This document shows, in pieces, positions 1 through 32,000 of a stretch of DNA of 32,000 nt (positions are counted from its first letter, which is position 1; every line of letters starts with the position of its first letter). This stretch comes from Cellvibrio chitinivorans (GTDB lineage Bacteria; Pseudomonadota; Gammaproteobacteria; Pseudomonadales; Cellvibrionaceae). The notes below the pieces were generated by a model. The model was not told the origin of the DNA. It made no database searches and saw only the letters and a list, made by a program, of their open reading frames with translations. The stretch is taken from contig NZ_JAYKKN010000008.1 in the NCBI RefSeq assembly GCF_035117775.1, forward strand, positions 37,749 to 69,748. Reading direction: 5' to 3'. The position numbers were made by a program, and so were the translations under genes.

Positions 1-2
1 TT

Positions 3-1037
3 GGTTACTCACACCCGGCAGTTACCAAAGCATTGTCCGAACAAGCGGCGACGCTGCTGCACGTATCGAACCTGTACAACATTCCGCAACAGCAACGCTT
101 GGCCGATCTGCTGATTCAAGCATCAGGCATGGACAAGGTTTTCTTCTCCAACTCTGGCGCTGAAGCAAACGAAGCAGCTATCAAGATTGCGCGCAAATAC
201 GGCAATGATAAGGGCGTAAAAAACCCAAGCATTATCGTCATGGCCAATAGCTTCCACGGCAGAACCCTCGCAACTCTGAGCGCTACAGGCAATGCTAAGG
301 TGCAGATAGGCTTTGAACCATTGGTAGAAGGCTTTATCCGCGTGCCATACAACGATGTGGCCGCAGTGAAATCTGCACTGGTCGAACACAAAAATATCGT
401 CGCCATTTTGGTTGAACCCGTACAGGGCGAAGGCGGCGTGCGTGTTCCTGCTGCAGACTATTTGAATCAACTGCGCGGCATTGCCGACCAGCACGACCTG
501 TTGTTGATGCTGGATGAAATCCAAACTGGCAATGGCCGTACTGGCACCTTTTTCGCCTATCAACACAATAATTTGCTGCCGGACGTAGTAACTACAGCCA
601 AAGGCTTGGGCAATGGCGTACCAATTGGTGCCTGCCTTGCGCGCGGCAAAGCGGCAGAAGTGCTGCAGCCGGGCAACCACGGCACCACGTTTGGCGGCAA
701 CCCACTGGCCTGTAGTGCCGGTATTGCAGTGATTGAAACCCTGCAGTCCGCTAATCTGATCGCTCAGGTAAAAACACTGGGTGACAAACTATTGGCCGAT
801 TTCAAAACCGCGCTTGCTGGTAACCCCAAGGTGGTCGATATTCGCGGCAAAGGCTTAATGATCGGTATCGAACTCAATGCCCCCTGCCCCGAGCTGGTTC
901 AAAAAGCACGCGATCTGGGCGTATTGATCAATGTTACTGCAGTCAACACTATTCGCTTGCTGCCAACCTTCATCCTTACTCAAGCTGAGGCTGATGAGCT
1001 GGTCACCAAAGTAGTCCAATTGGTTAACGAGTTTTAA
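3..1037 (+). CDS. argD: Acetylornithine/succinylornithine aminotransferase (class III PLP aminotransferase), 5'-truncated by the window edge
   Basis: The frame is open from nt 3 (GYSHPAVTKAL...). The track's M at 33 is an internal TTG codon. Class-III aminotransferase strings are present: FFSNSGAEANEAAIKIARKY, LDEIQTGNGRTG, TTAKGLGNG. The gene lies directly upstream of argF. Confidence 0.9.
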   Translation, partial: GYSHPAVTKALSEQAATLLHVSNLYNIPQQQRLADLLIQASGMDKVFFSNSGAEANEAAIKIARKYGNDKGVKNPSIIVMANSFHGRTLATLSATGNAKVQIGFEPLVEGFIRVPYNDVAAVKSALVEHKNIVAILVEPVQGEGGVRVPAADYLNQLRGIADQHDLLLMLDEIQTGNGRTGTFFAYQHNNLLPDVVTTAKGLGNGVPIGACLARGKAAEVLQPGNHGTTFGGNPLACSAGIAVIETLQSANLIAQVKTLGDKLLADFKTALAGNPKVVDIRGKGLMIGIELNAPCPELVQKARDLGVLINVTAVNTIRLLPTFILTQAEADELVTKVVQLVNEF

Positions 1038-1108
1038 TCCTTAGCGACAACGCTAAAAAGAGTTACAAACAAGCGCGCGCATAACGCGCGCGCTGCAATA
1101 AAAGAGCA

Positions 1109-2032
1109 ATGATTATGGTACCCCCAAAGGCACCGAGACATTTTCTAACCCTCGCCGATATCAATAGCGCCGAATTACAGCAGATTATTGCGCGCGCCAT
1201 CGAACTCAAAGCCATGCTACGTGCGGGCAAAGCGCCCGAACTGCTCAACAACAAAGTGCTGGCAATGATTTTTGAGAAAAACTCCACCCGCACCCGCGTT
1301 TCTTTTGAATCCGGTGTTGCCAAGCTGGGCGGTCACGCGATCTTCTTATCGACCAAAGACTCGCAACTGGGTCGCGGCGAGCCAATCGAAGATTCTGCAC
1401 GCTGCATTGCCAGCATGGTCGATATGGTGATGATCCGTACCTACGCCCACGACACAGTAGAGCGCTTTGCTGAATACTCGCGAGTTCCGGTGATCAACGG
1501 CCTGACCGATGAATATCATCCATGCCAGTTGCTGGCCGACATCCAAACCTATGTAGAACAACGCGGCTCACTCGCCGGTAAAACCGTTGCATGGGTCGGC
1601 GATGGCAACAACATGTGTAACTCCTATATTCAGGCCGCCGAGCTGTGTGATTTTGAATTGCGCATTGCCACACCCAAAGGTTTTGAGCCGGAAGACGAGT
1701 TTGTCGCACCCTATGCAAACCGAGTCACTCTGACTAATGACCCGCGCGCCGCAGTTGCTGGTGCCGATCTGGTCGTTACTGACACTTGGGCGTCTATGGG
1801 TCAGGAGGATGAAAAGAAGCAGCGCGAGAAAATCTTTGCTGGATATCAGGTAAATAAAGAGCTGATGAACCTTGCCAAGCCAGATGCACTCTTTATGCAC
1901 TGCTTGCCCGCCTATCGCGGCAAAGAAGTAACAGCAGACATTCTCGATGCGCCCGATTCAGTTGTTTGGGAAGAAGCAGAAAACCGCATGCACGCACAAA
2001 ATGCACTCATGGAGTTCCTGTTTAACCAATAA
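1109..2032 (+). CDS. argF: Ornithine carbamoyltransferase
   Basis: The translation carries STRTRVSFE (carbamoyl-phosphate site), HPCQLLAD and HCLPAYRG. At 307 aa the length is typical. The start could be 1109 or 1115 (MIM...). Confidence 0.95.
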
Positions 2033-2074
2033 AGCTCAGACTTGATGTATTAGGTAAGAGACAAAAAATCAAAA

Positions 2075-2108
2075 CCCGCTAATTCCACAGAATTAGCGGG
2101 TTTTTTAT
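2075..2108 (+). terminator. Rho-independent terminator after argF
   Basis: A perfect 10-bp stem, cccgctaatt (2075-2084) with aattagcggg (2091-2100), has a 6-nt loop and is followed by TTTTTT. Confidence 0.85.
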
Positions 2109-2429
2109 TGCGCATCAAAAATGCACACAATAGGGACAACGTTGTCGGTTGCGCACCAGAGCAAAACACACAAAATCACCAAAATATTACACAAAGTAAC
2201 ATCGATTCTGAAAAATGCCCCAAAACCATGCTTTTAATAACATTAAGAAATCTAACTTTGTTTTTATATTCATTATATGAATAAAAACGATCAATTTTTC
2301 CGTTTTTGCGCAAAAACAATCTTAAAAATCGTAACTTAAAGTAACAAAAAGGTAACGTAACATGCCTATAATTCGTCCGTGGGTGCAGTTAAACATTGTT
2401 AGTAAATTTTTCCTTCTGAGGTTTTTATC

Positions 2430-2765
2430 ATGACTAAATCATTTGTTTCTAAAGTTGTTGCTGTTGTATCTCTGGCTAGCCTGTCAACCTTGTCAGTAAT
2501 GGCAAACGCAGAAGCCTTCGCTTCTTACAAAGAAGTTCCAGGCGTAGTATCAAAAGTAGACTCTGTTGAAAACACCATCACTATCACTACCAAAGATGGC
2601 GCAACAAAAACCTTCAACGTAGTAAAAGGTGCAAAAGTAGCTACCTCTAAAGGTCGTGTAATGACTCTGGATTCTTTGGCTAAAGGCGATACCGTTGTGC
2701 TGAAAAACCGTGTTTCTACTCCTGTTGCGAGTGAAGCAAAAGCTCAAGTATTGTCAGCTAAGTAA
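2430..2765 (+). CDS. Small secreted protein of unknown function (111 aa)
   Basis: It has a Sec signal peptide (MTKSFVSKVVAVVSLASLSTLSVMANAEA). GAGG lies upstream of the ATG and a hairpin lies downstream. Codon choice (tct, gct, gtt, cgt, aaa, ttc, atc) differs from neighbouring genes. I recognise no family confidently. Confidence 0.7.
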   Translation: MTKSFVSKVVAVVSLASLSTLSVMANAEAFASYKEVPGVVSKVDSVENTITITTKDGATKTFNVVKGAKVATSKGRVMTLDSLAKGDTVVLKNRVSTPVASEAKAQVLSAK

Positions 2766-2812
2766 TTCGTTTGTGCTGGTTTCTAAATACATAAAAAAGC
2801 TTTGACCACTCA

Positions 2813-2845
2813 ATGAGCCCCGCATGGGGCTTATTGAAATTTTTC
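2813..2845 (+). terminator. Probable terminator of the small secreted-protein gene
   Basis: The hairpin gagcccc-gcat-ggggctt is followed by attgaaattttt. The T-run is separated from the stem, so this call is only moderate. Confidence 0.5.
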
Positions 2846-3034
2846 TCCAATCCCAGCTATTCGGCATCTAATGCCTCTTCTGAATTACAGCCGCAAATAA
2901 TTCTTACTTCTGCATACGTATTCAAACTTTTTCTTTTTCTAATTTCACTTATTCTGATTTCGGAAGTTGTTGTTGCATGCCTGACATGCATACAAACCTA
3001 ATAAACATAATCACTAAAACTTCGGTAAATCACC

Positions 3035-5074
3035 ATGAAAACACTCCCCAAACTTTTGTTTGCTTGTTTGCTATCCCCGTTAGTTTCTATTCCTGTACAT
3101 GCACAAACGGCATTTGTGCATTTATTTGAATGGCAATGGAATGACATCGCATCCGAATGCGAAAATGTTCTAGCTCCGAAAGGTTACGCCGCGGTACAAG
3201 TATCGCCACCGCAAAAATCCGTGAGCGGAAATGCTTGGTGGACACGCTATCAACCTGTGAGTTATTCCATTGAAGGTCGCTCTGGTACACGCGCAGAATT
3301 TGCAAGTATGGTTGCGCGCTGTAAGGCCGTAGGTGTTGATATTTATGTCGATGCTGTTATCAATCACATGTCCGCAGGTAATCGTAACTTCCCTGAAGTG
3401 CCTTACGGCACAAATGATTTTCATAGCTGTACCAGCAATATTGATTACACCAATGCATGGCAAGTTCAAAATTGTGATTTGGTTGGATTAAATGATTTAA
3501 AAACCGAATCTGATTATGTACGCGGAAAAATCGCTGCTTATCTAAATGATTTATCCAGCATGGGCGTTGCGGGTTTTCGCTTCGATGCAGCCAAACATAT
3601 TCCCCACGGCGATATCGCCAACATTGTCAGTCGGTTAAATGGATCACCTTATATTTTTCAGGAAGTAATTGGCGCAGCTAATGAACCAATTACGCCGGCG
3701 CAATATACTTATATCGGCGACGTAACCGAATTTAATTTCACCAATACAATCGGGCATTACTTTAAAGGTCGCGCGCAATTAAAAGATTTGCGCAACATAG
3801 GCACCTGGAGTGGCTGGGTTCCGAGCAGCGATGCAGTTGTATTTGTCGCAAACCACGATAACCAACGTCAAAACACCGCCAATACAATCACGCATAAAGA
3901 TGGCATGAACGTTAATAACATTGCGCATGTATTTACACTGGCATTTCCCTACGGTTATCCAAAAGTAATGTCCAGTTATGACTGGAGCGATCACGACCAA
4001 GGCCCACCAAGCAGCGGCGCAAGCGCCTGTAATAACGGCTGGCTGTGTGAACATCGCAACCGTGAAATTGCCAATATGGTTGGCTTTCGCAACGCCACTA
4101 AAGACGCATTTTATTTATCCAATTGGTGGGACAACGGCGCAAACCAAATTGCATTTGGGCGCGGCAGCCTCGGCTTTGTTGTCATCAACGGTGAAAACAA
4201 CAGCATGAGCGTGACACTGCAAACCGGTTTGGCCGCAGGTAGCTATTGCAATGTGATTGCCGGTGATTTTGTTAACGGTAGTTGCACAGGCAGCAGTATT
4301 ACTGTTGCTGCTGATGGCACAGCAACATTTAATGTTGCAGCAAAAAGTGCAGCCGCTATTCACGTGCAAGCAAAAAACGGCACTGTAACAGGCAACAACT
4401 GTGTTTACTCTTCCATGAAAATGCGCGGCACTTTTAATAACTGGAGCAGTACTGATATGAATTGCGCCAGCGGTATTTGGGTTGGCAGCGCAACCTTTAG
4501 CGGGAGCAGCACGGATCGTTTTAAGTTCGATGCCTACGGCAACTGGGTTAATAACTGGGGCAACAACAACAGCGATTTAATTGCAGATGCGGGTGGTAAT
4601 GATATTGCTGTAACAACCGCAGGCACCTACAACATCACTTTTAATGATGCGAGCTTGCAATATTCAATTACACCAACCACTGCCAGTAGCTCTGCTCCAT
4701 CGAGCACAGCAAGTAGCGCCTCATCATTCACAGCAAGCAGTGCAAATAACTCAAGCGCAGCATCCAGCTCTGTATCGGCGAACGTTAGTGTTAACTTCAC
4801 CTGCCAAAACGGTATAACCTATAACGGACAAAGTGTTTATGTCACAGGCAATCACGCAACACTCGGCAACTGGGCTCCAGCTTCTGCGATAAAACTTTCA
4901 CCCACGAGCTATCCGACCTGGACAGGCACAATTCAGTTACCCGCGAACACTGCAATTGAATGGAAATGTGTGAAGCGCGAAGAAAATAATGCAGCGGCAG
5001 GTGTGGTATGGGAAAGTGGCAGCAATAATTCTCTGAACACCGCAACTGCAACCACCACGCTGGGCGCATTCTAA
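3035..5074 (+). CDS. Secreted modular GH13 alpha-amylase: catalytic domain, an unassigned beta-sandwich module, a Ser-rich linker and a C-terminal CBM20-like starch-binding module
   Basis: The four GH13 regions are present: DAVINHM, GFRFDAAKHI, FQEVI, FVANHDNQR. The N-terminus FVHLFEWQWNDIASECE...GYAAVQVSPP closely resembles chloride-dependent animal-type and Pseudoalteromonas amylases. There is a signal peptide ending VHAQ. The C-terminus GQSVYVTGN..LGNW...WTGTIQLP...IEWKCVKRE is CBM20-like. Confidence 0.95.
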   Translation: MKTLPKLLFACLLSPLVSIPVHAQTAFVHLFEWQWNDIASECENVLAPKGYAAVQVSPPQKSVSGNAWWTRYQPVSYSIEGRSGTRAEFASMVARCKAVGVDIYVDAVINHMSAGNRNFPEVPYGTNDFHSCTSNIDYTNAWQVQNCDLVGLNDLKTESDYVRGKIAAYLNDLSSMGVAGFRFDAAKHIPHGDIANIVSRLNGSPYIFQEVIGAANEPITPAQYTYIGDVTEFNFTNTIGHYFKGRAQLKDLRNIGTWSGWVPSSDAVVFVANHDNQRQNTANTITHKDGMNVNNIAHVFTLAFPYGYPKVMSSYDWSDHDQGPPSSGASACNNGWLCEHRNREIANMVGFRNATKDAFYLSNWWDNGANQIAFGRGSLGFVVINGENNSMSVTLQTGLAAGSYCNVIAGDFVNGSCTGSSITVAADGTATFNVAAKSAAAIHVQAKNGTVTGNNCVYSSMKMRGTFNNWSSTDMNCASGIWVGSATFSGSSTDRFKFDAYGNWVNNWGNNNSDLIADAGGNDIAVTTAGTYNITFNDASLQYSITPTTASSSAPSSTASSASSFTASSANNSSAASSSVSANVSVNFTCQNGITYNGQSVYVTGNHATLGNWAPASAIKLSPTSYPTWTGTIQLPANTAIEWKCVKREENNAAAGVVWESGSNNSLNTATATTTLGAF

Positions 5075-5119
5075 AATTTAAATTTATTAGCATTAAAAAG
5101 ATCGGCAAAAAAATCGGCA

Positions 5120-5163
5120 AAAAAAAATGGCGACCGAGTGTTACTCCGTCGCCATTTTTTTAT
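5120..5163. terminator. Bidirectional terminator between the convergent amylase gene and the 5175-6380 gene
   Basis: The stem atggcgac (5127-5134) pairs with gtcgccat (5148-5155). It is flanked by an A-run upstream and a T-run downstream. Confidence 0.85.
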
Positions 5164-5174
5164 AAAAGATCAAA

Positions 5175-6380
5175 TCACACCGTTAAATTAATTTCCTGCA
5201 CCACTCCAACCTTGCCATCTTCAGTTAAATAAACGCCGGAATTGACCACTTCACCGAGCGAATTATTTTGTTCATCCTTTAATTGAAATGATGATGTCAC
5301 ATGCCCCAGAAAAATTGCGCCGATATTTTTATCGCCCAAAGCCATTAGTTGGGTCGAACCATCTTCATTCATCGACCAAATACGCAACTGGTGATAAATG
5401 CTATCGCCCTCGTCGATAAAATTGTTGCCATCTTCATCATAAGCAGCAAGCTCGGCAAAACCGCGGCCACTGCTAGGGCCGAATAGCTCACTGCCGTTAT
5501 TAATACTGCCGTCGCCATTGCGGTCCAACGCCAAATAGCCGCTGCCCGGACGCAAACTGGCGATCTGTTCAGCGGTACCATCTGAATCCAAGTCAAACTC
5601 AAAACGCGTTTGGCTTAGTGCAGCGCCCAAGCCATCGAAATTAATAACCAGCGGATCAACTTTTTTACTGCCTGCTTCAATCTGTAAATTGGACTCCTGT
5701 ACAAACTCGCGGCTCATTTTCATCGCCACCGAAAAATCTATCTCTCGCCCGTCCGCCGTATGCACAACGCCGACAGCCTGAAAGCGCATAGATTCCTGCT
5801 CCTGATAGCGCTCATGGCGTTGATAAATCAACCCGGGGCCAGCACTGCGAACGACCGTCAGTTGTGCGGCAGCCTGCGCCACGGCCGACGATGGAGGCGC
5901 AGTATCCACTGACAAGCTTTCCACCTTGGAGCCCTGTTTTGCACGCAAATCGCCAACACTGGTCACTCTCAACTCCGCTCCGGTGATGGCCTTATACATA
6001 GATTCGATAATGATTTTGTTCAGTCGGGTGCGCGAATCCATAGAGCCCGTCAAATCGAGCGTCTCGCTAATCCTGTACATCGCCAAGAGCGAGCCCGCTT
6101 GCGAGAGATCAACCTCAGGCTCAGGTGGCAATATCACCTCCGCCCTCGTGGGTTCAAGCATCACGGGTTGGTCGCGCCAAAACTCCAACTGTTCGGTCAC
6201 ATGTAGCTCTTCGCGATAATCCCGCTGTGCAGCCATACCAATTTGGGCATTGGAAATAATCATAAAGCCATCCGCTATTGTGAAGATCCATAGAAACCGC
6301 ACGCGCAATAACAGCGAAAAATGCGGGTTAGCCTCTATAGCGGCAAAAATGCTGTTTTTTTGAGCTTTATTTGGCGCCAA
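5175..6380 (-). CDS. Hypothetical protein with a C-terminal DxDxDG-type calcium-binding region; start uncertain
   Basis: The C-terminal half carries DPLVINFDG...FDLDSDGTAE...LDRNGDGSINNGSELFG...YDEDGNNFIDEGD...MNEDGS. This is the Asp/Gly-rich pattern seen next to RTX/VCBS-type calcium-binding proteins. The track start at 6380 is a TTG with no Shine-Dalgarno sequence. The first in-frame ATG is at 6263. Confidence 0.7.
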   Translation of the reverse strand: MAPNKAQKNSIFAAIEANPHFSLLLRVRFLWIFTIADGFMIISNAQIGMAAQRDYREELHVTEQLEFWRDQPVMLEPTRAEVILPPEPEVDLSQAGSLLAMYRISETLDLTGSMDSRTRLNKIIIESMYKAITGAELRVTSVGDLRAKQGSKVESLSVDTAPPSSAVAQAAAQLTVVRSAGPGLIYQRHERYQEQESMRFQAVGVVHTADGREIDFSVAMKMSREFVQESNLQIEAGSKKVDPLVINFDGLGAALSQTRFEFDLDSDGTAEQIASLRPGSGYLALDRNGDGSINNGSELFGPSSGRGFAELAAYDEDGNNFIDEGDSIYHQLRIWSMNEDGSTQLMALGDKNIGAIFLGHVTSSFQLKDEQNNSLGEVVNSGVYLTEDGKVGVVQEINLTV

Positions 6381-6515
6381 AATTAGAATTAATAGCTATG
6401 AGCAGTCCATCAAACTGGTGGTTTTGAGTGGCGAGATAGGGAATGGAAACAATATAAGGAAGGTATGGGAAAGCAAAAGAAGTAAAAGCGAGGGACGTAA
6501 AAGCGGAGAAATGCC

Positions 6516-7307
6516 TTAATTGCGCGCCAGCACCATTTGGTTTTTATAGCGCTGATGCAGGATGTTCACACGGAAAACGTAGGTCTTGGTTTCTTCAAAC
6601 GGAGGGACGCCGCGATACTTTTCTACCGCTCCCGGCCCGGCGTTGTAAGCGGCTGTTGCCATAGTGATGCTGCCATCAAATCGCTTAAGTAAATACGCAA
6701 GGTATTTAACCCCACCCTCAATGTTCTGCGCCGCATTGCTGGTATCACTCACCCCCATATCGCTGGCGGTTCCCGGCATCAGCTGCATCAACCCCATCGC
6801 CCCTTTGCGTGAACGCGCCAGCGGGTTGAAGTTGGATTCAGCATGAATCACCGCGCGTACCAGTGCTGGGTCAACACCATGCCGCTGCGCCGCTTGAGTG
6901 ATTAGATAGGTGAACTCGGTCATATAGAGCTTTACGCCACGCCAATCTACTCGCGACAAGGGATTACAAGCGAAACAAGAGGTGTAGACGATAACTTCGT
7001 AAGCCGCCTTTTTCGGTTGGCGATCAGAAAAGGTCACTGCGCCATCTTTCTGATACTTAAAGAACTTGAAGGGTTGTTTACTGGCCGCCGCTTCAGCCGC
7101 TAATCGCTCCTGCTCACGGCGCGCCTTTTCTTCGGCAGCGGTTTTTTCAGCCACACGGCGCACATGCGCCTCAAAATCCTCAAGGCTGGATTCCTGCGCC
7201 GAAGTTTCAGTCGCGGGTTGCATATTTCCTTCAGCCCATAGCGGAACGCTGGCAAAAGCCAGTAACGAAAGCGCTAGAAATGGGATGATTTTATGCACAG
7301 CAACCAC
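6516..7307 (-). CDS. Lytic murein transglycosylase (SLT domain) with an N-terminal DUF4124-like segment
   Basis: SLT catalytic region: AVIHAESNFNPLARSRKGAMGLMQLMPGTA ... AAYNAGPGAV. The DUF4124-like string is FKYQKDGAVTFSDRQP. There is a signal peptide. The start codon is GTG. Confidence 0.85.
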   Translation of the reverse strand: MVAVHKIIPFLALSLLAFASVPLWAEGNMQPATETSAQESSLEDFEAHVRRVAEKTAAEEKARREQERLAAEAAASKQPFKFFKYQKDGAVTFSDRQPKKAAYEVIVYTSCFACNPLSRVDWRGVKLYMTEFTYLITQAAQRHGVDPALVRAVIHAESNFNPLARSRKGAMGLMQLMPGTASDMGVSDTSNAAQNIEGGVKYLAYLLKRFDGSITMATAAYNAGPGAVEKYRGVPPFEETKTYVFRVNILHQRYKNQMVLARN

Positions 7308-7441
7308 GATTTATTTGTTCAAAAATGGAAACAGGGAGATTTAGTGTAGCCCAGCTTTGTGAAAAGCTCTGTCACCAAAATCCATTTTCGTGACCTTATA
7401 CAACTTATCGAAATAGCGGCCGCAAAGATTCGCTATAAGGC

Positions 7442-7843
7442 TCAGGACTCAAGCCAGACATCCCGCACCCATTGCCAGACGGACGCCCAGGTTTCATCGG
7501 CCAGATCACCATCGCGCCAATAAACCACCTCTCCGTCCGGCTCTACGCAGTAGTAACTGCCGTTCACTTCGCAGATAGGCAACAAATGGCGCGGCACGCC
7601 CATCGCCCAAGCGGTGGCGGTAACTTCGGGTAAATAGGTGTGAGAGTTAGGATCGGCAGCGGTTACCGGCTCGATAGTGCCGTAGACCACATCGCTGGCT
7701 TCCAGCAGAAAGGTGCGTACATCGCGCGGGATGGGCAGAAGAATCTCTTCTTCAATCTCGACCAGTGTGTCTTCATCGGGCAAATCCAGCGGCACTGGCA
7801 CTGGTTCGTTGTGATCGCGCAGGAGTTCGAGTATTTCTTCCAT
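7442..7843 (-). CDS. SMI1/KNR4 (SUKH-1)-like small acidic protein
   Basis: The 133-aa protein has a layout typical of SUKH proteins (LP.P.DVRTFLLE ... LLPICEVNGSYYCVEPDGEVVYW). The family call is from memory of the pattern only. It lies 73 nt downstream of polB on the same strand. Confidence 0.55.
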   Translation of the reverse strand: MEEILELLRDHNEPVPVPLDLPDEDTLVEIEEEILLPIPRDVRTFLLEASDVVYGTIEPVTAADPNSHTYLPEVTATAWAMGVPRHLLPICEVNGSYYCVEPDGEVVYWRDGDLADETWASVWQWVRDVWLES

Positions 7844-7916
7844 CGTAATGCCTGTTAGTGATGACGGGAGGCGGAATATAGCCCGAAGCCCTTATCCATA
7901 ACAAGCGATGCACACA

Positions 7917-10319
7917 TCAGCCAAACAGGGATAACTGGTTCTCCACCAATTGCTCCAGCGACTCATCCATAAAATGCAAAATACTGTCGGCCACTGGCGA
8001 TAGCTGCTTATTAATATAGTGCTGATAATCAATCGGGCTCTGCAGCCAATTCATATGCACCTCGTAAGAACCAACAGGCTCGGGGCCATTGGTAGTGATG
8101 AGATAACTAATCCAGTCGCCGCGCCTTAGGGTTTCGCCAGTCAGCTGCACATATTTGCGCGCAGCCTGCACATGGGGCGGCACATTTTTTTGATATTCAT
8201 GTAGATGGCGACGCAACCGCTTGCGATAAATTAATTCCAAGTCCCGCTTACCGGCGAGCACTTCATCATTAGTGGTGCGCACAAAATCCAGATAGTCTTC
8301 GCCATCAAAAATTTTGCGATAGAGCGCGAGCTGAAAATCCTTGGCCAGTTGCGTCCAATCGGTGCGCACATTCTCCAAACCTTTAAACACCATTTCGCGC
8401 TGGCCATTTTGTTCGATCAATCCGGCGTAGCGTTTCTTCGTACCTAATTCAGAGCCGCGCATGGTCGGCATTAAAAAGCGCAGGTAGTGAGTTTCGTACT
8501 GAATCTCCAATGCGCTTTTGATATTAAATTCGTCGCGCAAGCTTGTTTGCCACCAGCTATTTAATTCTTTTGCCAAACGCGCGCCGATTTTATTGCACAG
8601 TGCCGCATCTTTTGGCGGCTTGCCCACGCAATTATTTTCCAGCCAGACAAAGAGCGAATCTGTATCGCCATAAATAACCGCATAACCCTGCTGCTCAATC
8701 CACTCGCGGCTGCGCTGGATAATTTCATGGCCGCGCAGGGTGATGGAACTGCATACACGTGGATCAAAAAAGCGGCATCCAGTTGAACCGAGCACACCGT
8801 AAAACGAATTCATAATGATTTTGATGGCGTGGGAGAGCGGTGCATTTTTATGTTGCTTGGCGCGGTCGCGCGCAGCCGATAACTGCTCAATCACCTGCGG
8901 TAATATATGTCCATCGCGCGCAAAATAAGCATCATTAAAGCCTTCTACGCGCAGGGCTTCATCCATGTGATTATGTTGCGCCAACCAATAGGCGCAGGGG
9001 TCGATTAAAAAAGTGCGGATGATACTCGGGTACAGACTTTTAAAATCAAGCACTAACACATTGTCGTAAATTCCCGGGCGCGAGTTCATTACATAACCGC
9101 CAGGGCTGATCACATCCGATTCCAACTCACCCAAATTCGGTGCGACATAACCACGCCTGTGCAAGCGCGGCAAATACAAATATTCAAACGCAGCAACCGA
9201 GCCGCCGATGCGATCCAACAGCAAACCGGTTAATTGGCTGCGCTCCATCGCAAACGCGAGCAACTCCTGCTGCACAAAAATATTCCACACCAGTTCGCAG
9301 TCGCGCAGATTGTATTCGGCCAGCGCTTGCTTATCGGTTTTGAACAATTGGGTAATATCATCGCCGCGATCTTTCCCTGCAATAAGTTTTCCTTCGCCCA
9401 ATAATTCCTGTGCGATATTTTGTAGCGAATAACTTTCATAGCGATAATTCGCCGCTTTTAATAATTCGATACCATCCAGTGCAACCCGTCCGGGAATTAC
9501 GACAAAACTGCGCCCGCCATCGCCTTCTTCATGGCGCCAGTGAATGGATTGATTAGCGCGCCCCAATTGCAATTCTATTTTTAAGCGCTGGCAGATATTT
9601 TCCAGCACCAGCAAATCAAATTGCACCAGATTCCAACCGATCAAAATATCCGGGTCAATAGACTGCACAAAATCAAAAAAAGCCAGAAGGCACGTTTTTT
9701 CATCGGCGCAATACACTAACCAATCAGACTGATTGCTACCGCCCTCGCCCACCATAAATACTTTTTTATCGGCATCCCCCCAAACACCAATCGAATAAAG
9801 TTGTTTGGCATCCATCGAGGTTTCAATATCGAGCGAAAGCATGCGCAGCTCAGGTCGCCAATGGCTTTGTGTTTCAGCTAAAGGCGCAAGGCGCGGATTT
9901 ATTAACGGCTGGGCGGGATGAGAAATATTGTCTGCAGGAATATCAAATTGCGCGGCAGCAGTAATAAACCGCTCCATTAAATAACGTTCAGGCGGGCGAA
10001 TATCGCTCTCCCAACAATCAATGCCATGTTGCCGGAAAATATCCTGCGCATCGCGTGCACTGCGTTGGCTGTGAAAATAGAGCGCGTTTACGGATTTATT
10101 CAGAAAGGTTTTTAATTCAACTTCGGCCATGCGCCAGCGACGCAAGTGTTTGATAAGCGTTTGAATCTGCGCTGCATCCTCGCGCAGCACAAAAAACACC
10201 ATTTCCTGCTGCGTGATTTGCGTCCAACAACTGCCCTGCTCCGTCGCCCACCATAAATCAAGCACAATCCCCTCGCGGGTATCGCGCCACTGGCGGGTTA
10301 ATAAAAAGGCATTGGTCAT
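7917..10319 (-). CDS. polB: DNA polymerase II (family B)
   Basis: Family-B motifs are present: DFKSLYPSII, KIIMNSFYGVLG, VIYGDTDSLFV. The N-terminus MTNAFLLTRQWRDT aligns with E. coli PolB MAQAGFILTRHWRDT, so I prefer the ATG at 10319 to the track's start at 10382. Confidence 0.95.
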   Translation of the reverse strand: MTNAFLLTRQWRDTREGIVLDLWWATEQGSCWTQITQQEMVFFVLREDAAQIQTLIKHLRRWRMAEVELKTFLNKSVNALYFHSQRSARDAQDIFRQHGIDCWESDIRPPERYLMERFITAAAQFDIPADNISHPAQPLINPRLAPLAETQSHWRPELRMLSLDIETSMDAKQLYSIGVWGDADKKVFMVGEGGSNQSDWLVYCADEKTCLLAFFDFVQSIDPDILIGWNLVQFDLLVLENICQRLKIELQLGRANQSIHWRHEEGDGGRSFVVIPGRVALDGIELLKAANYRYESYSLQNIAQELLGEGKLIAGKDRGDDITQLFKTDKQALAEYNLRDCELVWNIFVQQELLAFAMERSQLTGLLLDRIGGSVAAFEYLYLPRLHRRGYVAPNLGELESDVISPGGYVMNSRPGIYDNVLVLDFKSLYPSIIRTFLIDPCAYWLAQHNHMDEALRVEGFNDAYFARDGHILPQVIEQLSAARDRAKQHKNAPLSHAIKIIMNSFYGVLGSTGCRFFDPRVCSSITLRGHEIIQRSREWIEQQGYAVIYGDTDSLFVWLENNCVGKPPKDAALCNKIGARLAKELNSWWQTSLRDEFNIKSALEIQYETHYLRFLMPTMRGSELGTKKRYAGLIEQNGQREMVFKGLENVRTDWTQLAKDFQLALYRKIFDGEDYLDFVRTTNDEVLAGKRDLELIYRKRLRRHLHEYQKNVPPHVQAARKYVQLTGETLRRGDWISYLITTNGPEPVGSYEVHMNWLQSPIDYQHYINKQLSPVADSILHFMDESLEQLVENQLSLFG

Positions 10320-10452
10320 GGCGAGGCGACAACATCTGGTTAAGTAACCAGTATTATCCCGCGTAAAACACGCTGGATGCAATCACTCTAAAGGCCAGGT
10401 ATATAATCTATACCTCTTAAGAATCTGACTATTAACTTTTGATCACTCACGA

Positions 10453-11676
10453 ATGAACAAGACTCAAACAAACCCCCGCAATCACAATCACACCCCATCG
10501 GATTTTGAACTTAGCGAAAAAGATCAGCGCAATAATATTTGGCGGCTCACACTCGCCCAAGCTTTGGCTGGGGCAAATGCCGTGGTGGTTTATGCAACCG
10601 GCGCGATTGTCGGGAGCATGTTGGCGCCATCGGCAGTCTTGGCCACCTTGCCGATTTCCATTTTTGTTGTGGGTATGGCGCTATGTATTTTGCCTGCGGG
10701 TGTTATCTCTGAACGCTTTGGTCGTCGCACTACATTTTTAGTGGGAACTAGCGCTGGTGTTTTGGTTGGGTTGCTCTCTATGCTCGCCATGATTAACGCA
10801 TCATTTTGGTTATTTTGTTTTGCGATGCTATTTGGCGGCACCTACGCGGCAGTGGTTTTATCGTTTCGTTTTGCCGCGACCGATGGCGTGCCCGCTGCGC
10901 GTAAACCGCAAGCGCTGTCGCTGGTGATGGCTGGCGGTGTCGCCGCTGGCATTGTGGGGCCGCAATTAGTCACTCACACAATGGAGCTGTGGCCAGCGCA
11001 TTTATACGCAGCAACTTTTTTAATTCAAGCATTGGTTGCTGCGATTTCCGCTGTAATTTTATTTGGTGTGCGCCTGCCAAAACCCTCCCGTACAGATGTT
11101 TCTGGCGGGCGCCCGCTCGCCACTATTATCAAACAACCTGCATTTATTGCAGCGGCGGCCTGCGGCGCTATCTCTTACATGCTGATGAATTTTTTAATGA
11201 CCGCCGCACCTCTGGCGATGCATATGCACGGCCACTCCCACGCCAGTGCCAATTTAGGTTTGCAGTGGCATGTGATCGCAATGTACGCCCCAAGCTTTTT
11301 CACCGGAAAACTCATCAGCCGTTTTGGTGCGATAAAAATAGCTGTATCGGGTTTGCTGTTAACCGCCATATCTACCGTCATTGGGCTTGGCGGTGTAGAC
11401 GTAGCCCACTTTTGGTGGATGCTTATTTTATTAGGTGTAGGTTGGAACTTTGGTTTTCTCGGCGCTTCGGCCTGGGTGCTGGAATGCCACACACCAGAAG
11501 AAAAAAATCGCGTGCAATCATTAAATGATTTTATTGTGTTCGGCCTAATGGCCATCGGCTCATTTTCCTCAGGCGCGATTCTTGGTGTATACGGCTGGAG
11601 TGTTGTGCTGTGGGTTTCCTTTGTACCACTGGCGCTAACCGCTGTGGCATTTGGACTATTGCGAGGGAGAAAATAA
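10453..11676 (+). CDS. MFS transporter
   Basis: The 407-aa protein has about 12 hydrophobic segments. An MFS-like loop, SERFGRRTTFLVG, follows the second TM segment. Confidence 0.85.
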   Translation: MNKTQTNPRNHNHTPSDFELSEKDQRNNIWRLTLAQALAGANAVVVYATGAIVGSMLAPSAVLATLPISIFVVGMALCILPAGVISERFGRRTTFLVGTSAGVLVGLLSMLAMINASFWLFCFAMLFGGTYAAVVLSFRFAATDGVPAARKPQALSLVMAGGVAAGIVGPQLVTHTMELWPAHLYAATFLIQALVAAISAVILFGVRLPKPSRTDVSGGRPLATIIKQPAFIAAAACGAISYMLMNFLMTAAPLAMHMHGHSHASANLGLQWHVIAMYAPSFFTGKLISRFGAIKIAVSGLLLTAISTVIGLGGVDVAHFWWMLILLGVGWNFGFLGASAWVLECHTPEEKNRVQSLNDFIVFGLMAIGSFSSGAILGVYGWSVVLWVSFVPLALTAVAFGLLRGRK

Positions 11677-11687
11677 ATCAGAAATGT

Positions 11688-12038
11688 TTAACTGCGCAGA
11701 ATTTTTTCCATCGCCTTGCCTTTAGCAAGCTCATCAATCAGTTTGTCTAAATAACGGATTTTCTGCATAAGCGGGTCGTCAACCTCCTCCACCCGCACAC
11801 CGCAGACAACACCTTTTATCAGTGCAGCATTGGCGTTAAATGTCGGTGCTTGCGCAAAAAACTCTTCAAATGTTTTCTCCTGCACAATCTGCTCTTGCAA
11901 ACCCGCATGATCGTAACCCGTCAACCAACAAATAATTTGATCAACCTCATCCTGAGTGCGATTTTTCCGCTCAGCCTTATTCACATAAAGCGGATAGACT
12001 TTGCTAAAAGCAGTGGTGAAGATTTTGTGATTGGTCAT
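11688..12038 (-). CDS. DUF2200 domain protein
   Basis: The 116-aa protein reads [34 protein letters not shown] ... [37 protein letters not shown]. This matches the DUF2200 family as I recall it. Confidence 0.8.
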
Positions 12039-12099
12039 AAATTTTTAAGGTTTTTGAAATGTCAGATATCGGTCAAGGCGAATATTTATAAAAAACAAT

Positions 12100-12275
12100 G
12101 TAGGTTCGATTAGCGCAGCGTAATCGTACGAATGCAATTCCCCGCCCGAATTTCCACACAGTTAACCCCGAACCAGTTTGCAGAAAAATTCCAGCTTTAT
12201 TTGTTCGCTATTATCTATTTAATCTTGTTTATAGAATTTTCATACGTACGATTACGCTGCGCTAATCGTACCTAC
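12100..12275. repeat. REP doublet (REPIN/BIME-like): two 35-nt REP-like units in inverted orientation
   Basis: Unit 12100-12134 is gtaggttcgattagcgcagcgtaatcgtacgaatg. The reverse complement of 12241-12275 is gtaggtacgattagcgcagcgtaatcgtacgtatg, a 33/35 match. Each unit has a GTAG head followed by its own hairpin (cgatta...taatcg). The spacer is about 106 nt. Confidence 0.6.
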
Positions 12276-12278
12276 GGG

Positions 12279-13016
12279 CTACAAATCTATACTCAGGCTT
12301 TCTAGTGAAACAACACGACTCATTAAAACTTTTTGCTCAACAACAGAAATATTACCAAGTGCAGCGTGAATGAAATTTATTATATTTGGAATATCGGCAT
12401 CTGACTTTACAAAAATATAACGTATGTCACCTGGCCCAAATTTAATCGTACAATTTTCTTTAGTTAAAGAGTTCTCAATATCCAAATTGTCTTTATTTTC
12501 AAACTTTGACTTTCTTATATATGGCTTAATTTCCTCATGTTGTGGAACATAGCGCCATTCAGATTCTTGATAAAATTCTTTTTCTACAGGAACCCCATCG
12601 ATAACCATTTTCCCACTAGTTGGTTTTGTGTATGCAAGCAAATACCTCATGGTTGTCTTGCATAACTCGATATCTTCACCCTCTAATTTGTTGGAGTGAT
12701 CATTTAGGCCTCTAAACGAATTTGTTAGATTGTTATTTCCTGCGCTATAGAGAATTGGATTCAAACCATTCAGATGACCCCACTGCCTAGTAAGACCTAA
12801 TCCAAACTCACCGTAAAACCCTATATGCTCAGAAATTCTTGATAGCGGAATGTCACAAAAGCAAACCATTGGGTACGCAATATAGTCGAACTTATCGTAT
12901 CCGAGCCAGCTTATGTCTTCTAAACAATAACGAGGCCAAAAGCCATGTTCCAAGATTAATTTCAGAGTTTCTATGTTCTTGGTAAAATGAAAAAGCGTAT
13001 TTGATTTCGGTCGCAT
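12279..13016 (-). CDS. AbiGi-like (abortive-infection family) protein on a low-GC islet, with no AbiGii partner
   Basis: The N-terminus NTLFHFTKNIETLKLILEHGFWPRYCLED and the strings YPMVCFCDIPLSRISEHIGFYGEFGLGLTRQWGHLNGLNPILY match my recollection of the AbiGi (PF10899) pattern. I prefer the ATG at 13016 (GAGGAAATT-ATG) to the track's 13058, which has no Shine-Dalgarno sequence. Two 60-nt samples I counted were 32-33% G+C. Confidence 0.65.
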   Translation of the reverse strand: MRPKSNTLFHFTKNIETLKLILEHGFWPRYCLEDISWLGYDKFDYIAYPMVCFCDIPLSRISEHIGFYGEFGLGLTRQWGHLNGLNPILYSAGNNNLTNSFRGLNDHSNKLEGEDIELCKTTMRYLLAYTKPTSGKMVIDGVPVEKEFYQESEWRYVPQHEEIKPYIRKSKFENKDNLDIENSLTKENCTIKFGPGDIRYIFVKSDADIPNIINFIHAALGNISVVEQKVLMSRVVSLESLSIDL

Positions 13017-13292
13017 AATTTCCTCAAATGTCCTAACTCCGAAGCAGTTTTTCTGCATCCATATTATTTATTTGTTATGAGCTTTTGTAAGCACGGAATT
13101 TTTTAAGTGTTAACCTTGATATTTCCAATGTTCTCCCTCCAATAGCCCTTCAGCTTGTTGATGTTCGCAAGCTCAGCCTGCAAGGCCCGCCGCAACCTAC
13201 GGGTACATTAGCTACGAAAATTCAATTAAAGACTATGAATGAATTTACCGCCAGCCGGAATTACAGGTTATTACCTTGCGATATTTGAGTGG

Positions 13293-13326
13293 AGCAAAAA
13301 AGAAAAGGCGGCACTGTGGCCGCCTT
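13293..13326 (-). terminator. Rho-independent terminator of the amidohydrolase gene
   Basis: The stem aaggcggc (13305-13312) pairs with gccgcctt (13319-13326). On the minus strand it is followed by TTTTCTTTTTT. Confidence 0.8.
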
Positions 13327-13344
13327 GGTATTGAGGGATGGGTT

Positions 13345-14724
13345 TTACACTAGGTTTATAAGTGTTTTAACTGATTGCTGTACATCGGCGGTGAGTTTTT
13401 CTATGTCGATTGTGTGTACTTGATTGTTGCTGACAACTGGTTTGCCGTTGATAAAACTGTGCTTGATGGTTACGGGTTCGCCGCAGATTAGCGGTGCTTC
13501 CAGTGGGCTGTGCACTCCGGCGAAACGAGGTTGTTGTAAATCGTAAATAACTAAATCGGCGGCGTAGCCGACCGCTAATTTTCCGAGGTTTTGCAAACCT
13601 AAAATTTGTGCGCCGCTATGACTGCCCCAGTTAATTACCATTTCAACATTGGTTGCCGCAGGGCCATGCTGGCTGCGGTGTAATAGCCACGCGAGATTTA
13701 ATTCCTGCAGCATTGATGCTGATTCTGAAGATGCAGAACCATCGACGCCGATACTAATCGGTACGCCCGCTTGTTGCATGGCAATCACAGGGGCTATGCC
13801 GCTGCCCAAACGGCAATTGGATGTGGGGCAATGGGCGATGCCGGTTTTGGTTTGCGCGAGTAGATCGATTGCATGTGCATCGCTTTTTACCAAGTGCGCA
13901 AACCAAACATCGCTGCCGAGCCAATGACAACTCGCGGCATAATCGATTGCACTCATGCCGTATTTGGTTTGCGCTTGTTGCTCATCAAATTCCACTTCCA
14001 ATAAATGCGAGTGCATTTTCAAACCCTGTGCGCGCGCATATTCAGCGAGCGCGATTAAATCATTGCGGCTTGCTGAGTGAATCAAACTGGTGGGCGCAAC
14101 AACCAATTGGCGCATGGGTACAACGCCATATTGGAGTGAATAATTTGTTTGGTGATACTTACTGCGGCTCTGCTCCAAGCGCGCAATGACCTGCTCCACT
14201 GTTTCAGGTTCGATGCCGCTATCGCGCAAGCCGCGATGGGTGCCGCGCTCGGTGGCGCTGCCCCGACACAATACCAAACGAATTCCCAATTCATCTGCCG
14301 CTTGCCAAAGCGCCGCTTCCACTTCGGGCGATGAGGTCGCGTGATATAAATAATGATGATCTGCGCAAGTAGTTGCGCCCGAGCGCAAGAGTTCATACAA
14401 ACCGAGGCGCGCGGCGTGATACATCAGTTCCGGTGTGATTTTTGGCCAAAACTTATAAGGCACAGAGGCAAGCCAATCGCCCAAGCCCTGATTTAATCCG
14501 GCAGGCACACCTTTTAAAATTGATTGCGCTAAATGGTGATGAGTATTCACCAACCCCGGATAAATGCTACAACCACTGGCATCAATCAGCGTTTCATTTT
14601 GCTGCGGGATAAGCTGCTGGCCGAGCTCAGTAATTACACCATTGCTGATGCGAATGTCGCTGGCTGCCGGATGAGATTGGCTAAAAATTGCGCGGGCATT
14701 TTTAATTAAATAATTCATCTTCAC
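13345..14724 (-). CDS. Amidohydrolase-superfamily deaminase (COG0402), 8-oxoguanine deaminase / chlorohydrolase-like
   Basis: The metal-binding string PGLVNTHHHLAQSILKG sits near the N-terminus, followed by HSHLLE, HCPTSNCRLGSG and GVDGSAS. The overall pattern is close to P. aeruginosa 8-oxoguanine deaminase as I recall it (LPGLVNTHHHFYQTLTR). Confidence 0.8.
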   Translation of the reverse strand: MKMNYLIKNARAIFSQSHPAASDIRISNGVITELGQQLIPQQNETLIDASGCSIYPGLVNTHHHLAQSILKGVPAGLNQGLGDWLASVPYKFWPKITPELMYHAARLGLYELLRSGATTCADHHYLYHATSSPEVEAALWQAADELGIRLVLCRGSATERGTHRGLRDSGIEPETVEQVIARLEQSRSKYHQTNYSLQYGVVPMRQLVVAPTSLIHSASRNDLIALAEYARAQGLKMHSHLLEVEFDEQQAQTKYGMSAIDYAASCHWLGSDVWFAHLVKSDAHAIDLLAQTKTGIAHCPTSNCRLGSGIAPVIAMQQAGVPISIGVDGSASSESASMLQELNLAWLLHRSQHGPAATNVEMVINWGSHSGAQILGLQNLGKLAVGYAADLVIYDLQQPRFAGVHSPLEAPLICGEPVTIKHSFINGKPVVSNNQVHTIDIEKLTADVQQSVKTLINLV

Positions 14725-14764
14725 TCCTGAGTTAAAGGGCGGGAATGTTTCCCGCCGATTTCAA

Positions 14765-14801
14765 GAGCAATGTCCCGAGTTAACTCTGACCGCTTCTACT
14801 C
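14765..14801 (-). promoter_or_regulatory. Candidate riboswitch aptamer copy A (NMT1-motif / xanthine-class candidate) in the amidohydrolase leader
   Basis: The minus-strand sequence is GAGTAGAAGCGGTCAGAGTTAACTCGGGACATTGCTC. It shares its 5' and 3' boxes with copies B and C. It is followed by the hairpin GGCGGGAA-ACA-TTCCCGCC, then AGGAG and the ATG. Confidence 0.6.
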
Positions 14802-15088
14802 TTACTACCTTTATTAATAACATTGAATTTTGCTTACGCCAAGACAATAACAGCATGAGAAAAATAAAATACAATTTGGTGCAAAGCAGAATTTTAAGCG
14901 TATTTTTTTGGTGCAAGAGCAATAAAAAATCTGGCTTTAGGGAAGCAGATATAAATAGAAAATTTATTAAAAACTTCTTATCGCATCTATAGTTAGCCTT
15001 AGCTACGCCATCAGTTTCCGCGGCTGGCATAAGGTTTGCTAAAACTTAAACGAACCCGATATTTTTTGATTTTTGAATATCGGGTATT

Positions 15089-15139
15089 GAGTAGAAGCTG
15101 TTAGGTAACTCTCTTTTACGAGAAACCGGGACATTGCTC
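15089..15139 (+). promoter_or_regulatory. Candidate riboswitch aptamer copy B in the leader of the ABC operon
   Basis: The sequence is GAGTAGAAGCTGTTAGGTAACTCTCTTTTACGAGAAACCGGGACATTGCTC. Its first 10 nt and last 12 nt are identical to copy A. The inner helix changes GAG/CTC to GGT/ACC, which is compensatory. Confidence 0.6.
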
Positions 15140-15305
15140 ATTGTTCATACGTCGCAGCCTTGTGGGCTTATAGCAACGTGTGGCGATGAGATAAGCTTCT
15201 CCCCCGCCACTACCCCTCTGCTATAAAACTCCACTTCAAGCTTCGACCTTACAACATTGATTTTGCGCAGGCATTGCTCTGCGCATCTGTGTAATGGAGA
15301 AAGCG

Positions 15306-16340
15306 ATGAAATTTTCCACCCGGTTTTTCACTCTACTCAGCTTATTTAGCTGTTGTTTTTATGCACACACCAGTTACGCACTCGATAAAGTGGCCTTTCA
15401 ATTGGACTGGCTACCCGGTGGCGATAAAGCCCCTGTGTATGTCGGTGTAGAGCGCGGATTTTTTGCAGCAGAAGGATTGGAAGTCAACATCGCCCAAGGG
15501 CGCGGTTCCAATGATGCCATCAGTAAATTAGCCACCGGCAATGGCGATGTCGGCCTGAGCGATTTGGTTGCGCTCTTGCTCGCCAAAGCGGGGCAAACCG
15601 TTCCGGTCAGTGCCATCTACTCACAATTTAGCAAAGCACCTTACGCATTTTATGTGCTGGATTCATCGCCCGTAAAAACCGTTGCCGATGTAGCCGGTAA
15701 AAAAATTGCAACCTCCGCATTTACCTCCGCCAATATATTTTTGCCACTGCTGTTATCGACAAATGGAGTTGATCAAAACTCGATTCAATTAATTAAAGCC
15801 GACCCTGGTGCGCTCAACCCTATGTTGATTATGGGTAGAACTGATGTAGAGATTTCATGGATCACCGACAGCGTGCGCAATATTCAGCAAGCCAAAAAAG
15901 CGGGGAAAAATTTGCGCATCATTCCCTGGCACGATGCAGGTCTGGAGTTTTATTCAACCTCAGTCATCGCCAGTGATAAATTTTTAAACGAACGCCCCGA
16001 TGTTGCACGCCGCTTTTTACGCGCATACGCCAAAGCTGTTGCCTACACATGGGAACATCCGCTGGAATCTGCACAAGCCGTACACAAGATGGTGCCAGAA
16101 GTAGATGCTACTGAAGCAGAAGCAACCATAAATTCCATTCGCGATTTGGTGGTGAATGAGGTTAGCGCACGCGATGGTTTGGGAGTATTTGAGCCAACAC
16201 GCCTGGCAACCACTTGGGAATGGACAGCCAAAGGGCAGCAATTAGCAGTGGATAGTTTTAACCCGGAAACAGCAATTAAGCGTGATTTTCTAGCGGCGCC
16301 TCGCAGCGAGATTGCCACTGCGGAGGCATCTGCACAATGA
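15306..16340 (+). CDS. ABC transporter substrate-binding protein, NMT1/THI5-like (NitT/TauT family)
   Basis: There is a signal peptide, then FQLDWLPGGDKAPVYVGVERGFFAAEGLEV, typical of NMT1/THI5-like binding proteins. I prefer the ATG at 15306 (GGAGAAAGCG-ATG) to 15294. The stop overlaps the next gene's start (ATGA). Confidence 0.85.
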   Translation: MKFSTRFFTLLSLFSCCFYAHTSYALDKVAFQLDWLPGGDKAPVYVGVERGFFAAEGLEVNIAQGRGSNDAISKLATGNGDVGLSDLVALLLAKAGQTVPVSAIYSQFSKAPYAFYVLDSSPVKTVADVAGKKIATSAFTSANIFLPLLLSTNGVDQNSIQLIKADPGALNPMLIMGRTDVEISWITDSVRNIQQAKKAGKNLRIIPWHDAGLEFYSTSVIASDKFLNERPDVARRFLRAYAKAVAYTWEHPLESAQAVHKMVPEVDATEAEATINSIRDLVVNEVSARDGLGVFEPTRLATTWEWTAKGQQLAVDSFNPETAIKRDFLAAPRSEIATAEASAQ

Positions 16341-17164
16341 AACCTTTTGTCAGTTTTAATCAGGTAGGCCACCGCTATCCACTCGCACAGGGCGGTCACA
16401 TGCAAGCCTTAACCGAGGTCAGTTTCGATATTCATCGGCATGAATTTGTCGCCGTCGTCGGTCCATCCGGTTGTGGTAAATCTACATTGCTGCGTTTACT
16501 CAGCGGACTATTAAGCCCGAGCGAAGGCAAGGTTGAGGTTTTTAATCAGCAAGTGACGCAACCGCGCGACGATGTAGGCATAGTGTTTCAAAAACCAACA
16601 CTGCTGCCGTGGAAATCGGTACTCGATAATGTTCTTTTTCCGCTGCACCACAAATACGGAAAAGTTACCGACAAAGATCGCGCCTACGCCAAACAATTAA
16701 TCAATACTGTTGGCCTGAACGATTTTATTGATCGCCTGCCCGATCAACTTTCTGGCGGTATGCAACAGCGAGTGGGAATTGCGCGCGCACTGTTATTAGA
16801 CCCGGACATTTTAATTATGGATGAACCTTTTTCAGCGCTGGATGCATTAACCCGCGAAGAAATGGGTTTTGAATTACTGCGCATTTGGGAAGAAAAACCC
16901 AAAACCGTTTTATTTATCACTCACTCCATTTCGGAAGCGGTTTTGCTCGCCGATAAGGTATTGGTAATGAGCGCTCGCCCCGGACGCCTGCTGGAACAGA
17001 TTGCTATTGAGCTGCCGCGCCCGCGCAGTTTGGACACAATGCAGATACCCGCTTTTAGCAACTACACCCGCCGTATACGCGCACATATTTACGGGAATAA
17101 TTCCCAGTCACAAACTCAATCACAGCCTCAAGCGGACAAAAGATCGCAAACTCTCGCCGTCTAA
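16337..17164 (+). CDS. ABC transporter ATP-binding protein (NitT/TauT family)
   Basis: Walker A GPSGCGKST, signature LSGGMQQR and Walker B ILIMDEPFSALD are all present. Confidence 0.95.
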   Translation: MKPFVSFNQVGHRYPLAQGGHMQALTEVSFDIHRHEFVAVVGPSGCGKSTLLRLLSGLLSPSEGKVEVFNQQVTQPRDDVGIVFQKPTLLPWKSVLDNVLFPLHHKYGKVTDKDRAYAKQLINTVGLNDFIDRLPDQLSGGMQQRVGIARALLLDPDILIMDEPFSALDALTREEMGFELLRIWEEKPKTVLFITHSISEAVLLADKVLVMSARPGRLLEQIAIELPRPRSLDTMQIPAFSNYTRRIRAHIYGNNSQSQTQSQPQADKRSQTLAV

Positions 17165-17188
17165 CGCTCGCATAATTACCGATTAAAT

Positions 17189-17986
17189 ATGAGAAGCCCA
17201 ATGAAAATACTCTGCTCCCAGTATTTAACGCAACTACAGAAGTTATTGCCCTTGATGGCATTGCTCGCACTGATTCCCTTATGGCAATTGTGTTGTTGGT
17301 TATTTTCGATTCCCGAATTTATTTTGCCATCGCCCAGCACTATCGCTCACGCATTTTTTGAGGTGGACGCAGTGCGTTGGTTGGAACATGCATGGGCCAC
17401 CTTAAAAATTGCTCTCATTGGTTTTGCGCTATCGATAATGTTAAGTATTCCCTTGGCGATAATGATGGTGCGCTCTGCTTTTTTGACGAAGACCTTGTTT
17501 CCGCTATTAATTATTGTGCAGTCCACACCGGTGGTTGCGATTGCACCATTGTTAATTGTAATTCTGGGTGCAGGCGATGCCCCGCGTTTGGCAATTACGT
17601 GTTTAATTACCTTCTTTCCACTTGTGGTTTCTGCCACCACGGGTATGTTGGCTACACCACCAGAATTAATTGAACTTTCCAAATCCCTGCGCGCATCACC
17701 GGTAAAAGAAATTTGGCAGATTCGCCTGCCCTATGCCATCCCACATATTTTTAGCGGACTAAAAGTTGCCATTACCTTAGCGGTAATCGGTGCAGTGATA
17801 GCGGAGTTTGTCGCGGCCGAACAGGGGCTTGGATATTTTGTGCAATTCTCCACGTCGTTTTTTAAAGTGCCGCAAGCCTTTGCCGCTTTGCTTTTATTAT
17901 CGGCGATCAGTCTTTCGCTTTTTGCGCTTGTGCAATGGACCCAAAAAATCTGGTTTGCCTGGAGCTTACCGCGCGACAAAATGTAA
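17189..17986 (+). CDS. ABC transporter permease (NitT/TauT family)
   Basis: The 265-aa protein has about 6 hydrophobic segments and an EAA-like loop (ELSKSLRASPVKEIWQIRLPYAIPHIFSGLK). Confidence 0.85.
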   Translation: MRSPMKILCSQYLTQLQKLLPLMALLALIPLWQLCCWLFSIPEFILPSPSTIAHAFFEVDAVRWLEHAWATLKIALIGFALSIMLSIPLAIMMVRSAFLTKTLFPLLIIVQSTPVVAIAPLLIVILGAGDAPRLAITCLITFFPLVVSATTGMLATPPELIELSKSLRASPVKEIWQIRLPYAIPHIFSGLKVAITLAVIGAVIAEFVAAEQGLGYFVQFSTSFFKVPQAFAALLLLSAISLSLFALVQWTQKIWFAWSLPRDKM

Positions 17987-18014
17987 CTTTACATAGCAAC
18001 CCCAAAAAACCGCG

Positions 18015-18072
18015 GAGTAGAAGCGGCGATTGGAAAATACCGGCATTCGCTATTTTCCGATTGGCATTGCTC
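18015..18072 (+). promoter_or_regulatory. Candidate riboswitch aptamer copy C, intercistronic between the permease and oxygenase genes
   Basis: The sequence is GAGTAGAAGCGG-CGATTGGAAAATA-ccggcattcgc-TATTTTCCGATTG-GCATTGCTC. The same outer boxes enclose a 13-bp helix that includes 2 G.U pairs. It is followed by a short GC hairpin (GCAGC-AGC-GCTGC) plus TTTATTTAT, then GGAG and the ATG at 18114. Confidence 0.55.
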
Positions 18073-18113
18073 CATTTCCAGCAGCAGCGCTGCTTTATTT
18101 ATGGAGTTTTACA

Positions 18114-19136
18114 ATGAGCAATATCAATACAAACACCAACACTACAAGTCCGTACGATTTACAAGAGTTGCAATTTGAAAGCACACTTGGTGGCATGGGC
18201 ATTGAAAATGATGCATTACAAATTCCACTGATTGACCTCAGCAACTTCAGTGAGCGACGAGCCGAAATCACCGAACAGTTATGGGCAGCAGCAACCCAAG
18301 TGGGATTTTTTCAGTTGCAACATCATGGGTTGGATTTGACTTTGATTGAATCCACCTTTGCTCAAGCAAAAGCATTTTTTGAATTGCCCAATGCGGATAA
18401 AAAAGCCTATCCCCTTAAAGAGGGTTTGAATGCAGGCTGGGAATTTATGGAGCAGGTTCGTCCATCAACTGGCACTGCCGATCAAAAAGAATCCTATCAA
18501 GTCACCTTGCCGCACATGGACAACTTATGGCCGCAAGAATTGCCCATGTTTCACTCCATCATTCTCGAATTTGAAAAACGTGCGTGGCAATTGGGCATGG
18601 ATGTGCTCTCCTGCTTTGCCGATAAGCTTGGATTTGAGCGCGACTTTTTTAGCCGTGTACACAAACGAGAATCAGCACAGTACCAAAGCACACTACGCTT
18701 ACTGCATTATTTGCCAATGAAAGATTCGCTGCATCAGGAAGGAATTTGGCGTGCTGGCGCCCATACCGATTTTGATTGCCTGACAATGGTATTTCAAAAA
18801 GACGGTCAAGGTGGCTTACAAGTCTGCGGCGGAAAAACGGCCACAGAACAACAGGCATGGAGCAATGTCATTCCGCGCACAGATATCATCACCTGCAATA
18901 TTGGCGACATGCTCATGCGCTGGAGTGACGATCAATTAAAATCCACTCTGCATCGCGTGCGTATGCCTCAAGCTCATGAATATCAAGGCCCGCGCTACAG
19001 CCTCGCATTTTTTTGTCAGGCCAATAAAGATGTAATTATTCAAGGCCCGCAAAAAAAATACGAACCCATCTCTGCTGCCGACTTTTTACGCAAGCGTATT
19101 AACGCGAATTTTGCCGAAATACAGGAAAAAAAATAA
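18114..19136 (+). CDS. 2-oxoglutarate/Fe(II)-dependent oxygenase (isopenicillin-N-synthase-like family)
   Basis: The facial triad and 2OG site are present: GAHTDFDCLT (HxD), LKSTLHRV (distal His) and RYSLAFF (RxS). An N-terminal DIOX_N-like string is IPLIDLS. The track's 18030 start is a TTG; I prefer the ATG at 18114, which is preceded by GGAG. Confidence 0.85.
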   Translation: MSNINTNTNTTSPYDLQELQFESTLGGMGIENDALQIPLIDLSNFSERRAEITEQLWAAATQVGFFQLQHHGLDLTLIESTFAQAKAFFELPNADKKAYPLKEGLNAGWEFMEQVRPSTGTADQKESYQVTLPHMDNLWPQELPMFHSIILEFEKRAWQLGMDVLSCFADKLGFERDFFSRVHKRESAQYQSTLRLLHYLPMKDSLHQEGIWRAGAHTDFDCLTMVFQKDGQGGLQVCGGKTATEQQAWSNVIPRTDIITCNIGDMLMRWSDDQLKSTLHRVRMPQAHEYQGPRYSLAFFCQANKDVIIQGPQKKYEPISAADFLRKRINANFAEIQEKK

Positions 19137-19159
19137 ACTCTCCTTAAATATTGCGATCC

Positions 19160-19198
19160 AAAAAAAACAAGGCGACACAAATGTCGCCTTGTTCTTTC
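19160..19198. terminator. Bidirectional terminator between the oxygenase gene and GH67
   Basis: The stem caaggcgac (19168-19176) pairs with gtcgccttg (19183-19191). An A-run lies before it and a T-rich run after. Confidence 0.85.
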
Positions 19199-19213
19199 AA
19201 GTTAGTTTAAATT

Positions 19214-21448
19214 TTATTTCAACACCCGGCTTGAACTCGCAGGATGCCAAGGTTCAGGCACATAGTGTGTACGCGCTTTCGCTTTGTAGTATTCCAAATC
19301 GTGCTCGGGTTTTTCGTAACCGGCAGGAATTGCTTTGCCGGAAAAAGTTTGGAAGTAAAGCACACAGGAATCGCGCCATTGCACTGCATCGCGCTCTTGT
19401 ACTTGCAGCAGCGCTTTGACTTGTTCAAAACGTTCGGCATCGATAAAAGGTTTGGCGCTTTCCCACTCACGCTGCATACTGCGCACCTGATCTACACCTT
19501 CATAATATTTATGAACTAACTCTTCCCACAAGCTGCGACCAGATTTCATTTTGTGATCCCAGCTTACATGATGAAACCACAGCATTAACTCTTCTGGTAC
19601 GGCATTGATATCGCCATATTGCTTCATTAATGGTGTTGGATACTGGGCGATAGCATTAGAGCCAGTTTTAGTGCGATCAAAACCAATACCGTCTTTACTT
19701 GCGCGGTGATAATAGATGGCCGTCCAATCCGGACGCTCAGAATTTTCGAGCCAAGGTGAAGGGCCGTAGTGATCACCTTGCGAATACAAATGGGTTAAAC
19801 CTAAAGGCGAGCGGTAATTCACTCCCGCTTCACGCGAATACATCATTAATTTTTTAACCGGTGCGATAAATTTTTCGTCGTTAGAGAATGTCATACGCAA
19901 CCACTCTTCAGCAGCCGCTTCGGCTGAAACATTGTGATCCCACGCCATGCGCCCAAATGCGTACCAGCTCGACTGTACGAAAGGGTGCCCAGTCCAGTTG
20001 CGATCAGTGCCTGGGTTAATCACCGCCGCCATGCCTGTATGCTTGCTGCTATTTTCTTTATCTACACCAAATACTTTGCCTTCGAGAATATTGCCAATCG
20101 TTGAACCCTCGCCTTTTGCATAGGTTTCTGTGCGCAGCGATTCTTCAAATAGTGACCCTTGATAAGCAAGGTGCGTAGCGAAGCCAAAATATTCTTGCGT
20201 GACTTGAAACTCCATCATCATGTGAGTTTTTTCCATCGCGGAAAAAAGTGATGAATAGGGTTCGCGCGGTTGAAAATCGATGGGGCCGTTTTTCACTTGC
20301 AGAATTACGTTATCGGCAAATTTTCCATCGAGCGGTTTGAATTCATCGTAAGAGCCGCGAAAGCGATCACCAATATCCGGGTGATATACAAATGCGCGCC
20401 AGAACACTACGCCACCAAAGGGTTTTAATGCAGCGGCAAGCATGTTGGCGCCATCAGCATGATTGCGACCATAATCTTGCGGCCCGGGCTGACCTTCAGA
20501 ATTTGCCTTTACTAAATAGCCACCAAAATCGGGAATATATTCGTACACTTTTTTGGTGCGCTCTTGCCACCATTTTGCAACGCGAGGATCGAGTGGGTCG
20601 GCAATATCCAAATCGCCAAAAGCGCGCGGCGAATTGTAGTTAATCGACAAATACACTTTGATGCCGTAAGGGCGAAATACATCAGCCAGCGCAGCAATTT
20701 TTTGCAGAAATTGATCGCTCAACAAACGCGGATCGGCATTTACATTGTTAATCACTGTGCCGTTAATACCGAGTGAGGCATTGATGCGCGCATAGTCGGT
20801 ATAGCGTGGAGATTTATAATCCGGCAGCGTGCCCCAATCCCACAGCGATAAGCCTGCATAGCCGCGTTCTACCACGCGATTAACATTATCCCAATGATTC
20901 ACTACGCGGTGCTGCAATTTAGGTGCACTACTAATAGCAATGTTAGCGATGGATTGCTGTGTTTGAATTAAACGTAAAAGATGAAAACTGCCGTAGAGCA
21001 CACCCACATCGGAATTAGCGGCAATCACCGTCACATCGCGTTTATTAATACGCGTCTGTTCAATTAAATAACCTTCATTACCTACTGACGCCAAGCGTTG
21101 CGACAAATTCAATGAGGCAATTAAGGGCGAGTTGGCGGGCGTTCCAATCACTAATGACTGAGCTTGCAGTTTCCCTGTTGCACTTGCAATCGGCTTGGCT
21201 AACAAGCCACTCAAGCCGCGCTGCAGCTCATCTGTGGCTGCCACTATCGTAGATGAGCGCCCTTCAGCTACCAGATAGCGAATTTGCTTTTGATATACCT
21301 TGCGTGTAGCGGAGTCACTCACCGGTTGGTAGCGCAGCCACATTTCGTAGCCATCTTCAGCCAGCACACTTGCTGTACCTGTACACAACCAGATTGTTGC
21401 AAAAATGAATAATTTGGAGAAAAAAGATCTATGCACACTCAACCCCAC
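19214..21448 (-). CDS. aguA: GH67 alpha-glucuronidase
   Basis: The 744-aa protein has a signal peptide followed by [10 protein letters not shown], a characteristic GH67 N-terminus. Its length and conserved blocks ([35 protein letters not shown]) fit GH67. The start codon is GTG. Confidence 0.93.
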
Positions 21449-21594
21449 GTGGATTATTATTAATTTGCTCTCGCCTTATAGTCATTGCAAATATATCACT
21501 GGTATACAAGAATACACATTCAATAAATGTAAAGGCTGGCAGACGCAGATTATTCCCATAACAAACAATAACACTCATTTCGGTCAGGTGAATA

Positions 21595-22500
21595 ATGATA
21601 AGAATCCTCAAACTATGCCTGCTTATGGCATTCAGTAGCTACGCCTTTGGCGCAGACAAAGCCATACGTGTAAACGATTTCAGCGATCCTAATGCAGCCT
21701 ATGCCATCAAGATGCTGAAATTGGCCATCGCCCATAGCGACACGCCAGATTACACATTGGAAATTAAACACGAAGATCTCACTCAAGCGCGCGTTAACGA
21801 AGAAGTGCGCACTGGTGGTTTGCTGGATTTGTGCTGGGCCTCGTCCGATGCGCAAATTGAATCCCAACTGCGCCCTATTCGCATACCGCTGTTCAAGGGG
21901 CTGCTGGGGTATCGCATTTTTATCATCAACAAAAATAATCAACATAAGTTCGACAAGATCAAATCACTCACCGAATTAAAACAATTAACTCTCGGCCAAG
22001 GGCGCACTTGGGCTGATGGCCGCATTTTAGAGGCCAATAGTTTTAACGTAATCAAAACCAATAAATATCCCGGTTTGTTTTACATGGTAGAAGGAGAGCG
22101 TTTTGATGCCTTTCCGCGCGGCGTACACGAACCATTTTCAGAATTGGAAGCGCGCCCAACATTAAATTTAGCGGTCGAGAAAAACTTAATGGTTTATTAC
22201 CGCATGCCGTTTTATCTATTTGTATCACCGGGCAATGAAGCACTCGCACAAACCTTGGAAAGTGGATTTGAACGCGCCATCGCCACCGGTGAATTTGACA
22301 GAGTGTTTTATGGCGATAAAGCGATTCAGGATGTAATGCAAAAAGCCAACATGAAAAATCGACTTTTATTCAAGTTGGATAACCCATTGCTTTCAAAAGA
22401 AACACCAGTGGATCGCTCCGAGCTTTGGTTTGACCCTCAATCCATTCCCGATACAGATGCCACTACAGAAACAATTAATAACAACGCCGATCAACAATAA
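21595..22500 (+). CDS. Orphan periplasmic solute-binding-protein-like protein (type 2 PBP / family 3-like)
   Basis: There is a signal peptide (MIRILKLCLLMAFSSYAFGA). The size of about 280 aa and strings such as GYRIFIINK, LTLGQGRTWAD and RFDAFPRGV resemble stand-alone family-3 binding proteins. No permease or ATPase gene is adjacent. Confidence 0.55.
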   Translation: MIRILKLCLLMAFSSYAFGADKAIRVNDFSDPNAAYAIKMLKLAIAHSDTPDYTLEIKHEDLTQARVNEEVRTGGLLDLCWASSDAQIESQLRPIRIPLFKGLLGYRIFIINKNNQHKFDKIKSLTELKQLTLGQGRTWADGRILEANSFNVIKTNKYPGLFYMVEGERFDAFPRGVHEPFSELEARPTLNLAVEKNLMVYYRMPFYLFVSPGNEALAQTLESGFERAIATGEFDRVFYGDKAIQDVMQKANMKNRLLFKLDNPLLSKETPVDRSELWFDPQSIPDTDATTETINNNADQQ

Positions 22501-22535
22501 TCAAGTATCCAACCATCAACAGCGAGACTATCAAT

Positions 22536-23690
22536 ATGAACAAATTAAACTCGTTAACGCTTTCGCGCCGACAATTATTAGCCGCGACTGGCGCTGGTGC
22601 AGCACTTATTGCCAGCGCCAAAATGCAGGCAGCCGAAAAAGCAATGGCAGCTACAGGCTTAAAAGAAGCCTATAAAAATGATTTTCTGATCGGTGCAGCA
22701 CTTAATGTCAATATCATCGCGCAGCAAGAGCCCAAGTTAACAACGCTTATTGCCAGGGAATTTAATTCCATCACCGCAGAAAACTGTCAAAAATGGGGCG
22801 AAATTCGCAATGAAGATGGCAGCTGGAAATGGAGTGATAGCGATGCGTTTGTTAATTACGGTATAAAAAACAAGATGCACATTGTCGGTCATACACTTGG
22901 CTGGCACAGCCAAATTCCCGATAGCGTATTTAAAAATAAAGATGGTAGTTACATTTCCAAAGAAGCGCTGGCAAAAAAACAGCAAGAGCACATCACTACC
23001 TTAGTTGAGCGCTACAAAGGAAAAATTGCCGCATGGGATGTTGTCAATGAAGCAATGGGCGATGATTACAAAATGCGCCCAAGTCACTGGTACAACATTA
23101 TGGGCGATGACTTTTTAGTGAACGCCTTTAATCTCGCTCACGAAGTCGATCCCAAAGCACATTTGATGTACAACGACTACAACAACGAGCGCCCGGAAAA
23201 ACGTGCTGCCACTATTGACATGCTCAAACGTTTACAAAAACTCGGCGCGCCTATTCACGGACTGGGAATGCAAGCGCATGTTGGTTTGGATTCTGACATG
23301 CAAAACTTTGAAGACAGCATTCTCGCCTACTCTAAATTAGGCTTACGCATTCATCTCACCGAATTGGATATAGATGTGTTGCCATCGGTATGGAATTTAC
23401 CCGTAGCAGAAATCTCTACCCGCTTTGAATATAAGCCGGAGCGCGATCCCTACATCAATGGATTACCAAAAGAAATTGAAGAAAAACTCGCCAAAGCCTA
23501 TGAAACTCTGTTTAAAATTTTAATTAAACACAAAGATAAAGTAGATCGTGTTACCTTCTGGGGAGTTAGTGATGACGCAAGCTGGCTAAATGGTTTCCCG
23601 ATTCCAGGGCGCACCAATTACCCACTGCTGTTTGATCGCCAACAACAACCGAAATCTGCATACTTCCGGCTGTTAGACCTTAAAAAATAG
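22536..23690 (+). CDS. GH10 endo-1,4-beta-xylanase with a Tat signal
   Basis: The twin-arginine signal is LSRRQLLAATGAGAALIASAKMQAAE. The acid/base catalytic region is WDVVNEA and the nucleophile region is HLTELDIDV. Confidence 0.93.
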   Translation: MNKLNSLTLSRRQLLAATGAGAALIASAKMQAAEKAMAATGLKEAYKNDFLIGAALNVNIIAQQEPKLTTLIAREFNSITAENCQKWGEIRNEDGSWKWSDSDAFVNYGIKNKMHIVGHTLGWHSQIPDSVFKNKDGSYISKEALAKKQQEHITTLVERYKGKIAAWDVVNEAMGDDYKMRPSHWYNIMGDDFLVNAFNLAHEVDPKAHLMYNDYNNERPEKRAATIDMLKRLQKLGAPIHGLGMQAHVGLDSDMQNFEDSILAYSKLGLRIHLTELDIDVLPSVWNLPVAEISTRFEYKPERDPYINGLPKEIEEKLAKAYETLFKILIKHKDKVDRVTFWGVSDDASWLNGFPIPGRTNYPLLFDRQQQPKSAYFRLLDLKK

Positions 23691-23703
23691 CTCATCTCCA
23701 CTT

Positions 23704-23771
23704 TGGATTGTTGTAACCCTGTTTGTGCGGTAGGCTTGCACCCAAAATACAATCAGGGTTACCAAAGTCCA
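23704..23771 (+). promoter_or_regulatory. Long imperfect hairpin ending 1 nt before the lpxL start codon
   Basis: The arms 23704-23721 (tggattgttgtaaccctg) and 23754-23771 (cagggttaccaaagtcca) pair at 16 of 18 positions, including one G.U. An inner hairpin, gtgc...gcac, is also present. No T-run follows. Confidence 0.5.
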
Positions 23772-23772
23772 A

Positions 23773-24717
23773 ATGCAAAAAACACCACCATCAAAACATC
23801 TCCCTCCCGTATTTCGCTGGTCATTTTTAGGGCCAAAATTTTGGCCAACATGGCTTCTATTAGTCGCGTTACGTGTGGTTGCGTATCTTCCGATGAGCGT
23901 AAATTTCTTTTTGGGGCGCTGTTTGGGTTGGCTCTTTTGGCACTTGGCTCCCAGCCGCGCCCGTATTGCCGATACCAATATTCGCCTCTGCTACCCAGAA
24001 CTAAATGACGCGGAGCGCAATAAATTAGTCCGCAGTATTATTCAATCCTGTGGCATAAGCTTTTTAGAGAGTGCAGTGGGCTTATGGGGGCCAGAAAAAT
24101 ATCTGCGTCGCGCACATCGCATTAATGGATTGGAGCATCTGCGCGCAGCACAACAAGCAGGGCAAGGTGTATTACTGGTTGTTTGCCATATGACCACGAT
24201 TGATATCTGCGCTCGTATGATGGCCATACATCAAAAAATTGACATTCTTTATCGCCAGGATCCGAACCCTTTACTCGCTTATATGCTGGTAAAAGCACGC
24301 GAAAGTTTTAATGGTGAATCGATAATCACCGTCGAAACTCGCAAGCTGGTGCGTAATCTGCGTGCCGGTCATATAGTGTGGTACGCACCAGATCAGGATT
24401 ACGGGATTAGGCACAGTATATTTGCGCCTTTTTTTGGCGTTCCCGCCGCAACTGTACCCGGCACCGCACGCTTTGCGGCTCTAGGTAATGCCCAGGTGAT
24501 TTTCTTTTCGCATTATCGCGAAGCTGACGGTAGTTACTCACTCGAACTTAGCCCACCGTTGGATAATTTCCCTACTGGTGATGACATTGCGGATAGCACA
24601 CGAGTGAATCAGAAACTTGAGGAAATGATCCGTAGACAACCGGATCAGTATTTGTGGGTGCATAGGCGCTTTAAAACTCGCCCGGAAGGTGAGCCAAACC
24701 TATATAAAAAGAAATAA
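23773..24717 (+). CDS. lpxL: Lipid A biosynthesis lauroyl/secondary acyltransferase (LpxL/HtrB family)
   Basis: The protein is colinear with E. coli LpxL: FLGPKFWPTWLLL, CHMTTIDI (HX4D), VWYAPDQDYG, QYLWVHRRFKTRPEG. Confidence 0.9.
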   Translation: MQKTPPSKHLPPVFRWSFLGPKFWPTWLLLVALRVVAYLPMSVNFFLGRCLGWLFWHLAPSRARIADTNIRLCYPELNDAERNKLVRSIIQSCGISFLESAVGLWGPEKYLRRAHRINGLEHLRAAQQAGQGVLLVVCHMTTIDICARMMAIHQKIDILYRQDPNPLLAYMLVKARESFNGESIITVETRKLVRNLRAGHIVWYAPDQDYGIRHSIFAPFFGVPAATVPGTARFAALGNAQVIFFSHYREADGSYSLELSPPLDNFPTGDDIADSTRVNQKLEEMIRRQPDQYLWVHRRFKTRPEGEPNLYKKK

Positions 24718-24753
24718 CTGCACGCACATGAAGTGCATGCAGTTATTTTTGTT
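24716..24753. terminator. Bidirectional terminator between the convergent lpxL and CE2 genes
   Basis: The stem aactgcacgcac pairs with gtgcatgcagtt with one mismatch and a 5-nt loop. It is followed by ATTTTTGTT. Confidence 0.75.
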
Positions 24754-24754
24754 A

Positions 24755-25837
24755 TTACCAATTCATTTTCTGTTTGATAAACGCCGTCAATTTTTCTGCA
24801 TTAGCTTTATGCTGCGCAATACGCGGGTGGCCGCCATAACCGGTAAACTCAAAGAAAATGGTATCCAGTTTTTGGTCTCCATTTTCTTTGCGCATGCGTT
24901 CTACCGCAGCAGTGATATAGCCAGGCCATTTCGGATTCGCTGTTGCATCCATACTGCCTAATGCACAGATAATCTGTGCTTTTGGATATTTAGCGCGAAT
25001 ACTGCGCACAAAATCGATATAGGCTTGCACACGCACAGCATCATCGGGAATGGGTTGCAAACGCTTTTCGCGGTCGATCAACCAGCTATCGTTTTGGAAT
25101 AAATTGATTACAACAACATCGGGCGTCCACTGAGTAAAATCCCATTTGGAATCGTTGTCGCCTACCGCACTTAACTGATCATAAAATTGCGGCATGATAA
25201 ATGGGAACCAGCTAATCATAATGCCGATGCCGCTTTGCGAAATCGTATGTAACTCAGCATTTAGATTGCGCGCTGTTATTGCGCCATAGGCCCAGTAATT
25301 ATTTTTTTCACTGAGCAGATGATCCGCACCGTTATCCGCACCTTCATTGCCCATCCCGGTAGAAATTGAATCGCCATAAATCTCCATGCGGCGTTTTGGG
25401 CGCACAGGTGGTGCAAGCAATTTGGCATTTGCATCCAATACCAAGCCTTTAAATGCGGTAGCACCCTCTTCACCTTCAGTGCGCTTGTAAATTTCCAGAC
25501 TGTGATCACCAGCCTTAAGTGCTGTACTGATCACATAGGTCTGCTCGCCTTGTTTTGCTTCCAGTACATAAGGGTGCTGGGTTTCGCCATCAATAATGAT
25601 GTTAAAGAAATTTTTCCCTAACTGATCATCGAGTTTAACTGCAAGTGATGTGCCGGTGAAATTAGCCTTGATACTCGAGCCAGTCCAGGACAGCTGCGGG
25701 GATTTTTTATCGCTAAAATCGATACGACCAGTGTAGAGATAGGCAGGATTGTCTGCCGCAATAGTTTGTACAGGCTCTGCCAGAACCATGTTTGAAAAAC
25801 ATAAACTGCCGATAAGTAGTGAGTGAATAATTTTCAT
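24755..25837 (-). CDS. SGNH/GDSL esterase with an N-terminal beta-sandwich, carbohydrate esterase family 2-like (acetyl-xylan/glucomannan esterase)
   Basis: There is a signal peptide, then an N-terminal module of about 140 aa. An SGNH block I, MEIYGDSISTGMGNEG, follows, and a C-terminal His region, GYGGHPRIAQH. This two-domain layout is typical of CE2. Confidence 0.75.
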   Translation of the reverse strand: MKIIHSLLIGSLCFSNMVLAEPVQTIAADNPAYLYTGRIDFSDKKSPQLSWTGSSIKANFTGTSLAVKLDDQLGKNFFNIIIDGETQHPYVLEAKQGEQTYVISTALKAGDHSLEIYKRTEGEEGATAFKGLVLDANAKLLAPPVRPKRRMEIYGDSISTGMGNEGADNGADHLLSEKNNYWAYGAITARNLNAELHTISQSGIGIMISWFPFIMPQFYDQLSAVGDNDSKWDFTQWTPDVVVINLFQNDSWLIDREKRLQPIPDDAVRVQAYIDFVRSIRAKYPKAQIICALGSMDATANPKWPGYITAAVERMRKENGDQKLDTIFFEFTGYGGHPRIAQHKANAEKLTAFIKQKMNW

Positions 25838-25870
25838 TGTTGTTCTCTTATAAAATAAATATGGCCGATA

Positions 25871-27412
25871 TTAACGACGGCCACCCAATAACGAACCAAG
25901 AATGCCGCGCACAATTTGCCGCCCCAGATTACTGCCAATCGCACGCGCCGCGCTCTTGGCGAATGCATCAACCGCAGAATCCCGTTTGGCACTAGATCGG
26001 GACGCTTGTTGTTGCGCACGCGCTTGTTCTTTCTGTTGTTGCTCTTGCACTTTTTGCTGTTGTTTAAAAATACGCTCCTGCTCTATACGCAATAGTTCCT
26101 GTACTTTTTGCTGTTCTTCATTCTGTGCTTGCTGTGCAACTCGCGCTTTTAAAATCTCATAGGCGGATTCACGATCAATCGCTTGGTTATAAACGGTGTT
26201 GTAAGGCGAGCGAGACATTACCTCGATTCGCTCCTCATCGGTCAACGGGCCAATACGCGATGCAGGCGGAGCAACCATCACACGCTCTACCGGTGTGGGA
26301 GAGCCTTTTTCATCAAGCACTGACACTAATGCTTCGCCAATTCCCAGCTCAGTAATTGCAGCCTCGGTTGAAAACGCAGGATTGGGCCGAAAGGTCTGAG
26401 CCGCAATTTTTACTGCCTGTTGATCCTTAGGTGTGAACGCACGCAACGCATGTTGTACACGATTGCCTAGCTGCCCAAGAACAGAATCGGGAATATCGGC
26501 AGGGCTTTGGGATACAAAATAAATACCGACACCTTTAGAGCGAATCAAGCGTACAACCTGCTCAATTTTATCGATCAATAATTTGGGCGCATCGTTAAAT
26601 AACAGATGCGCTTCATCAAAAAAGAAAACCATTTTTGGCTTGTCCGCATCGCCCTGTTCAGGCAGGTTTTCAAACAGTTCCGATATCAACCAGAGCAAAA
26701 AAATGCCATAGAGTTTGGGCTGATTCACTAGCGTAGTAGCATCAAGAATATTAATAACACCCGTACCTTCAAGGGTTGATTGCATCAGGTGATTCAAATC
26801 CAGTGCTGGCTCCCCAAAAAACTCATCCGCACCTTCTTGTTCCAACATCATCAACCGACGCTGAATTGCTGCGATACTCGCCTCACTAATACCGCCGTAT
26901 TCATCAGCCAATGTTTTACGCTCGTCTTTCATCCAATTGAGCATGGCTTGCAGATCTTTTAAATCCAGAATTAACATGCCTTGGTCATCGGCAATTTTAA
27001 AAGCAGCATAGAGCACGCCGGTTTGGGTTTCATTCAGATCAAAAAAATTGGCGAGCAGCAAAGGGCCAAAATCCGAAATTGTTGCGCGAACAGGATGGCC
27101 TTTTTTTGCGTACAGATCCCAAAATACACAAGGAAACAGGCGCTGCTGATAATCGGCAATTTTCATCAGCTGTACACGCTCATCGATTTTGGCATGAGGC
27201 TTACCCGCTTTAGCCAAACCAGATAAATCGCCTTTTATATCGGCCATAAATACCGGCACACCCGCTTTGGCAAAACCTTCGGCCAGTACTTGCAAGCTCA
27301 CCGTTTTGCCCGTACCGGTTGCACCGGCGATCAATCCATGACGATTCGCCATGCGCAAATTCAAATGCACCGACTGGGTGCCGTTACTGCCGATAAGAAA
27401 TTGGTTGGTCAT
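25871..27412 (-). CDS. DUF853 / HerA-like P-loop NTPase (YjgR family)
   Basis: Walker A is GATGTGKT and Walker B is MVFFFDEAHLLF. A Gln-rich coiled C-terminus ends in RGILGSLLGGRR, as in E. coli YjgR-type proteins. Confidence 0.85.
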   Translation of the reverse strand: MTNQFLIGSNGTQSVHLNLRMANRHGLIAGATGTGKTVSLQVLAEGFAKAGVPVFMADIKGDLSGLAKAGKPHAKIDERVQLMKIADYQQRLFPCVFWDLYAKKGHPVRATISDFGPLLLANFFDLNETQTGVLYAAFKIADDQGMLILDLKDLQAMLNWMKDERKTLADEYGGISEASIAAIQRRLMMLEQEGADEFFGEPALDLNHLMQSTLEGTGVINILDATTLVNQPKLYGIFLLWLISELFENLPEQGDADKPKMVFFFDEAHLLFNDAPKLLIDKIEQVVRLIRSKGVGIYFVSQSPADIPDSVLGQLGNRVQHALRAFTPKDQQAVKIAAQTFRPNPAFSTEAAITELGIGEALVSVLDEKGSPTPVERVMVAPPASRIGPLTDEERIEVMSRSPYNTVYNQAIDRESAYEILKARVAQQAQNEEQQKVQELLRIEQERIFKQQQKVQEQQQKEQARAQQQASRSSAKRDSAVDAFAKSAARAIGSNLGRQIVRGILGSLLGGRR

Positions 27413-27435
27413 AAAAACTCCTGAAAGATTTTTTG

Positions 27436-28056
27436 TTATTGTTGTTGGAATTCAGCGAAGACTTCCAACTCAACCTGATCGCCAATAGCAGGCACCAGAT
27501 AATCAACACCAAAAGCTGAACGACTAATCACGCTAGTCGCTGAAAAACCTAAAGTATAGAAGCCGGTGAGCATATTGTTAGCTGCACCATTGAAGACTAC
27601 TTTTAAATCAATTGGCGCAGTAACGCCATGCAGCGTTAACTCACCCGTAAATACTGCAGAATCTTTATCGATTTGATTAACGCTAATCGTTTTGAAAAAC
27701 GCTTGTGGATACTTTTCTGAATCCAACCAACTACTGCCGCGCAATGTTTCTTCCAAATCGGCGTTGTTAGCGTCAATACTTGCAACATCGACTACAGCAG
27801 ATAATTTTGCTGCCGCGATATTTTCCGGATCAAACTCCAATCTTGCATCGACTTTATTAAAACGACCGACAAAGGTCGACAACCCCATATGGTTAATCTT
27901 AAACAAAACACTAACGTGAGATTGATCCAGCTTATACGACCCTTTTTCCAACTCCACTATGCCAGTCTTCACCTTCGGCTTAATTAAACTGCCACAACTC
28001 ATCAATAACAGGCAGGCAAAAAATACGGCGGTAACTTTAGCAATAGACTTTTGCAT
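27436..28056 (-). CDS. YceI-family periplasmic lipoprotein (polyisoprenoid-binding)
   Basis: The lipobox is LLMSCGS. YceI-like strings are YKLDQSHVSVLFKINHMGLSTFVGRFNK and GELTLHGVTAPIDL. Confidence 0.85.
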   Translation of the reverse strand: MQKSIAKVTAVFFACLLLMSCGSLIKPKVKTGIVELEKGSYKLDQSHVSVLFKINHMGLSTFVGRFNKVDARLEFDPENIAAAKLSAVVDVASIDANNADLEETLRGSSWLDSEKYPQAFFKTISVNQIDKDSAVFTGELTLHGVTAPIDLKVVFNGAANNMLTGFYTLGFSATSVISRSAFGVDYLVPAIGDQVELEVFAEFQQQ

Positions 28057-28097
28057 GCAGGTTCACTCCTTTATCCCTCTCTAGATTAAAGGGTAGG

Positions 28098-28736
28098 TTA
28101 TTTCACTTTATGCTTCGCATAAAATTGACGTAATTGATGCTTTGGGGTTTTTGTGAGTGTATGCATAAATCCAAATGACAAATCATCCAGTTGATGTTGC
28201 TCGCGCAACTCGTCAAGCAAGCTTAACCACAAATATGCGGTGACTTCAGCATCCGCCAATGCACGGTGATAAATTCCATCACTAGGTAAATTTTTATATT
28301 GCGCCAAAGTTGCAAGCTGATGATTGGGAGCCGCTTGGAAAATTCGACGCGCAGCAAGCAGGCTACAGGCGATACCAGTTGAAAAATGCTTTTTAATGCG
28401 GCGAAATTCTGCACGCAAAAATCGTTCATCGAAACTAGCGTTGTGCGCAACCAAATTACGCCCTGCGATAAAATCGTAAAAGTCATTCATTACTTCAGCA
28501 TTCGCGCGCGACTCTTTTACCATCGCATTGGTTATACCGGTAAGATTTTCAATAAATAGCGGAATGCGAATACCGGGGTTCATCAACTGCTGAAAGCGAT
28601 CAGTAATCTTTCCATTTTCGATTAGCACTGCACCAATCTCTATCGACCTATCACCCATATCAGGTGAAAGCCCGGTGGTTTCAAAATCGAATACAACCAA
28701 TTGATCTGCCGGTAACAGATGAAAATCAGAACTCAT
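28098..28736 (-). CDS. DEDDh 3'-5' exonuclease (DnaQ/epsilon-like domain)
   Basis: The three exonuclease motifs are present: Exo I VVFDFETTG, Exo II LVAHNASFDERFL and Exo III YHRALADAE. The track start at 28751 is a TTG; I prefer the ATG at 28736. Confidence 0.85.
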   Translation of the reverse strand: MSSDFHLLPADQLVVFDFETTGLSPDMGDRSIEIGAVLIENGKITDRFQQLMNPGIRIPLFIENLTGITNAMVKESRANAEVMNDFYDFIAGRNLVAHNASFDERFLRAEFRRIKKHFSTGIACSLLAARRIFQAAPNHQLATLAQYKNLPSDGIYHRALADAEVTAYLWLSLLDELREQHQLDDLSFGFMHTLTKTPKHQLRQFYAKHKVK

Positions 28737-28770
28737 AATACACAAGACCAAAATCGCGAATCATAAAATG

Positions 28771-28814
28771 AAAAACAAAAAAGGGATGCACTGCAAAGAG
28801 CGCATCCCTTTTTT
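28771..28814 (-). terminator. Terminator after minCDE
   Basis: The stem gggatgc (28783-28789) pairs with gcatccc (28802-28808). On the minus strand it is followed by a long T-rich run (complement of 28771-28782). Confidence 0.7.
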
Positions 28815-28843
28815 GAGCTGCAAAAAATCAGCAGCGACATCCA

Positions 28844-29101
28844 TTAATCTGGAAGCGTAATATTCAACTCCAACACCGAGCAGTTGTCGGAGTTATCGAG
28901 ATTTACCGTCACTTGATCAGATTCAATATGAATATATTTGCGAATGACAGCAATAATTTCCTGTTGCATTTGCGGCAGAAAATCCGGCTGATTCAAATTG
29001 CGTTTGGTACGCTCGTGCGCAACGATAATTTGCAAACGCTCCTTGGCAACCGATGCCGACGAGGGCGCGCGCTTCTTGCGCAGGTAGTCAAAAATACTCA
29101 C
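28844..29101 (-). CDS. minE: Cell division topological specificity factor MinE
   Basis: The 85-aa protein carries [15 protein letters not shown] ... [11 protein letters not shown], colinear with E. coli MinE. Confidence 0.95.
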
Positions 29102-29104
29102 GGC

Positions 29105-29914
29105 TTACACCCCCAGCAAACGCTTAAGGAAACTTTTCTTTTCCGCTTCAAGGAAACGGTGTGGAATTTCTTTGCCGAGCAAACGATCAACGGCATCGTT
29201 ATAGGCTTGGCCAGCTTGCGTTGCCTCATCCAGAATAACCGGAGTACCCTGGTTAGACGCTTTTAATACTGCTTCTGATTCAGGAATGACACCCAATAAT
29301 GGAATGGCCAGAATTTCTTCTACGTCATTTACGCTAAGCATTTCACCCGATTCAACACGCACAGGGTTGTAGCGAGTCAATAACAAATGCTCTTTGATTG
29401 GCTCCAGATTTTGTTCTGCACGGCGTGATTTGCTTTGCAAGATACCCAAAATACGATCCGAGTCGCGCACCGAAGAAACTTCCGGGTTGGTAACGACTAC
29501 AGCGATATCGGCAAAATACAATGCCATCAATGCGCCCTGCTCAATACCTGCAGGAGAGTCGCAAACAATGAATTCGAAATCTTTTGACAGCTCATTGATA
29601 ACCGCTTCAACACCTTCGCGGGTTAAGGCATCTTTATCGCGCGTTTGCGATGCGGGCAACACGTACAACCCCTCAGTGCGTTTGTCTTTAATCAACGCCT
29701 GATTCAAGGTGGACTCACCTTTCACCACGTTTACAAAATCGTAAACCACGCGGCGCTCACAGCCCATAATCAAATCGAGATTACGCAGACCTACGTCAAA
29801 ATCGATTACCACTGTTTTATGGCCGCGCATCGCCAAACCAGTACTGATTGCTGCGCTGGAAGTGGTTTTACCCACTCCGCCCTTACCTGATGTCACTACG
29901 ATAATCTTAGCCAA
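29105..29914 (-). CDS. minD: Septum site-determining ATPase MinD
   Basis: It has the deviant Walker A GKGGVGKTT and a C-terminal amphipathic helix (KKSFLKRLLG). It sits between minC and minE. Confidence 0.97.
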   Translation of the reverse strand: MAKIIVVTSGKGGVGKTTSSAAISTGLAMRGHKTVVIDFDVGLRNLDLIMGCERRVVYDFVNVVKGESTLNQALIKDKRTEGLYVLPASQTRDKDALTREGVEAVINELSKDFEFIVCDSPAGIEQGALMALYFADIAVVVTNPEVSSVRDSDRILGILQSKSRRAEQNLEPIKEHLLLTRYNPVRVESGEMLSVNDVEEILAIPLLGVIPESEAVLKASNQGTPVILDEATQAGQAYNDAVDRLLGKEIPHRFLEAEKKSFLKRLLGV

Positions 29915-29995
29915 GGTAGGCTCCTGTAAATATTCAATGTCTAAAAATCAATGAGTAAAAAATTCAAACTTTATTGCGATGAATTTTTCACAGTG

Positions 29996-30799
29996 TTAAT
30001 TGCTAACCAATGCTTCAACGATAACTTTTTCACCGCTAAGAGATACTTGCACCGGCTTTTTAAATAATTCTTTGGAGAGCGAGTCCTGCAAAACAAAATT
30101 GCCTGCAATTGAGACCAGCTCTGCTTCCATTTGTTGGCAAAAAATACGCGCACTTTCGTCACCTTTTACACCGGCCAAGGCTCTACCGCGCAGGGTGCCA
30201 TAAATATGCACATGACCATCAGCGAGTACTTCTGCTCCCTCGCTCACTTGCGCCAGTACAATTAAATCTGCACCTTCGGCGTAAATCTGCTGACCGGAAC
30301 GCACCGGGCGAGTGATCACTTTGCTCTGCCGCTGAACCAGTCGCTCTTCGATTACGGTTTCGACCACCGTCTCGACTACCCGTTCGATAACCGTCTCCAC
30401 CTCTTTGGGTGCAGCCTCTTGCTTGGGGATTTTAAGTGCGCGTTCACTGGGCTTGGGCAGTACCGCCAAACCGGTCTTATTAACCGCCGCTAACAATACC
30501 TCAGGTACGCCGCTAAAACCTAGTGGTTGTAAATCCAGTTCGCGGCAAATAGCCAACAGATCGGCAGGTTTTTTCAGAGATTCAGGATTTTCCAGACGAT
30601 CCAGATTGATCAAAACTGGTGAGTTATTGAAGAATTGCGGAGCCTGAATAATCTTCTCTTTCAGTTCAGCTAACAAACTCGTCGGTTCGTAGCGCACAAT
30701 CGCCAGTACCACCACGGTTACGGCACTGCCTTTTAGCTGGAAATTTACATCGATCATGCGCGGCTCTCTGCTTGCTTGGATCATTACAAAGTGCGCCAT
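29996..30799 (-). CDS. minC: Septum formation inhibitor MinC
   Basis: The N-terminus FQLKGSAVTVVVL...IIQAPQFFNNSPVLINL and a C-terminal beta-helix region (VRSGQQIYAEGADLIVLAQVSEGAEVLADGHVHIYG) fit MinC. The alternative ATG at 30757 (MIDVNFQLKG) is equally plausible. Confidence 0.9.
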   Translation of the reverse strand: MAHFVMIQASREPRMIDVNFQLKGSAVTVVVLAIVRYEPTSLLAELKEKIIQAPQFFNNSPVLINLDRLENPESLKKPADLLAICRELDLQPLGFSGVPEVLLAAVNKTGLAVLPKPSERALKIPKQEAAPKEVETVIERVVETVVETVIEERLVQRQSKVITRPVRSGQQIYAEGADLIVLAQVSEGAEVLADGHVHIYGTLRGRALAGVKGDESARIFCQQMEAELVSIAGNFVLQDSLSKELFKKPVQVSLSGEKVIVEALVSN

Positions 30800-30964
30800 T
30801 ATCGGGGCGCTGCCTTATTAGTCAAGCGAGACGCAGTGCGCAGTTCAGCTCGGGTTAAGCGCTGGGCTCCTATAAAGGAATCATCAGTATCAAACCGCCC
30901 TCATCTCTTCATGGAGTCAAGGGCAACCATCGGGTAAACCACGGCCACCCAAGCGAGAACTATC

Positions 30965-32000
30965 ATGACCAGCCAGCTTCTGCATCACTCCGGCAAGTTC
31001 GCGTTAATGATCAGCTTATTAGTGCCACTAACCTTGGCGGCAACAGCCCCTATCGCCGTTGCCCAGACCAGCTATAGCACCTCGGCTACCCAAGCCAGTT
31101 TTACTGAGGCTCAGCTGGACTCACTGCTTGCGCCCATCGCGCTCTACCCGGATACAGTCTTATCCCACGTACTAATTGCCTCTACTTATCCACTGGAAGT
31201 GGTCGAAGCTGACCGCTGGGCGCGCAATAACAGTCGCCTGAAAGGTGATGATGCGGTTAATGCGGCAGACAATCAGGATTGGGATCCCAGCGTCAAAGCA
31301 TTGGTGGCCTTTCCCGACATTCTGCAGCGCATGAGTGATGATCTGGATTGGACCCAGCAACTGGGCGATGCGTTTCTCGCCAGCGAAGAGCGGGTGATGG
31401 ATAGTGTGCAAAAGCTGCGCAACCGCGCCTATGACTCAGGCAATCTCGATAATGTCGAGCATGTGCGGGTCGTGCGCGAAGAAAAAACCATTGTGATTGA
31501 GCCGTCCGTCGAGCGCGTTGTCTACGTACCTGCCTACGATACCCGCGTGGTCTACGGCAATTGGTGGTGGGCTGACTATCCTCCCGTTTACTGGGCTTAC
31601 CCAAGCAGCTATGTCTTTATCTCCGGTTTTTACTGGGGGCCACGTGTGTATATCGGCCCGCGCTTTTACTTCAGCGGATGCCACTGGGCGCAACGCCGCG
31701 TGGTGGTAGTTGATCGCTACCATAATCACGGCCATCGTTTTTATGACAGCCGCAGCGTAGTACGCCATAACGATGCCAAACACTGGCACCATAACCCTGT
31801 GCACAGACGCGGTGTGGCCTATTACGACAATCGCACCCGCGAGCGCTTCAACAGCCCGCGCGAAAGTTATCGAGACGCCCATCAATATCGCGCCAGCCTG
31901 CGGGACAACAATGCTCGCCCTGATCAGTACGCGGGTAATAGACCGAACACTAGCCGCATCGCCCCCAACAATGCCCGCGATCAACGCCAAGGGCGCGATG
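30965..32000 (+). CDS. DUF3300 family secreted protein, 3'-truncated by the window edge (absent from the ORF track)
   Basis: The ATG at 30965 opens a frame with no stop through nt 32000, by hand translation. There is a signal peptide (...TAPIAVAQT). The DUF3300 signature LDSLLAPIALYPDTVLSHVLIASTYPLEVVEADRW is present, followed by an aromatic and His/Arg-rich region. Confidence 0.8.
   Translation, partial: MTSQLLHHSGKFALMISLLVPLTLAATAPIAVAQTSYSTSATQASFTEAQLDSLLAPIALYPDTVLSHVLIASTYPLEVVEADRWARNNSRLKGDDAVNAADNQDWDPSVKALVAFPDILQRMSDDLDWTQQLGDAFLASEERVMDSVQKLRNRAYDSGNLDNVEHVRVVREEKTIVIEPSVERVVYVPAYDTRVVYGNWWWADYPPVYWAYPSSYVFISGFYWGPRVYIGPRFYFSGCHWAQRRVVVVDRYHNHGHRFYDSRSVVRHNDAKHWHHNPVHRRGVAYYDNRTRERFNSPRESYRDAHQYRASLRDNNARPDQYAGNRPNTSRIAPNNARDQRQGRD

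What the first reader, a model, noticed from the sequence alone, without database searches (positions are those of the whole stretch)
12279..13203. Low-GC islet with a lone AbiGi-like gene, flanked by REP sequence and a 9-bp direct repeat: candidate single-gene phage-defence insertion
The 245-259 aa minus-strand gene is strikingly AT-rich. I counted 32% and 33% G+C in two 60-nt samples, against 43-48% in samples from flanking genes.

Its N-terminal half (NTLFHFTKNIETLKLILEHGFWPRYCLED; YPMVCFCDIPLSRISEHIGFYGEFGLGLTRQWGHLNGLNPILY) matches my memory of the AbiGi family. That family normally works with a larger AbiGii partner in Lactococcus. Here no partner ORF of 60 aa or more exists on either side.

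The segment is bracketed by ACCTACGGG at 12270-12278, which abuts the stop codon and forms the end of the right REP unit. The same 9-mer recurs at 13195-13203.

The segment sits between conserved-looking chromosomal genes (DUF2200 and the amidohydrolase). This pattern suggests a recently acquired cassette inserted into a REP site.

How a stand-alone AbiGi-like protein would act is unknown. The C-terminal part of about 130 aa has no motif I recognise.
Basis: partly seen in the sequence, partly recalled or inferred. Interest (0 to 1): 0.65.

Follow-up and report, generated by a model that had tools for sequence, protein, structure and literature searches.

The report
Lone AbiGi-family gene in REP hotspot
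A single AT-rich gene of the AbiGi phage-resistance family has been dropped, with no partner gene, into a repeat-rich gap between two housekeeping genes; this partnerless arrangement is common for its branch of the family, so it is a fairly ordinary acquired gene of untested function.

Summary
The minus-strand ORF is real, most likely 245 aa (12279-13016). It is the most AT-rich kilobase of the window (36% vs 47% G+C). It is a full-length AbiGi-family protein (Pfam 3.7e-28; PADLOC AbiGi 2.9e-58, end to end). No AbiGii or other partner lies next to it or elsewhere in the 32 kb.

The 9-bp "direct repeat" is not a target-site duplication. It is the shared CCGTAGGT head of two REP-like elements, and the copy at 13195 lies in intergenic DNA conserved in a relative that lacks the gene. 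The window-specific segment is about 12054/12077-13144. Also, the C-terminal half is not an unknown domain. It is covered by the AbiGi profile and holds the invariant E-x-E-W-R motif.

Being alone is normal for this clade. In 42 related loci no neighbour recurs and no AbiGii was detected. Several copies are integron cassettes, and the gene is always more AT-rich than its host. It is under strong purifying selection (dN/dS 0.07).

The most likely reading is a self-sufficient anti-phage gene encoding an ADP-ribosyltransferase-like (DarT/DUF2971-related) enzyme. That mechanism is inferred, not shown. Verdict: new member of a known kind, modest interest.

The parts
12279..13016 (-). AbiGi-family CDS, 245 aa (MRPKSNTLFHFT...SLSIDL). 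An alternative upstream ATG at 13058 would add 14 non-conserved residues.
   Evidence: ORF. Homologues are 245-246 aa and start at this Met. Pfam AbiGi 3.7e-28; PADLOC AbiGi 2.9e-58, full length. Nucleotide similarity to L001 and L049 starts and stops exactly at these codons. dN/dS is 0.07.
13021..13025 (-). Shine-Dalgarno GAGGA, 4 nt before the ATG at 13016
   Evidence: Read directly from the sequence.
13063..13091 (-). Sigma-70-like promoter candidate (CTTACA-17-AATAAT) inside the window-specific segment
   Evidence: Consensus scan (9 of 12 matches). Weak: shuffles give as many sites.
13017..13144 (-). 128-nt upstream leader. It is specific to the window, unrelated to the upstream DNA of any homologue, and absent from relative L047.
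12100..12275 (.). REP-like inverted doublet (REPIN- or MITE-like). Two 38-nt arms (12100-12137, 12238-12275) flank a 100-nt spacer. It directly follows the AbiGi stop codon and is followed by a U-run on the minus strand, so it is probably the terminator or mRNA-stabilising hairpin for the gene.
   Evidence: As RNA it folds at -74.6 kcal/mol, z = -7.8. It is absent from L046, L047 and L048.
12270..12278 (+). First ACCTACGGG copy. It is the head (reverse complement CCCGTAGGT) of the right arm of the REP doublet.
13163..13203 (-). Second REP-like element (CCCGTAGGTTGCGGCGGGCCTTGCAGGCTGAGCTTGCGAAC) containing the second ACCTACGGG copy (13195-13203). It is ancestral intergenic DNA.
   Evidence: Conserved in L047, which lacks AbiGi (34 of 38 REP positions; CCAGTAGGT at the 9-mer). 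An inverted copy of the same element type sits upstream of DUF2200 in L047 and L046.
13305..13326 (-). Intrinsic terminator of the upstream amidohydrolase gene (8-bp GC-rich stem plus T-run). It isolates AbiGi from read-through.
   Evidence: Conserved in L047.
12054..13144 (.). Window-specific islet. It is bounded by loss of homology with the 96.9%-identical relative L046 (at 12053) and with L047 (at 12076 and 13145).

Best explanation
The gene is an intact, horizontally acquired, stand-alone member of the AbiGi family (Pfam PF10899). It entered a REP-rich, recombination-prone gap between the amidohydrolase gene and the DUF2200 gene.

I propose that it works as a one-gene anti-phage (abortive-infection-type) module. 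The protein would be an ADP-ribosyltransferase-like enzyme related to DUF2971 and DarT. On infection it would use NAD+ to modify a nucleic acid or a phage/host factor and so block phage transcription or replication. It would need no AbiGii partner. Self-harm would be avoided by a phage-dependent trigger or by target specificity, not by an antitoxin.

- Shown: family membership, intactness, purifying selection, absence of any partner, recent and variable presence at this site, and mobility as a single-gene unit.
- Inferred: the defence role, the ADP-ribosyltransferase chemistry, and the trigger.
For: **Family**
- Pfam and PADLOC AbiGi hits.
- Lactococcal AbiG is an experimentally confirmed Abi system that affects phage RNA synthesis and is triggered by a major tail protein (review PMC13064643).

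**Intact and constrained**
- All residues that are at least 90% conserved across 120 sequences (the window protein plus 119 cluster representatives at 31-48% identity to it) are present in the window protein: H10, T12, E33, F53-C54-D55, H64, Y68, Y90, K131, E151, E153, W154, R155, D197, D244.
- dN/dS is 0.07 against the 87%-identical homologue.
- The AF2 model is confident (pLDDT 89.7, pTM 0.85).

**Stand-alone**
- 42 loci show no recurrent neighbour (blastp clustering).
- Among 124 neighbours no Pfam or PADLOC family occurs in more than 2, and no AbiGii family appears in the listed output.
- Seven selected large flanking ORFs (five downstream, two upstream) and the ORF next to an E. coli plasmid homologue do not hit the AbiGii model, while a streptococcal AbiGii control scores 3.4e-88.
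- Copies occur as integron cassettes bounded by attC-like repeats (L041, L007, L042, L035).
- Nucleotide conservation stops exactly at the start and stop codons.

**Foreign and recent**
- The gene is more AT-rich than its flanks in 36 of 36 loci, by 13 points on average.
- It is absent from this site in L047 and L048. The junction differs in L046, which is 96.9% identical over the adjoining 5 kb.

**Defence neighbourhoods in a subset of loci**
- PD-Lambda-1, SduA, PDC-S65, an OLD-family ATPase, PDC-S15, and restriction-modification or mad genes.

**Enzyme class**
- AbiGi is treated as an ART-superfamily family close to DUF2971 and DarT in PMC12522546.
- 13 of 119 diverse members also hit Pfam DUF2971 (best E 0.0021), and one hits PARP.
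- The best Foldseek hits are DarT in the PDB (E 0.46) and a phage PolyVal ART in BFVD (E 0.27).
- hhalign of a 120-sequence AbiGi alignment against a 120-sequence DarT set gives P = 7e-4. It aligns LFHFT..L..IL..G with YHITH.NL..IL..G.
Against: - No lone AbiGi-family protein has been tested, as far as the searched papers show.
- The ART link from my own tests is weak. Foldseek E-values are above 0.1, hhalign probability is 26% and confined to about 32 N-terminal columns, and the motif II and III assignments are not secure.
- A 2026 review found no PDB fold match for lactococcal AbiGi.
- The window is not a defence island. Every other gene is metabolic or housekeeping.
- The canonical system needs two genes, and the closest homologue (87% identity) is translationally coupled to a 658-aa NACHT-like NTPase. 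So some members do work with partners.
- Lactococcal AbiGi alone was not toxic in E. coli (PMC3985639). This fits a latent enzyme but fits an inert protein equally well.
Confidence: 0.5

Rival explanations
1. Orphan module. The gene is the surviving half of a two-component system (AbiGi+AbiGii, or NTPase+AbiGi as in its closest relative). It was transferred without its partner and is inert or only residually active on its own.
For: - Canonical AbiG is a two-gene operon (PMC3985639; streptococcal plasmid example).
- The 87%-identical homologue overlaps by 4 nt the stop of a NACHT-like 658-aa gene in several metagenome contigs.
- Similarity to that locus ends exactly at the AbiGi start codon.
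- Two integron copies are frameshifted (L041, L042), so lone copies can decay.
Against: - The ORF is intact with every conserved residue present, and dN/dS is 0.07.
- Most of the 42 loci carry no partner of any recurrent kind, which is hard to reconcile with a non-functional orphan.
- The 85%-identical homologue P0004 is also unpaired.
- The gene has its own SD, a promoter-like site and a terminator-like hairpin.
Confidence: 0.2
2. Antitoxin or regulator, as the database name says ('abortive infection system antitoxin AbiGi family protein'). It would neutralise a toxin encoded elsewhere.
For: The Pfam and RefSeq names. Lactococcal AbiGi is not toxic in E. coli.
Against: - The 'antitoxin' label is by analogy with AbiE. 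Dy et al. found no toxicity for either AbiG component and no similarity between AbiG and AbiE.
- No toxin gene lies nearby.
- An invariant set of polar residues (H10, E33, D55, H64, Y68, Y90, K131, E151, E153, R155), together with the DUF2971/DarT affinity, looks like an enzyme active site rather than a binding antitoxin.
Confidence: 0.07
3. An ART-like enzyme with a role other than phage defence, for example inter-bacterial or host-directed toxicity, or a selfish cassette maintained only by mobility.
For: - Relatives of the fold (DUF2971, Lsan_2474) are predicted effectors in Legionella.
- Many loci lie between housekeeping genes with no defence neighbours.
- No phage record carries a homologue.
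Against: - There is no signal peptide or secretion-system context in the window.
- The name-giving member of the family is a validated Abi system.
- Integron cassette arrays and defence-gene neighbourhoods occur in a subset of loci.
Confidence: 0.18

Closest known systems
AbiG (AbiGi + AbiGii) abortive-infection system of Lactococcus plasmid pCI750; Pfam PF10899, PADLOC PDLC02331
   Same: Homologous over the whole length of AbiGi (PADLOC 2.9e-58, model positions 16-259 of 260). Similar size. AT-rich and mobile.
   Different: - No AbiGii partner.
- It scores only 67.6 bits against the NCBIfam AbiGI equivalog, whose cut-off is 300. It is therefore a distant proteobacterial clade, about 30% identical to a streptococcal AbiGI.
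- It is chromosomal, between housekeeping genes, rather than plasmid-borne.
RefSeq 'abortive infection system antitoxin AbiGi family protein', the 245-246-aa group (e.g. Burkholderia stabilis, Shewanella algae, Aliivibrio wodanis, Pseudomonas, Xanthomonas)
   Same: 55-71% identical, same length, same invariant motifs. The homologues examined at genome loci are mostly lone, AT-rich single genes.
   Different: None of substance. The window gene is another member. Its closest relatives (85-88%) come from metagenomes, one of them cyanobacterium-like and paired with a NACHT-like NTPase.
DarT (ssDNA thymidine ADP-ribosyltransferase toxin of DarTG) and Pfam DUF2971
   Same: - A shared N-terminal motif, hFHhT + L..IL..G (hhalign P = 7e-4).
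- DarT is the top, non-significant, PDB fold hit.
- Recurrent weak DUF2971 hits (13 of 119).
- The literature places AbiGi next to these families.
   Different: - No macrodomain (DarG-like) antitoxin.
- The similarity is below significance for the fold as a whole.
- The catalytic motifs are not securely aligned.
- No biochemical data exist.
Integron gene cassettes and REP/REPIN-associated insertion hotspots
   Same: Homologues occur as single-gene cassettes flanked by attC-like repeats (L041, L007, L042, L035). The window copy sits between REP-like elements in a slot that holds other cargo in relatives.
   Different: The window has no integron integrase and no attC. The REP-like doublet lacks the RYYYAAC/GTTRRRY ends (sequence). 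No RAYT or transposase gene was noticed among the window's annotated ORFs (one search lists only 25 of 44 families).

Membership tests
AbiGi family (Pfam PF10899 / PADLOC AbiGi) | Significant full-length match to the family profile | tested here: met
   Pfam 99.2 bits against a cut-off of 22.4, E 3.7e-28. PADLOC 195 bits, E 2.9e-58, model positions 16-259 of 260.
AbiGi family (Pfam PF10899 / PADLOC AbiGi) | Conserved family residues intact | tested here: met
   All positions that are at least 90% conserved in 120 sequences (window protein plus 119 diverse members) are present in the window protein.
Lactococcal AbiGI (NCBIfam NF042957 equivalog) | Score above the equivalog cut-off (300 bits) | tested here: not met
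   67.6 bits. It belongs to the same superfamily but is not the same protein.
AbiG two-gene defence system (as defined in PADLOC and DefenseFinder, from memory: AbiGi plus AbiGii required) | An adjacent AbiGii gene (about 400 aa) in the same operon | tested here: not met
   Downstream of the stop codon are the REP doublet and then DUF2200. No ORF of 20 aa or more is a candidate. No AbiGii hit among 27 window ORFs. The positive control, a streptococcal AbiGii, scores 3.4e-88.
AbiG two-gene defence system | Confers abortive phage resistance | not testable with these tools
   Needs expression and a phage challenge.
ADP-ribosyltransferase superfamily (DarT/DUF2971-like) | Significant sequence or fold similarity to a member with a solved structure | tested here: inconclusive
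   PDB profile search: no hit at E up to 10. Foldseek: DarT is top at E 0.46. hhalign: P 7e-4, probability 26%, N-terminal 32 columns only. DUF2971 is hit by 13 of 119 members, best E 0.0021. Published assignment in PMC12522546.
ADP-ribosyltransferase superfamily (DarT/DUF2971-like) | Catalytic triad motifs (H/R, Y/S-x-S, E or E-x-E) | tested here: inconclusive
   Candidates H10, Y68 and E151-x-E153 are 98-100% conserved. Only the H10 motif aligns to DarT with any confidence. R29 is not conserved, so the R-S-E assignment in the literature is not obviously met.
ADP-ribosyltransferase superfamily (DarT/DUF2971-like) | NAD+-dependent ADP-ribosylation activity | not testable with these tools
   Biochemistry is required.
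Transposon-type insertion with target-site duplication | The direct repeat flanks the inserted DNA exactly, and a single copy is present at the empty site | tested here: not met
   Homology with the AbiGi-less relative L047 continues about 50 nt inside the right-hand 9-mer, to 13145. The left breakpoint is at 12053/12076, about 200 nt outside the left 9-mer. The 9-mer is a REP head also found in L046 and L047. There are no terminal inverted repeats at 12279/13194 (sequence).
Integron gene cassette | An attC site (RYYYAAC ... GTTRRRY imperfect palindrome) at the 3' end, within a cassette array | tested here: not met
   Met in homologous loci L041, L007 and L042 but not in the window. The REP doublet lacks the attC core sites, and there is no array or integrase.

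The most novel reading that the evidence does not exclude
The roughly 245-aa lone AbiGi clade is a self-contained, antitoxin-free, DarT-like nucleic-acid ADP-ribosyltransferase that gives phage immunity as a single gene. It spreads as a minimal cassette (integron cassettes, REP-flanked islets). If so, the database label 'antitoxin' is wrong, and AbiGi would be the effector of AbiG and of the NACHT-AbiGi pairs.
Probability: 0.3. Interest if true: 0.6.

Novelty: new member of a known kind. Interest (0 to 1): 0.32.

Why it matters
It gives a clean, minimal example of a very widespread but uncharacterised protein family. The profile search found 3,624 cluster representatives at 50% identity. The gene is intact, under strong constraint, partnerless, and flanked by a defined empty-site comparison.

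If lone AbiGi proteins defend cells by themselves, AbiG would be reinterpreted, with AbiGi as the enzyme rather than the antitoxin. Thousands of genes now ignored by PADLOC and DefenseFinder rules, which require AbiGii, would become defence candidates.

The locus also shows that REP-rich intergenic gaps act as swap sites for small accessory cargo.

Tried and rejected
- **Target-site duplication or MITE-like mobilisation by the 9-mer:** rejected.
- **REP doublet as an attC site:** rejected, because there are no core sites (sequence).
- **C-terminal half as a novel domain:** rejected. The PADLOC profile is full length and the AF2 model is confident throughout.
- **Hidden partner:**
  - small ORFs between the flanking genes: none;
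  - AbiGii or NACHT elsewhere in the window: none;
  - a conserved neighbour across 42 loci: none.
- **Exact-sequence look-ups** of the window's AbiGi and DUF2200 proteins found no public contig.
- **PDB sequence-profile search:** no hit.
- **Phage genome collection:** no homologue.
- **Organism name:** not recoverable. The gene content (GH10 and GH67 xylan enzymes, CBM20 amylase, about 47% G+C) suggests a Cellvibrio-like gammaproteobacterium, but this is inference only.
- **O'Connor 1996 and 1999 AbiG papers:** not held in the library.

Full report
**1. What is in the sequence**

The minus-strand ORF 12279..13058 exists. All 120 listed homologues are about 245 aa and begin at the residue that matches Met15 of this ORF. 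A GAGGA Shine-Dalgarno lies 4 nt before that ATG. I therefore take 12279..13016 (245 aa) as the gene.

Its G+C is 0.358 against 0.470 for the rest of the window. GC3 is 0.32 against 0.46-0.52 for five neighbouring genes. The 12-13 kb kilobase is the G+C minimum of the 32 kb.

- DUF2200 at 11688..12038 (Pfam 1.1e-53);
- an Amidohydro_1 protein at 13345..14724.

The inverted REP-like pair (12100-12137 / 12238-12275; 38 nt, 92% complementary, 100-nt spacer) and the two ACCTACGGG copies are at the stated positions.

**2. Family**

- Pfam PF10899 AbiGi scores 99 bits (E 3.7e-28).
- The PADLOC AbiGi model scores 195 bits (E 2.9e-58) and aligns end to end, model positions 16-259 of 260.
- The NCBIfam equivalog for the lactococcal protein scores only 67.6 bits against a cut-off of 300.

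The gene is therefore a distant member of the family, not the lactococcal protein itself.

It carries the most conserved motif of all, F148-Y-x-E151-x-E153-W-R155.

The AlphaFold model is confident throughout (pLDDT 89.7, pTM 0.85).

**3. The 9-mer and the boundaries**

I recovered three related contigs through the DUF2200 protein.

- *L046* is 96.9% identical to the window over 5 kb (window 12053..7000). It diverges completely 15 nt upstream of DUF2200. Its remaining 102 nt resemble L047, not the window.
- *L047* (82-86% identical) has the same amidohydrolase, its terminator, and the intergenic DNA down to window position 13145. It then carries an AraC / TonB-receptor / PepSY block of 4.9 kb in place of AbiGi. 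Homology resumes at window 12076.
- *L048* has cytochrome-oxidase genes at this position.

The window-specific segment is therefore about 12054/12077-13144. It consists of the REP doublet, the gene, and a 128-nt leader.

The right-hand 9-mer (13195-13203) lies inside conserved DNA. It is the head of a second REP-like element, CCCGTAGGTTGCGGCGGGCCTTGCAGGCTGAGCTTGCGAAC. L047 has this element at the same place with CCAGTAGGT. L047 and L046 also have it, inverted, upstream of DUF2200.

The left-hand 9-mer is the head of the right arm of the doublet.

The 'direct repeat' is thus two REP heads in the same orientation, not a target-site duplication. The same 2.2 kb also contains at least eight other exact 9-10-nt repeats.

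The slot is a REP-rich hotspot that holds different cargo in different relatives.

**4. Expression signals**

- The amidohydrolase ends with a good intrinsic terminator at 13326-13305.
- A weak sigma-70-like site lies at 13091-13063.
- On the mRNA strand the REP doublet starts 3 nt after the stop codon. It folds into a long hairpin (-74.6 kcal/mol, z = -7.8) followed by UUGUUUUUU.

The gene therefore looks like an autonomous transcription unit. This is inference.

**5. Is a lone AbiGi unusual? No.**

A profile search finds 3,624 cluster representatives at 50% identity with E up to 1e-3. RefSeq annotates many 245-246-aa proteins of Burkholderia, Shewanella, Aliivibrio, Pseudomonas, Xanthomonas and Vibrio, at 55-71% identity, as 'AbiGi family protein'.

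I fetched 41 genome loci and added the closest metagenomic locus. The findings were:
- Blastp clustering of all neighbours within 4.5 kb found no family shared by more than three loci.
- PADLOC and Pfam scans of 124 neighbours found no family in more than two, and no AbiGii family in the listed output.
- Seven selected large flanking ORFs (five downstream, two upstream) and the ORF next to an E. coli plasmid homologue do not match AbiGii, whereas a streptococcal AbiGii control scores 3.4e-88.
- Many copies sit between housekeeping genes.
- A subset lies next to defence genes: PD-Lambda-1, Shedu SduA, PDC-S65, PDC-S15, an OLD-family ATPase, and restriction-modification or mad genes.
- Four are integron cassettes bounded by attC-like repeats. 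L041 is an 843-bp single-gene cassette. The others are L007, L042 and L035. Two of these copies are frameshifted.
- The gene is more AT-rich than its flanks in 36 of 36 loci, by 13 points on average.
- Plasmids carry more distant members (92 records). Phage genomes carry none.

**6. Partners do exist for some members**

The closest homologue (87% aa, 84% nt) overlaps by 4 nt the stop of a 658-aa NACHT-like gene in several metagenome contigs of cyanobacterial appearance.

Nucleotide similarity to the window begins exactly at the ATG and ends at the stop.

The next homologue (85%) is unpaired.

dN/dS between the window gene and the 87% homologue is 0.07, with dS about 0.95. The protein has therefore been under strong constraint, and the transfer between these two lineages is not very recent.

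**7. Mechanism**

- *Experimental literature.* It concerns only the lactococcal two-gene system. That system affects phage RNA synthesis and is triggered by a major tail protein. A 2026 review found no fold match for either protein.
- *The 'antitoxin' label.* It has no experimental basis. Dy et al. found neither AbiG component toxic in E. coli and found no similarity to AbiE.
- *Published classification.* Computational surveys place AbiGi in the ADP-ribosyltransferase superfamily, close to DUF2971 and DarT.
- *My own tests.* They point the same way but are weak:
  - DarT is the top PDB Foldseek hit at E 0.46.
  - A phage PolyVal ART is second in BFVD at E 0.27.
  - Deep-alignment hhalign against DarT gives P = 7e-4 (probability 26%), but only for the N-terminal motif LFHFT..L..IL..G against YHITH.NL..IL..G.
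  - 13 of 119 diverse members also hit Pfam DUF2971, with a best E of 0.0021.
- *Conserved residues.* H10, Y90, E151, E153, W154 and R155 are invariant. E33, D55, H64, Y68 and K131 are nearly invariant. This pattern is what an active site looks like.

I therefore commit, at moderate confidence, to a single-gene, latent ART-like enzyme that acts on nucleic acid or on a phage/host factor during infection. The defence role and the chemistry are inferred.

**8. Verdict**

The gene is a real, intact, recently placed AbiGi-family gene without a partner. That part of the finding stands.

Partnerless AbiGi genes are common and are already annotated in public genomes. This is a new member of a known kind in a neat context, not a new kind of system. 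Interest is modest. The open question, what lone AbiGi proteins do, is real but not specific to this locus.

Noticed in passing
window 14760-14806 (-) and 15084-15144 (+): Two xanthine riboswitch aptamers (Rfam RF03054, 55.6 and 41.5 bits) face outward from one intergenic region. One precedes the amidohydrolase gene (13345..14724) and the other precedes the NMT1-type ABC transporter operon (15294..17986). This suggests a purine-catabolism regulon right next to the islet.
   Followed up: partly
window 2001-3000, ORF 2430..2765 (+): A second low-GC stretch (0.37) holds a 111-aa ORF without any Pfam hit, between the ornithine carbamoyltransferase and amylase genes. It may be another small acquired islet.
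   Followed up: no
window 5175..6380 (-): A 400-aa ORF with no Pfam or PADLOC hit. Relatives L047 and L048 carry a 364-aa SPM/DUF8379 protein at the corresponding position.
   Followed up: no
window 10453..11676 (+); L047, L048: The slot between DUF2200 and DNA polymerase II is also variable. It holds an MFS transporter in the window and in L046, nothing in L047, and an AAA_14/DUF4143 ATPase in L048.
   Followed up: partly
L001 8028-10738 (also L002, L003): A 658-aa NACHT-like NTPase gene overlaps by 4 nt the start of the AbiGi homologue that is 87% identical to the window protein. This is a possible STAND-NTPase + AbiGi two-gene system. PADLOC does not recognise it.
   Followed up: partly
L041 7873-8826; L042 8001-8802; L007 1228-3131; L035: AbiGi homologues occur as integron cassettes bounded by attC-like repeats (TAACAA ... 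GCGTTAGC). The L041 and L042 copies are frameshifted or split. The L007 cassette also holds a 105-aa ORF.
   Followed up: partly
L059 (E. coli plasmid NZ_CP157149.1) 3941-6000: E. coli plasmids of about 111 kb carry a 273-aa AbiGi-family gene, followed 27 nt later by a 403-aa hypothetical protein. That protein has the size of AbiGii but does not match the PADLOC AbiGii model. It may be a very divergent or different partner.
   Followed up: partly
L053-L057 (homologue P0012): A 68%-identical AbiGi is preceded by a 135-aa ORF that matches the C-terminal part of PADLOC candidate PDC-S15. It is followed by an IS element and an OLD-family (AAA_15/AAA_21-TOPRIM) gene, a defence-island setting.
   Followed up: no

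Follow-up and report, generated by a model that had tools for sequence, protein, structure and literature searches.

A xanthine-I riboswitch locus of Cellvibrio chitinivorans as a candidate accessory feeder of purine breakdown

The association of a pcbC-like dioxygenase, an NMT1/tauA transporter and a PRK12393 amidohydrolase was described in two studies that left the chemistry of the enzymes open (Weinberg et al. 2017, PMC5737381; Yu & Breaker 2020, PMC7373994). Binding of xanthine and urate by the associated xanthine-I riboswitch class has been demonstrated experimentally (Yu & Breaker 2020, PMC7373994), and a crystal structure is available (Xu et al. 2021, PMC8266621). The published logic of the class is product repression of genes upstream of xanthine/urate, and its sole reporter test was read as OFF (Yu & Breaker 2020, PMC7373994). 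Induction of xanthine/urate catabolism is not part of this logic. The locus described here lies in a window of 32,000 nucleotides from Cellvibrio chitinivorans. Its initial annotation knew of no characterised substrate for the combination of transporter and oxygenase; the combination itself appears among the genes that both earlier papers associate with the riboswitch (PMC5737381, PMC7373994). The locus belongs to a published gene association and thus is not a novel type of cluster.

Several characterised enzymes provide further points of comparison. Klebsiella HpxDE is a Rieske hypoxanthine/xanthine hydroxylase and fungal XanA is a TauD-family xanthine dioxygenase, a 2OG oxygenase that hydroxylates the purine C-8 position. 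Together they show that oxygen-dependent purine ring hydroxylation without a molybdenum cofactor exists. Thymine-7-hydroxylase (T7H) of Neurospora crassa acts on a free nucleobase (PDB 5C3P-5C3S; Li et al. 2015, PMC4787775). A feeder pathway with xanthine as its end point is known from pterin/lumazine degradation cluster I of Cupriavidus sp. LA-1, where the first step is a deaminase acting on 7-hydroxypterin (isoxanthopterin) and the route from pterin/lumazine to xanthine is established, with LuDH, DHLI, XCDC and PDA (Doi et al. 2025, PMC12391406).

Layout of the locus and its regulatory RNAs

The gene/RNA block spans 13305-19191 and comprises five genes, three copies of an RNA motif and a terminator at either end:

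13305..13326, minus strand: intrinsic terminator 3' of the amidohydrolase gene (8-bp stem with 6 GC pairs, then TTCTTTTTTG)
13345..14718, minus strand: PRK12393-family metal amidohydrolase (AMH; cog0402 deaminase type), 457 aa, assigned by NCBIfam, PDB match and tree
14719..14759, minus strand: expression platform A, with a GC hairpin (14738-14756) between the P1 3' strand and the SD AGGAG (14724-14728)
14760..14806, minus strand: canonical xanthine-I aptamer A (RF03054, 55.6 bits, E 5.6e-10)
14807..15083, no strand: divergent promoter region between the two leaders, placed by position only
15084..15144, plus strand: canonical xanthine-I aptamer B, GCUGUUAGG / CCGGGACAUUG subtype (RF03054, 41.5 bits, E 4.8e-06)
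15145..15305, plus strand: long expression platform B, 161 nt, 5' of the ABC operon
15306..16340, plus strand: NMT1/THI5-type periplasmic substrate-binding protein (Pfam NMT1, 144 bits)
16337..17164, plus strand: ABC transporter ATPase, its own ATG overlapping the TGA of the binding protein (ATGA)
17189..17986, plus strand: ABC transporter permease (Pfam BPD_transp_1)
18010..18077, plus strand: aptamer C, xanthine riboswitch variant with shortened P2a/J2, GCGGC-R-stem-N-GGCAUUGCUCC (RF03054, 25.3 bits)
18078..18113, plus strand: expression platform C, with a hairpin (18080-18094), a U-rich tract and the SD GGAG (18103-18106)
18114..19136, plus strand: IPNS/DIOX_N-type Fe(II)/2-oxoglutarate oxygenase (DIOX), 340 aa (Pfam DIOX_N and 2OG-FeII_Oxy)
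19168..19191, no strand: bidirectional terminator with a 10-bp hairpin, common to the convergent GH67 gene

Gene calls and profile searches recovered every gene of the initial annotation where it had been placed, and both proposed flanking terminators are present (13326-13305 on the minus strand, and 19168-19191). The second hairpin has an A-run at one flank and TTCTTTC at the opposite one, and its region gives weak terminator-like Rfam matches on the minus strand. One detail changes: the ATGA at 16337-16340, previously taken to couple ATPase and permease, instead joins the binding protein to the ATPase, and the gap between ATPase and permease is 24 nt. The open reading frame of the amidohydrolase (13345-14724, minus strand) likely starts at the ATG at 14718, with AGGAG upstream, and that of the binding protein (15294-16340) at the ATG at 15306, which yields a signal peptide. 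The oxygenase frame (18030-19136) has its real start at the ATG at 18114, with GGAG upstream. Within 14807..15083, promoter-like matches are no commoner than in shuffled sequence.

The shared RNA motif claimed at the outset is real: it is the xanthine-I (NMT1 motif) riboswitch, Rfam RF03054, of which A, B and C are the only copies in the 4.39-Mb genome. A and B score above the gathering score of 36 bits. Aptamer C falls below it (E 0.029), its P2a/J2 being shorter by about 1 base pair and 1 junction nucleotide, and its form recurs in other genomes. This form immediately precedes the oxygenase in 8 of 8 genome loci, as it does in all five metagenome loci with downstream sequence, and the P2b stems of the variants diverge in sequence with complementarity kept. 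Judged by its sequence, aptamer C is a conserved shortened variant of the xanthine-I class. By analogy with a class that binds both compounds (PMC7373994), the RNAs, with C as a variant member, would sense xanthine or urate, as had been suggested. The divergent paired aptamers, as in the published H. intermedia example, the proteobacterial host and the SD-centred translational platforms are further features shared with the xanthine-I regulon (PMC5737381, PMC7373994, PMC8266621), whereas the present locus is minimal and lacks Rieske/PDR, tadA and tsx genes.

The amidohydrolase, the oxygenase and the importer

The initial description of AMH as 8-oxoguanine-deaminase-like is imprecise. On sequence grounds it is an amidohydrolase of deaminase type, but it belongs to the PRK12393 family (NCBIfam NF009059, 624 bits against a cut-off of 543) and fails both the 8-oxoguanine deaminase model (397.6 against 532) and the guanine deaminase model (113 against 375). 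In the tree it occupies a clade of its own (100/100 support), sister to the clade of isoxanthopterin deaminase Sgx9339a (2PAJ; Hall et al. 2010) and apart from guanine deaminase and 8-oxoguanine deaminase. The best PDB match is 2PAJ (E 1e-111). With 2PAJ and with 8-oxoguanine deaminase (3HPA, 7WW2), AMH shares the cog0402 amidohydrolase fold, aligned HxHxxQ, HxxE and D motifs and, putatively, a substrate type consisting of a 2-amino-4-oxopyrimidine ring fused to a second ring. It differs in carrying APTS/HCPTSNCRLGSG, compared with APTT/HCPQSNGRLGSG in 2PAJ and APCSP/HCPCSNMRLASG in 8-oxoguanine deaminase. The 2PAJ enzyme reportedly acts on isoxanthopterin and pterin-6-carboxylate, not purines.

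By sequence and by fold, the closest solved protein to DIOX is N. crassa T7H (E 3e-29, TM 0.76-0.82; PMC4787775). DIOX keeps the HxD...H triad and RxS, the 2OG-binding residues Arg286, Ser288 and Tyr194, Arg190 and the base-stacking Phe292. It differs at Tyr217 (Phe in DIOX), Glu122 (Gln) and Asn294 (Gln), in its identity of about 29% and in its bacterial, purine-linked context. Homologues whose substrates are not nucleobases conserve Phe292 and the 2OG-binding residues too, so the likeness to T7H leaves the substrate class unfixed. DIOX has neither a Rieske nor a TauD domain and belongs to neither the HpxDE nor the XanA family. In extended versions of the regulon, DIOX is found together with Rieske/PDR genes; the window has no gene of either kind.

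The binding protein scores below cut-off against the NCBIfam SsuA, TauA and SaoX models. The folds closest to its AF2 model are a thiamin-binding protein (4NMY) and the FAMP-binding ThiY (3IX1), and on this modelling its nearest counterparts bind pyrimidine-type bases rather than sulfonates or taurine.

Distribution and genomic context

Comparison of gene neighbourhoods, which the initial annotation had named as a test of its proposal, revealed co-conservation across many genomes. AMH and the oxygenase form a conserved core in about 25 related loci, in which the ABC genes are optional. The arrangement, with AMH divergent from an optional binding protein (with or without ATPase and permease) followed by DIOX, and with an RNA leading each direction, recurs across Marinobacter, Thalassolituus, Halopseudomonas, Oceanobacter, Alteromonadaceae, Halieaceae, Bermanella and Salinarimonas, as well as Klebsiella pneumoniae and, as much more divergent members, soil metagenomes. 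Deaminases of the 8-oxoguanine deaminase and 2PAJ clades likewise occur in paralogous trios with a DIOX and an NMT1 binding protein, which argues that the deaminase–DIOX pairing is functional, not accidental.

The proposed link to purine metabolism is strengthened by at least seven loci from several genera in which the AMH–DIOX pair is contiguous with xdhA/B/C, guaD, puuD, uraH and uraD. The window contains no xanthine dehydrogenase or uricase gene, as originally observed; the genome nonetheless has puuD-guaD-uraH-uraD-xdhB on contig C1. XdhB and GuaD exceed equivalog cut-offs in all 16 carrier genomes tested, this one included. Given that xanthine dehydrogenase and guanine deaminase are already present, the module is probably an extra feeder and no replacement. 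Its location is a variable polB-GH67 hotspot, and no copy was found in 36 congeners.

Proposed role and direction of the switch

We interpret the locus as a horizontally acquired, minimal copy of the xanthine-I regulon that acts as an accessory feeder into the xanthine/urate pool, a reading to which we assign a probability of roughly 0.55. The binding-protein-dependent importer, from the modelled fold, would take up a small N-heteroaromatic base. The T7H-like oxygenase may then oxidise this base, either hydroxylating its ring or removing a substituent oxidatively, as in a demethylation, and AMH, from its family, would hydrolyse the 2-amino (amidine) group of a guanine-like 2-amino-4-oxopyrimidine ring; these two steps could occur in either order. 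The 2,6-dioxopurine product, xanthine or urate, would join the XdhABC, PuuD, UraH and UraD pathway that is present. By analogy with the class, the same product would be the ligand of the three aptamers, each setting translation of its own gene or operon. Candidate substrates include guanine via 8-oxoguanine, imported 8-oxoguanine, N-methylated guanines and other substituted guanine analogues. The ligand could turn the genes OFF, as in the published call, or ON, as the local RNA architecture looks. Arguing against a product-repressed feeder, it would be unusual for a catabolic feeder to be shut off by its own product; in addition, the nearest characterised deaminase, 2PAJ, would by analogy point to pterins rather than purines.

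Alternatively, xanthine or urate may turn the genes on, in a substrate-induced, molybdenum-cofactor-free shunt in which DIOX is a XanA analogue acting on xanthine/hypoxanthine, AMH a guanine deaminase isozyme and the transporter an importer of xanthine/guanine. The leaders here look ON-like in thermodynamic models, unlike the class as published. In the minimum free energy fold of platform A, the P1 3' strand pairs with the SD over the hairpin (duplex energy -11.1 kcal/mol), and enforcing P1 raises the SD-unpaired probability from 0.01 to 0.53. In that of platform C, whose hairpin is flagged as terminator-like, the P1 3' strand CAUUGCUCCAU is complementary to AUGGAG...CAAUG, the SD plus start codon (-10.4 kcal/mol). 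Such complementarity, usually over a clamp hairpin, extends to AMH leaders (mean z -1.87 against shuffled SD regions, with 13/19 below -1.64) and to variant-aptamer DIOX leaders (-7 to -16 kcal/mol), and enforcing P1 increases SD accessibility in most AMH leaders; the complementarity is weak in long leaders of the platform-B type. ON function also fits some representatives according to the legend of Supplementary Fig. S1 of Yu & Breaker (PMC7373994), and XanA is a precedent for C-8 hydroxylation by a 2OG oxygenase. Counter to this, the construct published as OFF gives an ON-like shift too (0.25 to 0.56), so this accessibility measure cannot decide the direction of the switch, and the one reporter test favours OFF. 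Nothing indicates replacement of XDH and GuaD, present in 16/16 carriers; AMH is far under the guanine deaminase cut-off, the guanine analogues used by its relatives bear an oxo group on the second ring, and DIOX lies outside the TauD/XanA family. We consider such a shunt unlikely.

The kinship of AMH with 2PAJ, its nearest characterised relative and sister clade, would also fit pteridine catabolism, in which imported pterin/isoxanthopterin is converted by AMH to lumazine, DIOX hydroxylates the pyrazine ring and the end product xanthine feeds back on the riboswitches. The Cupriavidus route provides a precedent (PMC12391406), but that cluster lacks a 2OG oxygenase, and its enzymes include a molybdenum dehydrogenase, an Amidohydro_2 isomerase and a UbiD-type decarboxylase. 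The Cellvibrio genome has one UbiD-family gene and none of the Amidohydro_2 family above cut-off, so neither the isomerase nor the decarboxylase for 6,7-dihydroxylumazine to xanthine was found there. Neighbours of the pair in other genera belong to purine metabolism (xdh, guaD, puuD, uraHD) and not to that of pterins, and the natural substrate of the 2PAJ group is itself called unclear in the literature, which together make a pteridine role quite improbable. Far less credible still is an importer for thiamin precursors (HMP/FAMP), sulfonates or nitrate beside unrelated enzymes. The Pfam name NMT1/THI5, weak NCBIfam matches to SsuA, TauA and NtrCD-type components and the thiamin-binding and ThiY folds point that way, but these matches are all far under cut-offs, the leader has a xanthine aptamer and the locus no TPP riboswitch, and thiamin-related compounds failed to bind the xanthine-I class in published work. 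Moreover, the binding protein/ABC genes co-occur strictly with AMH, DIOX and purine catabolic genes.

Returning to the feeder reading, what is new relative to the published association is the AMH–oxygenase core with optional ABC genes, the xdhABC-guaD-puuD-uraHD adjacency and the placement of a feeder alongside XDH/GuaD. New too are the AMH clade sister to isoxanthopterin deaminase, an oxygenase nearest to thymine-7-hydroxylase, and the polB-GH67 hotspot, with no copy of the module found in 36 congeners. On this reading, the importer, the deaminase-type hydrolase and the iron oxygenase, under control of the three RNA switches, probably deliver an unusual guanine-like base to the ordinary breakdown of purines. 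If the ON-like appearance of the leaders is true, the riboswitch ligand would more naturally be the substrate.

A delimited module behind three xanthine-I leaders

Lying between the polB and GH67 genes, the module is real and well delimited, and is made up of five genes and three structured leaders. The leaders carry xanthine-I (NMT1 motif, RF03054) aptamers, designated copies A, B and C, which stand before a PRK12393-family amidohydrolase gene (AMH), an ABC transporter operon and an Fe(II)/2OG oxygenase gene (DIOX), respectively.

Features of the module, with positions in the window
13326-13305, minus strand: intrinsic terminator after AMH, rated good
13345-14718, minus strand: AMH, a 457-aa metal amidohydrolase (Pfam Amidohydro_1; NCBIfam NF009059)
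14806-14760: copy A, in the AMH leader, RF03054 at 55.6 bits (Rfam)
15084-15144: copy B, in the ABC-operon leader, RF03054 at 41.5 bits (Rfam)
15306-16340, plus strand: binding protein of the NMT1/THI5 type with a signal peptide, divergent from AMH
16337-17164, plus strand: ABC ATPase, whose own ATG overlaps the TGA of the binding-protein gene (ATGA)
17189-17986, plus strand: ABC permease
18010-18077: copy C, before DIOX, RF03054 at 25.3 bits, sub-threshold (relaxed search)
18114-19136, plus strand: DIOX, 340 aa (Pfam DIOX_N and 2OG-FeII_Oxy)
19168-19191: bidirectional 10-bp hairpin after DIOX and the convergent GH67 gene

The initial annotation described the genes, leaders and terminators correctly, apart from placing the ATGA coupling between ATPase and permease; the overlap joins the binding protein and the ATPase. 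The permease and DIOX are separated by 127 nt. No homologue of the region was found in E. coli.

Copies A and B reach the RF03054 gathering score of 36 bits and copy C alone does not; no further copies were found in the C. chitinivorans genome. The positions in contact with the ligand or stacked on it (A6, A9, G10, C11, G35, A39, U40 and U41, in the crystal numbering of PMC8266621, mapped onto the copies by our own assignment) are kept in all three (GAGUAGAAGCG...CAUUGCUC). In the crystal structure, G10 and U40 clamp xanthine, which is sandwiched by the A39-G35-C11 and A9-A6-U41 triples, with a Mg2+ ion at O6 and C8 exposed to solvent (PMC8266621). The published ligands of the class are xanthine (Kd about 3.7 uM), urate and 8-azaxanthine; N-methylated and 2-amino analogues are rejected. 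Ligand binding or an effect on expression has been demonstrated only with aptamers from S. plymuthica and Ideonella and with a single H. intermedia reporter; copies A to C are putative sensors of xanthine or urate.

The genes downstream match the published regulon types: a pcbC-like dioxygenase, NMT1/tauA and PRK12393. Weinberg et al. 2017 (PMC5737381) placed the riboswitch-linked amidohydrolases in an 'ambiguous' group near isoxanthopterin deaminases. Regarding the dioxygenases, the authors of the class state that the 'precise functions ... have not been established', and they see no clear purpose for repression of these enzymes by xanthine. Given that both the RNA class and its gene association have been published, the locus is a further example of that association and, in itself, an ordinary instance of the regulon.

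Other elements related to the motif were also seen. A 6-bp hairpin (GCGCAG/CUGCGC) at window positions 15267-15286 bears another CAUUGCUC box, located in the loop and the 3' arm; the hairpin lies within the long platform B, about 20 nt ahead of the Shine-Dalgarno (SD) sequence of the ABC operon. An aptamer-like form, GCGGCCGGAAUCCGAGUCUGAAUAGGCAUUGCUCGCG, occurs on three metagenome contigs (L074, L075 and L088), where no homologue of DIOX, AMH, the binding protein or the ABC genes was found up to 6 kb downstream.

The shortened aptamer before DIOX and the direction of the switch

Compared with the canonical arrangement, GCGGUCAG-[P2b]-CGGGACAU, copy C reads GCGGC-G-[P2b]-U-GG-CAU, with P2a shorter by 1 bp (two pairs) and J2 shorter by 1 nt. 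The three-bp P2a (G13-C38, U14-A37, C15-G36) and the J2 composed of A16 and C33-G34-G35 are present in copies A and B and absent from copy C. Copy C is a variant and not a canonical RF03054 member. The same form was found in eight genome loci: the window, an Alteromonadaceae isolate, two Thalassolituus, a Cellvibrio MAG, an Alteromonadaceae MAG, a Halieaceae isolate and a Bermanella MAG. Across these loci the P2b stems vary in sequence and keep their complementarity, and the short variant lies directly upstream of DIOX in all eight. Only one of the seven in other genomes reaches the Rfam threshold (36.9 bits). An exact-pattern scan of metagenome contigs, in which most matches were other canonical subtypes (GCGGCUAG..., GCGGCCAGG...), yielded six further true short variants (L078, L085, L095, L096, L104 and L110), three of them new and three duplicating genome loci already counted; DIOX follows in 5/5 of those with downstream sequence. 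The usual place of the short variant is inside the operon, after the permease gene. In two Thalassolituus genomes, a canonical aptamer is followed in tandem by a short variant before the oxygenase gene, the two about 100-130 nt apart (7809-7846 and 7950-7987 in locus L013; 2470-2546 and 2674-2709 in locus L022), possibly forming a two-aptamer tandem riboswitch.

In the AMH leaders and the short DIOX leaders with the variant aptamer, the P1 3' strand (CAUUGCUCxx) could pair with the complementary SD region, in most cases bridging a small clamp hairpin; the duplex energies are -11.1 kcal/mol in leader A and -10.4 kcal/mol in leader C. The 19 AMH leaders have a mean z of -1.87 relative to shuffled SD regions. 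When P1 is enforced, the predicted probability of an unpaired SD rises in most AMH leaders, from 0.01 to 0.53 in leader A of the window. In these models, the AMH and short DIOX leaders have the look of an ON switch, and ON-like cases are conceded in a supplementary legend of Yu & Breaker 2020 (PMC7373994). No such simple pairing between the P1 3' strand and the SD is seen in long leaders, among them that of the ABC operon (161 nt), and swapping P1 3' boxes between leader types made no clear difference. The calculation of SD accessibility also gave an ON-like shift for the H. intermedia construct, published as OFF on the basis of an experiment that compared the wild type with one mutant only. 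As the signal is shared with a construct published as OFF, the thermodynamic model cannot overrule the experiment, and we dropped these models as a basis for an ON/OFF verdict.

A conserved pair of enzymes and their family placement

The genes that the initial annotation grouped into a module are co-conserved in other genomes. Scanning for DIOX recovered 26 loci, in marine Gammaproteobacteria and one alphaproteobacterium, with oxygenases that are 62-71% identical. AMH lies divergently upstream in 23 of these, with an aptamer before each unit; for the three loci that lack it (L021, L023 and L025), the contig is short or the match falls close to its end. Eleven DIOX loci include the binding-protein gene, and six the full ABC set; in the remainder the ABC genes are absent, or a distant NMT1-type ABC system is nearby. 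Given this variability of the transporter, the constant core is AMH plus DIOX.

Far more diverged versions of this trio occur in soil metagenome operons and in Klebsiella pneumoniae. On two soil contigs (L108:2187-9853 and L105:1975-7770), an extended operon behind an aptamer of the GCGGCUAG...GGGGCAUUGCUC subtype encodes, in order after the riboswitch, a PDR-like reductase, an NMT1 binding protein, DIOX, a VanA-type Rieske oxygenase, the ATPase, the permease and a PRK12393 amidohydrolase (755-762 bits); the oxygenase is about 30% identical to that of the window. On the K. pneumoniae plasmid NZ_CP084170.1 (L116:4396-7963), a 63.4-bit xanthine aptamer is followed by genes for a binding protein, an amidohydrolase and a 2OG oxygenase that shares 60% identity with DIOX. 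Neighbouring this unit are a LysR gene and, running divergently, an operon for a PDR/VanB oxidoreductase, an amidohydrolase, RidA and a creatininase-family protein.

Trios of paralogues that lack a riboswitch were seen as well. In Halopseudomonas, such a trio consists of a DIOX paralogue, a deaminase of the 8-oxoguanine deaminase clade and an NMT1 protein. At L015:805-3362 and L029:2568-5124, a few kb from the riboswitch-controlled module, the paralogous module has a DIOX paralogue (32-35% identity) divergent from a deaminase of that clade, with an NMT1-type protein adjoining and no xanthine aptamer found at either site. The gammaproteobacterium G210 combines a 2PAJ-clade deaminase, two DIOX-type genes and an NMT1 protein with ABC genes, a Rieske oxygenase, a creatininase-family gene and an FAD oxidase.

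The module is an accessory island. No DIOX turned up in 36 other Cellvibrio genomes, and in one congener (G028, locus L069) polB is separated from the GH67 gene by about 420 nt. The corresponding gap in the window (10383-19213) spans 8.8 kb and is occupied by the module together with an MFS gene and an AbiGi gene flanked by REP elements; another congener has different, unrelated DNA there. The gap is a variable hotspot. The GC content of the module is close to that of its surroundings. Among 400 evenly sampled Gammaproteobacteria, three have PRK12393 members above the cut-off.

AMH scores 624 bits with the PRK12393 model (NCBIfam NF009059, cut-off 543). Core members of the family, found in genomes G263 and G210 and in the soil operons, reach 708-762 bits and share only 42-46% identity with AMH, which places AMH in a distinct subclade. 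Its best solved relative is the deaminase 2PAJ (E 1e-111), followed by 8-oxoguanine deaminases (about 1e-80). In a maximum-likelihood tree, 23 riboswitch- and DIOX-linked AMHs form one clade (support 100/100) that is sister to 2PAJ, G210 and G263 (100/95) and not inside the 2PAJ clade; it is separate from both the 8-oxoguanine deaminases and a third cog0402 clade, which includes a gene near xdh in the C. chitinivorans genome. The label '8-oxoguanine-deaminase-like' in the initial annotation is imprecise, and AMH is rejected as an 8-oxoguanine deaminase: it scores 397.6 bits with NF006055, below the cut-off of 532, and the 8-oxoguanine deaminases 3HPA and 7WW2 fall in another well-supported clade. 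Guanine deaminase is likewise ruled out, both by score (TIGR02967, 113 bits against 375.4) and by tree placement.

2PAJ, the Sargasso Sea enzyme Sgx9339a, reportedly deaminates isoxanthopterin and pterin-6-carboxylate, and Gln/Tyr/Thr/Thr are said to be the substrate-binding residues of isoxanthopterin deaminase. In the alignment of AMH with 2PAJ, the Gln of HxHxxQ and one Thr (APT) match, and the next residue is Ser, not Thr. Both characterised groups next to AMH deaminate a guanine-type ring fused to an oxo-bearing second ring. In G263 (L062:6975-9947), a core PRK12393 member of the 2PAJ clade (713 bits), without a riboswitch, adjoins an AtzD/TrzD-type ring-opening amidohydrolase and an ABC transporter, a neighbourhood that gives a hint of activity on triazine- or barbiturate-like rings in part of the family.

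DIOX is of the IPNS/DIOX_N type, with the DIOX_N and 2OG-FeII_Oxy domains (Pfam), the HxD...H triad and the RxS motif; H217/D219/H280 and R294/S296 are invariant in 18 homologues. Its domain content also rules out an XanA-type xanthine dioxygenase, as there is no match to TauD/TfdA (PF02668). The closest solved protein is N. crassa thymine-7-hydroxylase (T7H), both by sequence (3e-29) and by fold (TM 0.76-0.82, from an AF2 model with pLDDT 83). Of the T7H residues (PMC4787775), those of the metal triad, the 2OG ligands, Arg190 and the base-stacking Phe292 are conserved in DIOX; it has Phe in place of Tyr217, and Gln in place of both Glu122 and Asn294. Homologues with substrates other than nucleobases also have Phe292 and the 2OG ligands, so these shared residues are only weakly informative about a nucleobase substrate; the similarity to T7H is compatible with a free heteroaromatic base and falls short of proof. 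For the binding protein, the AF2 model (pLDDT 79) is closest to a thiamin-binding protein and the FAMP-binding ThiY, with sulfonate and taurine binders further away. A sulfonate, taurine or SaoX type is rejected by NCBIfam score (SsuA_fam 76.9 against 163.5; SaoX 43.7 against 300; taurine 24 against 304).

An addition to the purine pathway

The genomic company of the pair in other genera is purine catabolism. In Marinobacter, Halopseudomonas, Natronospirillum and others, AMH and DIOX are contiguous with xdhA, xdhB and xdhC, guaD, puuD (membrane urate hydroxylase, PF06181) and the genes for hydroxyisourate hydrolase and OHCU decarboxylase. In the C. chitinivorans genome, puuD, guaD, uraH, uraD and xdhB stand in a row on contig C1 (guaD at 127344-128543, 575 bits). 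A cog0402 amidohydrolase gene of the third clade lies about 7 kb from this xdh-guaD-puuD cluster (C1:140150-141490). XdhB and guanine deaminase (GuaD) exceed the NCBIfam equivalog cut-offs in 16 of 16 carrier genomes tested, which rules out replacement of xanthine dehydrogenase (XDH) or GuaD by the module. The module is an add-on to a complete guanine/xanthine/urate pathway.

What the pair adds can be narrowed by weighing the alternatives against this setting. AMH and DIOX might simply be a second guanine deaminase and a xanthine hydroxylase. This reading is weakened, since the family placement of AMH speaks against it and GuaD and XDH are present in every carrier tested. Alternatively, the enzymes could belong to a pterin route such as that of Cupriavidus, in which pteridines are converted to xanthine via a molybdenum dehydrogenase, the Amidohydro_2 isomerase DHLI and the UbiD-type decarboxylase XCDC (PMC12391406). 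A single UbiD-family gene is present in the C. chitinivorans genome, where XCDC would be an extra paralogue, and no Amidohydro_2 gene exceeds the cut-off; genes of the DHLI and XCDC types were not found in it. Together with the purine genes that accompany the pair in other genera, this also weakens the pterin explanation.

The remaining possibility is that a guanine-like base outside the reach of the standard enzymes would be oxidised by DIOX and deaminated by AMH, giving xanthine or urate. Candidate substrates are guanine via 8-oxoguanine, imported 8-oxoguanine and methylated guanines. In one version, guanine would be converted to 8-oxoguanine and then to urate without molybdenum cofactor, by a guanine 8-hydroxylase followed by a specialised deaminase. 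In another, methylated guanines would yield xanthine by deamination and oxidative N-demethylation; the xanthine-I aptamer rejects N-methylxanthines and binds the demethylated product. We found no paper that assigns a substrate to enzymes of the AMH or DIOX type, nor one on bacterial 7-methylguanine catabolism. On the RNA side, the short aptamer may have altered affinity or specificity (for example, urate versus xanthine), and may give the oxygenase gene its own set-point within the operon and act as an ON switch, contrary to the published call. That the two enzymes perform an undescribed purine conversion and that copy-C-type aptamers form a distinct riboswitch subclass acting ON is, taken together, a speculative proposal to which we assign a probability of roughly 15%.

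Since 2017, the genes downstream of the xanthine riboswitch have been described as unexplained. Among the versions seen, the locus described here is the barest, having an importer, a single hydrolase and a single oxygenase, each preceded by an aptamer, and the problem narrows to two enzymes. Comparison constrains it further: both enzymes come on top of a complete pathway, guanine and 8-oxoguanine deaminase are excluded as identities of the hydrolase, and the classical pterin route was not found in the C. chitinivorans genome. If the substrate were found, it would settle the direction of the riboswitch class and would reveal a new entry point through which purine nitrogen is recycled, both in Klebsiella and in bacteria of sea and soil.

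Follow-up and report, generated by a model that had tools for sequence, protein, structure and literature searches.

Two copies of one RNA element in a divergent intergenic region of the window (the whole stretch of DNA analysed, 32,000 nucleotides) are almost certainly aptamers of the xanthine-I riboswitch class (NMT1 motif, Rfam family RF03054), and we are nearly as sure that they combine this class membership with a cis-regulatory role. The agreement of copies A and B with RF03054 is far beyond chance. The class of xanthine/uric-acid riboswitches is already described (Yu and Breaker 2020, PMC7373994; crystal structure in Xu et al. 2021, PMC8266621), and the locus adds members to it, not a class. 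Two, in effect three, xanthine riboswitches link a vaguely annotated five-gene cluster to oxidised-purine metabolism, and this arrangement, in which every translation unit has its own sensor, is conserved from Vibrio to Alteromonadales. Feature coordinates are given in Table 1.

Aptamers A and B and their genes

The whole window was compared with 4227 Rfam families by cmscan. Only two matches reached the gathering level, both to RF03054, whose curated gathering score is 36 bits: copy A scored 55.6 bits (E = 5.6e-10), with the model matched full-length at 14760-14806, and copy B 41.5 bits (E = 4.8e-06). An NMT1 covariance-model search had been suggested in the first-pass annotation, and both copies were matched on the strands predicted there. 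The NMT1-motif identity, which had been proposed tentatively, now finds agreement among the RF03054 matches, conservation, covariation and gene context. No gathering-level match to the purine riboswitch family RF00167 was obtained across the whole window, nor any match in 14700-15320 with the E limit relaxed to 5. In this interval, the permissive Rfam search returned nothing besides aptamers A and B.

Both copies are as first quoted, 37 nt for copy A (reverse complement of 14765-14801) and 51 nt for copy B (15089-15139). They share their first 10 nt, as claimed, and their last 13, one more than had been counted. Comparison with the crystal structure (PMC8266621) corrects the register at three points. 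The core pairs proposed for P1 (xGAGUA/UGCUCx) stand, but the sixth, a G.U pair, does not, as U40 and G10 hold the ligand instead. The internal loop is GAAGC(G/U) opposite AU and not AAGC(G/U)G opposite CA; the G and C once placed in it are G13-C38, the first pair of a 3-bp P2a. The bulge described as 'A opposite GG' is present in a corrected register: it is J2, whose second G (G35, at 14775 in copy A and 15129 in copy B) is able to pair with C11 across P2a. Copy B carries a U at position 12 (GAAGCU), a P2a of GUU/GAC and a P2b of GGU-AA-CUC/GAG-AA-ACC with an AA/AA internal mismatch. U12 recurs in the related loci L059, L060, L061 and L067. G12 is poorly conserved, and the change G12A lowers affinity 7-fold (PMC8266621).

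All nucleotides published as essential (A6-U41, G7, A8, A9, G10, C11, G35, A39 and U40) are found in copies A and B, as are all ligand- and Mg2+-contacting nucleotides of the published crystal structure, in which the ligand is held by G10 and U40 (PMC8266621). Residues G7, A8, A9, G10 and C11 of J1, A39 and U40, and the flanking P1 pairs (A6-U41, U5.G42) are unchanged in copies A, B and also C, the third copy described below. By homology, the ligand would be contacted in these RNAs by G10, U40, the C11-G35-A39 triple and a Mg2+ ion; the conserved pocket nucleotides predict a selective, micromolar and Mg2+-dependent binding of xanthine, uric acid and 8-azaxanthine. The inner helix indeed alters its sequence and stays paired, as had been noticed from the two copies. 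Across 18 related sequences, 94.7% of the cells are paired, compared with 29-50% when the partners are slid. Seven pairs are changed on both sides (6 of the 8 P2 pairs and 1 of the 6 P1 pairs), and none of 500 shuffles reached the covariation score. The G13-C38 pair seen here is replaced by U13-A38 in the beta-proteobacterial members from Ideonella and Hydrogenophaga.

The conservation expected of such elements in related intergenic regions was found, the amidohydrolase-leader copy being present in all 20 loci and the transporter-leader copy in 19 of 20; counterparts in L059, L060 and L067, and in Vibrio and Acinetobacter loci, score above the RF03054 gathering threshold. The relatives are gamma-proteobacteria. 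The gene context had been likened to that of the NMT1 motif, and it does correspond to the associations given by Yu and Breaker, namely PRK12393, NMT1/tauA and DIOX_N (PMC7373994), with a PRK12393 amidohydrolase, an NMT1/tauA-type binding protein and a DIOX_N dioxygenase. The count of two divergent elements in the first-pass annotation holds, but a third, variant copy (C) within the operon had been overlooked. The three-copy layout is kept in Vibrio, Catenovulum, Alteromonadaceae and four closer metagenomic lineages.

The amidohydrolase scores 623 bits against NF009059 (cut-off 543), matches Pfam Amidohydro_1 and has 2paj as its nearest solved structure (E 1e-111); its start codon aligns with residue 1 of the homologues. 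It shares 64-66% amino-acid identity with the best species-representative genomes (Vibrio spp.), and the closest sequences are metagenomic (92%). Annotations within the cluster read 'NMT1/THI5-like' binding protein, 'taurine-type' ABC transporter, 'morphine-synthesis-like' dioxygenase and 'chlorohydrolase-like' amidohydrolase. An 89-aa open reading frame at 14761-15030 (minus strand), overlapping aptamer A, was rejected as a gene: it has no Pfam match and lies in a region rich in indels among relatives.

Upstream of aptamer A, a putative sigma-70-like promoter was recognised by eye (TTGGCG at 14837-14842, a 17-nt spacer and TATTAA at 14814-14819, minus strand); it would set the start of the amidohydrolase transcript a few nucleotides 5' of P1. 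This region forms a conserved block in the alignment of the window with L059 and L060, and the site was not listed by the promoter scan. On the other strand, a sigma-54-type motif lies 48 nt upstream of copy B. It is the sole match in 32 kb, for a chance expectation of 0.25, is found in the same orientation in 15 of 17 related loci and is invariant in the intergenic alignment. Two direct repeats TTGGTGCA, located 110-150 bp upstream of it, are a possible activator binding site. From these promoters, transcripts would begin near 14807 (minus strand) and near 15052 (plus strand).

Table 1. Features of the locus, in window coordinates (SD, Shine-Dalgarno)
Feature	Position	Strand	Basis or remark
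Xanthine-I aptamer A, amidohydrolase leader	14764..14802	-	RF03054; roles from PMC8266621
Aptamer A, P1	14797-14802 with 14764-14769	-	
Aptamer A, J1 GAAGCG	14791-14796	-	
Aptamer A, P2a	14788-14790 with 14772-14774	-	
Aptamer A, P2b GAG/CUC, loop UUAA		-	
Aptamer A, J2 G34, G35	14776, 14775	-	
Leader A anti-SD strand GCUCUUGA (P1 3' strand plus 3 nt)	14761..14768	-	folds
Leader A insert hairpin GGCGGGAA-ACA-UUCCCGCC, between anti-SD strand and SD	14738..14756	-	folds
Leader A ribosome site (SD GGAG 14724-14727, AUG 14716-14718)	14716..14730	-	sequence
Amidohydrolase, PRK12393 type, isoxanthopterin/8-oxoguanine deaminase family	13345..14718	-	NF009059, Pfam, structure
Putative sigma-70-like promoter, amidohydrolase mRNA	14814..14842	-	hexamers by eye
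Two direct repeats TTGGTGCA	14876-14883, 14908-14915	+	conserved in L059, L060, L067
Sigma-54-type promoter TGGCAT-N5-TTGCT	15025..15040	+	motif search, conservation
Xanthine-I aptamer B, ABC-transporter operon leader	15088..15140	+	RF03054
Leader B platform	15141..15297	+	RNAalifold
Four-gene operon	15306..19136	+	Pfam, NCBIfam, solved-structure searches
NMT1-type binding protein	15306-16340	+	
ABC ATPase	16337-17164	+	
Permease	17189-17986	+	
Leader C alternative 5' helix CCGC/GCGG	18010-18013 with 18023-18026	+	RNAalifold
Variant aptamer C, between permease and dioxygenase genes	18014..18073	+	RF03054 25.3 bits, sub-threshold
Leader C platform	18070..18116	+	RNAalifold
Leader C anti-SD CUCCAU	18070-18075	+	4 nt of strand inside P1
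Leader C hairpin AGCAGC-AGC-GCUGCU	18080-18094	+	
Leader C AUGGAG	18101-18106	+	
Leader C AUG	18114-18116	+	
DIOX_N/2OG-Fe(II) dioxygenase	18114-19136	+	

Shine-Dalgarno sites and the direction of control

Aptamers A and B would each head an mRNA of their own (A that of the amidohydrolase, B that of the operon), while C precedes the dioxygenase gene inside the operon. Ligand binding would stabilise P1 and thus change the access of the ribosome to the SD. Control probably acts at translation initiation. In leaders A and C, the P1 3' strand (GCUCUUGA and CUCCAU, respectively) would also be the pairing partner of the SD (UCAGGAGU and AUGGAG), across a small insert hairpin. In the minimum free energy (MFE) fold of leader A, GCUCUUGA pairs with UCAGGAGU at 14723-14730; this duplex is computed at -11.9 kcal/mol, compared with -7.0 for shuffled sequences, and its 8 pairs are kept in all 4 lineages of the RNAalifold consensus. 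The position of the insert hairpin is occupied in relatives by a hairpin of other sequence, with compensatory changes. The flank of leader C covaries, reading CUCCAAU/AUUGGAG in Vibrio and CUCCAU/AUGGAG here, an exchange of A-U for U-A.

In every C leader (15/15) and in all 4 A leaders of the window's clade, the best duplex takes in the whole GGAG together with 3-5 of the five nucleotides of core P1. Complementarity of the CUC(C)/GGAG core follows in part from the family-wide P1, so that the flanking pairs alone constitute independent evidence. We also computed the cost of opening the SD-to-AUG region with only the core P1 pairs forced, without flanking pairs. Forcing P1 lowered this cost in 15/15 C leaders and 11/15 B leaders, and the outcome of the thermodynamic and duplex tests was mixed for the Vibrio A-type leaders. 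Since the P1 3' strand is the SD-blocking strand in A and C, P1 and the SD-blocking helix are mutually exclusive in these leaders, and ligand should therefore free the SD and switch translation ON. We give this predicted direction for A and C, which is at odds with the sole published reporter assay, an even chance.

That assay, the only published genetic test of the class, compared the wild-type Hydrogenophaga intermedia leader with one point mutant in E. coli, without ligand titration; the wild type lay below the aptamer-dead mutant, indicating OFF (PMC7373994). A literature search for later published in vivo regulation work on the class found none. The prospect that all copies of the locus likewise belong to the class as published and are OFF, xanthine and urate stabilising the aptamer and lowering translation, falls just short of even. 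The ligands are deamination or oxidation products, and repression could arise from steric hindrance, or from P1 stacking coaxially on a neighbouring SD-blocking helix. In several relatives (L010, L011) the SD is merely 5-10 nt from P1, which fits steric occlusion, and a subset of the Vibrio A-type leaders costs more to open at the SD with P1 forced. Against this reading, the SD-blocking strand of leaders A and C cannot coexist with a ligand-locked P1.

In leader B, the geometry would allow such stacking. Its strand 15141-15149 (UUGUUCAUA) directly adjoins P1 and pairs with 15288-15297 (UGUGUAAUGG), which overlaps the SD GGAG (15296-15299); this helix and P1 do not overlap, so that both can coexist and stack. 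Nine of its pairs are kept, and the three window-specific changes all retain wobble pairing (RNAalifold, 5 sequences). The fold of leader B has a z of -4.97, and within the helix lies a structured insert some 140 nt long, which had no Rfam match in the permissive search of 14700-15320 and is thus not a known family. The MFE fold pairs GAGAAACCGGG with the coding-region CCCGGUUUUUC, a pairing that depends on the palindromic CCGG of an Arg codon. A second CATTGCTC box in a hairpin loop (15272-15279) was considered as a decoy P1 strand and dropped, as relatives conserve only TTGC.

The published OFF result comes from one construct of a distant species, with one mutant and no variation of ligand, and this construct is without the complementarity seen here: its P1-strand/SD duplex is computed at -7.2 kcal/mol, against -9.3 for shuffled sequences. 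Our thermodynamic model leans ON for the H. intermedia construct too (+2.1 kcal/mol), against its published OFF, and is therefore not validated. The class has been labelled OFF from this one reporter construct. With the P1 3' strand as anti-SD strand and a sigma-54-type promoter upstream, the anatomy of the present locus suits substrate induction at least as well.

The third copy and further readings

Copy C has the layout GGAGUAGAAGCGG-C-[12-13 bp helix]-G-GCAUUGCUCC and lies 27 nt past the permease stop codon. A copy is found at this position in 18 of 20 related loci. Its P2a is only 2 bp long and its J2 is reduced, constrained folds leaving a single G or UG beside P2a. With RF03054 it reaches 25.3 bits, short of the 36-bit gathering score, as is also the case in eight related lineages; model R1 gives 22 bits. 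This copy at the dioxygenase gene is a shortened variant, overlooked by standard Rfam annotation in at least nine lineages. The alternative 5' helix of leader C would sequester J1 G10-G13 in the ligand-free state; in L067 it reads CUGC/GCAG, changed on both sides, a single event and as such weak. In view of the sub-threshold score and the shortened P2a and J2, the ligand of copy C could differ.

It is unlikely that any of the copies has lost its function or come to bind another ligand; the candidates would be copy B and, above all, copy C. The U12 and mismatched P2b of copy B and the reduced elements of copy C are compatible with such drift, as is the scarcity of the latter's type, with about one similar sequence in the published alignment file. 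G35 is replaced by A in the amidohydrolase-leader copies of L008 and L009, and binding is lost in G35 mutants (PMC8266621). However, U12 is a common natural variant, GAAGCUGU occurring 36 times in that file (649 representatives). In copy C, J1 (GAAGC), A39, U40 and P1 are invariant over distant lineages and P2b covaries, which argues for selection; with P2a and J2 both shortened, C11 and G35 may still be close enough for contact.

Regulation of transcription in the leaders, by intrinsic or Rho-dependent termination, in place of translation initiation, appears quite improbable. The leader A hairpin GGCGGGAA..UUCCCGCC is followed by a U-rich CUUUAAC and the leader C hairpin AGCAGC..GCUGCU by the U-rich UUUAUUUAU, rare terminator-like stems are mentioned in the supplement of Yu and Breaker, and Rho might load at sites exposed in leader B, which is untranslated over 166 nt. 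A terminator scan of the leaders nevertheless found no credible intrinsic terminator, the U runs, besides being short, vary among relatives (GUUAAC in L060, UUAACCUAU in L067), and the class is reported to be almost wholly without terminators (PMC7373994). The short distance of copy C from the permease stop codon fits translational control of the downstream cistron. That the boxes are a DNA-level inverted repeat, for instance an operator pair for a factor regulating both divergent promoters, is suggested by the inverted orientation of the two copies, at a distance of 288 bp, in a region of divergent promoters, and is highly implausible, as both copies are preceded by their likely promoters and face their own genes, the inner helix keeps pairing despite sequence change, a third copy sits inside the operon far from any divergent promoter, and a structure-aware model scores both copies above its curated threshold.

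Returning to translational control, we tentatively put forward, as a possibility rather than a probability, that all three leaders (at any rate A and C) are ON switches that form an AND gate with an activator-dependent sigma-54 promoter, the ligand preference of copy C being perhaps shifted. If so, a pathway of purine uptake, oxidation and deamination would require both an oxidised purine and the signal that activates the promoter, perhaps nitrogen limitation, with an aptamer sense opposite to that published.

Comparison with known systems

Aptamers A and B share with the xanthine-I class (RF03054) P1, the J1 GAAGCG loop, P2a, the J2 bulge, a variable P2b and the ligand-contacting nucleotides, as well as the gamma-proteobacterial host and the gene associations. 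Between copy A and the tauA aptamer of Serratia plymuthica 53, which has been tested biochemically, the only differences are in P2b and the flanks. Copy B departs from the class by U12 and its mismatched P2b, and copy C by its 2-bp P2a, reduced J2 and sub-threshold score. The class is described as OFF, whereas leaders A and C use the P1 3' strand to block the SD, which predicts ON.

Adjacent NMT1 motifs in opposing orientations have been reported in Hydrogenophaga intermedia S1 (Yu and Breaker 2020, Fig. 5A inset, PMC7373994). There too, a divergent pair of xanthine riboswitches faces purine-related genes, each its own. In contrast to the present locus, that pair is of a beta-proteobacterial sequence type (U13-A38, J2 reading CCG), a third copy has not been reported there, and the leader is without strong P1-strand/SD complementarity.

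The xanthine-II and 8-oxoguanine riboswitches are variants of the guanine riboswitch, in the purine family RF00167 (PMC9295807). Like the aptamers described here, they sense oxidised purines and control genes of purine degradation or transport; their fold, a three-way junction with a loop-loop contact, is unrelated. In translational ON riboswitches such as the Vibrio vulnificus add adenine riboswitch, the P1 3' strand is the anti-SD strand, and the ribosome site becomes free once the ligand has stabilised P1. We propose the same logic for leaders A and C, where it is predicted only and would be carried by another aptamer class with another ligand.

The paired aptamers and their relatives

The whole window was compared with all 4227 Rfam families by cmscan. 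Two matches reached gathering level, both to the xanthine riboswitch (NMT1 motif; RF03054, threshold 36 bits) and both spanning the full model: copy A, in the leader of the amidohydrolase gene (55.6 bits, E 5.6e-10, 14806-14760, minus strand), and copy B, in the leader of the ABC-transporter operon (41.5 bits, E 4.8e-06, 15084-15144, plus strand). A permissive Rfam search of the intergenic region returned no further family. The first-pass annotation, which had proposed a divergent NMT1-motif pair from the sequence, was thus correct in its call. Its two strings are exact (the reverse complement of 14765-14801 for copy A and 15089-15139 for copy B), each copy is oriented toward its own gene as it had read, and the first 10 nt are indeed identical in both; the identical 3′ end comprises 13 nt, rather than the 12 it had counted.

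We mapped the numbering of the Ideonella crystal structure (PMC8266621) onto copy A. P1 is AGAGUA/UGCUCU, J1 is G7 A8 A9 G10 C11 G12, P2a pairs G13 U14 C15 with G36 A37 C38, P2b is GAG/CUC with a bulged A16, and J2 is G34 G35, the junction being completed by A39 and U40. All residues reported as essential are kept (A6-U41, G7-C11, G35, A39 and U40), and with them the positions A8 (A12 in the 68 tauA construct) and G35 (G38 there) at which mutations abolish binding (PMC7373994, PMC8266621). The helix layout first drawn holds overall, with small corrections of register from the crystal structure: its sixth P1 pair, a G.U, is not a pair since U40 and G10 clamp the ligand, and the G and C placed in the internal loop instead form pair G13-C38 of P2a, whose covarying counterpart in Hydrogenophaga and Ideonella is U13-A38. 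In copy B a U replaces G12, a residue reported to be poorly conserved and whose mutation to A lowers affinity only 7-fold (PMC8266621). The string GAAGCUGU turns up 36 times in the published alignment file listing 649 representatives. P2b of copy B contains an AA/AA mismatch that is missing from its relatives.

Related loci were collected from species-representative genomes and metagenomes with the amidohydrolase as query. The former yielded Vibrio (56-66% identity), Catenovulum, an Alteromonadaceae MAG and Acinetobacter, and the latter closer relatives with amidohydrolases of 92, 91 and 79% identity. The Rfam xanthine model matches before the amidohydrolase and divergently before the transporter operon in related loci. 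Covariation of the helices, also claimed at first reading, was recovered over 18 aptamers: 94.7% of pair cells hold standard pairs against 29-50% with slid partners, both sides change in 7 of 14 pairs, and 0 of 500 column shuffles reached the covariation score. The element is therefore conserved, structured and positioned as leader RNA, and A and B are members of the described, structurally solved xanthine-riboswitch class.

In the amidohydrolase leaders of two related loci, L008 (Catenovulum, 5924-5983, plus) and L009 (the Alteromonadaceae MAG, 5906-5982, plus), A replaces the essential G35 (..AAGACAUUGCUC and ..GAGACAUUGCUC); both copies fall below the Rfam threshold and may be decayed or specificity-altered variants. 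Acinetobacter (L012-L014 and L016) has a single xanthine riboswitch, at about 3165-3217 (plus), before a co-directional operon of binding protein, ATPase, permease and amidohydrolase; these are the genes found in the window, but as one transcription unit in place of the divergent arrangement.

Features of the riboswitch region (window coordinates; SD, Shine-Dalgarno)
Feature	Position	Strand	Description
Amidohydrolase gene	13345-14718	minus	457 aa; AUG 14716-14718, SD GGAG 14724-14727
Candidate amidohydrolase promoter	14842-14814	minus	TTGGCG-17-TATTAA; conserved block, read by eye
Two direct repeats	14876-14883, 14908-14915	plus	TTGGTGCA; 32 bp apart
Candidate sigma-54 promoter	15025-15040	plus	TGGCATAAGGTTTGCT; fits consensus, GG and GC 12 nt apart
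Related loci with sigma-54-type motif			L001, L004-L011, L059, L060, L062, L064, L065, L067
NMT1-type solute-binding protein gene	15306-16340	plus	first gene of operon
ABC ATPase gene	16337-17164	plus	operon
Permease gene	17189-17986	plus	operon
Copy C	18014-18073	plus	GGAGUAGAAGCGG-C-(12-13 bp helix)-G-GCAUUGCUCC
DIOX_N/2OG-Fe(II) dioxygenase gene	18114-19136	plus	operon

A third, variant copy before the dioxygenase gene

A model of our own, R1, built from related aptamer sequences, revealed three copies per locus in 11 of 11 Vibrio, Catenovulum and Alteromonadaceae genomes and in the closer metagenomic loci; in the three-copy loci matched by R1, the third always precedes the dioxygenase gene. 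In the window this copy C begins 27 nt past the permease stop codon and scores 25.3 bits with Rfam, under the threshold. It retains P1, J1, A39 and U40, with a P2a of 2 bp (G13-C38, C14-G37) and a reduced J2. The same short form, always under threshold, is found in L008-L011, L059, L060 and L067. Besides the window, eight related lineages have such a below-threshold element, whose position and core sequence are conserved; the published alignment holds about one sequence similar to copy C. The Vibrio third copy has the full-length form with U16 and U34 and passes the threshold. On the basis of this conservation and of the covarying P2b, we argue from sequence comparison that short-form copy C is functional.

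Predicted leader folds and direction of control

No terminator was predicted in leaders A, B or C, and the class is reported to act by ribosome-site sequestration (PMC7373994). In the MFE fold of leader A, GCUCUUGA (14768-14761), which is the P1 3′ strand plus three nucleotides, pairs with UCAGGAGU (14730-14723) across a hairpin (14756-14738). RNAalifold recovered this 8-bp helix over the four closest lineages, in which the intervening hairpin varies in sequence and is kept. In the leader C fold, CUCCAU (18070-18075) and AUGGAG (18101-18106) form a helix that spans a hairpin (18080-18094). In every one of the 15 C leaders the best duplex includes the complete GGAG together with 3-5 of the five core P1 nucleotides; its flank covaries (CUCCAAU/AUUGGAG in Vibrio, CUCCAU/AUGGAG in the window, CUCCAUU/AAUGGAG in L011). 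A 5′ helix of leader C, CCGC/GCGG, with one compensatory change (CUGC/GCAG in L067), would sequester J1 when no ligand is bound. Since P1 and the SD-blocking helix draw on the same nucleotides in leaders A and C, stabilisation of P1 by the ligand should release the SD, an ON logic. When P1 was forced over its 5-bp core only, the computed cost of opening the SD-to-AUG region fell in all 15 C leaders and in 11 of the 15 B leaders; the effect in A leaders was mixed.

Leader B folds with z = -4.97. Immediately past P1 begins a 9-bp helix (15141-15149 with 15288-15297), which masks half of the SD and closes off a structured, conserved insert of about 140 nt; in the predicted fold, P1 and this helix can coexist. 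The insert (15150-15287, plus), between aptamer B and the SD, shows some compensatory changes, is conserved in four lineages and matches no Rfam family. The exact sequence of the aptamer 3′ box, CATTGCTC, recurs at 15272-15279 (plus), 27 nt before the start codon, in the loop of a hairpin GCGCAG..CTGCGC; relatives keep only TTGC.

The main rival to ON switching is the OFF switching published by Yu and Breaker (PMC7373994), whose H. intermedia leader-lacZ fusion was expressed in E. coli below a one-nucleotide aptamer mutant, ligand not being varied; the direction of regulation is not uniform within that paper, between the legend of supplementary Fig. S1 and the main text (OFF). The nucleotides shared by P1 and the SD-blocking helix in leaders A and C argue against OFF there, and the H. 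intermedia leader is without their strong P1-strand/SD complementarity (-7.2 vs -9.3 kcal/mol shuffled). Our thermodynamic model, however, leans ON (+2.1 kcal/mol) for this construct published as OFF, so that the one measurement available does not validate it; the core CUC/GAG complementarity also arises in part from the P1 sequence that the family conserves. For these reasons we regard translational control as probable, and the ON direction suggested by the modelled folds of leaders A and C as an even proposition.

Candidate promoters, gene context and known systems

The candidate sigma-54 promoter is the only such match in the 32 kb, where 0.25 is expected by chance. Of 17 related loci, 15 have a sigma-54-type motif (TGGCAY-N5-TTGCW) between the two aptamers, just upstream of the transporter-leader riboswitch and always directed toward the transporter operon; in Vibrio, no more than 14 nt separate it from the aptamer match. 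Such a promoter would suggest an activator-driven transporter operon; nitrogen limitation would be a plausible activating signal, suiting a catabolic role and substrate induction. The direct repeats, 110-150 bp upstream and conserved in the closest relatives, resemble an activator half-site and may bind the activator of this promoter; no activator gene was found in the 32-kb window. The candidate amidohydrolase promoter would start the mRNA a few nucleotides before P1. A perfect 10-bp palindrome, ACCCGATATT-N12-AATATCGGGT (15054-15086, plus), directly precedes aptamer B; L059, L060 and L067 lack it, so that it is specific to this genome. It would fall in the first nucleotides of a transcript from the sigma-54 promoter.

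The start of the binding protein is placed at 15306, rather than at the first in-frame ATG (15294), because an SD GGAG (15296-15299) lies 7 nt upstream and relatives have no upstream AUG. The solved structure nearest to the amidohydrolase is 2paj, which was named a putative cytosine/guanine deaminase on deposition and is the structure of isoxanthopterin deaminase, with 8-oxoguanine deaminases next; the nearest to the dioxygenase is thymine dioxygenase, and those nearest to the binding protein are an uncharacterised ABC binding protein and THI5/ThiY-type proteins. Directly downstream of the amidohydrolase lies an AbiGi-family gene (12279-13058, minus), a family that forms the antitoxin-like component of abortive-infection systems, and a DUF2200 gene is found at 11688-12038; both appear unrelated to the purine cluster. 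The remaining window is ordinary chromosomal DNA (amylase, GH10, GH67, CE2, Pol II, minCD) and fits a polysaccharide-degrading gamma-proteobacterium.

Even with a third variant copy, sigma-54 coupling and a putative ON-type anatomy, the finding is not categorically new: the published xanthine-riboswitch class has the same gene associations as the window, and the divergent arrangement of the motif has already been drawn for H. intermedia (PMC7373994).

Follow-up and report, generated by a model that had tools for sequence, protein, structure and literature searches.

The window (the whole 32,000-nucleotide stretch of Cellvibrio chitinivorans DNA that was analyzed) contains a minus-strand amidohydrolase gene and, divergent from it, an operon encoding a substrate-binding protein, an ABC ATPase, a permease and a 2OG-Fe(II) dioxygenase (Table 1). 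This set of genes, including the divergently oriented adjacent RNA copies, is the one described for the NMT1 motif (Yu & Breaker, PMC7373994). The nearest solved relative of the dioxygenase is the fungal thymine dioxygenase 5c3p (E = 3e-29); NCBIfam holds no model for it. The locus carries three copies of a two-box motif, here termed A, B and C, the third of which lies in the 127-nt gap (17987–18113) that separates the permease stop codon from the dioxygenase start codon.

Table 1. Genes, motif copies and structural elements of copy C in the window.
Feature	Position	Strand	Remarks
PRK12393 amidohydrolase		-	NCBIfam equivalog, 624 bits
Copy A, standard xanthine riboswitch	14760–14806	-	Upstream of the PRK12393 amidohydrolase; RF03054, 55.6 bits
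Copy B, standard xanthine riboswitch	15084–15144	+	Heads the SBP-ATPase-permease-dioxygenase operon; RF03054, 41.5 bits
NMT1-type substrate-binding protein (SBP)		+	Pfam
ABC ATPase		+	Pfam
Permease	17189–17986	+	Pfam; stop codon TAA at 17984–17986
Copy C aptamer	18014–18073	+	Between the permease and dioxygenase genes
P1 5' strand GGAGUA	18014–18019	+	Shine-Dalgarno-like; partner 18068–18073; P1 paired in 100% of cells over 22 sequences; P1 register also given by the covariance-model alignment
J1 5' strand GAAGCG	18020–18025	+	Crystal G7 A8 A9 G10 C11 G12; ligand-pocket and A-minor nucleotides
P2a 5' strand	18026–18027	+	2 bp (G-C, C-G; standard, 3 bp); partner 18064–18065; GC 22/22, CG 22/22
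J2 5' nucleotide G	18028	+	Equivalent of A16; column is A or G across the short-type family
P2b hairpin	18029–18061	+	11 bp (18029–18039 with 18051–18061) and an 11-nt loop; unusually long for the family
J2 3' bulge U-G	18062–18063	+	G18063 is the G35 equivalent, candidate partner of C11 (C18024) in the long-range pair
P2a 3' strand G-C and J1 3' A39 U40	18064–18067	+	18064–18065 and 18066–18067; invariant GGCATTGCTCC
P1 3' strand UGCUCC	18068–18073	+	CUCC doubles as anti-Shine-Dalgarno sequence
Anti-SD arm CUCCAU	18070–18075	+	Pairs with AUGGAG 18101–18106 (MFE fold, duplex energy, covariation)
Capping hairpin AGCAGC-AGC-GCUGCU	18080–18094	+	Within the sequestering helix; conserved in L089
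SD arm AUGGAG	18101–18106	+	GGAG at 18103–18106, 7 nt upstream of the ATG; pairing predicted
2OG-Fe(II) dioxygenase	18114–19136	+	PcbC/isopenicillin-N-synthase family; Pfam DIOX_N and 2OG-FeII_Oxy; predicted target of copy C

The pattern GAGTAGAAGC-N15-45-CATTGCTC occurs three times in the window and in none of 100 dinucleotide-preserving shuffles, which excludes a chance origin. Copy C (18015–18072) reads GAGTAGAAGCGG CGATTGGAAAATA ccggcattcgc TATTTTCCGATTG GCATTGCTC, of which GAGTAGAAGCGG is the 5' box; this 12-nt box and the 3' box CATTGCTC are identical to those of copy A. Downstream follow the hairpin sequence GCAGC-AGC-GCTGC (18081–18093), then TTTATTTAT, GGAG and the ATG. All of these elements are present as an earlier sequence-only reading had described them, and its view of copy C as a third structure-constrained copy of one purine-sensing motif is supported. 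The same reading had proposed that an intercistronic copy could gate the dioxygenase apart from the transporter; copy C is indeed so placed, within the permease–dioxygenase gap and 41 nt upstream of the DIOX_N/2OG-FeII_Oxy gene. No promoter-like site was found in this gap.

At the gathering threshold of Rfam only copies A and B are reported, and copy C is absent. A permissive local search over 201 nt with RF03054 gives copy C 25.3 bits (E = 9e-4), with P1, J1 and the 3' box matched and all of P2 taken as inserted sequence. Since this score lies below the gathering score of 36 bits, the covariance-model search suggested in the sequence-only reading misses copy C at the curated threshold.

We fetched 80 loci around orthologs of the dioxygenase (56–70% identity) and scanned them for the two boxes. 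At 21 loci, directly upstream of the dioxygenase gene, we found the arrangement GAAGCGG-C-[A/G]-stem-loop-stem-N-G-G-CAUUGCUCC, which is the standard motif minus the U14–A37 pair of P2a. We refer to this form as the short type. In a structure-blind MAFFT alignment of 22 sequences, all pocket positions are invariant or nearly so, including the equivalents of G35, G36 and C38, which the retrieval regular expression had left free. The family structure is paired in 92.7% of alignment cells, compared with 32–52% for slid partners, and P2b contains 33 double-sided changes, a count that none of 500 shuffles equals (11.8 ± 3.7), with such changes in all five counted P2b pairs.

A leave-one-out covariance model, trained on 21 short-type copies from other genomes with the window excluded, scores copy C in the family register at 43.0 bits (E of about 1e-8 over 32 kb), copy A at 30.8 bits and copy B at 15.8 bits; when copy A is aligned to this model, its extra u...a pair shows as insertions. 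Once the window is added to the model, its 22 members reach 46.9–61.7 bits, and no standard copy in 868 kb exceeds 38 bits. Rfam scores were checked in 14 short-type copies (13 loci and the window), two of which reach the cutoff, at 36.9 bits each; sub-cutoff copies with a reported RF03054 score fall between 25.3 and 31.5 bits, and the siblings of copy C span 25.8–36.9 bits. Some B-type copies in the marine genomes examined are also below the Rfam threshold. In the published Stockholm alignment, with about 600 rows, GAAGCGGUCAG occurs as a contiguous string 116 times, and there is a single short-type row (NZ_KB822693.1), which is forced in with gaps. The curated model and the published alignment thus largely miss a gene-specific sub-family, and annotation pipelines will under-call it.

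Measured against the features of the xanthine-I class, copy C has the P1 strands GAGUA/UGCUC, the pocket formed by J1 (GAAGCG) and A39 U40 (AU at 18066–18067), a variable and covarying P2b, and a location upstream of purine-oxidation and transport genes. It lacks the 3-bp P2a, the U14–A37 pair being absent from all 22 short-type copies. P2a is naturally variable across the class (GUC/GAC, UUC/GAA, GCU/GGC), and the short-P2a sub-type is best seen as an undescribed flavor of the known class, not as a new class. In the literature after 2020 we found nothing on sub-types, polarity or the substrate of the dioxygenase.

RNAs of the class are characterized by selective binding of xanthine, uric acid or 8-azaxanthine with micromolar Kd. 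The pocket is known from the crystal structure of Xu et al. 2021 (PMC8266621), in which xanthine is clamped by G10 and U40, with the A6–U41 pair as the floor and the C11–G35–A39 base triple as the roof. G35 is the second bulged nucleotide of J2 and reaches back over the 3-bp P2a. Binding is abolished by G35C and by both compensatory 11/35 double mutants, loss-of-binding mutants are also described for the J1 pocket nucleotides, and A16G keeps binding with a 4-fold loss (PMC8266621); the M2 mutant of Yu & Breaker affects the same G35 (PMC7373994). In the short type, the equivalents of A8, A9, G10 and C11 are invariant in the 22-sequence alignment, as is the G at the position of G35 (22/22), where the retrieval expression did not demand it. 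The shortening of P2a brings this G one base pair nearer to J1, a shift that could affect whether the C11–G35–A39 triple forms. Judged by the conservation of every pocket nucleotide, the ligand of copy C is most likely xanthine or urate.

In the family register, copy C pairs G18026 with C18065 and C18027 with G18064, leaves G18028 unpaired and bulges U18062–G18063. The sequence-only reading had instead held that copy C is without the inner loop in which an A faces GG in copies A and B. This proves mistaken: in the family register the loop is present, with G18028 opposite U18062–G18063, and what is missing is the U14–A37 pair of P2a. Loss of the loop, if true, would have predicted a dead aptamer, because G35 is essential. 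The distinct 13-bp helix with two G.U pairs that was described for copy C can form and does appear in its MFE fold, absorbing the loop into a continuous helix. As a family structure it was rejected, since the additional pair that it requires (columns 15 and 49, G18028.U18062) fails in 17 of the 22 sequences; the J2 loop is therefore real in the family. Where J2 can zip into a continuous helix, in the window and four other sequences, such zipping could weaken or abolish binding.

These features bear on the possibility that copy C is a decayed, non-binding relic whose leader retains only a constitutive SD-masking structure. Its sub-threshold Rfam score, the ease with which J2 is absorbed into the 13-bp helix, and a truly J2-less copy at the same position in another locus (L044) would fit such decay. 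However, every pocket nucleotide is intact, the G35 equivalent included, and 29 independent members of the sub-type share the core across many genera. The closest relative, the metagenome contig L089, points the same way: its permease and dioxygenase are 94% and 92% identical to those of the window, its aptamer core is 100% conserved and its platform is conserved too, with a diverged spacer 5' of the aptamer, while the substitutions in P2b are compensatory (G-C to A-U, U.G to U-A). We therefore regard a non-functional relic as highly improbable.

The short type is tied to a single gene family. Because the locus set had been reached through the dioxygenase, metagenome contigs were scanned for the short-type DNA signature alone as a control for circularity. 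Of 11 matches, seven have a P1 5' strand and a P2b hairpin (42–60 bits by the independent model), and in each of the seven a dioxygenase ortholog follows immediately; the four unstructured matches score 18–25 bits and have no dioxygenase gene nearby. With the 22 genome loci, all 29 short-type members are dioxygenase-proximal. Among matches on genome contigs the best reaches 70% identity. The sequence-only reading had singled out orthologous operons as a place where absence of the intercistronic element would count against it; a motif is present in the gap of all 37 permease–dioxygenase operons examined, 14 of these copies being of the short type (gaps of 92–192 nt). Short-type copies are also found in two SBP–dioxygenase gaps and, immediately behind a standard copy, as the second member of a tandem (6 genome loci and 2 in metagenomes).

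The region between the aptamer and the dioxygenase start codon was examined as an expression platform. The MFE fold of 18008–18125 (-39.5 kcal/mol) pairs the 3' strand of P1 with the SD region, leaving the SD with an unpaired probability of at most 0.05, and the helix is extended by CAUUG (18065–18069) paired with CAAUG (18112–18116), in which the start codon lies. Nearly all dioxygenase leaders show the layout ...CAUUGCUCC-A(A/U)U...hairpin...A(A/U)U-GGAG... Duplexes between the P1 3' strand and the SD average -10.2 kcal/mol, compared with -4.9 kcal/mol in shuffles, and are better than shuffles in 28 of 28 short-type leaders (p = 7e-9). An anchored, ungapped pseudo-alignment of this pairing over the same 28 leaders is paired in 74% of cells (32–58% when slid) and contains 37 double-sided changes against 25.9 ± 3.4 (1 of 500 shuffles), with a covariation score that none of 500 shuffles reaches; here the CUCC:GGAG complementarity is partly forced, as both strings are conserved for other reasons, so that only the positions flanking them are informative.

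The sequence-only reading had offered two roles for the hairpin and its flanks, as a terminator or attenuator and as a platform controlling the ribosome-binding site. The second is borne out by the CUCCAU:AUGGAG helix. In the first, the hairpin at 18080–18094 and the U-rich tract behind it would terminate transcription before the dioxygenase in a ligand-dependent manner. A consensus scan does flag AGCAGCAGCGCTGCT and TTATTTATGG as terminator-like, and the hairpin is conserved in L089, but the scan finds two sites where 0.7 ± 0.9 are expected by chance, and the candidate consists of a stem of only 6 bp with the tail TTATTTAT, in which the U-run is interrupted. Moreover, the hairpin and the aptamer do not overlap, so that there is no antiterminator logic, and capping of the SD-sequestering helix fully accounts for the hairpin. 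The hairpins that stand between the two arms in other genera are variable and unrelated in sequence, and they lack a U-run; for the class itself, intrinsic terminators are reported to be almost absent in Proteobacteria (PMC7373994). Attenuation is thus very unlikely, and control by copy C most likely acts through hiding and exposure of the SD rather than through termination of transcription.

The polarity of this control follows from the shared strand. P1 and the SD helix compete for the same CUCC, so that a P1 stabilized by ligand should expose the SD (ON). In computed folds, SD accessibility goes from 0.28 to 0.54 when P1 is imposed; it rises in 27 of 27 leaders and falls in none. Several relatives already have P1 within their MFE fold. 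In the window leader, forcing P1 costs about 7 kcal/mol by nearest-neighbor energies, which exclude ligand and tertiary terms, and accessibility gains little (0.10 to 0.16), as another UCCA (18077–18080) can re-pair with UGGA (18102–18105).

The opposite polarity, in which the same aptamer acts at the same translational level as an OFF switch and ligand lowers dioxygenase translation as product or end-product feedback, has the published record on its side. The one polarity measured for the class is OFF, a wild-type reporter being expressed below the binding-dead M4 mutant in E. coli (PMC7373994), and the window SD does stay largely paired through UCCA:UGGA when P1 is enforced. That back-up pairing is not conserved in L089, however, and complementarity between the P1 3' strand and the SD, mutually exclusive with P1, is found in all 28 leaders, in line with the uniform effect of enforced P1. 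The H. intermedia leader used in the OFF reporter is laid out differently. There, the SD has its complement in the 5' flank beside P1 (-10.5 versus -4.7; equaled by 1 of 200 shuffles) and not in the 3' strand of P1, a layout that is, on its sequence, an extension of P1 predicted to bury the SD when P1 forms. In short-type leaders the pairing of the 5' flank with the SD is no better than in shuffles (-4.0 versus -4.9). As the two leaders are laid out oppositely, the published OFF polarity need not apply to copy C. ViennaRNA folds of the GC-rich H. intermedia wild-type and M4 reporters gave no explanation for the de-repression in M4. We consider an OFF switch unlikely and favor ON for copy C on the modeled mutual exclusivity of P1 and the SD helix.

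A-type amidohydrolase leaders show ON-type pairing that is weaker than in the short type (-8.7 versus -6.2 in shuffles, p = 1e-5), and the leader of copy A in the window has it at -10.9 versus -5.6. B-type leaders with long spacers show neither SD-pairing pattern. A second GGCATTGCTC in the copy B leader was considered as a conserved feature and dropped, being present in 1 of 24 loci.

Together, these observations lead us to propose that copy C is probably a functional short-P2a xanthine-I (NMT1) aptamer that exerts translational ON control over the dioxygenase alone. Copy C would ride on the polycistronic mRNA and control only the dioxygenase, at translation initiation. Without ligand, CAUUG-CUCCAU (18065–18075) would pair with AUGGAG (18101–18106) and CAAUG (18112–18116), forming a sequestering helix capped by the small hairpin. 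Binding of an oxidized purine would then lock P1 (18014–18019 with 18068–18073), pulling CUCC off the SD and allowing the dioxygenase to be translated.

Copy C shares with the described xanthine-I/NMT1 RNAs (RF03054; PMC7373994, PMC8266621) the P1 strands GAGUA/UGCUC, the J1 sequence GAAGCG with A39–U40, and, in the family register, a P2 hairpin broken by a loop whose bulged G corresponds to G35. Further common traits are the restriction to Proteobacteria, the partner genes (PcbC-like dioxygenase, NMT1-type ABC transporter and PRK12393 amidohydrolase), the divergently oriented copies, as in H. intermedia, and control that is translational rather than terminator-based. It differs in its 2-bp P2a, in place of 3 bp, with U14–A37 deleted. 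The short type as a whole is further set apart by its invariable dioxygenase-proximal and often intercistronic position, and by a predicted ON logic in which the SD pairs with the 3' strand of P1, whereas in the published OFF reporter it pairs with the 5' flank.

The add adenine riboswitch of Vibrio vulnificus is a translational ON switch in which the 3' strand of P1 has the SD and start-codon region as an alternative partner, and a ligand-stabilized P1 frees the ribosome-binding site. The regulatory logic proposed for copy C is the same, but the add RNA has an unrelated three-way-junction fold, binds another ligand and resides in a 5' UTR rather than between cistrons.

An altered ligand preference would be a further departure from the class. 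The short P2a could shift the ceiling of the pocket such that a different purine is recognized (for example urate, hypoxanthine, 8-oxoguanine or the dioxygenase substrate), so that the operon would respond to two different chemical inputs. The systematic change does adjoin the C11–G35–A39 ceiling, the sub-type is bound to a single gene family, and in at least eight loci it stands in tandem after a standard copy, an arrangement that would be redundant if ligand and affinity were equal. Variants of the guanine class, including xanthine-II, offer a precedent in which a gene-specific sub-population is set apart by a small alteration close to the pocket (PMC9295807), and in the tandem guanine–PRPP riboswitches (Sherlock 2018) two aptamers stand in series on one mRNA as they do at some short-type loci. 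Unlike in these variant and tandem purine riboswitches, no ligand-contacting base is changed in the short type, and the tandem partners are two flavors of one class. The direct xanthine contacts (G10, U40 and A6–U41) and the ceiling nucleotides are unchanged, and P2a is plastic within the class in any case. We therefore hold a switch of ligand to be improbable.

It is an equally speculative suggestion that the short-P2a RNAs constitute a distinct xanthine-I sub-class of operon-internal ON switches, possibly with a purine preference or threshold that differs from that of the standard copies preceding them. If this were true, they would be the first ON switches in a class described only as OFF, and one locus would integrate two inputs, one signal governing the transporter and deaminase and a second one the nucleobase dioxygenase. 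It would also indicate xanthine, urate or a close analog as the substrate of this uncharacterized, thymine hydroxylase-related dioxygenase family.

For the reading favored here, translational ON control of the dioxygenase alone, the pertinent feature is that pairing between the 3' strand of P1 and the SD is conserved, as this indicates ON control, contrary to the class-wide statement of OFF. Such control would cast the dioxygenase as an enzyme that consumes xanthine or urate instead of producing it. The intercistronic copy C would provide a natural example of discoordinate, riboswitch-mediated control of translation within an operon. Finally, the short type indicates that the aptamer tolerates deletion of a base pair between two interacting junctions, and so offers a natural test of the long-range J1–J2 model.

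The label 'OFF' for the xanthine-I class goes back to a single reporter, that of H. intermedia (sequence in PMC7373994 Table S2). In this construct, ACGGCA in the 5' flank adjoining the closing stem P1 can base-pair with UGCCG, which directly borders the Shine–Dalgarno sequence (−10.5 kcal/mol, versus −4.7 kcal/mol for shuffled sequences). Such a P1-extension logic is unlike that of the leaders in the present loci, so the class probably includes ON as well as OFF platforms.

Several loci (L004, L013, L023, L033, L036, L053, L081/L087, and L085) carry two xanthine aptamers in tandem, one standard and one short-P2a, before the dioxygenase gene, on the same strand and with no intervening gene. 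Downstream of the first aptamer in L004 comes GCAGCUGUCUGC with U6 (4858–4876), which looks like a terminator. No mention of tandem xanthine-I aptamers was found in the publications consulted. In Vibrio and Marinomonas loci whose dioxygenase-proximal motif is of a type other than short, the permease–dioxygenase gap is often 590–760 nt, versus 92–192 nt; the motif in these gaps may be preceded by a promoter of its own within the operon or by a further small gene, and not be strictly intercistronic.

Several copies heading the transporter operon (B-type) in marine Gammaproteobacteria score 27.6–30.3 bits, below the Rfam gathering score (RF03054, 36 bits), and the curated model seems to be generally biased against these lineages. 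The core of the B copies in L048 and L071 also differs (GCGUUUA...UAGAGACAUUGC). The permease–dioxygenase intercistronic copy of a Paraglaciecola MAG (L044, 4948–4981; GAAGCG-CUGG-UAAGG-UCAG-CAUUGC) truly lacks J2 and any equivalent of the essential bulged G35, and scores just 22.3 bits with the covariance model of short-P2a copies; it may represent decay of the motif or a minimal version of it.

Features and their coordinates in the window and in other dioxygenase loci
Feature	Locus	Position	Strand	Remark
AbiGi-domain gene	window	12279–13058	−	abortive-infection antitoxin-like; Pfam E = 3.7e-28
GH67 gene	window	19214–21448		xylan degradation; 3' of dioxygenase
GH10 gene	window	22536–23690		xylan degradation; 3' of dioxygenase
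Sub-threshold B-type copy	L014	1984–2049
Sub-threshold B-type copy	L048	2213–2271
Sub-threshold B-type copy	L026	2149–2212
Sub-threshold B-type copy	L034	2230–2269
Tandem aptamers	L004	4807–4848 and 4948–4989
Long gap, Vibrio and Marinomonas	e.g., L008, L028, L050, L066	permease end ~4400; dioxygenase ~5000

At 15265–15284 of the window, the loop of a small GCGCAG...CTGCGC hairpin contains a second 3' box, GGCATTGCTC (15270–15279), ~130 nt 3' of copy B, the aptamer heading the transporter operon, and ~16 nt 5' of the Shine–Dalgarno sequence of the SBP gene. This second box could act as a decoy or alternative partner for the 5' strand of copy B's P1; none of the 23 other B-type leaders compared contains it. 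The P2b loop of the intercistronic copy C holds GGCAUU (18042–18047), resembling the start of the 3' box; this is not kept in the close metagenome relative L089, and the likeness is probably coincidental.

Turning to the genes, the AbiGi-domain gene adjoins the purine locus. The dioxygenase under putative riboswitch control (18114–19136) has no model in NCBIfam; its nearest solved structure is a fungal thymine dioxygenase (thymine-7-hydroxylase, 5c3p; E = 3e-29), a kinship that fits a nucleobase substrate.
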